63,570 nt of DNA from Myxococcales bacterium. Lineage in GTDB: Bacteria; Myxococcota_A; Polyangia; Polyangiales; Houyiibacteriaceae. The DNA is taken from assembly GCA_012744445.1 (NCBI GenBank), contig JAAYBZ010000165.1:1-63570 (forward strand). The letters are read 5' to 3'. The notes below the pieces were generated by a model. That model was not told the origin of the DNA. It searched no databases and was given only the letters and a program-made list of their open reading frames with translations. Below, piece by piece: positions 1 through 63,570 of the stretch. Positions within the stretch are counted from its first letter, which is position 1; every line of letters starts with the position of its first letter. A program made the translations under genes and the position numbers.

Positions 1-122
1 AGCGCGGTTTCGGTGAGTGGGCTCGCCTCCGGCCGAGCACGGGGGCGCGACGGTCCGCGGGCCCCGCACCTCTCCCCCGGAAAGCGAGCCGAACGGGGGC
101 GACGTGCTATGGTCGTCGCGCC

Positions 123-716
123 ATGACTCGCCGCGCGAAGGTGGTCCGCGAGACGCACGAGACCCGCATCGAGGTCGAGATCGACCTCGATGGCACGGGG
201 AAGACCCAGGTGGAGACGCCGATTGGCTTCTTGACCCACATGGTCGAGCAGATCGGCCGCCACGGCCTCTTCGACCTCACGGTGCGGGCCGAGGGCGATA
301 CGCACATCGACGGACACCACACCACCGAAGACCTGGGCATCACGCTCGGCAAGGCCGTGGCGGAGGCGCTCGGCGACAAGCGCGGCATCCGCCGCTACGG
401 CGAGGCCACCCTGCCCATGGACGAGGCGCTGGTCTCCTGCCACCTCGACCTCAGCGGGCGGACGTACTTCGTCTTCCGCGTGCCGCTCCCCAAGGCGAGG
501 CTCGGCGAGTTCGACACCGAGCTCGCGGAGGTCTTCTTCGAGGGCTTCGCGCGCGGGGCGCAGTGCAACCTCCACATGCGCAAGATCGAAGGCGACAACC
601 TCCACCACATCATCGAGATCGCGTTCAAGGCGTTCGCGAAGGCACTCCGCGTGGCCACGGAGATCGATCCGCGGCAGGCCGGCGTGCCCTCCACGAAAGG
701 GACGTTGACCGAATGA
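123..716 (+). CDS. hisB: imidazoleglycerol-phosphate dehydratase
   Basis: ORF 123..716. The translation [24 protein letters not shown]...[11 protein letters not shown]...[10 protein letters not shown] is typical of the IGPD family. Its stop overlaps the next gene's start (ATGA at 713-716). Confidence 0.95.
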
Positions 717-1333
717 GCGCTCGCGAGGTCGCCATCCTCGATCTCGGCGTGGGGAACCTCCACAGCGTCGCGCGCGCGTTCGAGCGCGCGGGCGCGAGGC
801 CCCACATCACCCGCGATGCCGACGAGGTCCGCCGCGCCGAGCGCCTCGTGGTGCCCGGCCAAGGGGCCATCCAGGGGTGCGCGATGGCGCTCCGCGGCGG
901 GCTCGGCGAGGTCGTGCTCGAGCACATCGACCGCGGCCGCCCCTACCTCGGCATCTGCCTCGGCATGCAGGTCCTCTTCGAGGAGAGCGACGAGGCGCCG
1001 GGGACGCCCTGCCTCTCGGTCTTCCGCGGGCGCGTCGTGCGCTTCCGCGAGGACATGGTCGACGCCGAGGGCCGACGCCTCAAGGTCCCGCACATGGGCT
1101 GGAACCGCATCCGCGCGAACCACCCGGTCTTCCAGGACGGAGACTACTTCTACTTCGTCCACAGCTACTACTGCGCGCCCGCCGATCCCTCGATCGTCGC
1201 GGCGACGGCGGACTTCGGCGGCCCCTTCTGCGCCGCGGTGGCCAAGGACAACGTCCTCGCCTGCCAATTCCACCCCGAAAAGAGCCATCACGCGGGTGCG
1301 CGTCTCATCACCCGCTTCCTCGAGGTCGGCTGA
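713..1333 (+). CDS. hisH: imidazole glycerol phosphate synthase, glutamine amidotransferase subunit
   Basis: Internal ATG at 713 of the long ORF 17..1333. [19 protein letters not shown]...PGQGA...[11 protein letters not shown]...HSYY...QFHPEKS shows the class-I GATase Cys/His motifs. The upstream 232 codons of that ORF overlap hisB in another frame. Confidence 0.93.
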
Positions 1334-2118
1334 TGCTCGCGCGACGGATCATCCCTTGCCTGGACGTGAAGAACGGACGCGTCGTCAAAGGCGTGAACTT
1401 CGTGGGCCTGCGCGACGCGGGGGATCCGGTGGAGTGCGCCAAGCGCTATTCCGACGGCGGCGCCGACGAGATCACCTTCCTCGACATCACGGCCAGCCAC
1501 GAGGAGCGGCCCATCATCCTCGACATCGTGGAGCGCACCGCCTCCACGGTCGCCGTGCCGCTCACGGTCGGCGGCGGCGTGCGTGAGCTCACCGACGTAC
1601 AGGCGCTCCTCCACGCCGGCGCCGACAAGGTGAGCATCAACAGCGCCGCGGTGAACGATCCCGAGCTCGTGCGCCGCGCCTCCGAGCGCTACGGCTCGCA
1701 GGCCATCGTCGTCGCCATCGACGCCAAGCGCGTCTCGGGCGACGGCGAGGCGCCCCGTTGGGAGGTCTTCACGCACGGCGGGCGCAAGAACACCGGCCTC
1801 GACGCCATCGAGTGGGCCCGCCGCGTGGCCGCCCTCGGCGCGGGCGAGATCCTGCTCACGAGCATGGATCGCGACGGCACGCAGGGAGGCTACGACCTCC
1901 CGCTCACGCGCGCGGTCGCCGACGCCGTCTCCATCCCCGTCGTCGCGTCCGGCGGCGTGGGCTCGCTCGAAGACATCCACCGCGGGCTCACCGAGGGCGG
2001 CGCCGACGCGGCGCTCGCGGCCTCCATCTTCCACGACGGCCGATACACCGTCGCCGAAGTGAAGCAATATCTCCTCGATCGCGGCGTCCCCGTGCGCCCG
2101 CCTGAGAAGGATGTCTGA
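1333..2118 (+). CDS. hisF: imidazole glycerol phosphate synthase, cyclase subunit
   Basis: ATG at 1333 overlaps the hisH stop (TGATG). [23 protein letters not shown]...[12 protein letters not shown]...[15 protein letters not shown]...ASGG is the HisF TIM-barrel signature. Confidence 0.95.
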
Positions 2119-2761
2119 GCTCCGTACGAGCGCCGAAGATCTGCTTCGTGCCGCCGAGGCCGGCCGACTCCTGGTGCCGGTGGAGGTCGCCGCGTTCATC
2201 GTGCTCCGCTGCGTGGAGATCCTCGCCGAGCACCCGCGGGCGTTTGCGCCTCGCGACGTCACCTTCGACGAGCACGGGCAGGTGACCATCCAAGGCCTCG
2301 GCGCCGCCGGCGAGCACGAGGCCACCGCGGCCGCGACCGAGCTCCTCCGCCGCCTCCTCCTCGCGAGCTCCGGGGCGAGCCCGAGCTCGCTCCTCGAGTG
2401 GCTCGAGCGCAGCCGCACCACCTCGCCGCTCCGGCTCGAGGCGATGCGCGACGAGGTCGAGGCGGCGCTCGTCCCGCTCAACCGCGACGCCGCGACCCGG
2501 CTGCTCGCGCGCTTCATCCGGTCGAGCGCGGCCGCCGAGCAAGCCGCGAGCCGCCGCGTCGACGATCGCGCGCTCGACGACGAGCTCGACCGCTTCCTCC
2601 GCGATGGACGCGGCCGCTCGAGCGGCGAGCTCGATGCCCTCGAGTCGAAGCTCGTCGAGAAGCGGCAGAAGCGCGGCCCCGGCCTGGGGATCACGCTCGT
2701 GGTGATCGCCGCGGCCGCCGCCGTGGGCTATGCGCTGAGCGAGCTCGCCTTCGGCGGCTGA
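2111..2761 (+). CDS. hypothetical tail-anchored membrane protein
   Basis: High third-position GC in this frame. There is an 8-nt overlap with the hisF stop. A single C-terminal hydrophobic helix ([21 protein letters not shown]) is present. No family was recognised. Confidence 0.55.
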
Positions 2762-2764
2762 GCC

Positions 2765-4543
2765 TCAGAGGCGGATCTCGCCGCTCGCGATGGCGCGGTG
2801 GATCGCCTCGGTGAGCGGCACGTAGCGGTCCTCGAGGAAGTAGAGCCGGTCGTCGCCCACCTTCGACGGATCGAAGCCATCCTCGCGCAGATCGGTCTTC
2901 ACGTGCTTGAACGTCGCCGTCACGCGCATCTCGCGCTGGAGGCGCAAGAAGAGCGGCCGCGCGTACGACGGGAGGTTCCGCTTCACGTATTCGGCGAAGC
3001 CGTCGAGATCGAAGCGCTCGTCGACCACCATCGCGGCCATCCCCGCGCGGCCGTCGGCGTGGGGCACCTCCACGCCGAAGACGTTGGACTCCTGCACGCC
3101 GTCGAAGCGGTTCAACACCTCTTGCACCTCGTTGGTCGAGACGTTCTCGCCCTTCCAGCGGAAGGTGTCGCCGAGGCGATCGACGAAGCTCACCCAGCGG
3201 CCCTCGTGGAGCTTCACGAGGTCGCCCGTGTTGAAGTAGTCGCGGCCGTCGCCGAGCGGATTGCGGAGGATCTTCTCCTCGTTCTTGGCCTTGTCGACGT
3301 AGCCGTCGAAGCGGTTGAGGCGCGTGATGCGCCCCACGAGGATGCCCTTCTCGCCCGGCTTCGCGCGGACGGCTCGCCCCTCGGCGTCGCGCTCGATCTC
3401 GGCCGTGCCCGGCAGCGCGCGGAAGACGTCGTGATCGCGGAGGAGCCGCCCCATCATCCCCGGGACGCCCTCGATGTTCACGAGGCCGACGTTGCCCTCC
3501 GTCGCCCCATAGAACTCGTAGACCTTGGGGATCGCGAAGCGCGCCTGGAAACCCTCCCAGATCTCGGGCCGGAGCCCCGCGCCGAGGATCGCCTGGATGC
3601 GGTGCGCGCGCTCCTTGGGGTGCGGCGGCGCGTTGTAGAGGTATCGGCAGAGCTCGCCGATGTACATGAAGTGCGTCGCGCCGAAGCGCTCGCAGTCCTC
3701 CCAATGGCCCGAGGCCGAGAACTTCCGCCGCATGGCGAAGGTCGCGCCCCCGGCGAGCGCCACGCCCCAGCCGAGCACGACGCCGCTCGAGTGGTACATC
3801 GGGAGACCCGATCCGTAGACGACGTGCGAGGGATCGATGCGGAGCAGGACCTGGCTGAAGATCCCGGCGGCGCGGAAGAAGCGATCGTTCCGCCAGAGGG
3901 CGGCCTTGGGGAAGCCCGTGGTGCCCGAGGTGTAGATGTAGAGGAGCGGATCCTCGCCCTTCTGCACGCGCGTGCGGCCCGGGTTGGCCTCCGAGCTCCT
4001 CTCGAGGATGGCGTCGAAGCTCGTCGCGCCCTCGATGGAGCCGTGATCGTCCCCATCGGACCAGACGAGGACGCGGTCGAGGCCCACGGGGAGCGCGTCG
4101 CGGATCTCGTCGAGCTTGGCCACGTGCTCGCTGCCCGCGAGGACGAGCGCGGGCGAGCAGATGCGGAGCGCGTGCTCGAGCTGGGCGCCGCCCACGTGCG
4201 TGTTCACGAGCGAGGTGACGACGCCGATCTTGGAGCCCCCGGCGATGGCGATCACGTACTCGGGCCGGTTGTCCATCACGAGCGCGACGACGTCTCCCTT
4301 GCGTACGCCGAGGGAGAGGAGCGCGTTCGCGTATCGGTTCGCGGCGCGATCGAGCTCGGCGTGCGAGATGCGCCGGGACTCGAAGAGGATGGCGGCGCCG
4401 GTGGGGTTTGCCTTCGCGTGCGCCTCGACGAGCGCGGCCGGCGAGATCCGCTTCGTCGGGCGCAGGTTCGCGAGGGCGTAGCCGATCGCGCGGAGCGTGA
4501 ACGCGGCCTGTCTGAGGTTGGAACGAAACGCTGCGAAGCTCAC
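2765..4543 (-). CDS. long-chain acyl-CoA synthetase / fatty-acid transport protein-like AMP-binding enzyme
   Basis: 592-aa ORF with a GTG start. AMP-binding motifs are YIYTSGTTGFPKAA, YGATEG, TGDLV and WKGENVST (FATP / very-long-chain ACS-like). Confidence 0.9.
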   Translation of the reverse strand: MSFAAFRSNLRQAAFTLRAIGYALANLRPTKRISPAALVEAHAKANPTGAAILFESRRISHAELDRAANRYANALLSLGVRKGDVVALVMDNRPEYVIAIAGGSKIGVVTSLVNTHVGGAQLEHALRICSPALVLAGSEHVAKLDEIRDALPVGLDRVLVWSDGDDHGSIEGATSFDAILERSSEANPGRTRVQKGEDPLLYIYTSGTTGFPKAALWRNDRFFRAAGIFSQVLLRIDPSHVVYGSGLPMYHSSGVVLGWGVALAGGATFAMRRKFSASGHWEDCERFGATHFMYIGELCRYLYNAPPHPKERAHRIQAILGAGLRPEIWEGFQARFAIPKVYEFYGATEGNVGLVNIEGVPGMMGRLLRDHDVFRALPGTAEIERDAEGRAVRAKPGEKGILVGRITRLNRFDGYVDKAKNEEKILRNPLGDGRDYFNTGDLVKLHEGRWVSFVDRLGDTFRWKGENVSTNEVQEVLNRFDGVQESNVFGVEVPHADGRAGMAAMVVDERFDLDGFAEYVKRNLPSYARPLFLRLQREMRVTATFKHVKTDLREDGFDPSKVGDDRLYFLEDRYVPLTEAIHRAIASGEIRL

Positions 4544-4587
4544 GGGCCCCTCCCGGACCGCGAGCTCCTAGGCGTCCGCGGCCCCTC

Positions 4588-7209
<2,622 letters not shown>

Positions 7210-7381
7210 GGCGTCTCGGGGGTAGCTCGGAACCGGGGCGGACGGCGGCCCGCCCAGAGGTCCCGAGGCGTGGCGACGGGGTAGCACGAAATCGCCGAAA
7301 AATCAGCCGATTTCAATCGGTTCCGGGGGTTTTCGACCGGGTTTCGGCGCGCGGCCGAAAAGGAGCCCGATCGCCCGTTTT

Positions 7382-7410
7382 TTGACCGCGCGGAAGGGGC
7401 CGTCTTACAT
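7382..7410 (+). promoter_or_regulatory. putative sigma70-type promoter TTGACC-N17-TTACAT upstream of or overlapping the SPOR gene start
   Basis: TTGACC at 7382-7387, a 17-nt spacer, and TTACAT at 7405-7410, within an AT-enriched divergent region between gyrA and the SPOR gene. Confidence 0.3.
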
Positions 7411-8146
7411 GGCCGCGATGGACTCGGCGATGCGCGATCTGGACCAGATCCAGGAACGTGACGACGACACCCCTTCGCGGAAGCTCGCGATGCTGGTCAT
7501 GGCGGCCCTCTCGACCGTGGGGCTGGTCTTCGCCATGGGCGTCCTGCTCCGCGACGGCGCAGCCGCGAGCGCCGCGAAGGAAGATCCCCTCGGGCACCTC
7601 GACGCCCTCGATCTCGCCGCGGGCGCGAAGGCCGCCCCCGCGGCACCCGCGCCGGAGGAGCCCGAGCCCGAGCTCACCTTCCACGCGGCGCTCACCACCC
7701 CCAAGAACCCGGAGCTCGCGGCGGCCATCGCGGCCGCCGACGCCGAGCTCGCCGCGCTCGAGCAGCGCGATCCGCACCCGGCGCGCACGGTCGCCCTCGC
7801 CCTCAGCGAGGCCGCCGGCCGCGAGCTCCCCGAGCTCGAGCCCGCCCCGGCCCCGCGCGCCCGCGCCGTCCCCGCCAAGGCCGACGCCGACGCCGACGCC
7901 GACGAGGGTCGCCGCGGCTACGCCCTCCAGGTGGCGAGCTACAAGAACCCGGAGGAGGCCCAGACCTTCGCCAAGGAGCTCGAGCGCCGCTCGTACCCGG
8001 TCTTCGTCGAGCGCGCCGTCATCGACGGCCGCGGCGAGTTCCACCGGGTGCGCCTCGGCCCCTTCGAATCGCGCGGCGAGGCGCTCCGGCAGCGCGCCCG
8101 CTTCGAAGAAGAAGAGCGCATCCACACGCTCCTCGTGAAGCTCTGA
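7409..8146 (+). CDS. SPOR (peptidoglycan-binding) domain membrane protein
   Basis: The C-terminus [55 protein letters not shown] is a SPOR domain. There is an N-terminal TM helix ([22 protein letters not shown]) and an Ala/Pro-rich linker. The start is uncertain: TTG 7382, or ATG at 7409, 7418 or 7430. Confidence 0.75.
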
Positions 8147-8198
8147 GACGTCCCCGAACCGCGATGCTCATCGCGGCGGCGCGCCCGATGATCCCGGT

Positions 8199-8408
8199 AT
8201 GGACAACAAGGATCTCATCGGTGCGGGCATCGGGAGCGGGCTCATCGGCGCGGTCGTCTTCGGGGTGATCGCGCTCATGGCGATCCAATTCCAGCTCCAG
8301 GAACCCATCCTCGCGTACGCGGTGCTCCTCGCGGCCTCCGTCGGGGCGACGATCTTCGCCGTGATCGGCCAGGCGGCCGCGCGACGTCTCCCGCGTCGGA
8401 GGGTCTGA
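8199..8408 (+). CDS. small two-helix membrane protein
   Basis: 69 aa with high GC3 and two hydrophobic helices (GLIGAVVFGVIALMAI and AYAVLLAASVGATIFAVIG). No family was recognised. Confidence 0.5.
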   Translation: MDNKDLIGAGIGSGLIGAVVFGVIALMAIQFQLQEPILAYAVLLAASVGATIFAVIGQAAARRLPRRRV

Positions 8409-8450
8409 GCCGGGCCTGCGCGGCCCGCGCCGAGCCGCTATCTTCGAGGG

Positions 8451-9458
8451 ATGACGCGTGACGTCGCGCTCGTGGGGGATCTCGGCGGCACCAAGACGCT
8501 GCTCGCGCTCGTCACGCCCGACGAGAGCCTCGTGCGCGCGCGTTACGAGAGCGCGAGCTTCGACTCGCTCGAGTCGATGATCGACGTCTTCCTCCGCGGA
8601 CGCGACGTGCGGCCGTCGCGCGCCGTCTTCGGCGTGGCCGGCCCGGTGGCGGACGGCCGGGCCAAGCTCACCAACCTCCGCTACGCCGTCGACGAGCGCG
8701 AGCTGCGCGCGCACCTCGGCCTCGAGCGCGTGAAGCTGCTCAACGACCTCGAGGCCACGGCGTTCGCGCTCCCCAAGCTCGAGCCCCGCGCGTTCCACCC
8801 CATCCACGCTGGGCGGGGCCGTGGCCGCGGGGATTTCTGCGTCGTGGCCGTGGGCACGGGGCTCGGCGAGGCGCTCGGCGTGGATCTCGGCTCCGGCTAC
8901 ACCGTGGTCGCCGGCGAAGGGGGGCACGTGGACTTCGCGCCCCACGACGCGCGGAGCGCCGACCTCCTCGCCTACCTCTGGGACACCCTCGGCGGTCACG
9001 TCAGCAAGGAGGCCGTGCTCTCCGGACGCGGGATCGCGCGGCTCTACGAGTTCGTGATCGACCGCGGCCTCGCGCGCCCCGCCCACGCGCTCGACTTCGA
9101 GGACGACCTCAACGTGGCCGTCACGAACGCCGGGCTCGCGGGGAGCTGCCCGGCCGCGCGGCTCGCGCTCGAGCTCTTCGCGGCGCAGCTCGGCGCGCAC
9201 GCGGGCGACGTGGCGCTCCGAGCCCTCCCGCGCGGCGGCGTCTTCCTCGCCGGTGGCATCCCGCCCCGCCTCACGCCGGTGCTCGACACACCGCTCTTCC
9301 GCGACGCCTTCGTGAAGAAGGGGCGCTTCTCGGAGGCGCTCGCCTCCATCCGCGTCGAGATCGTCCTCGATCCCGCCGCGCCGCTCACGGGCGCCACGCA
9401 CGTGGCCTTCGCCCGGTGGGAGGGCGAGGGACGCACCGCGCTGCCCTGGGGCGCCTGA
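8451..9458 (+). CDS. glk: glucokinase
   Basis: MTRDVALVGDLGGTKTLLALV (the ATP-binding DxGGT motif of Glk/ROK-type sugar kinases). The 335-aa length and overall pattern fit the Glk family. Confidence 0.9.
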   Translation: MTRDVALVGDLGGTKTLLALVTPDESLVRARYESASFDSLESMIDVFLRGRDVRPSRAVFGVAGPVADGRAKLTNLRYAVDERELRAHLGLERVKLLNDLEATAFALPKLEPRAFHPIHAGRGRGRGDFCVVAVGTGLGEALGVDLGSGYTVVAGEGGHVDFAPHDARSADLLAYLWDTLGGHVSKEAVLSGRGIARLYEFVIDRGLARPAHALDFEDDLNVAVTNAGLAGSCPAARLALELFAAQLGAHAGDVALRALPRGGVFLAGGIPPRLTPVLDTPLFRDAFVKKGRFSEALASIRVEIVLDPAAPLTGATHVAFARWEGEGRTALPWGA

Positions 9459-11213
9459 TCAGCCCCAATCGCGGCTGAGCCGGAACGCCGCGTTGATCAT
9501 CCCCACGTGCGAGTAGGTCTGCGGGAAGTTCCCCGAGAGCTCGTTCGTCGTCGGGAGGATGTCCTCGCTCAACAGCCCGAAGGTGTTCCGGCACGCGAGG
9601 AGGCGATCGAAGATCGCGCGCGCCTCGTCCTTGCGGCCCACCCTCGCGAGCGCCTCGACGAGCCAGAAATTGCAGACGGTGAACGCCGCCTCCTGAAGCC
9701 CGAAGTCGTCGGCCACGTCGTATCGCCGCAGGTATCCTCCGTCGACGGCGAGGCCCTCGGCGATGGCCTGGACGTGCGTGCGGGCCTTCGCCTCGTCGCC
9801 CTCGAAGAAGCCGAGGTGCACGGCGAGGAGGAGCGCCGCGTCGAGGTTGGTCTTTCCGGCCGCCTGCGTGAGGACGCCGGGGTTGGGGTTCCAGCACTTC
9901 TCGAGGAGGAGCGCCCGCGCCGCGCGCTCGATGCGCTCGCCCCGCTTCTCGAGCGAAGCGTCCCCGAGCGCGGCGCCGATCTCCCTGGCCCGCCTCGCGC
10001 CCGCCCAGTGCATCAGCAGCGTGAACGCGTGGATCTGCTGCGTCCCTCGGAGCTCCCAGAGCCCCGCGTCGGGCTCCTCGAGGCGCCGCTCGATCTGCGC
10101 GAGGAGCCGGTGCACGAGGCGATGCGTGCCCGCGATGGCGCTCGAGCTGACGAAGCGCGCGTCGAGGAGCACGCGGCTCACCGCGAGGATCATCTCGCCG
10201 TAGACGTCGTTCTGGACGTGCTCGTGCGCCTGGTTGCCGATGCGCACCGGGCCGTCGCCCCGGAACCCGGGGAGGTGCTCGAGGATGTGCTCCTCCATGT
10301 CGGTGTCCCCCGCGGCGGTGTACACGGGCCGGAGCTCGTCGCCGTAGTTTTCGCAGAGGTTCCGGAGGTAATCGATGAAGAGCTCCATCTCCTCGAACTG
10401 GCCGAGCCGCTCGAGCGCGTTCAGCGTGAAGTAGGCGTCGCGCAGCCAGCAGAAGCGGTAGTCCCAGTTGCGCCCCGAGCCCGGGAATTCGGGGAGGCTC
10501 GTCGTCGTCGCCGCGAGGAGCGCGCCGGTGTCCTCGAACTGATGGAGCTTGAGCGCGAGCGCAGAGCGGATCACCGGCTCCTGGTAGTCGCGCGGCACGT
10601 TGGTGTGCTTCACCCAGCGCTGCCAGTAGGCGATCGTCCGTCGGAGCGAGCCCTCCGCCGTCTCCACGAGGTCCGTCTCGAGCGGCTGCCCGTAGGTGAG
10701 CGCCAGGTAGACGTCGGAGTCGAGGAGGAAGGGCCGTCCGTCTTCGATGGCCGTGAGCGGCGCGTTGGTGGTGAGCCGGAGCGGCGCGTCGAGCCCTTGC
10801 CAGGCGATGTGGTTGCTCGCGGACCACCGCGCGAGCTTCTTCCGCCCGTAGTCGCCGACCGGCTCGCAGACCACCCGCACGAGCGGCTCGCCCGAGATGG
10901 CGCGGATGATGCGGAACACCTTCGTGGGCTTGTAGTAGCGCTCGTACTGGCGATAGCGCGGCGCGAAGTCGGTGACGGAGAAGGCACCGCGGCTCGTGTG
11001 GAAGATCGTCTTGATGACGTTCGTGTTGTCGACGTACGCCTGGTGGATCGACTCCACATCGGGGGCATCGATGGTGAAATGGCCTCCTCGCTCGGCGTCG
11101 AGGAGCCTCCCGAACACGAAGCTGGAGTCCATCCTCGGAAAGCAGAGCCACTCGATCGACGCGTTCTTGATCAAAGCACTGAACGCGCAATTTCCGATGA
11201 GGCCGTAGTCCAT
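9459..11213 (-). CDS. glycoside hydrolase family 15 (glucoamylase/trehalase-like)
   Basis: The internal ATG at 11213 gives MDYGLIGNCAFSALI..., the typical GH15 bacterial N-terminus. The (alpha/alpha)6 catalytic region contains WDYRFCWLRDA and FWLVEALA. The 58 codons upstream have low GC3. Confidence 0.88.
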   Translation of the reverse strand: MDYGLIGNCAFSALIKNASIEWLCFPRMDSSFVFGRLLDAERGGHFTIDAPDVESIHQAYVDNTNVIKTIFHTSRGAFSVTDFAPRYRQYERYYKPTKVFRIIRAISGEPLVRVVCEPVGDYGRKKLARWSASNHIAWQGLDAPLRLTTNAPLTAIEDGRPFLLDSDVYLALTYGQPLETDLVETAEGSLRRTIAYWQRWVKHTNVPRDYQEPVIRSALALKLHQFEDTGALLAATTTSLPEFPGSGRNWDYRFCWLRDAYFTLNALERLGQFEEMELFIDYLRNLCENYGDELRPVYTAAGDTDMEEHILEHLPGFRGDGPVRIGNQAHEHVQNDVYGEMILAVSRVLLDARFVSSSAIAGTHRLVHRLLAQIERRLEEPDAGLWELRGTQQIHAFTLLMHWAGARRAREIGAALGDASLEKRGERIERAARALLLEKCWNPNPGVLTQAAGKTNLDAALLLAVHLGFFEGDEAKARTHVQAIAEGLAVDGGYLRRYDVADDFGLQEAAFTVCNFWLVEALARVGRKDEARAIFDRLLACRNTFGLLSEDILPTTNELSGNFPQTYSHVGMINAAFRLSRDWG

Positions 11214-11268
11214 GGGTCGACGTTCATCTTTGCCGTCGGCCGCGCTTGTGTCTACGGTGGATCGAGCG

Positions 11269-13527
11269 ATGGTTGGGAACTCCGGACGCGAGCGCCCGCT
11301 GGTGCTCGTCAGCAACCGCCTCCCCGTCTCCCTCGAGCGGAGAGATGGCACCTTCCATGCGCGGATGAGCAGCGGCGGGCTCGCCACGGCGCTCTCGGGC
11401 GTGTCCGAGGACGCGGCGACGTGGATCGGGTGGCCGGGGCTCGTCGTCGATCCCTCCGAGGAAGCGGCGGTCGAGCGCGCGCTCGACGAGCACGGCCTCC
11501 GAGCCGTCTTCCTCTCCCACCACGACGTCGAGCACTACTACCACGGCTTCGGGAACGGGATCGTCTGGCCCCTCTTCCACTACTTCACCGATCGGGTCAT
11601 CCACGATCGCGAGGCCTTCGCCACCTACCTCGACGTGAACCACCGCTTCGCCGAGCGCATCGCGGAAGAAGCCCCCGAGGGGGCCCACGTGTGGATCCAC
11701 GACTTCCACCTCCTCGCGGTCTCCAACGCGCTCCGTCAGCTCCGCCCCGACGTCGTCATCAGCTTCTTCCTCCACATCCCCTTCCCCTCCTCCGAGCTCT
11801 ACCGGATGATCCCGCAGCGCGAGGAGCTCCTCCGCGGGATGCTCGGCGCCGACTACATCGGCTTCCACACGCACGACTACGCGCGGCATTTCCGCTCCAC
11901 CTGCCTCCGGGTGCTGGGCGTGGGCTCCTCGCCCGACGCCGTCGCCTTCGGCGGGCGGCGCGTCGGCATCGGCGTGCACCCCATCGGCATCCCGGTCGAT
12001 CGCTTCGAGGCCGCGCTCACGAGCGACGAGACCACGCGCTACATCGCCGACCTCCGCGAGCGCTACGGCGGGCGCAAGGTCATCCTCGCCGTCGAGCGCC
12101 TCGACTACACCAAGGGCATCCCGCTCAAGCTGCGCGCCTTCGAGACCTTCCTCGCGCGCGACCCGCGGCGTGCGCGCGAGGTCGTGCTCCTCCAGGTCCT
12201 CGTCCCCTCGCGCCTCGACAACCCCGAATACCAAGAGCTCAAGCGCGAGATCGACGAGACCATCGGCCGGCTCAACGGCGACTTCGGCGAGCCGGGCATC
12301 GCGCCCATCGAATACCTGAACCGCAGCCTCGATCCGCACGAGCTCGTGGGGCTCTACGCCTACGCCGACGTCGCGCTCGTCACGCCGATGCGCGACGGCA
12401 TGAACCTCGTCGCGCAGGAGTACTGCCTCTGCCAGTCGCTCCACGCCGAGCGCACCGAGCGGGCGCCGGGCGTGCTCGTGCTCAGCGAGTTCGCCGGGGC
12501 GGCCAACAGCCTCTCTCGCGCGCTCCTCGTAAACCCGTGGGACGTCGAGGGCGTGGCGGACGCCATCGAGGAGGCGCTCTCCCTCTCGCCCGACGAGCGC
12601 AACCTCCGCATGAAGACCATGGCCGAGCGGGTGCGCCACCTCGACTGCCACCGCTGGGGCAAGGAGTTCTGCCGCTCCGTCGAGCGCTGGGTCGAAGAAG
12701 AATCCAATCGCGAGTCGGCGCCGAGGCTCGGCCGGAGCGCGAGCCGCGAGATCGTGCGCCGCGCCGTCGAGGCGCCTCGGCGTGTCCTCTTCCTCGACTA
12801 CGACGGCACGCTCCGCGAGATCGTCTCCCACCCCGACGCGGCCCGCCCCACCGATGAGATCCGCAAGCTCCTCGCACACCTCGCGTCGATGCCGGACACC
12901 GAGGTGCACGTGGTGAGCGGGCGCGATCGGCGCACGCTCGACGCCTGGCTCGGCGATCTCCCGATCTCCCTCTGCGCCGAGCACGGCTTCTACACGCGCC
13001 CGCGCGGCGGCGAGTGGCGGGCGGCCCACCACGTCGATCTCTCCTGGATGCAGGCGGCCGAGGAGGTGCTCCGGGGCATCGTCGAGGAGGTGCCGGGCAG
13101 CCACCTCGAGAAGAAATCCGCCGGCCTCGCGTGGCACTACCGCCTCTCCGACGACGACTACGCCGAATGGCGCGCGCGCGAGCTCTGCGCGATCCTCTCG
13201 GAGGAATTCGCGAGCCTCCCCATCGAGATCCTCCGCGGCCACAAGGTGCTGGAGATGCGCGCCGCCGGCGTCAACAAGGGCAGCTATCTCCGCGAGCGGC
13301 TCGACGGAGAGCCCGACGACACCTTCGTCCTCTGCATCGGCGACGACCGCACCGACCTCGACATGTACGCGGCGATGCCGCCGCAAGGCGTCGCGATCCA
13401 CGTGGGCTCCGAGGGCGACGGAATGGACTACCGCCTGGACTCTCCGCGCGAGGTGCGCGATTTCCTCCGCACGGTCCACGCGGCCATCGTCGACTCGGCC
13501 ACCGCGGCGGCAGGGCCTATCGGATGA
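11269..13527 (+). CDS. otsA: bifunctional trehalose-6-phosphate synthase / trehalose-6-phosphate phosphatase (OtsA-OtsB fusion)
   Basis: The N-terminal GT20 part has LVLVSNRLP, DFHL, LFLHIPFP, PMRDGMNLVAQEY and SEFAGA. The C-terminal HAD part has LFLDYDGTL and GDDRTDLDM. ATG 11269 is preferred over ATG 11212 because codons 11212-11268 have low GC3. Confidence 0.9.
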   Translation: MVGNSGRERPLVLVSNRLPVSLERRDGTFHARMSSGGLATALSGVSEDAATWIGWPGLVVDPSEEAAVERALDEHGLRAVFLSHHDVEHYYHGFGNGIVWPLFHYFTDRVIHDREAFATYLDVNHRFAERIAEEAPEGAHVWIHDFHLLAVSNALRQLRPDVVISFFLHIPFPSSELYRMIPQREELLRGMLGADYIGFHTHDYARHFRSTCLRVLGVGSSPDAVAFGGRRVGIGVHPIGIPVDRFEAALTSDETTRYIADLRERYGGRKVILAVERLDYTKGIPLKLRAFETFLARDPRRAREVVLLQVLVPSRLDNPEYQELKREIDETIGRLNGDFGEPGIAPIEYLNRSLDPHELVGLYAYADVALVTPMRDGMNLVAQEYCLCQSLHAERTERAPGVLVLSEFAGAANSLSRALLVNPWDVEGVADAIEEALSLSPDERNLRMKTMAERVRHLDCHRWGKEFCRSVERWVEEESNRESAPRLGRSASREIVRRAVEAPRRVLFLDYDGTLREIVSHPDAARPTDEIRKLLAHLASMPDTEVHVVSGRDRRTLDAWLGDLPISLCAEHGFYTRPRGGEWRAAHHVDLSWMQAAEEVLRGIVEEVPGSHLEKKSAGLAWHYRLSDDDYAEWRARELCAILSEEFASLPIEILRGHKVLEMRAAGVNKGSYLRERLDGEPDDTFVLCIGDDRTDLDMYAAMPPQGVAIHVGSEGDGMDYRLDSPREVRDFLRTVHAAIVDSATAAAGPIG

Positions 13528-14545
13528 AGGTCCAGCTCACCTCGGGCACGAGCTCGAGGTGGACGTGGTTCTCGTGGAGCTGGTCGCGGTGCGGCGTGAT
13601 CACCGTCTGGAAGATCTGCGCGTCGATCATCTCGCAGGTGATGCGCCGGAGCTCGGGGTTGGGATCGGAGGCGCCCACGCCCTCCGCGCACGGCATCACG
13701 CCGCGCTCACGGTTGCCCCAATCGGCGAGGACGTCGAGGGTGCGGCCGTCCTCGAACTCGAGGAAGCGAACGTCGATCGCGAGCGCCGAGGCATGCCCGC
13801 TCCGCTTGCCGGTCTGCGCCACGCGCGCGTCGGGGCGGAAGACCGAGAGGTGACGGATCCGCCTCACGCCCTCCCGCTTGAGGACGGGCGAGAGCTTGAG
13901 GAGCGCGACCACGAGGCGACAGTCCATCACCTCGTGCACCGTGCGGCGCCCCTCGAAGACGTAGTCGACGCCGCCGATCGGCCCCTTGGGGCGCACGTAG
14001 AGGTGCTCGTCGGAGGCGCCCTCGGTGACCTCGTAGCGCACGCCGTGCGCGTCGAGGAGCGCCTTGCACTCGCGGGGCGAGAGCGCCCTCGGATCGAGCG
14101 CGAGCCCGGGCGGCGGCGTCACCGAGGCCGCGGGCTCCACGGCCGGCTCGCGCGAAGGCGCCTCGGCGCGCGCTTCGGTGGGCCGCACGGACTTGCTCGG
14201 TGACTTCTTCGACGAGGTCCGCGTGGTGCGCGTCTCGCGGCGCGCGCGCGAAGCGCTCGCCGGCTTCGCGTCCACCTCGTGGTGCACGTGCGCGTCGTCC
14301 TCGAGGTCGTCCTCGGCCTCGAGCGTCGCCGCGGTGGCGACTGCAATCGGCGCCTCCTCGACCGGCGCCGATCGCCGCGCGGGCTCGATGCGCTCCGTCA
14401 TCCCTGGCGAGACGCGCGCCGTGATCGGACGCTCCGCGCCCGCGGTGCTCGCGCCGCCGACCCGCGCGCCCGGCTCGAGCGCGCAGGCGCCCACGACGAG
14501 CGCGGCGATCGCGCCGAGGAGGAGGAGCGGGCGTTCGACGACCAT
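13517..14545 (-). CDS. secreted extensin-like C-terminal domain (LAS/M15-like) lipoprotein
   Basis: Signal/lipobox MVVERPLLLLGAIAALVVGAC. A low-complexity linker follows. The C-terminal ~200 aa (RHLSVFRP...HASALAIDV...HENHVHLEL) fits the extensin-like C-terminal family with His/Asp metal ligands. Confidence 0.7.
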   Translation of the reverse strand: MVVERPLLLLGAIAALVVGACALEPGARVGGASTAGAERPITARVSPGMTERIEPARRSAPVEEAPIAVATAATLEAEDDLEDDAHVHHEVDAKPASASRARRETRTTRTSSKKSPSKSVRPTEARAEAPSREPAVEPAASVTPPPGLALDPRALSPRECKALLDAHGVRYEVTEGASDEHLYVRPKGPIGGVDYVFEGRRTVHEVMDCRLVVALLKLSPVLKREGVRRIRHLSVFRPDARVAQTGKRSGHASALAIDVRFLEFEDGRTLDVLADWGNRERGVMPCAEGVGASDPNPELRRITCEMIDAQIFQTVITPHRDQLHENHVHLELVPEVSWTFIR

Positions 14546-14725
14546 GCGATGCACCGGGATTTCCCCAGTCTATCGCAACTCCCTCGGGGCGCCGAAATTG
14601 CGGCGAATTTCCGTGAACGTCACACACGCGTCCCAGACGTGGGCGCCTGGGCGCGCGAGTTGTTAGGTTTGCCGAATCACCTCTCGCGACGTACGCACGA
14701 GGTGAAGGAGGGGGGACGTAGTACG

Positions 14726-16123
14726 ATGGGCAGACTACCGATCAGGATCGACTACTCACTCGCGATGCACCCCGGCACCTCCGCCCCCGGTGGGCTCGAT
14801 GAGCGGGAGCTCGACGCGTGCGCCTCACGCTTCACGGAGGCCCTCGACGCGACGCTCCACGACGTCCGCCGCGGCGCCCTCGGGTTCTGGGGTCTCGGCG
14901 GCGATCCCACGATCGCCGACGCCATCGACGCGGTCGTGGCGAAGCTCCCTGCCGTCGACGACGTGATGGTGCTCGGCATCGGAGGCTCGAGCCTCGGCGG
15001 CCGGAGCATCCTCGAGGCCTTGCGAGGCCCCACGGGCCTCGGCCTTCCGATCACGCCGGGGCCCCGCGTCCACTTCCCGGACAACAGCGATCCCTTCGTC
15101 CTCCGCGCCCTCTTCGAGCACCTCCGCCCCGAGCGCACGCTCGTCGTCGCGATCAGCAAGTCCGGCGGGACCGTCGAGACGGCCGCCGCGCTCCTCCTCG
15201 CGCGGGCCTTCCTCCGCGACGCGCTCGGCGAGAAGGGCATGCGCGAGCGCCTCGTGATCATCACCGATCCCGAGAGCGGCCCGCTCCGCGATCTCGCCTG
15301 GCGCGAGTCGCTCGCGTCGCTTCCGGTCCCCAAGAACGTCGGCGGGCGCTTCAGCGTGCTCACGGCCGTCGGCCTCCTCCCCGCCGCGCTCGCGGGCGTC
15401 GACGTGCGGGCCCTCCTCCGCGGCGCCGACGCGATGCGCGCCGCGTGCGAGACCCGCGACCTGCGCAAGAACCCCGCCGGGCTCTTCGCGGCGCTCCACG
15501 TGCTCCACCACGAACGCCACGGACGCGGCATCCACGTGCTCATGCCGTACGCCGACGCGCTCCGCCCCTTCGCGACGTGGTTCGTCCAGCTCTGGGCCGA
15601 GAGCCTCGGCAAGCGCGTCGATCTCGGGGGGAACGTCGTCGAGCGCGGCCCCACCCCGATCCCCGCCGTCGGCGCCACCGATCAACACGCGCAGGTGCAG
15701 CTCTTCATGGAAGGACCGCGCGACAAACTGATCACCTTCATCGCGGTCGACGAGCCCGCGGGTGACCTCGCCATCCCCCATGAACAGGGGGTCTTCGACG
15801 ATCTCGGCGGCCTCACCATGGCCGGCCTCCTCGACGCCGAGCGGCGCGGCACCGCGCTCGCGCTCGCGCGCGACGGAAGGCCGAGCCTCACCCTCCACGT
15901 GCCGCGGATCGACGCGTTTTCATTGGGCTCTCTCTTCTTCTTCTTCGAGGCGGCGACGGCCTTCGCGGGCCGCCTCTACGGCGTGGACGCCTTCGGACAG
16001 CCCGGCGTGGAGCTCGGGAAACGTCTCGCGTCGGCCCTCCTCGGACGCGCCGGATTCGAGTCCGAGCGCGAGATGGTGCGCGAGACGGAATCGAATCGAA
16101 ACGAGTCGCACGTGCTCGAATGA
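14726..16123 (+). CDS. pgi: glucose-6-phosphate isomerase
   Basis: The ATG at 14726 is preceded by GAAGGAGGGGGG. Motifs GIGGSSLG, ISKSGGTVET, GGRFSVL and DQHAQVQLFMEG match the PGI family (short bacterial type). Confidence 0.9.
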   Translation: MGRLPIRIDYSLAMHPGTSAPGGLDERELDACASRFTEALDATLHDVRRGALGFWGLGGDPTIADAIDAVVAKLPAVDDVMVLGIGGSSLGGRSILEALRGPTGLGLPITPGPRVHFPDNSDPFVLRALFEHLRPERTLVVAISKSGGTVETAAALLLARAFLRDALGEKGMRERLVIITDPESGPLRDLAWRESLASLPVPKNVGGRFSVLTAVGLLPAALAGVDVRALLRGADAMRAACETRDLRKNPAGLFAALHVLHHERHGRGIHVLMPYADALRPFATWFVQLWAESLGKRVDLGGNVVERGPTPIPAVGATDQHAQVQLFMEGPRDKLITFIAVDEPAGDLAIPHEQGVFDDLGGLTMAGLLDAERRGTALALARDGRPSLTLHVPRIDAFSLGSLFFFFEAATAFAGRLYGVDAFGQPGVELGKRLASALLGRAGFESEREMVRETESNRNESHVLE

Positions 16124-16148
16124 GGTAGACTCGCTCGGTCGAGCAGCC

Positions 16149-17045
16149 ATGACCGCCGAGGACGAACGCGCCACCGATCCGCTCCGTACGTCGATCACGA
16201 GCGTCGGCGACATCCAGAGTCCCATCGAGCGTGACGTGGCCTCGCTCGTGATCCTCCGCGGCGTCGAGCTCCGCCCGCCGGTGCGCCTCGGCCTCGACGG
16301 GCTCGTCATCGGGCGCTCCTCCGAGGCCGACTTCTGCATCGAGCACGAGAGCATCAGCCGCCAGCACTGCCGCATCGAGGCCACCCCCGAGGGTTATCGC
16401 GTCCGCGATCTCCAATCGACCAACGGCACCTACGTCAACGACCGCCGGGTCGACGTGGCCTACCTCCGCGACGGCGATCAGATCCGGACCGGCCGCGTCA
16501 TCCTCAAATTCGTCGTGGGCACCATCGAGGGCGCGTACCACCACGAGCTCTATCGCCTCGTCACCCTCGATCCACTCACGCAGGCGTTCAACCGCCGCCA
16601 CTTCGAGCAGGAGCTCGAGCGAGAGCACTCCCGCGCGTCGCGCTACGGCCGGACGTTCTCGGTGATCGTCTTCGACTTCGATCACTTCAAGCGCATCAAC
16701 GACACCTACGGGCACCTCGCGGGCGACGCCGTCCTCAAGCAGCTCAGCGAACAGTTCCGCGCCCGCATCCGCCGCGACGACGTCTTCGCGCGCATCGGCG
16801 GCGAGGAATTCGCCGTGCTCTGCCCCGAGTCCGATCTCGAGGGCGCGAGCCACCTCGCGGCCGACCTCAACCTCCTCGCCAAGCGCGCGCGGATCGAGTG
16901 GGAGGGCGCGATCATCCCGGTGACGATCAGCCTCGGCGTCGCCGAGTGGAGTGGCCCCGACGAGCTCCCCAAGGCGCTCCTCGATCGCGCCGACGCGCGC
17001 CTCTACGAGGCCAAGCGCACGGGCCGCGACCGCTACTGCGCCTGA
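16149..17045 (+). CDS. FHA-domain diguanylate cyclase (GGDEF)
   Basis: The N-terminal FHA has GRSSEADFCIEHESISRQHCRI...STNGTYVN. The C-terminal GGDEF has an active-site GGEEF and an RxxD I-site (RRDD) five residues upstream. Confidence 0.9.
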   Translation: MTAEDERATDPLRTSITSVGDIQSPIERDVASLVILRGVELRPPVRLGLDGLVIGRSSEADFCIEHESISRQHCRIEATPEGYRVRDLQSTNGTYVNDRRVDVAYLRDGDQIRTGRVILKFVVGTIEGAYHHELYRLVTLDPLTQAFNRRHFEQELEREHSRASRYGRTFSVIVFDFDHFKRINDTYGHLAGDAVLKQLSEQFRARIRRDDVFARIGGEEFAVLCPESDLEGASHLAADLNLLAKRARIEWEGAIIPVTISLGVAEWSGPDELPKALLDRADARLYEAKRTGRDRYCA

Positions 17046-18607
17046 CGCCGCGGCCGCGGCAGCTTCTTGGGCGGCGTGGGCGGCTCCCAGACCACGCCGC
17101 GCGGCTCCCGGACGTGGAGCACGTAGCCGTCGTCGATCGCCACGCGCTTGAAGCCTTGATGGTGGAGCTCGCAGCGATCGAGCGCGGGCGCCGTGATCAC
17201 GAACCGGGCCTCCGAGGCCGTGACGATGCGGCGCACTTCGGTGCACTCCCGACCCGCCACCTGGAAGTCCGCCTCGGGGAGGTAGCACCGCCAGACGAAC
17301 TGCTTCCAGCTCTCGAGCACGACGAGCGTCTCGCGCTCCTCGACGGCCTCGACGAGCCGCGCGGGGTGTTCGCGGACCACGCTGGGCCGGAGGACGAGCG
17401 CGCTCCCCGCGAAGGCCGCCACCAGGACGAAGGTGGGGACGACGTCGGGGACCGGGCGCCAGTCGAAGACGACGGCGAGGGCCGCGCCGAAGAGCCCGAG
17501 CGCCACGGGATCCACGCCGAGGTCCTTGGCGAGGCTCGCGAGCACCGTGCCGAGGAGCACGGCGCGGACCCAGTACGTGCTCCCCCGGCCGAAGAGCGTC
17601 GACGCCAGCACCACCACCACCGGGACGGCGGCGAAGACGTACCACGGGAGGAAGTTCCGCGAGATGACGCCGAAGAGAAGGTAGTGGCCCGCGGCGAAGG
17701 CCGAGAGGAGCACGCCCGGGACGCGCGCCGACGGCATCGTGAGCGCCCGCACCGCCCCCACGGCGCCCGCCACGAACGGCAGCGTCCACACGTAGAGCGA
17801 GAGGTGCTGCGCGTAATCGGAGGCGCGCCGGCCGTGCGCCTCGAACGCACCGGCCACGCGCTGGAGGAGGTGCGTCTCCACGAGCGACGCCTCGAGCGCC
17901 GGGCCCACCTCGGCGCGCACCCAGACGAACCACCACGCCGAGGCGAGCACGAGACCGAAGAGGTGCGCGCCGACACGCCTGAGCGCCCCGCCGCGGCGCA
18001 GCGCGATCTCGCCCACGACGACGGCGCAGAAGGGGAGCGCCCCCACGAGCTGCTTGGTGAGCACCGCGAGGCCCACCACGATCCCGGCCGCGAAGGCGAG
18101 CCAGGTCGAGCGCCGCTCGATGGCCTTGGTGTGGAGGCCGAGGCTCGCGAGCGTGAAGAAGGCGAGGAACGGCTCGAGCAGGGTCTGCCGCCCGAACTCC
18201 GCGAAGGGCAGGGAGAGGAGGAGGAGCCCCGCGGCGAACGCCCCGGCCCCGCGCCCCGCCATGCGGGTGGCCATCCGATGCGCGAGGACGACGGCGCCCA
18301 TCGACGCGAGCGCCGACGGAAGCCGGAGCGCGAAGGGGGTGAAGCCGAAGACGGCCGTGGTGAGCACGTGCAGCCAGTTGAGGAACGGCGGCTTGCCGTA
18401 GTACGCGTCGAACGCGCCCTCCTCCACGGGATAGAGGAGCTGGCCCTCGTGGAGCATATCGCGCGTGGCCGCGCAGTAGAGGCCCTCGTCCCAGTTGCGG
18501 AGGGCTTCGTCCGAGAGACCGAGACCGAAGCGCGCGATCGCCGCGAGCACGACCACCGCCGTGTCGAGCGCGAGGATCCGCCTCGGGTCGTGCACGTCTC
18601 TCTGCAC
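17033..18607 (-). CDS. ArnT/PMT-like GT-C glycosyltransferase (family 39/83-like) membrane protein
   Basis: 524 aa with a GTG start. There are more than 10 hydrophobic helices. The first-loop motif NWDEGLY and YGKPPFLNW are typical of ArnT/PMT-type enzymes. Confidence 0.8.
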   Translation of the reverse strand: MQRDVHDPRRILALDTAVVVLAAIARFGLGLSDEALRNWDEGLYCAATRDMLHEGQLLYPVEEGAFDAYYGKPPFLNWLHVLTTAVFGFTPFALRLPSALASMGAVVLAHRMATRMAGRGAGAFAAGLLLLSLPFAEFGRQTLLEPFLAFFTLASLGLHTKAIERRSTWLAFAAGIVVGLAVLTKQLVGALPFCAVVVGEIALRRGGALRRVGAHLFGLVLASAWWFVWVRAEVGPALEASLVETHLLQRVAGAFEAHGRRASDYAQHLSLYVWTLPFVAGAVGAVRALTMPSARVPGVLLSAFAAGHYLLFGVISRNFLPWYVFAAVPVVVVLASTLFGRGSTYWVRAVLLGTVLASLAKDLGVDPVALGLFGAALAVVFDWRPVPDVVPTFVLVAAFAGSALVLRPSVVREHPARLVEAVEERETLVVLESWKQFVWRCYLPEADFQVAGRECTEVRRIVTASEARFVITAPALDRCELHHQGFKRVAIDDGYVLHVREPRGVVWEPPTPPKKLPRPRRQAQ

Positions 18608-18732
18608 GGGCCGGAGGGTATTGCGGAGGCGCGACGTTGGCGAGAGCGAATCCGAGCCTGCTAGTCTCGCCGCAACGCTCGACGCCGCGATCCGCGTCGG
18701 GCCCCCACCCCTCGCTCTCCTCTCGCTCCGAA

Positions 18733-21333
18733 GTGCGTCGCCTCGAAGTCTATCTGCGCGTGGCTCTCGTCGTGACCTCCCTCGTCACGGCGGCGAACGT
18801 CGTCTACGGAGTCGTGCGCCATCACCAGGAGTCGCCCCGCGTGGGCGACCTCGCCTTCGCGGCCTTCCACGCCTTCTCGCTCACGCTGCTTCCCGCGCTC
18901 GTCGTCGCGGCGGTCGCCGCGGCGCTCGTCGCCGCGCTCGCGCGTCTGCCGTTCGTCGGCGGGATCGGGGAGCTCCTGCGGGCGCCGATGTTCCAGCCGA
19001 ACCCGGCGCTCCTCTCTCGCGCGCACGCCTTCGTGCTCACCCTGGCGGGCTTCGGCGTGGTGGCGCAGCGCATCGGTCTCCACTTCGCGACGCGCTACCA
19101 CGACGCCTTCCTCTCGAGCGCGGCGCTCGCCGCGTGCCTCGTGGCCCTCGCGGCCGCGCTCCCCGTCGTCCGCGCGCTCCTTTCACGCCTCCTCGGCGCG
19201 ATCTTCGAGAAGCTCCGCTTCCTCGCGGTCCCCTTCGTCTTCTTCGTCCTCTGCGTCGGGCTCGTCGCGGGGGCCATCGCCGCGCTCGCCATCGCGAGCC
19301 CCTCGCTCTTCACCGCCTATCATCCGGCCGACCTCGCCTTCGGCCCCGCGACCTTCGCCGCCTTCGTCGTCGTCGCCTGGCTCTACGAGCGGAGACCGCG
19401 CCGGCTCACCACGTGGGGCACGCCAGCCATCGTGGCGCTCTCCATCGTCTGCCTCCTCGTCTCGGCGCTCACCTACGCCAACCGCTATCGGCACCGCATC
19501 TGGGTCGAGGAGCGCTTCGTGCTGGTGAAGCGCCTCTACCGCGCCGCGGCGGTGATCACCGACCGCGACGGAGACGGCTACTCCGCGCTCTTCGGCGGCC
19601 AGGACTGCGACGACCGCAACCCCGAGATCCACCCCGGCGCGCTCGACGTCCCCGGCGACGGCATCGACGCGGACTGCTTCGGCGGCGACGGCGGCCCCGA
19701 GATCTTCGAGCTGTCGCGCGGACACTTCGCCCCCTCCCCGCTCGGGAGCGTCCGCCCCAACATCCTGCTCATCACCGTCGACGCCCTCCGCCCCGACCAC
19801 CTCGGCTGCTTCGGCTACGAGCAAGAGACCTCACCCAACATCGACGCGCTCTGCAAGGACTCCGTCCGCTTCCACGAGGCCACGGCGCAGAGCTCGCGCT
19901 CCATCCGCTCCATCCCGTCGATGTTCACGGGGTTCGCGCCGAGCCAGATCGCCTACGGCGACGAATACCTCTTCCCCTCGCTCCTCCCGGAGAACGTCCT
20001 CCTCGCGGAGATCCTCGCGCCCTACTACCAGACCGCCGCCGTCCTCGGGACCGACTACTTCACGCGCTTCTCGGGGCTCGATCAGGGCTTCCAGCGCTTC
20101 ATCCAGGACCACGTCTACATCCCGCCGCGCGGCCGCGTCACCGAGCGCGCGATGGACGAGCTCCGCCGCCTGCGCATGATCGACCGGCCCTATTTCCTCT
20201 GGGCCTATTTCTTCAACGTCCACGAGCCCTACCTCCAAGACGGCCTCCCCTCCCGGTTCGGTGAGGGTCGGATGGCGGACTACGACGAGGAGATCGCGCT
20301 CGTCGACGTCGAGATCCAGCGGCTCCTCGAGTTCGAGCGCTCGCTCGACTTCAGGCGCCCCACCGTGATCATCCTCCACTCCGATCACGGCGAGGCCTTC
20401 TGGGAGCACGGGCACATCGGCCACTCGCACAACGTCCACCGCGAGGAGATCCGCTCGACGCTCCTCGTCCACGTCCCCGGGGTCGAGCCGCGCGACGTCC
20501 ACGTCCCCGTCCCGCTCTCGGACCTCATGCCGACGATCGCCAACCTCGCGAACGTCCCCCTCTCGCACGACGTCCCGGCGCGGAGCCTCGTCCCGCTCCT
20601 CACCGAGGAGCCCGGCCCCGAGTTCGTCGACCGCCCGATCTTCAGCGAGGTGCTCCCCGACGGTCACTACCCGTGGGACGAGAAGATGATCCAGCGAGGC
20701 ACGCAGAAGCTCATCTACGATCCGCGGAGCGGTCGCGTGCAGCTCTTCGATCACGCCACCGATCCCTTCGAGCACGACGACCTCAGCGACGATCACCCCG
20801 AGCTGGTGGAAGAGCTCCTCGGCATGTTGCGGAGCTGGATCGCCACGACACACCGCCCCGAACAGCGCGACGAGCTCGTGATCCAGCAGAACCGACTCGA
20901 CGCCCTGCCGGAGGAGATGACGCATCCGCTCGACGTCACCTTCGGCGGCTTCCTCCGCGTCGTCGGCTTCGACCTCAACAAGACGCGCTTCCGTCGGGGC
21001 GACCAGATCGAGCTCGACTTCTACTACGAGGTCCTCGGGGAGACCTCCAAGGACCTCTTCTTCTACGTGGAGGTGCGCGACCTCGAGGGGCGCGAGCTCC
21101 GCCACGACTTCCACGCGCGCCATTACCCCATGAACGGACGGTACCGGACGAATCGTTTCCGCAAGGGCGAGCTCCTCCGCGATCCCATCCGGCTCCCGAT
21201 CCCGCGGAACCTCCGCGCGCCGGGGACGGTCGTGCTCAGCCTCACCGTGGCCGACGGGCGCCACGTCGTGCGCTTCTCGGGCGCGAAGGGCTCGGGCACC
21301 ACGCTCGAGCTCGCGCGGATCGAACTGAAATGA
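18733..21333 (+). CDS. polytopic membrane protein with alkaline-phosphatase/sulfatase-superfamily domain (LtaS/EptA-like architecture)
   Basis: The N-terminus has about 7 TM helices. A MopE-like motif (DRDGDGYS...[13 protein letters not shown]) follows. The sulfatase-fold core has [19 protein letters not shown] and [12 protein letters not shown]. No C/S-x-P-x-R formylglycine motif is present. The start is uncertain (TTG 18637, GTG 18733 or 18760); low GC3 before 18733. Confidence 0.8.
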
Positions 21334-21354
21334 CCTCGAACGCGGCCCTTGGTC

Positions 21355-21383
21355 TTGCGAAGGTGGAGACGGCTGATTATCGT
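21355..21383 (+). promoter_or_regulatory. putative sigma70-type promoter TTGCGA-N17-TATCGT for lon
   Basis: Hexamers at 21355-21360 and 21378-21383 with a 17-nt spacer, about 60 nt upstream of the lon ATG. Confidence 0.35.
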
Positions 21384-21392
21384 CGTTTCTGA

Positions 21393-21433
21393 TCGACCCA
21401 AAACACGTAATTCCACGGGTTTTATTGGGTCGA
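21393..21433 (+). promoter_or_regulatory. inverted repeat / 5'-leader hairpin abutting the lon ribosome-binding site
   Basis: TCGACCCAAAAC (21393-21404) pairs with GTTTTATTGGGTCGA (21419-21433). There is a 9-bp perfect core (TCGACCCAA/TTGGGTCGA) plus a bulged extension. The right arm runs into the SD GAGAGG (21432-21437). Confidence 0.45.
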
Positions 21434-21442
21434 GAGGTGCCC

Positions 21443-23881
<2,439 letters not shown>

Positions 23882-23909
23882 GCTCGGGGAGAGCTGCTAC
23901 CATCGGCCC

Positions 23910-33854: not shown

Positions 33855-34847
33855 ATGAAGTCCCTTTCACTCGAAGCTCGCGTCGGTCTGCTCATCTTGG
33901 TGGCTGTCGGCCTCCTGGGCGCCTTCGTCTTCACGCTGAACCCCAGCCTCATCGAAGAGGGCTATCTGGTGTACGTCGACTTCAACAACCCGGGCGGCCT
34001 CAAGGGCGGCGCCCCGGTGAACATCGGCGGCATCCGGATCGGGCGCATCGAAGGCGTCGACTACCTCGGCGGCAAGGAAGATCCGATCACCAAGCGCCGT
34101 CCGATGATCCGCGTGCGGGCTCGCATCAACCGCGAGTACCTCGACACCATCTACGAAGACGCGCGCTTCTACGTCACCTCCACCAGCATCGTCGGCGAGT
34201 CGATCATGGCCATCGATCCGGGCGATCCGCGCAAGGAGCCGCTCGGCGAGAACGCCTACGTCATCGGCATCGATCCGCCGCGCATGGACCTCGCCTTCGC
34301 CAAGGCCTACGAGCTCCTCGAGACCATCTCCAGCCTCCTCGTCGACAACCGTGAGGACCTCGAGGGCCTCGTGAAGAACGCCTCGAGCCTGCTCGGCAGC
34401 CTCAACGAGATCATGACCAAGCACGGCGATCGCGTCGATCGCATCATCGAGAACGTCGAGTCGATCTCCGACGAGGCCAACGAGCTCGTCGCCGGCGCCA
34501 ACAAGATCGTCAACGGCCCGCGCGTCGCCCGCATCCTCCGCAACGTCGACGAGTCGCTCGCGGTCGTGAACCGCGACATCGACCCGATCATGAAGGACGT
34601 CCGCTCCATCACGCACAAGGTCGACGACGCCCTCGACATGATCGGCCCCAAGCAGCAGGAGCAGGTGAAGTCGATCCTCGAGGACGGCGCGGCCATCGCG
34701 GCCGACGCCAAGGCGATGGTCTCCCACATCCGGCAGGGTCGTGGGACCGTCGGCGCCATCCTCATGGACGAGGCCATGTACGACGACATCCAGGAGATGC
34801 TCCGCGACCTCAAGCACAACCCGTGGAAGCTCTTCTGGCGCGAGTGA
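33855..34847 (+). CDS. MlaD/MCE-domain protein with long helical C-terminal extension
   Basis: N-terminal TM helix, then an MCE domain (YLVYVDFNNPGGLKGGAPVNIGGIRIGRIEGV), then about 190 aa of predicted helical repeats. Confidence 0.88.
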   Translation: MKSLSLEARVGLLILVAVGLLGAFVFTLNPSLIEEGYLVYVDFNNPGGLKGGAPVNIGGIRIGRIEGVDYLGGKEDPITKRRPMIRVRARINREYLDTIYEDARFYVTSTSIVGESIMAIDPGDPRKEPLGENAYVIGIDPPRMDLAFAKAYELLETISSLLVDNREDLEGLVKNASSLLGSLNEIMTKHGDRVDRIIENVESISDEANELVAGANKIVNGPRVARILRNVDESLAVVNRDIDPIMKDVRSITHKVDDALDMIGPKQQEQVKSILEDGAAIAADAKAMVSHIRQGRGTVGAILMDEAMYDDIQEMLRDLKHNPWKLFWRE

Positions 34848-34903
34848 CGCCCGATTTCCCGCGAATATCGGTGTAGTTTCGGGTTCTTGCGCGTCACCTT
34901 CGA

Positions 34904-34933
34904 TTGACATCCGGCGCGCTCGGCCCTTATCCT
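34904..34933 (+). promoter_or_regulatory. putative sigma70-type promoter TTGACA-N18-TATCCT
   Basis: TTGACA at 34904-34909 and TATCCT at 34928-34933, about 85 nt upstream of the 35020 ATG. Confidence 0.35.
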
Positions 34934-35019
34934 TGGGGTTCGACGACGATCGCGCCCAAGGGTCGACCCCGTTGCGCGTCTAACCCCTCGATTCCTGATT
35001 CATACGGAGCGAAGCGACG

Positions 35020-35775
35020 ATGGCCGAAGAGAGCTCAGTTCTGTTCAACCTCAAAGAGCTGATGAACCTCGAGGAGGATCGCATCCGCCAGGAGGAGGAA
35101 GAGCGTCGCCGGCAAGAAGAAGAGGAGCGTCGCCGCATCGAAGAAGAGGCGCGCCGCCGCCGCGAGGAAGAAGAAGCCCGCCGCCGCGCCGAAGAAGAGG
35201 CGCGCCGCCTCGAGGAGAAGCGTCGCCTCGACGAGGAGGCCGCCCGCCTCGCCGCCATCGAGGCCGAGGCCGCCCGCGCCAAGGCCGAGGCCGAGGCCCG
35301 CGCCCGCGCCGAGGAGCAGCAGAAGCTCCTCGAGCACGAGCGCAAGATGGCCGAGCTCGAGGCCCAGAAGCGCAAGGGTCTCCCGCCCGCGGCCATCGCG
35401 GCCGTCGTGCTCCTCTTCATCGCCATCGGCGCCGGCGGATATTTCGGCGTCGTGGCGCCCATGCTCGAGCAGCGCGCCCGTGAGGCCCAGCTCGCCGCCG
35501 AGGAGGCCGCGCGCCTCGCCGAGCAGCGCGCCGAGGCCGAGCGCCTCCGCCTCGAGGCCGAGCGCCGCGCCCAGCAGACCGAAGAGGAGAAGCGCCGTCT
35601 CGAGCAGGAGAAGCTCGAGGCCGAGCGCAAGGCGGCGGCCGCCAAGACCTCGTCCTCCTCGTCGTCTTCGTCCATGACCTCGAGCTCGTCGACGATGAAG
35701 ACCACCTCGTCGTCCTCGATGAGCGGCTCCAGCATCGGCAGCTCCAAGGACCCGCTCGCGGGTCTGCCCTTCTGA
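35020..35775 (+). CDS. bitopic membrane protein with Glu/Arg/Ala-rich coiled coils on both sides of one TM helix and a poly-Ser tail
   Basis: The ATG is preceded by ACGGAGCGAAG. The protein has (E/R/A)n heptad-like low complexity, a central helix AAIAAVVLLFIAIGAGGYFGVVA, and a C-terminal S-rich tract. No family was recognised; it is TolA-domain-II-like in composition only. Confidence 0.55.
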   Translation: MAEESSVLFNLKELMNLEEDRIRQEEEERRRQEEEERRRIEEEARRRREEEEARRRAEEEARRLEEKRRLDEEAARLAAIEAEAARAKAEAEARARAEEQQKLLEHERKMAELEAQKRKGLPPAAIAAVVLLFIAIGAGGYFGVVAPMLEQRAREAQLAAEEAARLAEQRAEAERLRLEAERRAQQTEEEKRRLEQEKLEAERKAAAAKTSSSSSSSSMTSSSSTMKTTSSSSMSGSSIGSSKDPLAGLPF

Positions 35776-35782
35776 GTCCTTC

Positions 35783-36499
35783 ATGACCACGAGCACGCCG
35801 TCCGCTCGCGAGCGGCTCGTGCTCCCCCTCGACGTGCCCACCCTGTCCGAGGCTCGTGCGCTGGTCGCCGAGCTCTCCGGCGAGGTGGGCGTGTTCAAAG
35901 TGGGGCTCGAGCTCTTCACCGCCGAGGGCCCTCGCGCCGTCGAAGCCGTGCTCGACGCGGGCGCGCGCTGCTTCCTCGACCTCAAGCTCCACGACATCCC
36001 GGCCACCATGGCCGGCGCCGTGCGCTCCGCCGTCCGCCTCGGCGTCCACTACCTCACCCTCCACGCCGCCGCCGGGCCCGAGGGCCTCGCGCGATCGGCC
36101 GAGGCCGCTGCGGGCTCCGACACCACCCTCCTCGCCGTCACCGTGCTCACCAGCATGGACGCGGCGCAGCTCGCGGCCACGGGGCACGCCGAGCCGCCGG
36201 CCTCGCTCGTCGAGCGCTACGCCGCGCTGGCCATCGAGTCCGGCGTGCCGGGGCTCGTCTGCTCGCCCGAAGAATGCCGCGCCCTCCGCGCGCGTTTCGG
36301 CGAAGGCCCCGTGCTCATGGTGCCGGGCATCCGCCCCGCGGGGAGCGACGTGGGCGATCAGAAGCGCATCGCCACGCCGGCCGAGGCCATCGCGGCCGGC
36401 GCGAGCCTGCTCGTCGTCGGGCGACCCATCCGCGCGGCCGACGATCGTGTGGCCGCGGCGCGCGCGGTGGTCGCCGAGATCCAAGGCGCCCTCTCGTGA
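35783..36499 (+). CDS. pyrF: orotidine 5'-phosphate decarboxylase
   Basis: RLVLPLDV, FKVGLELF, FLDLKLHDIP and VVGRPI are OMPdecase signatures. Confidence 0.92.
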   Translation: MTTSTPSARERLVLPLDVPTLSEARALVAELSGEVGVFKVGLELFTAEGPRAVEAVLDAGARCFLDLKLHDIPATMAGAVRSAVRLGVHYLTLHAAAGPEGLARSAEAAAGSDTTLLAVTVLTSMDAAQLAATGHAEPPASLVERYAALAIESGVPGLVCSPEECRALRARFGEGPVLMVPGIRPAGSDVGDQKRIATPAEAIAAGASLLVVGRPIRAADDRVAAARAVVAEIQGALS

Positions 36500-37218
36500 A
36501 GCGCGTCCTCGCCGGCCCGCGGTTCATCCTCGAAGCGCTCGATCGTGACGATCCCGAGCCGCTCGAGGTGGTCTACGTCCTCGGCAGCGACGAGCGACGT
36601 CACGCCCGCATCATCGAGCTCGCGCGCGCGCTCGCGATCCGCGTCGAGCTCGTGAGCCGTAAGAAGCTCGACGAGCTCTCCGAGGGACTCCGCCACCAAG
36701 GGGTGATCGCGCTCGCGCCCGAGTTCCCCTACCTCACGCTGGAGGAGCTCCTCGCCCGCGCGCCCGAGCGCCCGCTCTTCGTCGCGCTCGACGAGATCAC
36801 CGATCCGCACAACCTCGGCGCCATCATCCGCAGCGCCGTCGCGTTCGGCGCCGACGGCATCATCCTCCCCTCGCGGCGGAGCGCCGGCGTCACGGGCGTG
36901 GTGAGCCGCACCTCCGCTGGCGCCGTCGAGCACGCCTCGATCGCCCGCGTGGTCAACCTCGCGCGCGCCCTCGAGACGCTCCACGACGAGGGCTTCGAGA
37001 TCCTCGGCCTCGCGGGCGAAGGCGAGACCTCGCTCGACACGATCGAGCCCTCGCCGCACGGCCGTGTCCTCGTGATCGGCTCCGAGGGCCACGGCCTCCG
37101 CGAGCTCACGCGGAAGCGCTGCGACCAGCTCGTGCGCATCCCCATGGGCGGGCCCATCGCCTCGCTCAACGCATCCGTGGCGGCCGGCATCGCCCTCTAC
37201 GCCCTCCGCCGCCGCTGA
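36496..37218 (+). CDS. rlmB: TrmH/SpoU-family RNA 2'-O-methyltransferase (RlmB-like)
   Basis: The GTG at 36496 overlaps the pyrF stop (GTGA). The protein has an N-terminal substrate-binding domain plus the SpoU motifs LDEITDPHNLGAIIRSA, VIGSEGHGL and SLNASVAAGIALY. Confidence 0.8.
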   Translation: MKRVLAGPRFILEALDRDDPEPLEVVYVLGSDERRHARIIELARALAIRVELVSRKKLDELSEGLRHQGVIALAPEFPYLTLEELLARAPERPLFVALDEITDPHNLGAIIRSAVAFGADGIILPSRRSAGVTGVVSRTSAGAVEHASIARVVNLARALETLHDEGFEILGLAGEGETSLDTIEPSPHGRVLVIGSEGHGLRELTRKRCDQLVRIPMGGPIASLNASVAAGIALYALRRR

Positions 37219-37254
37219 CGTCATCGTCGGTTCGTCGCGCGCGGCGAAAGGGCT

Positions 37255-38010
37255 ATGATCCGCCTCGTGGACCGGAACGCTGCGATCCTGATCATCGGCA
37301 ACGAGATCCTCACGGGGAAGATCCAAGACGAGAACACGCCCTTCCTCGCGCGTGAGCTCTTCTCGCTCGGCATCCGGCTCGAGCGCGTGATCGTCTGCCC
37401 CGACGACATCGACACGATCGCGCGCGATCTCCGCGAGCTACGCACGAGCCACGACGTGGTCTTCACCAGCGGCGGCGTGGGCCCCACGCACGACGACCTC
37501 ACGCTCGACGCCGTGGCCAAGAGCTTCGACACGCCCATCGCCCGCTCCGGCGAGATGGAGGCGCTCATCCGCGCGCACTTCGGCGAGCGCACCACCGAGG
37601 ACCACCTCCGCATGGCGCTCATGCCGGTCGGCGCGCGCCTCGTCCACGGCTTCGACGTCGCCTGGCCCACCGTGGCCATCGAGAACGTCTACGTCCTCCC
37701 CGGCGTGCCCGAGATCCTCCGCCGCAAGTTCTCCGTGATCCGCAAGGAGCTCGATCGCGGCGAGACCTTCTTCAGCGAGGCCGTCTTCACGCTCGCCGAC
37801 GAAGGCGAGATCGCGGGCATCCTCCACGAGCTCACGCGCGCCTTCCCCGCCCTCGTGATCGGCAGCTACCCCAAGATGCCGGGCGCGGCCGACCACCGCG
37901 TGAAGGTCACCTTCGACGGCAAGGACGAGGCCGACGTGAGCGCGGCGGCGGAGGCCTTCGTCACCAAGCTCCCGCGCGAGAAATTCCTCCGACGCGAGCG
38001 CGTGATCTGA
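37255..38010 (+). CDS. molybdopterin-binding (MoCF_biosynth / CinA N-terminal-like) domain protein
   Basis: AAILIIGNEILTGKIQDENTPFLARELFSLGI...VFTSGGVGPTHDDLT is the MoaB/Mog/CinA-N fold signature. An ~80-aa C-terminal extension follows. Confidence 0.8.
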   Translation: MIRLVDRNAAILIIGNEILTGKIQDENTPFLARELFSLGIRLERVIVCPDDIDTIARDLRELRTSHDVVFTSGGVGPTHDDLTLDAVAKSFDTPIARSGEMEALIRAHFGERTTEDHLRMALMPVGARLVHGFDVAWPTVAIENVYVLPGVPEILRRKFSVIRKELDRGETFFSEAVFTLADEGEIAGILHELTRAFPALVIGSYPKMPGAADHRVKVTFDGKDEADVSAAAEAFVTKLPREKFLRRERVI

Positions 38011-38502
38011 TCAGCCGACGAGCTCGCAGATCACCACGGGGATCGTGCGCTCCGTCCAGCGCGCGTACTTGTCGAAGTCGGCGTAGTGCGCGACGAGCTT
38101 GGGCCAGTAGTAGGCGCGCTCCTCGGGGTCGGCCGGGCGCGCGTTGTAGCTGCGCTCTTCCTTGCCGATCTGGATGGAGACGAGCGGGTTGGCGAGGATG
38201 TTCTTGTACCAGAGGGGGTCCTTGGGGAGCCCGCCCTGCGAGGCCACGAGGATGACCTTGTCGCCGTCCTGGATGAAGACGAGCGGCGTCGTGCGCGGCT
38301 GCCCCGACTTCCGGCCGATCGTGGTGAGCAGGCAGATGGGGATCCCCTTGGGGAAGGCCGAGCCCACGCGCCACTTGCCGCCGAGGCGCCCGCCGGTCGC
38401 GCGGTAGAGGGCGACGTTCGCCCGAGACATCACCTTCATCATCTTGGGCACCCAGGGGGCGTCGAGACCCTCGGGCTTCTCTTCGGGGAGGTTCATCCGC
38501 AT
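38011..38502 (-). CDS. deazaflavin(F420)-dependent nitroreductase (DDN) family protein
   Basis: MKVMSRANVALYRATGGRLGG...LLTTIGRKSGQPRTTPLVFIQDGDKVILVASQGG...DPLWYKNILANP...YYWPKLVAHYADF matches the PF04075-type pattern. Confidence 0.8.
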   Translation of the reverse strand: MRMNLPEEKPEGLDAPWVPKMMKVMSRANVALYRATGGRLGGKWRVGSAFPKGIPICLLTTIGRKSGQPRTTPLVFIQDGDKVILVASQGGLPKDPLWYKNILANPLVSIQIGKEERSYNARPADPEERAYYWPKLVAHYADFDKYARWTERTIPVVICELVG

Positions 38503-38511
38503 GCGGGTTGA

Positions 38512-39084
38512 TTACTTGCTCCCGCGGCGTCCGCCAAGGTCCCGCGTCGAAAAGCGGAGGGCTCGCCCGAGCCCGAGCGAGAGGATCCCCATCGCCGTGA
38601 GCGCGGCGACGAGCACGTAGGCGCCGGCGCCCGGCGTCAGCGTGGAGCCTCCCCCCGCCGCGAGCTCCACGCCGCGACGGAGCGCCACGAGCACCGACGC
38701 GAGTCCGATCACCGTGGCGAAGAAGAGCGCCACCCGTACGCGGCCGAGGACCTTGGCGTCGTGGATCGAGAAGAGCGCGCCGAGGATCACCACGGGCGCG
38801 AGGAAGGCCACCCAGAGGCTCTCCCCGCCCGCGAGCGCCACGCCGAGCGCGCTCACCGGCGGGCGCAGCCCCTCCTCGTCCACGAAGAAGGGCAGGAAGA
38901 ACGCGACGCACGCCACGATCGCCGCGAGCATGAGACCCACCCGCCCTCGCGCGGGCGGGGGCGGAGGCGCTCCTTCGTCCCCCTCGAGCGATTCGGGCGG
39001 GACGAGCTCGAGGTCGTGATCCGGGCAGCGCGTCTCGCCCTCGAACGATTCACGGCAGAACGGGCAGATGCGCGTCTTCGCCAT
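38512..39084 (-). CDS. zinc-ribbon (CxxC...CxxH) polytopic membrane protein
   Basis: The ATG at 39084 gives [27 protein letters not shown], followed by about 4 hydrophobic helices. It overlaps the upstream gene's end by 35 nt. No family was recognised. Confidence 0.55.
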
Positions 39085-40126
39085 CGACCGATCGTACACC
39101 GCCCGCGGCCCACGCAAAGGGCTCGCCGCCGACCGCGTGCGTCGACGCGAAGACCGCGCCGCTCACGTCCTCGAGCTCCACGCGATAGCGGCCCGGCGGG
39201 AGCCGATCTCCGAGGTCGAGCCGCACCGTCGCGCGCGCGCCGAGCGGAACGACGAGGCCGTGGGGGCCAGGCCTCACCTTCACGAGCCAGCGGTTCTCGA
39301 TGGCCTCCGCGGGGATCGAGGCCAGCGCGTCGGCGTCCATCGCGAGCACGGGCGCTCCGCGCTCGTCGAGCACGCGGAGGGCGACGAGGAAGGCGCCGTA
39401 GGTCTCGGGCCCGACGGGACGCTCGAGGGTGAGGCGCAGCGATCCATCCCATTGCTCGAGCCCGAGCACGTCCACGCGCGGCTTCACCGAGTCGTTGTGC
39501 AGCGTGCCGAAGACCCCGCCGTGGAAGATCTGGTTGGTGGCGAGCGTGACCGCGAAGATCCCCGCGGCCAGGGCCGCCGTGAGGAGGAGCGACGGCGTCG
39601 GCGTCGGATCGGCCGCGAGCCGCGCGAGACGCGGGCGCATCCACGCGGGGCGCGCACGCGCGATCCAGGCGTCCACGGAGAGCGGGCCCGCCCCGCCGAG
39701 CAGGAGCGCCGCGCCGCCGGCCATGCCCATCGCGCCGATCTGCCATTCGTCGAGGCATGTCGGCCCGAGCCAGCCGGCGCCGAAGAGGATGCCGGCGGAG
39801 AGCATCAGCGTCCCGAGCGCGGCGAGCCGCGTCCCGAGGCCGAGCATCAGCGCGAGCCCCACCAGGGCCTCGATGAGGGTGAAGGTCCAGAGGAAGGCGT
39901 GGAGGAGCTCGGGGCGATCGAGGAGGAAGGCGATGAGATCGCCGACCCCGAAGATGGCCCCTGGCATGAACTGGTTGAACTTCTCGCCCACGTAGCCCGC
40001 CGCCTCGGGGACGAGCTTCTGCGGCTCGAGGATCACCCGGCGGTGGAAGGCCGAGAAGAACATCCAGCCCACCACCACGCGGAGCACGAGCATGGCGGGC
40101 GCCGGCGCCTTGGACACCGCGCTCAC
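39050..40126 (-). CDS. DoxX/DoxD-family membrane protein with C-terminal DoxA-like periplasmic domain (DoxDA-type, putative thiosulfate:quinone oxidoreductase-like)
   Basis: The GTG at 40126 overlaps the regulator's stop (GTGA 40123-40126). The N-terminal 4-helix DoxX/DoxD pattern is [13 protein letters not shown]...[20 protein letters not shown]. An extra TM helix and a ~170-aa beta-rich C-terminal domain follow. The DoxA assignment is tentative. Confidence 0.7.
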
Positions 40127-40770
40127 GCCGACACCTCGAGGGGACGCCCCTCGCCGCGCCACTCGGGCACGCCGAAGAGGAGGCGCTCGGCGCGGAGCCC
40201 CTTCCCTCGGAGGAGGGCCGTGCCGCGACGCGCCTTCGGGCAGTACTTCCCGCGGCAATAGACGAGGATGCGCTTCTTCTCGGGGAGCGCCGTCCAGCCC
40301 TCGGCGAGCCCGTCGAAGGGCAGGGAGACCGCGCCCGGGAGGTGCCCCGCGCGGTACTCGGGCTCGGGGCGGAGATCGGCGAGGACCACCGCCTTCCGCG
40401 CGTGGAGGGCCTCGAGCGCGTCGGGGCCGACCTCCGACGCCGCCTCGTCACGCTCCTGCGCGAGCAGCTGGAGCGGGGGCGAGATCGCCTCGGCCGCCTC
40501 TCGGAGCGCGAGGAAGAGGCGCAGCGGCGCCTCGCCGTTCGGGTGCTGCACGGCGTATTTCCCGCTCCGCTCGGCCCGGACGAGGCCCGCCTCTCGGAGC
40601 GCCTTCATGTGCGCGGCCGTATTCGCCACGCCCGCCCCGAGCTCGGCCGCGAGCTCCTCGATGCTCCGCGGCTTCTGGAAGAGGAGGTGCAGCGCCCGCG
40701 CCCGCACCGGGCTCGCGAGCGCCCCGGCCACCCGGGCGAGCTCGCCGTAGACGACTTCGCGTTCGGTCAT
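40123..40770 (-). CDS. ArsR/SmtB-family transcriptional regulator fused to a rhodanese domain
   Basis: w[51 protein letters not shown]. The C-terminal rhodanese has [23 protein letters not shown] and the active-site loop YCRGKYC. ATG 40770 is preferred; TTG 40782 lies inside the operator palindrome. Confidence 0.85.
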
Positions 40771-40776
40771 CCAACC

Positions 40777-40805
40777 ATTCAATCATTTATTTGAATGATT
40801 GACAA
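40777..40805 (-). promoter_or_regulatory. AT-rich palindromic operator embedded in a putative promoter of the ArsR-rhodanese operon
   Basis: TCAATCATT (40779-40787), then a 6-nt spacer, then AATGATTGA (40794-40802), a perfect 9-bp inverted repeat. On the minus strand it lies between TTGTCA (40805-40800) and TTGAAT (40782-40777) with a 17-nt spacer. The predicted TSS is at about the ATG at 40770. Confidence 0.5.
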
Positions 40806-40911
40806 GGTCGAGCCCTGTCGAGCGACGGCGGCGGCCCTGTCGTTCCCCCGCACGATGGGCGCGCACGCGGAGCGTGCCGGCGCTGGGCGGCTCGGACACG
40901 GCCTAGGCCAG

Positions 40912-40941
40912 AAACGAAAACGGGCTCCACGCGGGAGCCCG
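40912..40941 (-). terminator. Rho-independent terminator downstream of tRNA-Val
   Basis: The minus strand reads CGGGCTCC-cgcgt-GGAGCCCG (8-bp stem, 40921-40941), followed by TTTTCGTTTC. Confidence 0.65.
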
Positions 40942-40961
40942 TAAATCGTTGAGTTCTTTAG

Positions 40962-41033
<72 letters not shown>

Positions 41034-41062
41034 GGGACGCCTTCTGGTGGCGCGGGACACGG

Positions 41063-41091
41063 GGGATAGCTTCGCCTTCGATCGCTGTCAA
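41063..41091 (-). promoter_or_regulatory. putative sigma70-type promoter TTGACA-N17-TATCCC for tRNA-Val
   Basis: Minus-strand TTGACA at 41091-41086 and TATCCC at 41068-41063. The predicted TSS is about 23 nt upstream of the mature 5' end. Confidence 0.4.
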
Positions 41092-41274
41092 GGACGAACT
41101 GCGAGGTCGCGTTCGGAAAGCGGCTCGGAGGGCCGCCGGACGGGGTGGACGAGGTGTTCGGCCCCCGTTTGCGATTTCGGCGACACGCTGATAACGATCC
41201 CGCCCATGCCACCGGAGACCACCGCGGGCGGCAGTTCTCACCCGCCGTCTCACCGACCTCTGCCCTCGGTCGGC

Positions 41275-42648
41275 ATGCCCCTCCTCGCGAGCGAGCGCCG
41301 TGCGATTCGCTCGAGGCGCATGCGCTACGGGGGCATCGGGCTGACGATCGCGCTCGGCGCCGCGATCGGCATGGCGCTGCTCTTCTTGCGGTCCGAGCCC
41401 GAGCCCGAGCTCGCCGTGGTCGCCCCGAGCGACGTCGAGGTCGACGACTTCGCCATGGATGGCGAGGACACCGCCTTCGATCCCGATCCCGTCCCCCCGC
41501 CCGTCGAAGGCGAGGTCCACTTCGAGGAGATCGCGGGCGGCGATTTCGAGGACGACGGCACGCTCCGCGGCCAGTTCGGCAAGGCCAAGAGCTTCCGGCA
41601 GGCCATGCTGGGCGCCGGCCTCTCGCCCAACGAGTCGTCGGAGCTCGAGATCGCCCTGAACGGCGTCCTCGACTTCCGCCGCTGCCGCGAGACCGACACC
41701 TTCGTCGCCCAGCGCGACTCCCACGGCCGGCTCGTCCACTTCGAGTACCACGCGAGCGCCCTCGAGTACGTCGTGGCCGAGCGCGGCGACGACGGGAAGC
41801 TCCGCGCCCGCAAGATCGAGCGCCCCATCGAGCGCCGCCGCCTGGCCGCCGGCGGGATCATCCGCACCTCGCTCGGCGACGCCGTCGAAGAGGCGGGGCT
41901 GCGGCGGGGCATCGTCGGCCTCTTCGTCGAGGCCTTCAACGGCCGGGCCGACTTCCACCGCGACACGCGCGAGGGCGACACCTTCCGCATCATCGTCGAG
42001 GAAGAGCGCCTCGAGGGCGAATTCCGCGGCTACGGCCGGGCTCTGGCGCTCGAGTACCGAGGCCGCAAGACGGGCCTGCTCCGCGCCTTCCTCCGCACCA
42101 CCGACGAGGACGAGTCGGAGTACTACGACGAGAACGGCAACCCGCTGAGCGGCTCGGTCCTCGCCGTCCCCTGCCGCTACGACATGGTCAGCTCGCCGTT
42201 CAATCCGCGGCGCATGCACCCGGTGCTCCGGCGCATCGCCCCGCACAACGGCACCGACTTCGCCGCGCCCACCGGGACGCCCGTGGTGGCCGCCGCCGAC
42301 GGCGTGGTGACGTGGTCGGGTCCCAAGGGCCCCAACGGGAACCTCGTCTCGATCCGCCACAACAACGGCTACGTCACGCACTACGCGCATCTCCATCGCA
42401 TCGAGCGCGGCATCAAGGTGGGCGTGACCGTGAAGCGGCGTCAGCGCATCGGGCAGGTGGGCACGACCGGCCGCTCCACCGGCCCGCACCTCCACTTCGG
42501 CGTACAGAAGAACGGGGCCTTCGTCGACCCGATGAAGGTGCTCAACGAGCCCGGCCCGCGCCTCCGGGGCAAGGCCCTGAGCGACTACCAGGCGCACGTC
42601 CGCAAGCTCGTCCGGCAGCTCGAGGGCATCCCGCTCACCAAACGATGA
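41275..42648 (+). CDS. M23-family metallopeptidase (Csd3/OapA-like N-domain)
   Basis: The signal-anchor is RSRRMRYGGIGLTIALGAAIGMALLFL. M23 motifs are HNGTDFAAPTGTPVVAAADG, HYAHL and GTTGRSTGPHLHFGV. The start is uncertain (ATG 41206, 41275 or 41320); GC3 favours 41275. Confidence 0.85.
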   Translation: MPLLASERRAIRSRRMRYGGIGLTIALGAAIGMALLFLRSEPEPELAVVAPSDVEVDDFAMDGEDTAFDPDPVPPPVEGEVHFEEIAGGDFEDDGTLRGQFGKAKSFRQAMLGAGLSPNESSELEIALNGVLDFRRCRETDTFVAQRDSHGRLVHFEYHASALEYVVAERGDDGKLRARKIERPIERRRLAAGGIIRTSLGDAVEEAGLRRGIVGLFVEAFNGRADFHRDTREGDTFRIIVEEERLEGEFRGYGRALALEYRGRKTGLLRAFLRTTDEDESEYYDENGNPLSGSVLAVPCRYDMVSSPFNPRRMHPVLRRIAPHNGTDFAAPTGTPVVAAADGVVTWSGPKGPNGNLVSIRHNNGYVTHYAHLHRIERGIKVGVTVKRRQRIGQVGTTGRSTGPHLHFGVQKNGAFVDPMKVLNEPGPRLRGKALSDYQAHVRKLVRQLEGIPLTKR

Positions 42649-42699
42649 GCGACGCCGCGCGCTGGACGAAGCACCGCCGCGCCTTCTAGGCTCCGCGCC

Positions 42700-44988
42700 A
42701 TGAACGACGACTCGGTCCGTCGCTTGGCTCTCCCGGCGGTCGCCTTCGCGCTCGCCGCCGCCGTGACGATCCTCGGCGCGACGAGCGCTGGCCTCTGGGA
42801 TCCCCTCGAGCTCGATCGCCTCGAGATCCCCGGCGCCGCGGAGCCGCCGCTCGGGCCGACGCTCGTCGACGCCGCGCAGCGCGGGCTCGGCGCGCTCCAC
42901 GCCGCCGGGCGCCTGCCCATCGCGCTCTTCGGGCTCCTCACGGCCGCGCTCACCTACGCGCTCGCGCGCCTCGCGACCGACGCCCGCGGCGCGAGCTACG
43001 CCGTGCTCCTCCTCGTCGGCACGCCGATCCTCGTCCTGAACAGCCGCCTCCTCCTCGGCGAGTCGATCGTCCTCCTCGCCCAGGCCACCGTGGCCTACGG
43101 CGCGTTCTCGCTCGTCGCGCTCGAGCGCGGCCAGAAGGAGCGCGCGCGGATCGCGCTCGGCGCGCTCGCCCTCGGGGCGATCCTCGCCGCGTGGGGATCG
43201 GGCTTCCTGCTCGGTCTCCTGCCCGGCGTGCTCGCCGCCGCCACCGTCGCGTGGATCGGCCGCGACGAAGCCAACCGCCGCGCGCGGATCGGCCTCACCG
43301 CGGCGGCCGCCCTCCTCGTGGGCCTCGTCGGGCTCGACATCGTCCGCGACGCGGCCGAATACCGCATGACCCTCGGCGGCGCCCCCCGTGGCGATCAGCC
43401 CTCCGCCTTCCACCACTTCCTCGAGGTGGCCTTCCACGGGCTCGGCCCCCTCGCCGCCCTCGGGCCGCTCGGCGCCACGTGGTTCTTCCTCGAGCGACGG
43501 GCGAGCCGCGCCGAGCTCCTCGCCCGCTTCGCCATGCTCTGGGCGGCGTTCTCCTACGGCGCGAGCGTGGTCTTCGAGGCGCGCTACGGCGTGACCACCT
43601 TCGCCGCGGCGCCCGCGCTCGCCGTCCTCGTCGCCCTCGTGCTCCGCGCCCGCGACGACCTCCCCGACGGAAGCCGGCTCGCCGCGATCGTCGTCGCGCT
43701 CTTCGTGGGCCTCCTCGCGCGCGACGCCCTGCTCTTCCCCGCCTCGGCCTTCGACGCGCTCCCCGTGCGGGAGCTCGCGATCCCCGAGGACGTCGATCTC
43801 CGGCGCTACCACGTCCTCGCCGCGCTCCTCTTCCTCGCCGTCGCCCTGCCCGTGCTCACGGTGCACCTCGACGACGAGCCGCGCTCGCTTTCCGCACCCT
43901 ACCGCGCCCTCGCCGCGCACTGGGCGCAGTCGAAGAAGGCCAAGGCGAAGATGCTCGCCGCCGCGGCCCTCTTCGTGGTGCTCTCGGTGCTCGGCCTCCT
44001 CGGCCTCGTCGCGCCCGACGCCCTCCCGATCCGCAGCATCGTCCTCCGCGGCGCCGGCGTCGGGGCGATCGCCATCGCCGCCCTCCCGATCGTCGTCGCG
44101 CTCTCGCAGCTCGGCTACCGCTTCGCGCGGCGCCTCGGCGATCGACGTCATGGCGCGCTCGCGCTCGCGGCCGCGGCCTACGGCCTCCTCTTCGCCTTCG
44201 GGGCGCTGCCGACTATCTCGCGCGCCTTCTCGCCCCGCGAGGTGTTCACCACGCTCGCCGCGCATCGTGGGGTCGACGAGCCCCTCTACGTCCTCGAAGC
44301 CGCGGAGCGCTCCGTCACGCACTACGCCGAGCCGCCGATCGTCCACGCGAGGACCTCCACCGAGGTCGGCCGCGCGCTCGCGAGCGAAGGTCGCGTCTGG
44401 GCGATCTTCCCCAAGGCCAAGCTCGCCGAGGTGAACCGCGTCTACCGCGGCTCACGCCGCGATCACCTCGTCGTGATCGACGACGACAACCCGCTCGCGC
44501 TGCTCGTCACCAACGGCGCGGTCGCGGGCGCCGAGGATCGCAACCCGCTCCGCCCCTTCGTCTCCAAGGAGCCCCCCGAGGTCGCGCACCGCGTCGACGC
44601 CAAGCTCCGCGGCGGCTACGAGCTCGTCGGCTGGGAGATCGACGGGAACCCCGCGGTCATCCGACCCGGCGAGCGCTTCACGCTCCGCCTCGTGTGGCGC
44701 GCGACGCAGCGGAGCGGCCGCAAATACGAGGTCTTCGTCCACCTCGACGGCCCCGGCGGTCGCGCGCACGGCGATCACGAGCCCGTGCACGGCCTCTATC
44801 CCACGCAGTTCTGGGACACCGGCGACGTCGTCGTCGACGAGGTCTCGATGCGCGTCCCCGCGCACTACGCGCCCGGCACCTACACCTTCTACGTGGGCCT
44901 CTATCAAGGGAGCCAACGCGCCGAGGTCCTCCAAGGAAATAAGGATTCGGACAACCGTATCGTTGCAGGCAAGGTCGAGGTGCGATAG
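42700..44988 (+). CDS. polytopic GT-C-like (ArnT/PMT-type) membrane protein with C-terminal beta-rich periplasmic module
   Basis: 762 aa with more than 10 hydrophobic helices. There is an acidic first loop (LWDPLELD). The C-terminal ~135-aa soluble module resembles the C-terminus of the 18733..21333 protein. The function is inferred from architecture only. Confidence 0.65.
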   Translation: MNDDSVRRLALPAVAFALAAAVTILGATSAGLWDPLELDRLEIPGAAEPPLGPTLVDAAQRGLGALHAAGRLPIALFGLLTAALTYALARLATDARGASYAVLLLVGTPILVLNSRLLLGESIVLLAQATVAYGAFSLVALERGQKERARIALGALALGAILAAWGSGFLLGLLPGVLAAATVAWIGRDEANRRARIGLTAAAALLVGLVGLDIVRDAAEYRMTLGGAPRGDQPSAFHHFLEVAFHGLGPLAALGPLGATWFFLERRASRAELLARFAMLWAAFSYGASVVFEARYGVTTFAAAPALAVLVALVLRARDDLPDGSRLAAIVVALFVGLLARDALLFPASAFDALPVRELAIPEDVDLRRYHVLAALLFLAVALPVLTVHLDDEPRSLSAPYRALAAHWAQSKKAKAKMLAAAALFVVLSVLGLLGLVAPDALPIRSIVLRGAGVGAIAIAALPIVVALSQLGYRFARRLGDRRHGALALAAAAYGLLFAFGALPTISRAFSPREVFTTLAAHRGVDEPLYVLEAAERSVTHYAEPPIVHARTSTEVGRALASEGRVWAIFPKAKLAEVNRVYRGSRRDHLVVIDDDNPLALLVTNGAVAGAEDRNPLRPFVSKEPPEVAHRVDAKLRGGYELVGWEIDGNPAVIRPGERFTLRLVWRATQRSGRKYEVFVHLDGPGGRAHGDHEPVHGLYPTQFWDTGDVVVDEVSMRVPAHYAPGTYTFYVGLYQGSQRAEVLQGNKDSDNRIVAGKVEVR

Positions 44989-45000
44989 TCGGGGAGAGGA

Positions 45001-45363
45001 ATGACCGAACCGCCGCCCATCGATCGACGCGCCGTCCCGCGCCACCGCGTGGAAGAGCTCTCGATCGACTACAACGACGGAGAGACCTTCCTCTTCTCGT
45101 ACATCGACGACATCAGCGAGATGGGGATCTTCATCCGCTCGTCGGATCCCTTCCCCATTGGCACGCGGCTCTCGCTGCGCTTCGGCGAGAACCCGCTCGA
45201 GCTCGAGGGCGAGGTCGTGTGGGTCAACCAGATCCGCATCGGCAGCGACAACCGCAACCCCGGCATGGGCGTGCGGTTCTGCGATCTCGACGCGGACAAA
45301 CGGGAGGCCGTGGTGGAGATCGTCCGCACCGTGGCCTACCTCGGATCGCAGACGACCAACTAG
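45001..45363 (+). CDS. PilZ-domain protein
   Basis: The RBS GGGGAGAGGA precedes the ATG. The c-di-GMP motifs are RRAVPRHR (RxxxR) and DISEMGIFI (D/NxSxxG). Confidence 0.85.
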   Translation: MTEPPPIDRRAVPRHRVEELSIDYNDGETFLFSYIDDISEMGIFIRSSDPFPIGTRLSLRFGENPLELEGEVVWVNQIRIGSDNRNPGMGVRFCDLDADKREAVVEIVRTVAYLGSQTTN

Positions 45364-45761
45364 TTCCGCATCGACGGCGCGCGGCGACGGGGCAGCCGCG
45401 GCGGCAGCCCCTCGAGCAGGTACTCGAGGATCTCACGCGTCGTCGCGCTCATCTCGGTGAACGCGATGCCCATCCCGCTCCGGCCCGCGTCCCCACGGCG
45501 CCGCGGGAGCGAGACGCGCTGCACGCGCCCGGAGAGCTCGAAGGGGAGCGAGATCGACGGCGCGAGGAACCGGACCTCCACCTCGTCGCCCACCTCGAGG
45601 GGGAGCGGGCACTCGACGAAGACGCCCGAGCCGGAGAGATCGGACGAGACGAGCGTGAGCTTTCCGTCCCAATACGACGAGCTCAGCTCCACGGGGATCT
45701 CCACGCCGCGGCGAAGTGAGCCGCGCGCCTGCTTCGGCATCTCGAGGGGACGTGCTTCCAT
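45360..45761 (-). CDS. PilZ-domain protein
   Basis: LRRGVEIPV (RxxxR-like) and DLSGSGVFV (DxSxxG). It is convergent with the other PilZ gene, and the two stops share CTAG (45360-45363). Confidence 0.8.
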   Translation of the reverse strand: MEARPLEMPKQARGSLRRGVEIPVELSSSYWDGKLTLVSSDLSGSGVFVECPLPLEVGDEVEVRFLAPSISLPFELSGRVQRVSLPRRRGDAGRSGMGIAFTEMSATTREILEYLLEGLPPRLPRRRAPSMRN

Positions 45762-45805
45762 CGTGCTCTCCTTTGGATGAAGGAAAGCTACGACACTGTC
45801 CTACA

Positions 45806-46684
45806 TCACCTCAAGAAAACCGCGTGCTCGGGCTCGAGGGTGGGCTTCCCGTCGACGAAGCGCCCCGGCGTCGCACGGACCTCGCGCCCGTCGACGTCGA
45901 AGATCCAGAAGCCCTCGCGCCGCTGCATCGTCGAGCTCCCCGCGCAGAAGAACCAGAGATCGGAGTGCGGGACGCGGACGTGGTAGCGCCGGTGGACGTG
46001 GCCGTGGAGGAAGATCGCCTCCCCGAAGGGGCGGAGCGCCTCGACGAGCGCCTCGGCGTTCTCGAGGCCGTGCCGCGCGTGATCGGGCCCGCCGTCTTCG
46101 ACGAAGGGGGCGTAGTGCGTCGCGAGGAAGACGCGGCGATCGCCGAGCACGCCGGAGCGGCCGAGCGCGTGGAGCGCCTCGAGCTGCGCCTCCGGCACCC
46201 GCCCGCTCGAGAGCCAGAACTCGGGGTTGGGACGCGCCGACTCGAAGGTCACGATCGCGATCGTCTCGCCGACGAAGCGCACGCGCGGGAAGGCGCGGCC
46301 GCCGAGATCGTCGTGGAGCGCGTCGGCGAAGGTGGCCTCGAAGCGCTCGAGGCCGCCGTCGCGCACGTAGAGATCGTGGTTGCCGGGCAGGCAGACCGCG
46401 CCGAGCGGCCGATCGAAGAGCGGGCGCACCACCTCCTTGGCGATCTCGAGCTCGCGCGCCGTGCCGAGCGCGGTGAAATCACCCGTCGCGATGACGAGGT
46501 CCACGTCCCACGCGGAGGCGGCCTTGGCGAGCGCCGCGACCTTGGGCTTGGCGTCGCGCCAGAGCCGCCGCCGCTTGAGCCAGAGGCTCATGAGCCCCAC
46601 GAGGCGCTTGTTGAGGAGCTCGCCCGCGGGAACCTCGGAGAAGCCTTCCTCGATGTGCAGATCGCTGACGTGGAGGATGCGCAC
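45806..46684 (-). CDS. calcineurin-like metallophosphoesterase (Icc/CpdA-like motif set)
   Basis: ILHVSDLH, ATGDFT, LPGNHDLY and LHGHVHRRY. GTG 46684 is preferred. The alternative GTG 46741 would overlap the argC stop. Confidence 0.85.
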   Translation of the reverse strand: MRILHVSDLHIEEGFSEVPAGELLNKRLVGLMSLWLKRRRLWRDAKPKVAALAKAASAWDVDLVIATGDFTALGTARELEIAKEVVRPLFDRPLGAVCLPGNHDLYVRDGGLERFEATFADALHDDLGGRAFPRVRFVGETIAIVTFESARPNPEFWLSSGRVPEAQLEALHALGRSGVLGDRRVFLATHYAPFVEDGGPDHARHGLENAEALVEALRPFGEAIFLHGHVHRRYHVRVPHSDLWFFCAGSSTMQRREGFWIFDVDGREVRATPGRFVDGKPTLEPEHAVFLR

Positions 46685-46731
46685 CGGCGCGAGCTTAGCA
46701 GAGGGGTCGATCGCCCCCGCGTCCCCTTGGC

Positions 46732-47775
46732 TCAGGGCCACTGGGGCGCGCCCCGGAGCCCCGCGCCCTCGTCGAGGCCGAAGCGGACGTTGAGGCACTG
46801 GACCGCCTGCCCGGACGCGCCCTTCACGAGGTTGTCGATCGCCGAGAGCGCGATGATGCGGCCCGTCCGCGGATCGTGCGCGTAGGCGATCTGCACGCGG
46901 TTGGATCCGCGCACCCAGAGCGTGTCGGGGGCGACGCCCGGATCGCGCACCACGACCGAGGGCGAGCCCTGATAGAGCGCGCGCGCCGCCTCGGTGCACT
47001 CGGCCGCCGTCACGCCGGGCTTGGCCACCATGTAGCTCGTGGAGAGGATGCCGCGCGTATACGGCACGAGGTGCGGCGTGAAGACGAGCTTCACCTCACG
47101 CCCCGCGGCCACCGAGAGCTCCTGCTCGATCTCCGGCGTGTGGCGGTGGCTCGCGACCTTGTAGGCGCGGATGCCCTCGGCCGTCTCGGGGAAGTGCGTG
47201 GAGGGGAGCGGCGAACGACCGGCCCCGCTCACGCCGCTCTTGGAGTCGACGACGATCCCGTCGGCCTCGACGAGGCCGCTCCTGAGCAGGGGCGCGATCG
47301 CGAGGATCGCCGAGGTGGGGTAGCAGCCGGGCACGGCGACGAGATCGGCCGTGCGCAGCGCCTCGCGGTAGAGCTCGACGAGGCCGTAGACGGCCTTGCC
47401 GAACCGTCCCGAGGGCTTGGCCTTGTACCAGGCCTCGAAGACGGCCGGATCGCGCAGGCGGAAGTCGGCGCTGAGATCGAAGACCTTGAGGCCGCGATCG
47501 CAGAGCTCCTCCACGATGGGCGCGCTCGCCCCGTGCGGCAGCGCGCAGAAGGCCGCGTCGGAGCGCTCGGCCACGCTCGCCGCGTCGAACGCCTCGACCT
47601 CGCCGTCGAGGATGCCGGCAAAGCTCGGCAGGACGTCGGAGACACGCTGGCCCGCCTTGCTCTGGCCCACGATCGCCGCGAGCTCGAGGTCGGGGTGACC
47701 CAGCACGAGACGCAAGAGCTCGGCGCCCGTGTAGCCCGTCGCGCCCACGATGGAGACCCGGATCTTCTTCGTCAT
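46732..47775 (-). CDS. argC: N-acetyl-gamma-glutamyl-phosphate reductase
   Basis: IRVSIVGATGYTGAELLRL, VAVPGCYPTSAILAIAPL (catalytic Cys) and DNLVKGASGQAVQCLN. Confidence 0.95.
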   Translation of the reverse strand: MTKKIRVSIVGATGYTGAELLRLVLGHPDLELAAIVGQSKAGQRVSDVLPSFAGILDGEVEAFDAASVAERSDAAFCALPHGASAPIVEELCDRGLKVFDLSADFRLRDPAVFEAWYKAKPSGRFGKAVYGLVELYREALRTADLVAVPGCYPTSAILAIAPLLRSGLVEADGIVVDSKSGVSGAGRSPLPSTHFPETAEGIRAYKVASHRHTPEIEQELSVAAGREVKLVFTPHLVPYTRGILSTSYMVAKPGVTAAECTEAARALYQGSPSVVVRDPGVAPDTLWVRGSNRVQIAYAHDPRTGRIIALSAIDNLVKGASGQAVQCLNVRFGLDEGAGLRGAPQWP

Positions 47776-47810
47776 CTGCCGTCCTCGGGGGTGCTCCCCG
47801 CGAGCACCCG

Positions 47811-47841
47811 GAAAAGAAAAAGGCCGCGGGGGACCGCGACC
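47811..47841 (-). terminator. Rho-independent terminator after rpsI
   Basis: The minus strand reads GGTCGCGG-tccc-CCGCGGCC (8-bp stem with one G:U pair, 47822-47841), followed by TTTTTCTTTTC. Confidence 0.65.
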
Positions 47842-47885
47842 TTCGAGGGGGCTCGCGGAGTCCGCGTCCCGAACGTGCCGAAGTC

Positions 47886-48293
47886 TCAGCGCTTGGAGAA
47901 CTGGAACTTCTTGCGCGCGCCCGGCTGACCCGGCTTCTTACGCTCCTTCTTGCGAGCGTCGCGGGTGAGGAGCCCCTGCTTCTTGAGCGCGGGCTTGAGC
48001 GCCTCGTCCATGCCCACGAGGGCACGCGAGATGCCGTGACGCACGGCCTCGGCCTGCGCGGCGACGCCGCCACCGGCGACGTTCACCTCGACGTCGAACT
48101 GCCCGACCTTGGAGACGGTCTCGAAGGGCTGGGCGATGATCATGCGGAGAACCGGGTTCGGGAAGTAATCCTCGAACGCACGACCGTTGACGGTGGTCGT
48201 GCCCGAGCCCGGGCTGAGGAAGACGCGCGCGACGGCGGTCTTACGCTTTCCAGTACCGTAGTAGCGGCCGTCGATGACCTTGGAGTGCGGCAT
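47886..48293 (-). CDS. rpsI: 30S ribosomal protein S9
   Basis: [16 protein letters not shown]...[19 protein letters not shown]...[27 protein letters not shown]. Confidence 0.97.
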
Positions 48294-48304
48294 GTCAGTT
48301 CAAC

Positions 48305-48736
48305 TCAGAAAGAAAGGGGCTCGGGCTTTTGGGCCGTGTGCGGGTGGGACGCGCCGGCGTAGACCTTGAGCTTCTTGCCCATGGCGCGACCGAGCGAGTT
48401 CTTGGGGAGCATGCCGCGGACGGCACGCTCGATGAGCACGGTGGGCCGGCGGGCGAGGAGGTCGCCGGCGGCCTCGGCGCGAAGACCACCGGGATAGCCC
48501 GAGTGGTTGTAGTACATCTTGTCGCGCGTCTTGTTGCCCGTCAGGCCCACCTTCTCGGCGTTGACGACGATGACGAAATCACCGGTGTCCACGTGCGGGG
48601 TGTACTCGGGACGGTGCTTGCCCCGGAGGATCTTCGCGACCTCGGAGGCCAAACGGCCGAGAGATTGGTTCGAGGCGTCGACGACGAACCAGCGTCGCTC
48701 GATCTCGTTTGCTTTTGCGCTCTTGGTGGTGCCCAT
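48305..48736 (-). CDS. rplM: 50S ribosomal protein L13
   Basis: The internal ATG at 48736 gives [62 protein letters not shown]..., the canonical L13 sequence. The upstream 37 codons of the ORF are leader. Confidence 0.95.
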
Positions 48737-48787
48737 CGGAGACTCTGCAGGCGAAACGTAGCCTTGGCCCCAGGCCAAGGGGCGGGT

Positions 48788-48816
48788 GAGATACCCGCTG
48801 GGCCCCCGGGTGTCAA
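48788..48816 (-). promoter_or_regulatory. putative sigma70-type promoter TTGACA-N17-TATCTC for rplM-rpsI
   Basis: Minus-strand TTGACA at 48816-48811 and TATCTC at 48793-48788. An 8-bp hairpin CCTTGGCC-N3-GGCCAAGG (48762-48780) sits at the predicted 5' end of the leader. Confidence 0.4.
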
Positions 48817-48900
48817 GGAAACCCAGCCCAGGATAGCCCCGAATCATGCGTTCGGCTGGACGTATGCCTCCCCTCCGCTCTAGTTTCCCCGCACTTCGCG

Positions 48901-51483
48901 ATGCAACCCGCCGAATCCCAAGAGATCGCCATCAGCCCCCACCAGCCCAATCGCGTGCTCGCGTGGCTGTACAAGCGCCTCTTCTCGCACATCGGAGTCG
49001 ACGCCTCGTGGAGTGATCAGGTCCAAGCCGCCGCCGAACGGGGGGTGGTCGTCCACGTGATGCGGACGATCTCCATCCTCGATTTCCTCTGCCTCGACTT
49101 CCTCCTCCGCAAATTCGGGCTGCCGCTCGTCCATTTCGTCAACGATCTGGGCCTCGGCATCCTCGAGCCCTTCGGCAAGGGCGGCCGGCGGCTCCGTTTC
49201 CGGCGCCAGATCCCCGAGAACGAGGCGATCCGCACCGCCGTCGAGACCGGCCACAGCGCCCTCCTCTTCCTCCGGCGCCGGCCGCGTTTCGGCGAGACGG
49301 GCCGGGAGAAGACCAAGCCGCCCTCCGATCTCATCCGCGAGCTCATCGCCCTCCAGCGCACGCTCGATCGGCCGATCCTCCTCGTCCCCAACGTCTTCAT
49401 CTGGACGGAGGCCCCGCCCAACGCCAAGCGCGGCCTCGCCGATCTCTTCTTCGGGCCGGTGGAGTGGCCGGGGCGCATCCGGCGCTTCTTCCAGTTCGTC
49501 TTCAACTACCAGAACGCCCAGATCCGCACCGGGCAGCCCTTCGATCTCCAGCGCTTCGTCCGCGATCACGAGGAGAAGAGCGACGCCGAGATCGCCGATC
49601 GCGTGGCCTTCGCCCTGCTCCGCCGTATCGAGCGCGAGCGCGCGATCGTCATCGGGCCCACCAAGAAGACCCCCGGCCGCGTCAAGGAGGAGCTCCTCCG
49701 CAGCCCGCGCGTGCGCAAGCACATCGAGGCCGAGGCCCGGGCCTCGGGCCGCTCCATCGCCAAGGTCGAGCGCCAGGCCGCCAAGATCATCGACAAGCTC
49801 GCCGCGCGGCAGACGCCCTTCGTCCTCCGGATGCTCGCCTCGTTCCTCACCTGGTTCTGGAACCGCATCTACGACGGCATCGTCATCGACCAGCAGGGGC
49901 TCGAGCGCATCCGCGAGGCCGCGCGCGAGGGCGCCGTCATCTACCTGCCGAGCCACAAGAGCCACATCGACTACCTCGTGCTCTCGTACGTGCTCTACAA
50001 GAACTCGCTCCTGCCGCCCCTCATCGCGGCGGGCGAGAACTTGAGCTTCTTCCCGGCCGGCCCCATCCTCCGCCGCGGCGGCGCCTTCTTCATCCGCCGC
50101 AGCTTCAAGGGGCAGAAGCTCTACGCGGCCCTCGTCGACGCGTACATGCGCAAGCTCCTCGTCGAGGGCTACGGCGTCGAGTTCTTCCTCGAGGGCGGGC
50201 GCTCGCGCTCGGGCAAGCTCCTCCCGCCCAAATTCGGCCTGCTCTCCATGGTGGTCGACGCCGCGCTCATGCTCCGCGGCAAGAAGGTGAGCTTCGTGCC
50301 CATCAGCATCGGCTACGAGCGCATCATCGAGGAGCAGTCCTACGTGCGCGAGCTCTCCGGCGAGGAGAAGCAGAAGGAGAACGTCGGCGGCCTCCTCAAG
50401 TCCACCACGATCCTCCGCTCGCGCTACGGCCGCCTCTACGTGCAATTCGGCGAGGTGCTCAGCTTCGACGAGCTCGTGCAGGAGGCGCGCCTCGAGCACG
50501 GCCTCGATCGCCACGGCACCGACAAGCTCTCCCCCGCCGCGCGGCGCACGCTCGTGCAGCGCATCGCGCACCGCGTGACCTACGAGATCAACGCCGTCAC
50601 CGTCGTCACGCCGGCCGCGCTCGTCGCCTCCGCCCTCTTCGCGCATCGCCGGCGCGGCATGCGTCGCTCCGATCTCGAGGCGATGTGCGTCCGCCTCCTC
50701 GGCAAGCTCGAGCGCGAGGGCGCGCGCATCGCCACCACGATCTCGGACGCGCCCGGCACCGTCCGCAAGGAGATGATCGACGAGGCGCTCGAGCTCTTCC
50801 TCGACGCCAAGCTCATCCAGCGTCACGAGGCCGGCGAGGAGACGATCTACTCCATCCTCGACGAGCGGCGGCTCGCGCTCGACTACTACAAGAACAACCT
50901 CATCCACTTCTTCGTGCCGAGCGCGCTCGTCTCGGCCGCGCTGCTCGTGGGCAACCGCTCGAGCATCTCGGAGCGCACGCTGCGGGCGCGCGTCCAGGAG
51001 CTCAGCCGCGCGTTCAAGTACGAGTTCATGTACCGCGCGGACGCGACCTTCGACGAGATCTTCGACGAGGCGCTCGCGCGGCTCCTCTCCGAGGGCGCCG
51101 TCGAGAAGGTCGGCGATCGCTACTCCGTCGGCCGCGGCCCCGAGGGGGCGATGGTGGAGATCTACGCCGAGATGCTCGGCTCGTACTTCGAGAGCTACCT
51201 CCTCGCGATCCGCGCGTCGGCGCTCCTCCTCGACGAGCCGATGACCAAGAAGGAGTGGTTCAAGCGCGCCCTCCAGCTCGGCCAGCGCATGTACCTCTCC
51301 GGCGAGATCGCGCACCGCGAGGCCCTCTCGCAGCTCAAGCTCGAGCCGGCGCTCAAGAGCCTCCGCGACCACGAGCTCGTCGCCTTCGAGGCCAACGACC
51401 GCCTCGTCCCCGGCCCGGCCGTGCGCTCGCGCGACGACCTCTTCGAGTACGAGGCGAAGCTCACCGCCTTCCTCCGCACCTGA
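48901..51483 (+). CDS. plsB: glycerol-3-phosphate 1-O-acyltransferase (PlsB type)
   Basis: 860 aa. The HX4D acyltransferase motif is [35 protein letters not shown] and PISIGYERI follow, and the length and pattern match the PlsB family. Confidence 0.92.
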
Positions 51484-52337
51484 TGGCCCAGCTCGATCCG
51501 CGCCTCGGCGAGACCCTCGAACGCCTCGTGCGCTCGACCGATCCGCGCGCGCGGATCGAGAACGATCCCGTCGGCCTCGTGCGTCCCTACGCGCGCCCCG
51601 AGGACCGCGAGGTGGCCGGCCTCGTCGCGGCGCTGCTCGCCTTCGGCTCGGTGCAGGTGATCCGGCGGAACGTCTCGCGCGTCCTCGAGCTCCTCGGCCC
51701 CTCTCCCGCGGAGGCGCTCGAATCGAAGGATCCGCGCGCGCTCTCGCGCGGGCTCCGCACCTTCCGTCACCGCGTCTGGACCGGCGCGGAGGTCTCGCGC
51801 CTCCTCCGGAACGCCGCGCGCCTCCGCGCCGAAGAGGGCTCGATCGGCGCCGCGTTCAAGGCGCGCCTCGAGCGCCACGACCTCGCGCTCCAGCCCGCCC
51901 TCGCCGAGCTCGCCGACGCCCTCCGCGGCCCCGCGCCCACGCGGGCGATGGCGCACCTCGTGCCGGATCCGCGCGCCGGGAGCGCCTGCAAGCGGCTCCA
52001 CCTCTACCTCCGGTGGATGGTCCGCCCGGACGACGGCGTCGATCTCGGGGTCTTCGACGCGCCGCCGAGCGTCCTCCTCGTGCCGCTCGACACGCACGTC
52101 CACCGCATCGCCAAGAACCTCGCCCTCACCTCGCGCGAGACGGCGAGCTGGGCGGCGGCCGAGGAGGTCACGGCCGTGTTCCGGCGCTTCGATCCCGAAG
52201 ATCCCGTGCGCTTCGACTTCGCGCTCTGCCACTTCGGGATCGCGAGGCAGTGCCCGAGCCGCGTCGACGAGTCGATCTGCGGCGCGTGCGTGATGAAGCG
52301 CGTCTGTACGATTCCCCGCGCCGCGCGCGTAAGATGA
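51483..52337 (+). CDS. TIGR02757/DUF2400-like protein with C-terminal Cys cluster
   Basis: The ATG at 51483 overlaps the plsB stop (TGATG). DPVGLVRPY...AALLAFGSVQ...KRLHLYLRWMVR...VPLDTHVHRIA and the terminal C-x8-C-x2-C-x5-C are present. The family call is by pattern memory. Confidence 0.75.
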   Translation: MAQLDPRLGETLERLVRSTDPRARIENDPVGLVRPYARPEDREVAGLVAALLAFGSVQVIRRNVSRVLELLGPSPAEALESKDPRALSRGLRTFRHRVWTGAEVSRLLRNAARLRAEEGSIGAAFKARLERHDLALQPALAELADALRGPAPTRAMAHLVPDPRAGSACKRLHLYLRWMVRPDDGVDLGVFDAPPSVLLVPLDTHVHRIAKNLALTSRETASWAAAEEVTAVFRRFDPEDPVRFDFALCHFGIARQCPSRVDESICGACVMKRVCTIPRAARVR

Positions 52338-52341
52338 CGCC

Positions 52342-52878
52342 GTGAACCTGGCCAAGCGCGTCACGCTCCTCTGCCTCCTCGCCGGCTGCGGCGCCTCCAA
52401 GCCCCCGGAGACGCTGGATCTGCCCCCGCCGACGAACGTCGAGGACTTCCCGAGCGCCCCGATCGAGCTCTCCATCCACGTGCCGGGGCGGGGCTTCTTC
52501 GAGGTCGGCGAGATGCGCGGGCGCGCCGGGCTCATCTTCGTCTTCTCCACCTTCGACACGGCGAGCCAGGCGATGCTCACGCCGCTCTCGCTCGTTTCCG
52601 AGGCGCATCCCGAGTGCTTCTTCGTGGGCGTCGCCTACCAGCCCGACGCGCGCCAGCTCGTCGAGGTCTGGGCGCAGGCGCTCGAGCCGCCCTTCCCCGT
52701 CGGCTGGGATCCGCAGGACGTCCTCGCGAGCGCGCGCTCGCCCGTGGGGCGCATCGGCGGCGTGCCCATGGTCATCACCGTCGACCCCCAGGGGCGCGTC
52801 GTCGAGAAGGTCGAGGGTGTGCTCCAGCCCAAGGAGCTCGACGAGATGCTCGTGCGCGCCAAGTCGCGCGGGCGCTGA
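52342..52878 (+). CDS. thioredoxin-fold (TlpA-like) lipoprotein lacking the CxxC motif
   Basis: GTG start. The lipobox is LLCLLAGC. GLIFVFSTFDTASQ occupies the position of WCxxC. The C-terminus is redoxin-like (PMVITVDPQGRVV). Confidence 0.6.
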   Translation: MNLAKRVTLLCLLAGCGASKPPETLDLPPPTNVEDFPSAPIELSIHVPGRGFFEVGEMRGRAGLIFVFSTFDTASQAMLTPLSLVSEAHPECFFVGVAYQPDARQLVEVWAQALEPPFPVGWDPQDVLASARSPVGRIGGVPMVITVDPQGRVVEKVEGVLQPKELDEMLVRAKSRGR

Positions 52879-52908
52879 GCTCGGGCCGCGCCGCGTCGGC
52901 GCGCGGGC

Positions 52909-54672
52909 TCAATCCGTGACGACGCCCTGCTCGCGCCAGATCTCGCCGAGCTCGGCGGAGAAAGCCTCCACGACGGCCTCGCGGACGGCGCGCGCCGAGC
53001 TGCATGCGGCCGCCGCGCGCACCACCTCGCGGCAACGCTCCATCGAGATGCGCCGGATCGTCTCCTGCACCATGGGGATCATGCCGAGCGGCACGCTGAG
53101 CTGCGTGAAGCCGAGCCCGAGCACGACGGGAAGCGCCAGCGGATCGGCCGCCATGTCCCCGCACATCGAGAGCGGGATGCCGCGCGCCTTCGCGCTCGCC
53201 GCCGTCATCTGGAGGAGCTCGATCACGGCCGGATCGAGCGAGCTCGAGAGCGAGGTGAGCCCCGCGTCGGTGCGGTCGACGGCGAGCGTGTGCTGGATGA
53301 GGTCGTTGGTGCCGACCGAGAAGAAGTCGCAGGACTCGGCGAGCTTGTGCGATCGGAGCGCGGCCGACGGGATCTCGATCATGCTCCCCACCGGCACCTC
53401 CTCGAGCGGCACCCCCTCGCGCGCGAGCTCCTCCCGCACGCGCCGGAGCCTCTCCGTCGCCTCCCGGAGCTCGTCCACGCCGGAGACGCCCGGGAACATC
53501 ACCCGCACCGGACCGTGCGCCGAAGCGCGCACGAGCGCGCGGAGCTGCGTCTCGAAGAGCTCGGGCACCGTGAGCGAGTAGCGGAGGCCCGTGCGCCCGA
53601 AGGTCGCGCTCGGCCGCGGGAGGCCGTCGAAGCGCGGCATCTTGTCGGCGCCGAGATCGAAGGTGCGGAAGACGACGGGGCGCCCCTCGAGCTTCTCCAC
53701 CGTGCGCGCGTAGACGGCGTACTGCTCTTCCTCGGAAGGCGGCTTCCTTCGGTTGAGGTAGAGGAACTCGGTGCGGAAGAGCCCCACGCCCGAGGCGCCC
53801 GAGGCCGCGATGCGCTCCACCTCGAAGGCGAGCTCCACGTTCGCGAGGATCTCCACCGGGTGGCCGTCGGTCGTGACGACGGGCGCGTCCTGATGCGCGC
53901 GGAGGGCGCGCGCGAAGTGCTGGTATCGCTCGGCGCGGCGCTCGGCGTCGGCGCACTCGGCCGGGTCGGGATCGACCACGACCTCGCCGCGGATCGCGTC
54001 CACGATGGCCGTGTGCCCCACCTCGGAGCGGCGCGCGACGCCCTTGGCCGCGACGACGGCCGGGAGCCCGAGCGCGCGCGCGAGGATGGCGGTGTGGCTC
54101 GTCGCGGAGCCGCTCTCGGTGGCGATGGCGAGCACGCGGGAATTGCGGAGCTCGGCCGCGTCGGCGGGCGAGAGCACGTTGGCGACGACGATCACCTCGG
54201 CGTCGCGCGGCGGGAGCCCGTCGTCCTCGCCCGCCAACTCGCGGAGGATCTGGAGGCCCACCTGCTCCACGTCCTCGGCGCGCTCGCGGAAATACGGCGC
54301 GTCGGCGTCGAGCAGCGGGCGCTTGAGCGCGTCGACCGTCTCGCGCACCGCCCACTCGGCGCCGAGGCGCCGCTCGCGGATCGCGCGCTCGATGCCGTCG
54401 ACGAAGAGCGAGTCGCCGTACATGAGGAGCTGCGGCTCGATGAGCTGCCCGTAGGCCGGCCCGTGCGTCTCCACGAGCGAGTGCATGATCGCCTCGAGCG
54501 ACTCGCGGGATCGCGCGATGGCGGCGCGGACGCGCGCGATCTGCTCCTCGACCTTGGACTCGGGGACGCGCACGCGCGGCGGGTGCGTGCCGCCGCGATC
54601 GATCACCCAGAGGGGCCCCACGGCCACGCCCGGGCACGCCGCGATGCCCTTGAAGATCGTGCTCTGGCTCAT
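52909..54672 (-). CDS. ptsI: phosphoenolpyruvate-protein phosphotransferase (PTS enzyme I, no GAF domain)
   Basis: The internal ATG at 54672 gives MSQSTIFKGIAACPGVAVGP. The phospho-His region is GSATSHTAILARALGLPAV. The PEP-utiliser C-terminus has FFSVGTNDLIQ and CGDMA. Confidence 0.93.
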   Translation of the reverse strand: MSQSTIFKGIAACPGVAVGPLWVIDRGGTHPPRVRVPESKVEEQIARVRAAIARSRESLEAIMHSLVETHGPAYGQLIEPQLLMYGDSLFVDGIERAIRERRLGAEWAVRETVDALKRPLLDADAPYFRERAEDVEQVGLQILRELAGEDDGLPPRDAEVIVVANVLSPADAAELRNSRVLAIATESGSATSHTAILARALGLPAVVAAKGVARRSEVGHTAIVDAIRGEVVVDPDPAECADAERRAERYQHFARALRAHQDAPVVTTDGHPVEILANVELAFEVERIAASGASGVGLFRTEFLYLNRRKPPSEEEQYAVYARTVEKLEGRPVVFRTFDLGADKMPRFDGLPRPSATFGRTGLRYSLTVPELFETQLRALVRASAHGPVRVMFPGVSGVDELREATERLRRVREELAREGVPLEEVPVGSMIEIPSAALRSHKLAESCDFFSVGTNDLIQHTLAVDRTDAGLTSLSSSLDPAVIELLQMTAASAKARGIPLSMCGDMAADPLALPVVLGLGFTQLSVPLGMIPMVQETIRRISMERCREVVRAAAACSSARAVREAVVEAFSAELGEIWREQGVVTD

Positions 54673-54944
54673 CGCTCCTCGTGGAAGCGGTCCGCGATGA
54701 GGGCGCCGATCTCCCGCACCGCGCGCTCCGCGTCGGGTCCCTCGGCGACCACGCGGAGCTCCGCGCCCTTCTGCCCGCAGAGGAGGAGCACGCCCATCAC
54801 GCTCTTGGCGTCGGCGCGCTGGCCGTCCTTCTCGACCGTGACGGCGCACTCGAAGCCGCTCGCGAGACGCACGAGCTTGGCCGCCGCCCGCGCGTGCATG
54901 CCGAGCTCGTTCACGATCATGAAGGTCCCTTCGGCGCGCTCCAT
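54669..54944 (-). CDS. ptsH: phosphocarrier protein HPr
   Basis: 91 aa. NELGMHARAA carries His15 and ADAKSVMGV carries Ser46. It is coupled by ATGA to ptsI and by TGATG to rapZ. Confidence 0.9.
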   Translation of the reverse strand: MERAEGTFMIVNELGMHARAAAKLVRLASGFECAVTVEKDGQRADAKSVMGVLLLCGQKGAELRVVAEGPDAERAVREIGALIADRFHEER

Positions 54945-55813
54945 CACCCGCTCCGCTCGATGTCCCGGTGGTAGACGACGACGTTCGCGATCGGGGCGAG
55001 CCGCCGCCCGAGCTCTTCGGCGATGGCCACCGATCGATGGCGCCCGCCGGTGCAGCCGATGGCGATGGTGAGGTAGGCCTTCCCCTCGGACTCGTAGCCG
55101 GGGAGCGCCGTGCGGAGGAGGTCCTCGATCTTTTCCACGAGCTCCCGCCCCTCGGGCGAGCCGAGCACGTAGGCCGCGACGTCGGGGTTGTGGCCCGAGT
55201 GCGGTCGGAGGTCGGGCTCGAAGTGCGGATTGGGCAGGTAGCGCACGTCGAAGACGAGGTTGGCCTCGGCCGGCAGCCCGTGCTTGAAGCCGAAGCTGAG
55301 GAGGCGCGTGACCATCCGCCACGGGCCTTCGCCGCCGCGCGAGAGGTGGCTCACGAGGGCCCTCCGCAGGTCGTGCACGGAGAAGGTCGTCGTGTCGAAG
55401 ATGATGTCGGCGCGCTCGCGGAGATCGGCGAGGCGCTCGCGCTCGAGGCGCACGGCCTCGGCCACGTCGCCGCCGGCCGCGAGCTTGTGCGGACGCCGCG
55501 TCTCGCTGAAACGCCGGAGCAGCACGGGCTCGGCGCAGTCGAGGAAGATGACCTCCACGTGGTGCCCCACCTCGACGAGCATGTCGATCGTGGGGATCGC
55601 CGCGTCGAGGAAGCGCCCCGAGCGCACGTCGATGCCGAGGCCGACCTGGCGCACGCCGCTCCCCGAGACGCGCTCGATGAGCTGCGGCGCGAGCGAGGGC
55701 GGGAGGTTGTCGACGCAGTAGTAGCCGAGGTCCTCGAGGACGTTGAGCGCGGTGCTCCGCCCGGCCCCCGAGAGCCCCGTGACCACCGTGACCCTGCACG
55801 CCGCGCCGCTCAC
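54944..55813 (-). CDS. rapZ: RNase adapter protein RapZ (YhbJ family P-loop protein)
   Basis: The GTG start overlaps the hprK stop (GTGA). VTGLSGAGRSTALNVLEDLGYYCVDNLP and IGCTGGRHRSVAIAE are present. Confidence 0.92.
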   Translation of the reverse strand: MSGAACRVTVVTGLSGAGRSTALNVLEDLGYYCVDNLPPSLAPQLIERVSGSGVRQVGLGIDVRSGRFLDAAIPTIDMLVEVGHHVEVIFLDCAEPVLLRRFSETRRPHKLAAGGDVAEAVRLERERLADLRERADIIFDTTTFSVHDLRRALVSHLSRGGEGPWRMVTRLLSFGFKHGLPAEANLVFDVRYLPNPHFEPDLRPHSGHNPDVAAYVLGSPEGRELVEKIEDLLRTALPGYESEGKAYLTIAIGCTGGRHRSVAIAEELGRRLAPIANVVVYHRDIERSG

Positions 55814-56793
55814 GGGCCTTCTCCTTGGTCGCGCCCGCCGGCGAGGAGCTCTTCCTCGAGCCGCTCGACGAAGCGCCGCGCCGCGTTCCGCCCGGCGCGC
55901 TTGAGCAGGTGGTTGCGCGCGGCCACCTCGAGGATGACGGCCATGTTCCGGCCGGGCCGCACCGGGATGCGGAGCGAGGGCAGCGAGAGGCCGAGGAGCT
56001 CGACCTGCGGATCGTCGAGCCCGAGGCGGTCGTAGTCCTCGAACTCGTCGAAGGGGCAGAGCTCGACGACGAGGTTCACGTGCTTCTTCTCGCGCACGGC
56101 GGCGGCGCCGAAGAGATCGCGCACGTTCACGATGCCGATGCCGCGGAGCTCGAGGTGGTTACGGAGGAGCTCGGGCGACGAGCCCTCGATGTGATCGGTC
56201 GGGAGCCGCACGAGCTCGACCCGATCGTCGGCCACGAGCCGGTGCCCGCGCTCGAGCAGGAAGAGCGCGCACTCGCTCTTGCCCACCGCGCTCGGCCCCG
56301 TGAGGAGCATCCCCACGCCGTGCACGTCGAGGAGCACCCCGTGCACCGTCTTGCGCGGCGCGAGGAGCCAATCGAGCGAGCGGTGCACGAGGTGGATCGT
56401 GCGGCTCGAGCGCTCGCGCGAGACGACGAGCGGCGTGCCGGTACGGGCGCTCGCCTCGACGAGCTCGGCGAAGGGATCGACGCCGCGCGTGACCACGACG
56501 AGCGAGGGCGAGAGCGAGAAGAGGGCCTCGATGCCGCGCTTGCGCGCCTCGGGCGCGCAGGCCTCGAGGAAGGTGTACTCGGTCTCGCCGATCACCTGGA
56601 CGCGCGTGGGCACGATCCCGCGCGTATGCCCCACGAAGACCAGGCCCGACTTCTGGACGCGCGGGTGCGTGATGGCCCGGTCCACCCCCTCGTGCCCCGC
56701 GACGAGGCTCAGGACGTCGGAGGCGCCGGGGTAGCCGAGGAGCTGCGCGACCGAGATCTGGGCGCCCTCGGGGGCGTGCCGCAGGGATGGCAT
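55810..56793 (-). CDS. hprK: HPr kinase/phosphorylase
   Basis: LLTGPSAVGKSECALFLLERGHRLVADD (P-loop), LELRGIGIVNV, and the HprK C-terminal signature. Confidence 0.92.
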   Translation of the reverse strand: MPSLRHAPEGAQISVAQLLGYPGASDVLSLVAGHEGVDRAITHPRVQKSGLVFVGHTRGIVPTRVQVIGETEYTFLEACAPEARKRGIEALFSLSPSLVVVTRGVDPFAELVEASARTGTPLVVSRERSSRTIHLVHRSLDWLLAPRKTVHGVLLDVHGVGMLLTGPSAVGKSECALFLLERGHRLVADDRVELVRLPTDHIEGSSPELLRNHLELRGIGIVNVRDLFGAAAVREKKHVNLVVELCPFDEFEDYDRLGLDDPQVELLGLSLPSLRIPVRPGRNMAVILEVAARNHLLKRAGRNAARRFVERLEEELLAGGRDQGEGP

Positions 56794-56810
56794 GGGGAGA
56801 GTCTACCCGA

Positions 56811-57320
56811 TCAGCCCATCGAGAGGCGCTCGTCCATCTCGATCAGACACCGGTAGGCCTCGCTCGGGGAGGAGGCCTGGAGCAGGCGCTCGCGGAGCTG
56901 CGGGTCGCGGAGGAGCCGCGAGACGCGCGCGAGGACCTTGAGGTGCTGGCTCGCCTGGCCGTCGGGGGCGAGCACGCCCACGAAGATGTGGACGGGGCGG
57001 CCGTCGACCGCGTCGAAGTCCACCCCGGCCCGGTGCGTGCCGAGGACGAGGCGAACGCCCGGGATGTCCGTCAGGCGGCCGTGCGGGATGGCGACCCCGC
57101 TGCCCACGCCGGTGCTCGCGAGGCGCTCGCGCTCCTCGAGGACCTCCGAGATGGTCTCGGGATCGACCGTGAGGTCCGAGTGGGTGTAGAGCGTGGCGAG
57201 CTGCCTCAGCACCTCGGATTTGGAGGTGGCATCGAGCGAGGTGGAGACGCACCGCTCGGGGAGGATCTCGGCAAGCGTGAGCACGAACCGCGCGTTAGCC
57301 GATCCGCAGGGCTCGTGCAA
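56811..57320 (-). CDS. ptsN: PTS EIIA (nitrogen/fructose type, EIIA-Ntr)
   Basis: LDATSKSEVLRQLA...RERLASTGVGSGVAIPHGRL (phospho-His)...HLKVLARVSRLL. The start is either ATG 57320 or GTG 57284. Confidence 0.85.
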   Translation of the reverse strand: MHEPCGSANARFVLTLAEILPERCVSTSLDATSKSEVLRQLATLYTHSDLTVDPETISEVLEERERLASTGVGSGVAIPHGRLTDIPGVRLVLGTHRAGVDFDAVDGRPVHIFVGVLAPDGQASQHLKVLARVSRLLRDPQLRERLLQASSPSEAYRCLIEMDERLSMG

Positions 57321-57357
57321 CGACGCCGCGAGCGTTCCACGTAACTCCCGGAACTTT

Positions 57358-57387
57358 GGGCAATTGCGCCGCCCCCGCGAATTGCCC
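57358..57387. promoter_or_regulatory. imperfect inverted repeat in the ptsN / Cys-rich-lipoprotein divergent region
   Basis: GGGCAATTGCG (57358-57368), a 7-nt spacer, then CGCGAATTGCCC (57376-57387, with a one-base bulge). It lies 12 nt upstream of the ATG at 57400. Confidence 0.35.
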
Positions 57388-57399
57388 TACCATCGCGGG

Positions 57400-59418
57400 A
57401 TGACGCCTCGTCGCTTGGTCTTCCCCGCCCTCGGGGTCCTCCTCCTCTGTCTATTCGCCGGCTGCGGTGACGATTCGCCCGGCGACAAGTTCGACGGCAG
57501 CTTCCCCGACGGCCAGGTGCCCGACGGAAGCGCGCCCGATGGGAACGCACCCGATGGGAACGCACCCGATGGAAGCGCGCCCGATGGCGACGTGAACATC
57601 GGCGACGTCTGCGGCGACGGAATCCTCGGCATCACCGAGGCCTGCGACGACGGCAACGACGACGACGGAGACGGCTGCTCCGGGGACTGCCAGGAGATCG
57701 AGCCCGGCTACTACTGCCCGGTCGTCGGCTTGGACTGCATCGCGATCGTCTGCGGCGACGGCCTGGTCGAGGCCACCGAGCAGTGCGACGACGGCAACGA
57801 CGACGACGGCGATGGCTGCTCGTCCGACTGCACGCTCGAGCCCGGCTGGCTCTGCCCGCACCCGGGCCTCCCCTGCCAGGCCGAGCGCTGCGGTGACGGC
57901 ATCGTGGCCGGCATCGAGGCCTGCGACGACGGCAACGACGACGACGGCGACGGCTGCGACTCCACTTGCCAGCTCGAGGAGGGCTACCACTGCCCCGTGC
58001 CGGGCGAAGACTGCGCGCCCACGCATTGCGGCGACGGCCTCGTGCAGGGCCTCGAGCAGTGCGACGACGGGAACGACCTGCCGTTCGACGGCTGCTACCA
58101 GTGCAAGCGCGAGCCGCAGTGCTCCGGCGGCGTCTGCGAGTCGTTCTGCGGCGACGGCGTGATCTTCGGCGCCGGCGAGGAGTGCGACGACGGCAACACG
58201 CGGAACGGCGACGGCTGCTCGTCGGACTGCAAGCTGGAGGCCGGCTTCACCTGCACGCTCGAGGTCGAGTCGCTACCCACGCAGGTCCAGCTCCCCATCA
58301 TCTACCGCGACTTCTATCGTCACGACGTCCCGAACCGCCCGGCGCATGCGCACATCGACTTCGATCGCGCGGGCAACGGCGCCTACTCCGGCGGCATCTG
58401 CTTCGGGCTCGTGGAGGACTTCCTCGACGACGAAGGGAAGCCCGTCCTCAAGCCCATCCCGAACTACGAGAACCATATCTGCAACCAGCAGAACAACTGC
58501 ACGCCCGACAGCCCCACGAGCTTCAGCCAGTGGTATCGGGACGACAACCCCTACGCCATGCGGCTTCCGGTGGAGACCCTCACGCTGAACAGCATCGACG
58601 AAGGCGTCTACCAGTTCTCGAGCCAGAATTTCTTCCCCGTCGACAACAAGGGTTGGCGCGCGGTCTCGCCGAATCCGGAGCCCAACGCGACCGGTGGCAC
58701 GCCCTCCGGCTCGCACAACTTCGGCTTCACCAGCGAGACGCGCTACTGGTTCGAGTACGCCGGTAACGAGCGCCTCCAGTTCTACGGCGACGACGACGTC
58801 TGGGTCTTCATCGACGGCCGCCTCTGTCTCGACATCGGCGGCATCCACGGCCAGGAGAACGGCGTCATCGATTTCGCCAACCCCGCGGACACCGGCAACA
58901 TCGTCGCGAACCGCCAGCTCGTCGCCGACTGCAAGGCCTACCTCGAGGACAAGGTCGCGGCGCTCCCGCCGGGCACCAAGCCCATCTTCGAGGTCGCCGT
59001 CTTCCAGGCCGAGCGCAACCCCACGGGCTCCAACTACCAGCTCACGCTCTCGGGCTTCGAGAAGGCGCGCTCGGTCTGCGCGTCCGAGTGCGGTGATGGC
59101 ATCGTCGCGGCCGACGAGGTGTGCGACGACGGCGACGAGAACGGCGACGACGTCTATGGCGGCTGCTCGGCCGATTGCCGCTCCTTCGGCCCGCGCTGCG
59201 GCGACGGCACCGTGCAAGAGGAGCACGAGGAGTGCGACGACGGCCGTCAGAACCTCGGCCAGTACGGCGGCTGCAACCCGGACTGCACCATCGGCCCGCG
59301 CTGCGGCGACGGCATCCGTCAGCCGCAGTTCGAGGAGTGCGACGATGGCGAGCGGAACGGCACCGCCGGCTCCTACTGCCAGACCAACTGCAAGCTGAGC
59401 TTCGTCATCCCCGGTTGA
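57400..59418 (+). CDS. lipoprotein with Myxococcus-type cysteine-rich repeats flanking a fibro-slime (PA14-like) domain
   Basis: The internal ATG at 57400 gives MTPRRLVFPALGVLLLCLFAGC (lipobox). A (PDGxA)n linker follows. Six units of CGDGxxxxxExCDDGNxxxGDGCSxxC come next. The fibro-slime-like core has IIYRDF...FFPVDNKGW...DDDVWVFIDGRL. Three to four more Cys-rich units close the C-terminus. Confidence 0.88.
   Translation: MTPRRLVFPALGVLLLCLFAGCGDDSPGDKFDGSFPDGQVPDGSAPDGNAPDGNAPDGSAPDGDVNIGDVCGDGILGITEACDDGNDDDGDGCSGDCQEIEPGYYCPVVGLDCIAIVCGDGLVEATEQCDDGNDDDGDGCSSDCTLEPGWLCPHPGLPCQAERCGDGIVAGIEACDDGNDDDGDGCDSTCQLEEGYHCPVPGEDCAPTHCGDGLVQGLEQCDDGNDLPFDGCYQCKREPQCSGGVCESFCGDGVIFGAGEECDDGNTRNGDGCSSDCKLEAGFTCTLEVESLPTQVQLPIIYRDFYRHDVPNRPAHAHIDFDRAGNGAYSGGICFGLVEDFLDDEGKPVLKPIPNYENHICNQQNNCTPDSPTSFSQWYRDDNPYAMRLPVETLTLNSIDEGVYQFSSQNFFPVDNKGWRAVSPNPEPNATGGTPSGSHNFGFTSETRYWFEYAGNERLQFYGDDDVWVFIDGRLCLDIGGIHGQENGVIDFANPADTGNIVANRQLVADCKAYLEDKVAALPPGTKPIFEVAVFQAERNPTGSNYQLTLSGFEKARSVCASECGDGIVAADEVCDDGDENGDDVYGGCSADCRSFGPRCGDGTVQEEHEECDDGRQNLGQYGGCNPDCTIGPRCGDGIRQPQFEECDDGERNGTAGSYCQTNCKLSFVIPG
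57505..57594 (+). repeat. six tandem 15-bp units encoding (P-D-G-x-x)6
   Basis: cccgacggccaggtg / cccgacggaagcgcg / cccgatgggaacgca / cccgatgggaacgca / cccgatggaagcgcg / cccgatggcgacgtg. Units 3 and 4 are identical. Confidence 0.9.
57601..58257 (+). repeat. intragenic ~138-bp periodic repeats (Cys-rich repeat units)
   Basis: tgcgacgacggcaacgacgacgacgg(a/c)ga(c/t)ggctgc recurs near 57643, 57784 and 57922, with more diverged copies to about 58257. The boundaries are approximate. Confidence 0.7.
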
Positions 59419-59456
59419 GTGAGCGGGGCTCGCCTTGCGCGGGCCCCACGTAGGCG

Positions 59457-59488
59457 AGAGCCCGCGCGTCGATCGACACGCGGGCTCT
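59457..59488 (+). terminator. hairpin 1 of a tandem pair downstream of the Cys-rich lipoprotein gene
   Basis: AGAGCCCGCG-cgtcgatcgaca-CGCGGGCTCT (10-bp perfect stem) followed by TTCG. The T-tract is weak. Confidence 0.45.
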
Positions 59489-59512
59489 TTCGCTTCCGCC
59501 CCCAGAAAGCCG

Positions 59513-59544
59513 AGAGCCCACGCGTCGCTCGACACGTGGGCTCT
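59513..59544 (+). terminator. hairpin 2 of the tandem pair (compensated copy)
   Basis: AGAGCCCACG-cgtcgctcgaca-CGTGGGCTCT followed by TTGG. It has the same architecture as hairpin 1, with G:C replaced by A:T at one stem position. Confidence 0.45.
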
Positions 59545-59571
59545 TTGGTGTGGGCTCCTCGTGGAGCGCGC

Positions 59572-59910
59572 TCAGCTCGACTTGCCGCCACCCGCGGCGA
59601 GGATCTCGGCCGAGGCGTGGCGCTTGCGACCGACCGCGGCGCCCTTGTCGTCGCGCACCTGGCGGTCGATCTTGTCCATCACGAGGTCGATCGACGCGTA
59701 CATGTCGTCGGAGACTTCACTCGCCGAGTAGCGACGTCCGCCCGAGACGATGGAGACATCCACCTGCTGGTTGTGCCGCTCCATCGAGCACGTGACCTCC
59801 GCGTCGATCGGAGCCCGTAGGTACTTCTGTAGCTTGGCGACCTTCTCCGAGGCGTATGCCTTGATCCCATCCGAAGACTCGAGGTTACGGAACGTGAAGT
59901 TGATGCGCAT
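59572..59910 (-). CDS. hpf: ribosome hibernation promoting factor (short HPF/RaiA family)
   Basis: MRINFTFRNLESSDGIKAYASEKVAKLQKYL...VDVSIVSGGRRYSASEVSDDMYASIDLVMDKIDRQV. Confidence 0.92.
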   Translation of the reverse strand: MRINFTFRNLESSDGIKAYASEKVAKLQKYLRAPIDAEVTCSMERHNQQVDVSIVSGGRRYSASEVSDDMYASIDLVMDKIDRQVRDDKGAAVGRKRHASAEILAAGGGKSS

Positions 59911-59988
59911 CAGGTCTCCCTCGGCTTTCCGCAGCGAACGCTGCCGGTGGTGTCTTCAAGCTATGTCGTCAATTTACCAAAACAAGCG

Positions 59989-63570: not shown

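Follow-up and report, generated by a model that had tools for sequence, protein, structure and literature searches.

We propose that, in a 63,570-nt stretch of DNA from a Myxococcales bacterium (the window, meaning the whole stretch analyzed), an ArsR-rhodanese regulator and a DoxDA protein constitute a two-gene sulfur unit that regulates itself and from which two unrelated genes further downstream are also driven, a reading to which we give a probability of about 0.6 on the sequence evidence. An earlier note on the same DNA had taken all four genes as one self-regulated sulfur/quinone redox-stress module, and this first reading, considered as a whole, is partly supported.

A conserved pair within a four-gene run

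The genes and their upstream boundary are as follows.

40770-40123, minus strand: regulator gene (ArsR-rhodanese), 215 aa
40126-39050, minus strand: DoxDA gene, 358 aa, with a GTGA stop/start overlap with the regulator gene
39084-38512, minus strand: Zn-ribbon membrane protein gene, 190 aa, with a 35-nt overlap with the DoxDA gene
38502-38011, minus strand: DDN gene, 163 aa, after a 9-nt gap from the Zn-ribbon gene; last of the four
41033-40961, minus strand: tRNA-Val(GAC), ARAGORN; upstream operon boundary, given as context only
40942-40920, minus strand: terminator-like hairpin followed by a T-run, 3' of the tRNA, from a pattern scan (9-pair stem with 7 G-C pairs; tail TTTCGTTTCT)

The coordinates, overlaps, and gap are all as the earlier note gave them, and its domain calls hold in Pfam, with a DoxA-like C-terminal domain in the second protein and PF04075 in the last. 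The regulator and DoxDA starts are those of public gene callers (100%-identical clusters P0121 and P0001), and the DDN stop codon abuts the stop of a convergent cinA-like gene at 38010. The terminator-like hairpin may insulate the operon against transcription from upstream; the tRNA/terminator stretch also lies upstream of the operon in a sister lineage (83% over 111 nt in contig L121, blastn).

Judged by comparison of loci, the conserved functional unit is the regulator plus DoxDA only, and not all four genes. This comparison was made by tblastn with defined proteins, tblastx of the window being swamped by high-G+C noise. We observe the translationally coupled regulator-DoxDA pair in Labilithrix (L001), Chondromyces (L002), a JGI contig (L003), genome G034 (L021), and the sister-lineage contigs L120-L122, while at locus L124 doxD and doxA come after the regulator as two distinct genes, in a neighborhood of MBL and MBL-rhodanese genes. 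Eight further regulator/DoxDA match pairs were found, each on contigs of identical size. DoxDA was present in 2/41 genomes, this one counted, and in this one alone among 400 genomes of the phylum (five candidates per genome scored), which indicates rarity and not proven absence; Labilithrix and Chondromyces do carry it. A regulator of the ArsR-rhodanese kind is absent from the DoxDA contexts in Mycolicibacillus and in a Haloferula-like contig. The earlier note had not recognized its module as a described system; the ArsR-rhodanese and DoxDA pairing is conserved, and we found no description of this pairing in the literature.

With respect to the remaining two genes, the four-gene order, whose conservation the earlier note had proposed to check, is kept in one sister lineage with the same junctions (35-38-nt overlap and 9-nt gap) at ~76% DNA identity, but neither the same-genus genome G001 nor any other carrier of the pair has it. 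Between the two lineages the DDN proteins are 90% identical, versus 63-72% for the other three. In genome G001 the Zn-ribbon gene occupies the same place in the backbone, beside cinA-like, rlmB, and pyrF genes, with no regulator, DoxDA, or DDN; conversely, neither the Zn-ribbon gene nor DDN accompanies the pair in Labilithrix, Chondromyces, L003, G034, or L124. The Zn-ribbon gene is distributed order-wide (36/41 related genomes), normally without DoxDA, and elsewhere adjoins PilZ-like and GNAT-like ORFs (names read from representative sequences). Its product combines a CPFC-x9-CPxH Zn-ribbon, in which C7, P8, F9, C10, C20, P21, and H23 are invariant, with a four-helix membrane part, and matched no Pfam or NCBIfam family. 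Both downstream genes look like passengers, the Zn-ribbon membrane protein probably being co-transcribed, though some functional coupling of these two genes may exist.

DDN scores well above cut-off in PF04075 (147.7 bits, cut-off 22) and TIGR00026 (123.4 bits, cut-off 46.35), with M. tuberculosis Ddn as its best PDB match (3r5l, 137 bits, residues 46-160), and appears to be a Ddn-like F420H2-dependent (quinone/nitro) reductase in an F420-making organism. The earlier note had called F420-type enzymes atypical outside Actinobacteria and archaea and had suggested a search for F420 genes. That search found cofD (289.5; curated cut-off 257.45), cofH (458.8; 374.1), cofG (419.5; 213.35), cofE (249.7; 180.65), and cofC (123.7; 105), as well as an fno gene divided between two contig ends; the organism can thus be expected to use F420, and DDN is not an oddity here. 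Furthermore, cofD is present in all ten genomes with a DDN match (nine relatives and this one), and DDN in 0/30 cofD-negative genomes; the DDN homologues of relatives lie elsewhere and track cofD, not DoxDA.

The regulator, its putative operator, and its family

Sites within the regulator gene, the DoxDA gene, and the region upstream are listed here.

40240-40257, minus strand: rhodanese active-site loop C172-R-G-K-Y-C177, proposed sensing site
40772-40802, minus strand: putative operator of two overlapping AT-rich inverted repeats, from sequence and conservation
40801-40806, minus strand: -35-like hexamer TTGTCA, directly abutting the operator, read from sequence
39755-39757, minus strand: Cys124 codon of DoxDA, the single cysteine of the protein, within an invariant motif

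The regulator consists of an ArsR-type winged helix (residues 1-96), a linker helix (98-105), and a rhodanese domain (~110-215), with Pfam scores of 36.5 bits for HTH_5 (cut-off 22), 28.6 bits for HTH_20 (cut-off 27), and 48.7 bits for Rhodanese (cut-off 22.2). Its AlphaFold2 model (pLDDT 94.8, pTM 0.88) has the a1-a4/b1-b2/a5 order of ArsR/SmtB proteins in the winged helix and, in the rhodanese domain, a strand (167-171), a six-residue loop (C172-C177), and a helix (178-189) in canonical rhodanese geometry. The motif YCRGKYC holds both and only cysteines of the protein. Y171, C172, R173, G174, and C177 do not vary among 20 members of the family with identity down to 37%, the family consensus being YCRG[KP][YF]C with a cysteine-free DNA-binding domain. 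A CxGxxC loop, as in the regulator, is found in the stand-alone rhodanese BH2092 (PDB 3nhv); the PDB search found no chain spanning both regulator domains. A Cdc25/Acr2-type arsenate reductase was considered as the identity of the rhodanese domain and rejected, the loop having six residues and no seven-residue CX5R.

Upstream of the regulator gene, the palindrome that the earlier note had placed at 40779-40802 is present as TCAATCATT-N6-AATGATTGA (40802-40779), overlapped by a second, family-like inverted repeat, CAATCATTCAA-N8-TTGAATGGTTG (40801-40772). In DNA of ~70% G+C, such a palindrome would be far beyond chance, and it is single-copy in the 3.77-Mb genome with up to three mismatches allowed. 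The repeats end 1-8 nt before the regulator ATG, so the regulator mRNA is probably leaderless. A ..TCAAAT-N4-6-(A/T)TTGA.. repeat is conserved in seven loci, 0-8 nt from the regulator start codon, and six related loci have TTGACA or TGGACA at the position of the -35-like hexamer. Because a consensus promoter scan found no full sigma-70 site, it is conservation that suggests a promoter function for the region of the -35-like hexamer. With an operator conserved across loci and unique in the genome, the regulator looks autoregulated, as the earlier note had supposed.

Fused ArsR-rhodanese proteins form a family of ~1,000 clusters at 50% identity, for which we found no description in the literature searched. 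More distant family loci were collected by a scan of genome contigs; the matches listed are 33-43% identical and inform on the family regulon, not on the close clade. Among the 80 such loci listed, 62 have a sulfur-type neighbor within 2.5 kb: the counts are 36 for DsrE, 30 for rhodanese-MBL, 11 for VTT-rhodanese, 10+6 for SQR-like, and 9 for cysteine desulfurase, and DoxDA stands beside none of the matches listed. Sulfur-gene neighbors are also seen at the individual loci L025-L027, L123, and L124, and a DsbD-thioredoxin fusion lies downstream of close regulator homologues that lack DoxDA. These neighborhoods, which include the split DoxD/DoxA, together with the family-wide invariance of the two cysteines, strengthen the link to sulfur that had been drawn for the regulator.

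DoxDA, proposed mechanism, and competing readings

DoxDA matches DoxD (PF04173, 144.1 bits) and DoxA (PF07680, 119.3 bits), both far over cut-off. Its AlphaFold2 model (pLDDT 78) has five transmembrane helices (9-33, 72-95, 99-116, 125-144, and 180-202), a DoxA beta-sandwich (219-332), and a disordered tail of 23 residues, which overlaps the Zn-ribbon gene and is not conserved beyond the sister lineage (alignment A2). Cys124 shows no variation across 14 DoxDA fusions, which come from five phyla (alignment A2), and may serve in catalysis or substrate binding; its predicted location, like that of the DoxA domain, is periplasmic, to judge from the order of the helices and the Arg-rich loop at 145-178. 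The NCBIfam equivalogs for thiosulfate:quinone oxidoreductase score far below cut-off (DoxD NF041179, 109.4 versus 300; DoxA NF041178, 21.2 versus 300), and DoxDA may differ in function from the archaeal enzyme. A profile search found no PDB relative, and fold-search matches of the model were generic Ig-like proteins, including SoxYZ, at TM <= 0.23, which we discounted as evidence. The analogy that had been drawn with the mycobacterial DoxX-SseA pair is weak, since the protein is DoxD plus DoxA with no DoxX (PF07681) match at E <= 0.01 in Pfam; moreover, the rhodanese here is fused to the regulator and is no free enzyme.

In the mechanism that we propose, the ArsR-rhodanese protein, probably as a dimer, would bind the conserved AT-rich inverted repeat that lies between the -35-like hexamer and the start codon of its own gene and so repress a probably leaderless transcript. 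Sulfane sulfur from thiosulfate or persulfides/polysulfides would be received by the catalytic Cys172, and Cys177, five positions further along the active-site loop, would resolve the persulfide into an intramolecular sulfur-bridged form, a change that the linker helix may relay to the winged helix, so that the DNA is released. Derepression would then yield DoxDA, with a five-helix quinone-binding membrane domain and a periplasmic beta-sandwich, which, to go by its family, would convert thiosulfate to tetrathionate and deliver electrons to the quinone pool. In this lineage the Zn-ribbon protein and the Ddn-like reductase would share that transcript, outside the conserved system. With a cytoplasmic sensor and a DoxA domain predicted to lie in the periplasm, thiosulfate would need to be taken up or else detected by an indirect route. 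A tblastn search of this 94%-complete genome with probe proteins found no SQR-like, DsrE, or SoxA/TsdA gene, so the thiosulfate source may be external.

The separation of the genes outside a narrow clade (Labilithrix, Chondromyces, L003, G034, and L124) argues against the earlier note's single module, in which DoxDA and the Ddn-like reductase would both work on the quinone pool and the Zn-ribbon protein would be a subunit or assembly factor. Tight packing with overlaps is what such a module would predict, as are the order and junctions kept in the sister-lineage contigs; in addition, since the closest solved relative, M. tuberculosis Ddn, is an F420H2-dependent menaquinone reductase, both enzymes plausibly touch quinones. 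The Zn-ribbon gene, however, keeps other neighbors across the order and stands alone in G001, the DDN homologues follow cofD, and the DoxDA tail at the overlap is disordered and lineage-specific. We consider the four-gene module distinctly unlikely.

A different function for the pair itself would be that of an oxidant or thiol-stress switch, in which peroxide, diamide, or quinones would form a Cys172-Cys177 disulfide and DoxDA would serve thiol/disulfide or quinone homeostasis, a role discussed for B. fragilis DoxDA and for mycobacterial DoxX. The CX4C pair is able to form a disulfide, but both cysteines lie in a catalytic rhodanese loop, the chemistry of which is sulfane-sulfur transfer. Bacteroides DoxDA fusions respond to oxygen exposure and have been discussed in a thiol/disulfide context, with B. 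fragilis doxDA being co-expressed with trxP and, in a bmoR mutant, upregulated upon exposure to oxygen (PMC6158253). The DsbD-thioredoxin fusions downstream of close regulator homologues and the lack of an obvious sulfide-oxidation pathway in the genome point the same way, whereas the DsrE, rhodanese-MBL, and SQR-like genes at the distant family loci listed, the joining of the regulator at L124 with DoxD/DoxA and persulfide-dioxygenase-like genes, and the lack of a PF07681 match on DoxDA speak for sulfur; on balance, we regard such a switch as unlikely. It is highly improbable that the regulator is a classical ArsR/SmtB metal or metalloid sensor using the two cysteines as a site for a thiophilic metal or As(III). 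Its family name and NCBIfam matches to HTH_metalloreg (48.7 bits versus 55) and CmtR (35 bits) would suggest this, but these scores are all below cut-off, residues 1-171 contain no Cys, the sole conserved His is in the recognition helix, and neither alpha3N Cys nor alpha5 His/Asp/Glu ligands are found. Recurrent neighbor clusters of the family likewise include no metal transporter or ars gene. We thus retain the autoregulated sulfur unit of regulator and DoxDA, in which the regulator is probably a persulfide-sensing ArsR repressor with its sensing cysteines relocated to the rhodanese domain.

Comparison with known systems

At about even odds, we further suggest that ArsR-rhodanese fusions are a large unrecognized class of one-component sulfane-sulfur/thiosulfate sensors across many phyla, in which the catalytically competent CX4C rhodanese domain would itself be the receptor and outputs would vary by lineage (DoxDA here; DsrE, persulfide dioxygenase, SQR, or DsbD-thioredoxin elsewhere), probably including Rv0324 of M. 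tuberculosis. The best PDB match by far to the winged-helix half is Mb0332 of M. bovis (2kko/3gw2, 95 bits), which we take to be the orthologue of Rv0324. It was solved as a DNA-binding fragment only (1-100), and the likeness to our regulator covers the winged-helix half alone; because the fragment shares 62% identity with the winged helix found in fused ArsR-rhodanese proteins from other actinobacteria, Mb0332 very probably belongs to the family. Rv0324 has featured in network studies, in which its deletion leads to bedaquiline hypersensitivity (PMC9480834); the literature searched gave no signal for it and no link to rhodanese, sulfur, or sulfide. If the correspondence with Rv0324 is right, this large family reaches mycobacteria, with a member tied to drug tolerance.

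DDN belongs by sequence to the same family and subgroup as M. tuberculosis Ddn (Rv3547), and this host has the F420 pathway; unlike Ddn, it is found in a myxobacterium, as the last gene of a proposed sulfur-regulated transcript. DoxDA has the domain order of DoxD/DoxA from Acidianus ambivalens and of Acidithiobacillus DoxDA, and is fused as in the latter, where doxDA genes are taken to encode thiosulfate:quinol oxidoreductase and a rhodanese gene lies in the same cluster (PMC2621215, PMC6335251). In A. ferrooxidans, too, a rhodanese is encoded near doxDA (PMC2621215). The doxDA of A. caldus sits with tetH under the two-component system RsrS/RsrR (PMC5093147, PMC6335251), in contrast to the one-component ArsR-rhodanese controller proposed here, with no adjacent tetH. 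The host also differs, being a neutral-pH-type heterotrophic myxobacterium whose DoxDA scores below the NCBIfam equivalog cut-offs. If our reading is true, the regulator would be the first defined for DoxDA outside acidophiles and would provide a handle on DoxDA fusions in ordinary heterotrophs.

Bacterial sensing of thiosulfate and other sulfane sulfur is only partly understood; in the ArsR-type sensors known so far, the two cysteines used lie within the DNA-binding core. BigR, SqrR, SoxR/sHdrR of Hyphomicrobium denitrificans, and HlyU share with our regulator an ArsR-type winged helix and a palindromic operator at their own promoter, and their loci contain rhodaneses, persulfide dioxygenases, SQR, and DsrE/TusA-type genes, in line with the sulfur-linked neighborhoods of the family described here (PMC10451225, PMC12423496, PMC10054925). 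A two-cysteine sulfur-bridge switch is common to them and, as a proposal, to our regulator. They are, however, proteins of ~100-120 aa with both sensing cysteines inside the winged-helix core, whereas the core here is cysteine-free, both invariant cysteines lie in the fused C-terminal rhodanese loop, and the regulator reaches 16.7 in the NCBIfam BigR model, whose cut-off is 155; what is shared with these persulfide sensors is co-localization with sulfur genes, not the placement of the cysteines. If true, this would be a distinct solution, in which the sensing chemistry has moved into a fused sulfurtransferase domain and an enzyme domain acts as receptor.

The regulator-DoxDA pair within four packed genes

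Positions 38011-40770 of the minus strand hold four tightly packed ORFs, whose coordinates and junctions are exactly those described in an earlier note on this DNA.

Genes of the locus
40770-40123, minus strand: regulator (ArsR-rhodanese); GTGA stop/start overlap with the DoxDA gene
40126-39050, minus strand: DoxDA (DoxD+DoxA fusion); start overlaps the regulator stop (GTGA)
39084-38512, minus strand: Zn-ribbon membrane protein; 35-nt overlap with the DoxDA gene
38502-38011, minus strand: DDN-family protein; 9-nt gap after the Zn-ribbon gene

Pfam likewise returned the domains that the note had named, namely HTH_5/HTH_20 plus Rhodanese in the regulator, DoxD plus DoxA in the second protein, and PF04075 in the fourth (TIGR00026 in NCBIfam), with the Zn-ribbon protein matching no family in Pfam or NCBIfam. 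DoxDA matches the archaeal thiosulfate:quinone oxidoreductase (TQO) equivalog models of NCBIfam only far below the cut-off. A tRNA-Val(GAC) gene and a terminator-like hairpin lie 5' of the operon. At the other end, the DDN gene and a cinA-like gene (37255-38010, plus strand) are convergent and meet stop to stop, with 0 intergenic bases and without a terminator (38008-38013), so that transcription of each should run antisense into the other. Elsewhere in the window, 35020-35775 (plus strand) encodes a protein of 251 aa in which a long Glu/Arg-rich repeat (EEEERRRQEEEERRR...) is combined with a single hydrophobic segment and a tail rich in Ser and Thr; a same-genus relative has one too.

The regulator and DoxDA genes recur as a pair. 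The DoxD+DoxA gene begins exactly at the end of the ArsR-rhodanese gene in Labilithrix luteola, Chondromyces crocatus and a 101-kb JGI contig, and the regulator is directly upstream in the single same-order related genome with DoxDA; regulator and DoxDA matches fall on contigs of equal size in eight more cases. DoxDA is rare in the lineage, being present in 2 of the 41 genomes of the relatives set and in none of 400 genomes sampled from the phylum in a search of limited depth. No such regulator was found in the context of the DoxDA fusions of a mycobacterium and a verrucomicrobial-type contig. On a metagenomic ENA contig (L124:3034-7593), the regulator is followed by doxD and doxA as separate genes, with DUF302, two MBL-fold genes and an MBL-rhodanese fusion on their flanks; a regulator of this type is surrounded here by a more complete gene set for converting sulfide to tetrathionate.

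As the note had it, an AT-rich palindrome is present at 40802-40779, just before the regulator start codon; a scan tolerating up to three mismatches gives no second copy in the 3.77-Mb genome. Seven loci, aligned with their start codons at the right, have in common T(T/G)GACA, then an inverted repeat (..TCAAAT-N4-6-(A/T)TTGA..) and then 0-8 nt before ATG/GTG. This spacing is too short for a Shine-Dalgarno leader; the regulator transcript is probably leaderless, and we infer that the putative operator covers the promoter.

The Zn-ribbon and DDN genes

On three JGI contigs of a sister lineage, about 76% identical to the window at the DNA level, the four genes stand in the same order: M23 peptidase and tRNA-Val come first, then an additional FAA-hydrolase gene, and after it the regulator, DoxDA, Zn-ribbon and DDN genes, with a 38-nt Zn-ribbon/DoxDA overlap and a 9-nt gap before DDN. 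The order is thus not unique, but it is restricted to a small clade. Protein identity with the sister lineage is 64-70% for the regulator, 72-75% for DoxDA and 63% for the Zn-ribbon protein, versus 90% for DDN (L120:2078-2500 versus 38011-38502), which suggests either much stronger constraint on DDN or a more recent exchange of DDN alone.

In another genome of the same genus, the Zn-ribbon gene occupies the same backbone position, convergent with the cinA-like gene, preceded by guaB and a lipoprotein gene and followed by rlmB and pyrF; the regulator, DoxDA and DDN are all absent there. The Zn-ribbon protein is found order-wide (36/41 genomes) and has four membrane helices and an invariant N-terminus, CPFC-x-E-x-FE-x5-CP-x-H-x-L-x-LV (38512-39084; L009-L018, loci compared); in other genomes its gene adjoins ORFs that we read from their sequences as PilZ-like, GNAT-like and response-regulator/GGDEF-like. 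The DoxDA C-terminal tail overlapping this gene is disordered, 23 residues long and conserved only within the sister lineage. In our reading, the pair landed in front of a resident Zn-ribbon gene.

The nearest solved structure to DDN is M. tuberculosis Ddn (137 bits). The F420 biosynthesis genes that the note had proposed to look for are present in the host genome, with cofG, cofH, cofD, cofE and cofC all over NCBIfam cut-offs.

F420 genes of the host genome
C163:29293-31902, C193:32666-32887 and C26:45197-47709 (host contigs): cofE, cofD and cofC on C163, cofG and cofH on C26; fno, beside cofE-cofD-cofC, broken over two contig ends

Of the 41 genomes from the myxobacterial order, 11 have cofD; among them are all 10 carriers of a DDN homologue, and no DDN homologue occurs among the 30 cofD-negative genomes. 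DDN distribution therefore follows F420, not DoxDA, and DDN is a normal client of a cofactor made in about a quarter of the lineage's genomes, so an F420-type enzyme, held by the note to be atypical outside Actinobacteria and archaea, is not odd here.

While the note's observations are confirmed, its single four-gene module stands only in part: the order recurs in the sister lineage, but the conserved unit is the pair, with an order-wide Zn-ribbon gene and a DDN gene tracking F420. The object of interest is this two-gene unit and the regulator family, not the four-gene set.

Regulator family, proposed mechanism and known systems

The regulator family comprises at least 393 matching genome loci and, in 50%-identity clusters, 1,061 representatives with E<=1e-30; among the matches listed, members are mostly full-length proteins of 215-240 aa. 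Y171, C172, R173, G174 and C177 are invariant in 20 homologues, with identity down to 37%, and the DNA-binding half carries no conserved cysteine in any of these. The AlphaFold2 model is confident (pLDDT 94.8, pTM 0.88) and has two domains, with the CRGKYC loop between strand and helix as in a canonical rhodanese active site. We found no PDB entry spanning both domains; the best matches are BH2092 (PDB 3nhv/3o3w, a stand-alone structural-genomics rhodanese from Bacillus halodurans whose loop, YCWGPAC, shares the CxGxxC pattern) and fragment 1-100 of M. bovis Mb0332, which is 62% identical to the winged helix in fused members from actinobacteria. The structure of BH2092 could be used as a template for the putative sensor loop. 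Mb0332 presumably corresponds to M. tuberculosis Rv0324. Deletion of Rv0324 renders M. tuberculosis hypersensitive to bedaquiline (PMC9480834), and our literature search found no described signal for this protein.

In the proposed mechanism, a repressor dimer would occupy the operator until sulfane sulfur (thiosulfate or persulfides) loads Cys172 and Cys177 closes a sulfur bridge with it, releasing the DNA; DoxDA would then be produced and pass electrons from thiosulfate to the quinone pool. The sole cysteine of DoxDA, C124, is invariant and is predicted to face the periplasm beside the DoxA beta-sandwich. The probe proteins used detected no obvious sulfide-oxidation pathway in the host genome, and DoxDA likely lets the cell use thiosulfate from outside opportunistically, or dispose of it. 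A hint towards the main rival, that the regulator is a thiol or oxidant switch, comes from Bacteroides fragilis, whose doxDA-trxP operon responds to oxygen (PMC6158253). Close regulator homologues (53-56% identity) without DoxDA are coupled to a downstream DsbD_TM-thioredoxin fusion (L025:4645-5760; L123:2222-3322, contigs compared). At least one sulfur-type neighbour occurs in 62 of the 80 distant loci among the matches listed, where the neighbours include MFS transporters (36), DsrE (36), rhodanese-MBL fusions (30), fatty-acid-hydroxylase-like proteins (15), VTT-rhodanese (11), SQR-like flavoproteins and cysteine desulfurases. The TsoR/TsoB pair of NCBIfam, in which an ArsR-type regulator is partnered with a rhodanese/DsbD fusion, seems to be the parts of the regulator and DsbD_TM-thioredoxin couples joined differently (weak matches, ~20 bits).

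Our literature search found no paper on an ArsR-rhodanese fusion. DoxDA of acidophiles is under two-component-system control (PMC5093147), whereas here an ArsR-rhodanese protein would take that place. The proposed working mode would resemble that of the persulfide-sensing ArsR repressors BigR, SqrR, SoxR/sHdrR and HlyU; their defining feature, however, is cysteines in the core, which the regulator here lacks. We read it as a variant of the persulfide-sensing ArsR repressors with an appended enzymatic sensor.
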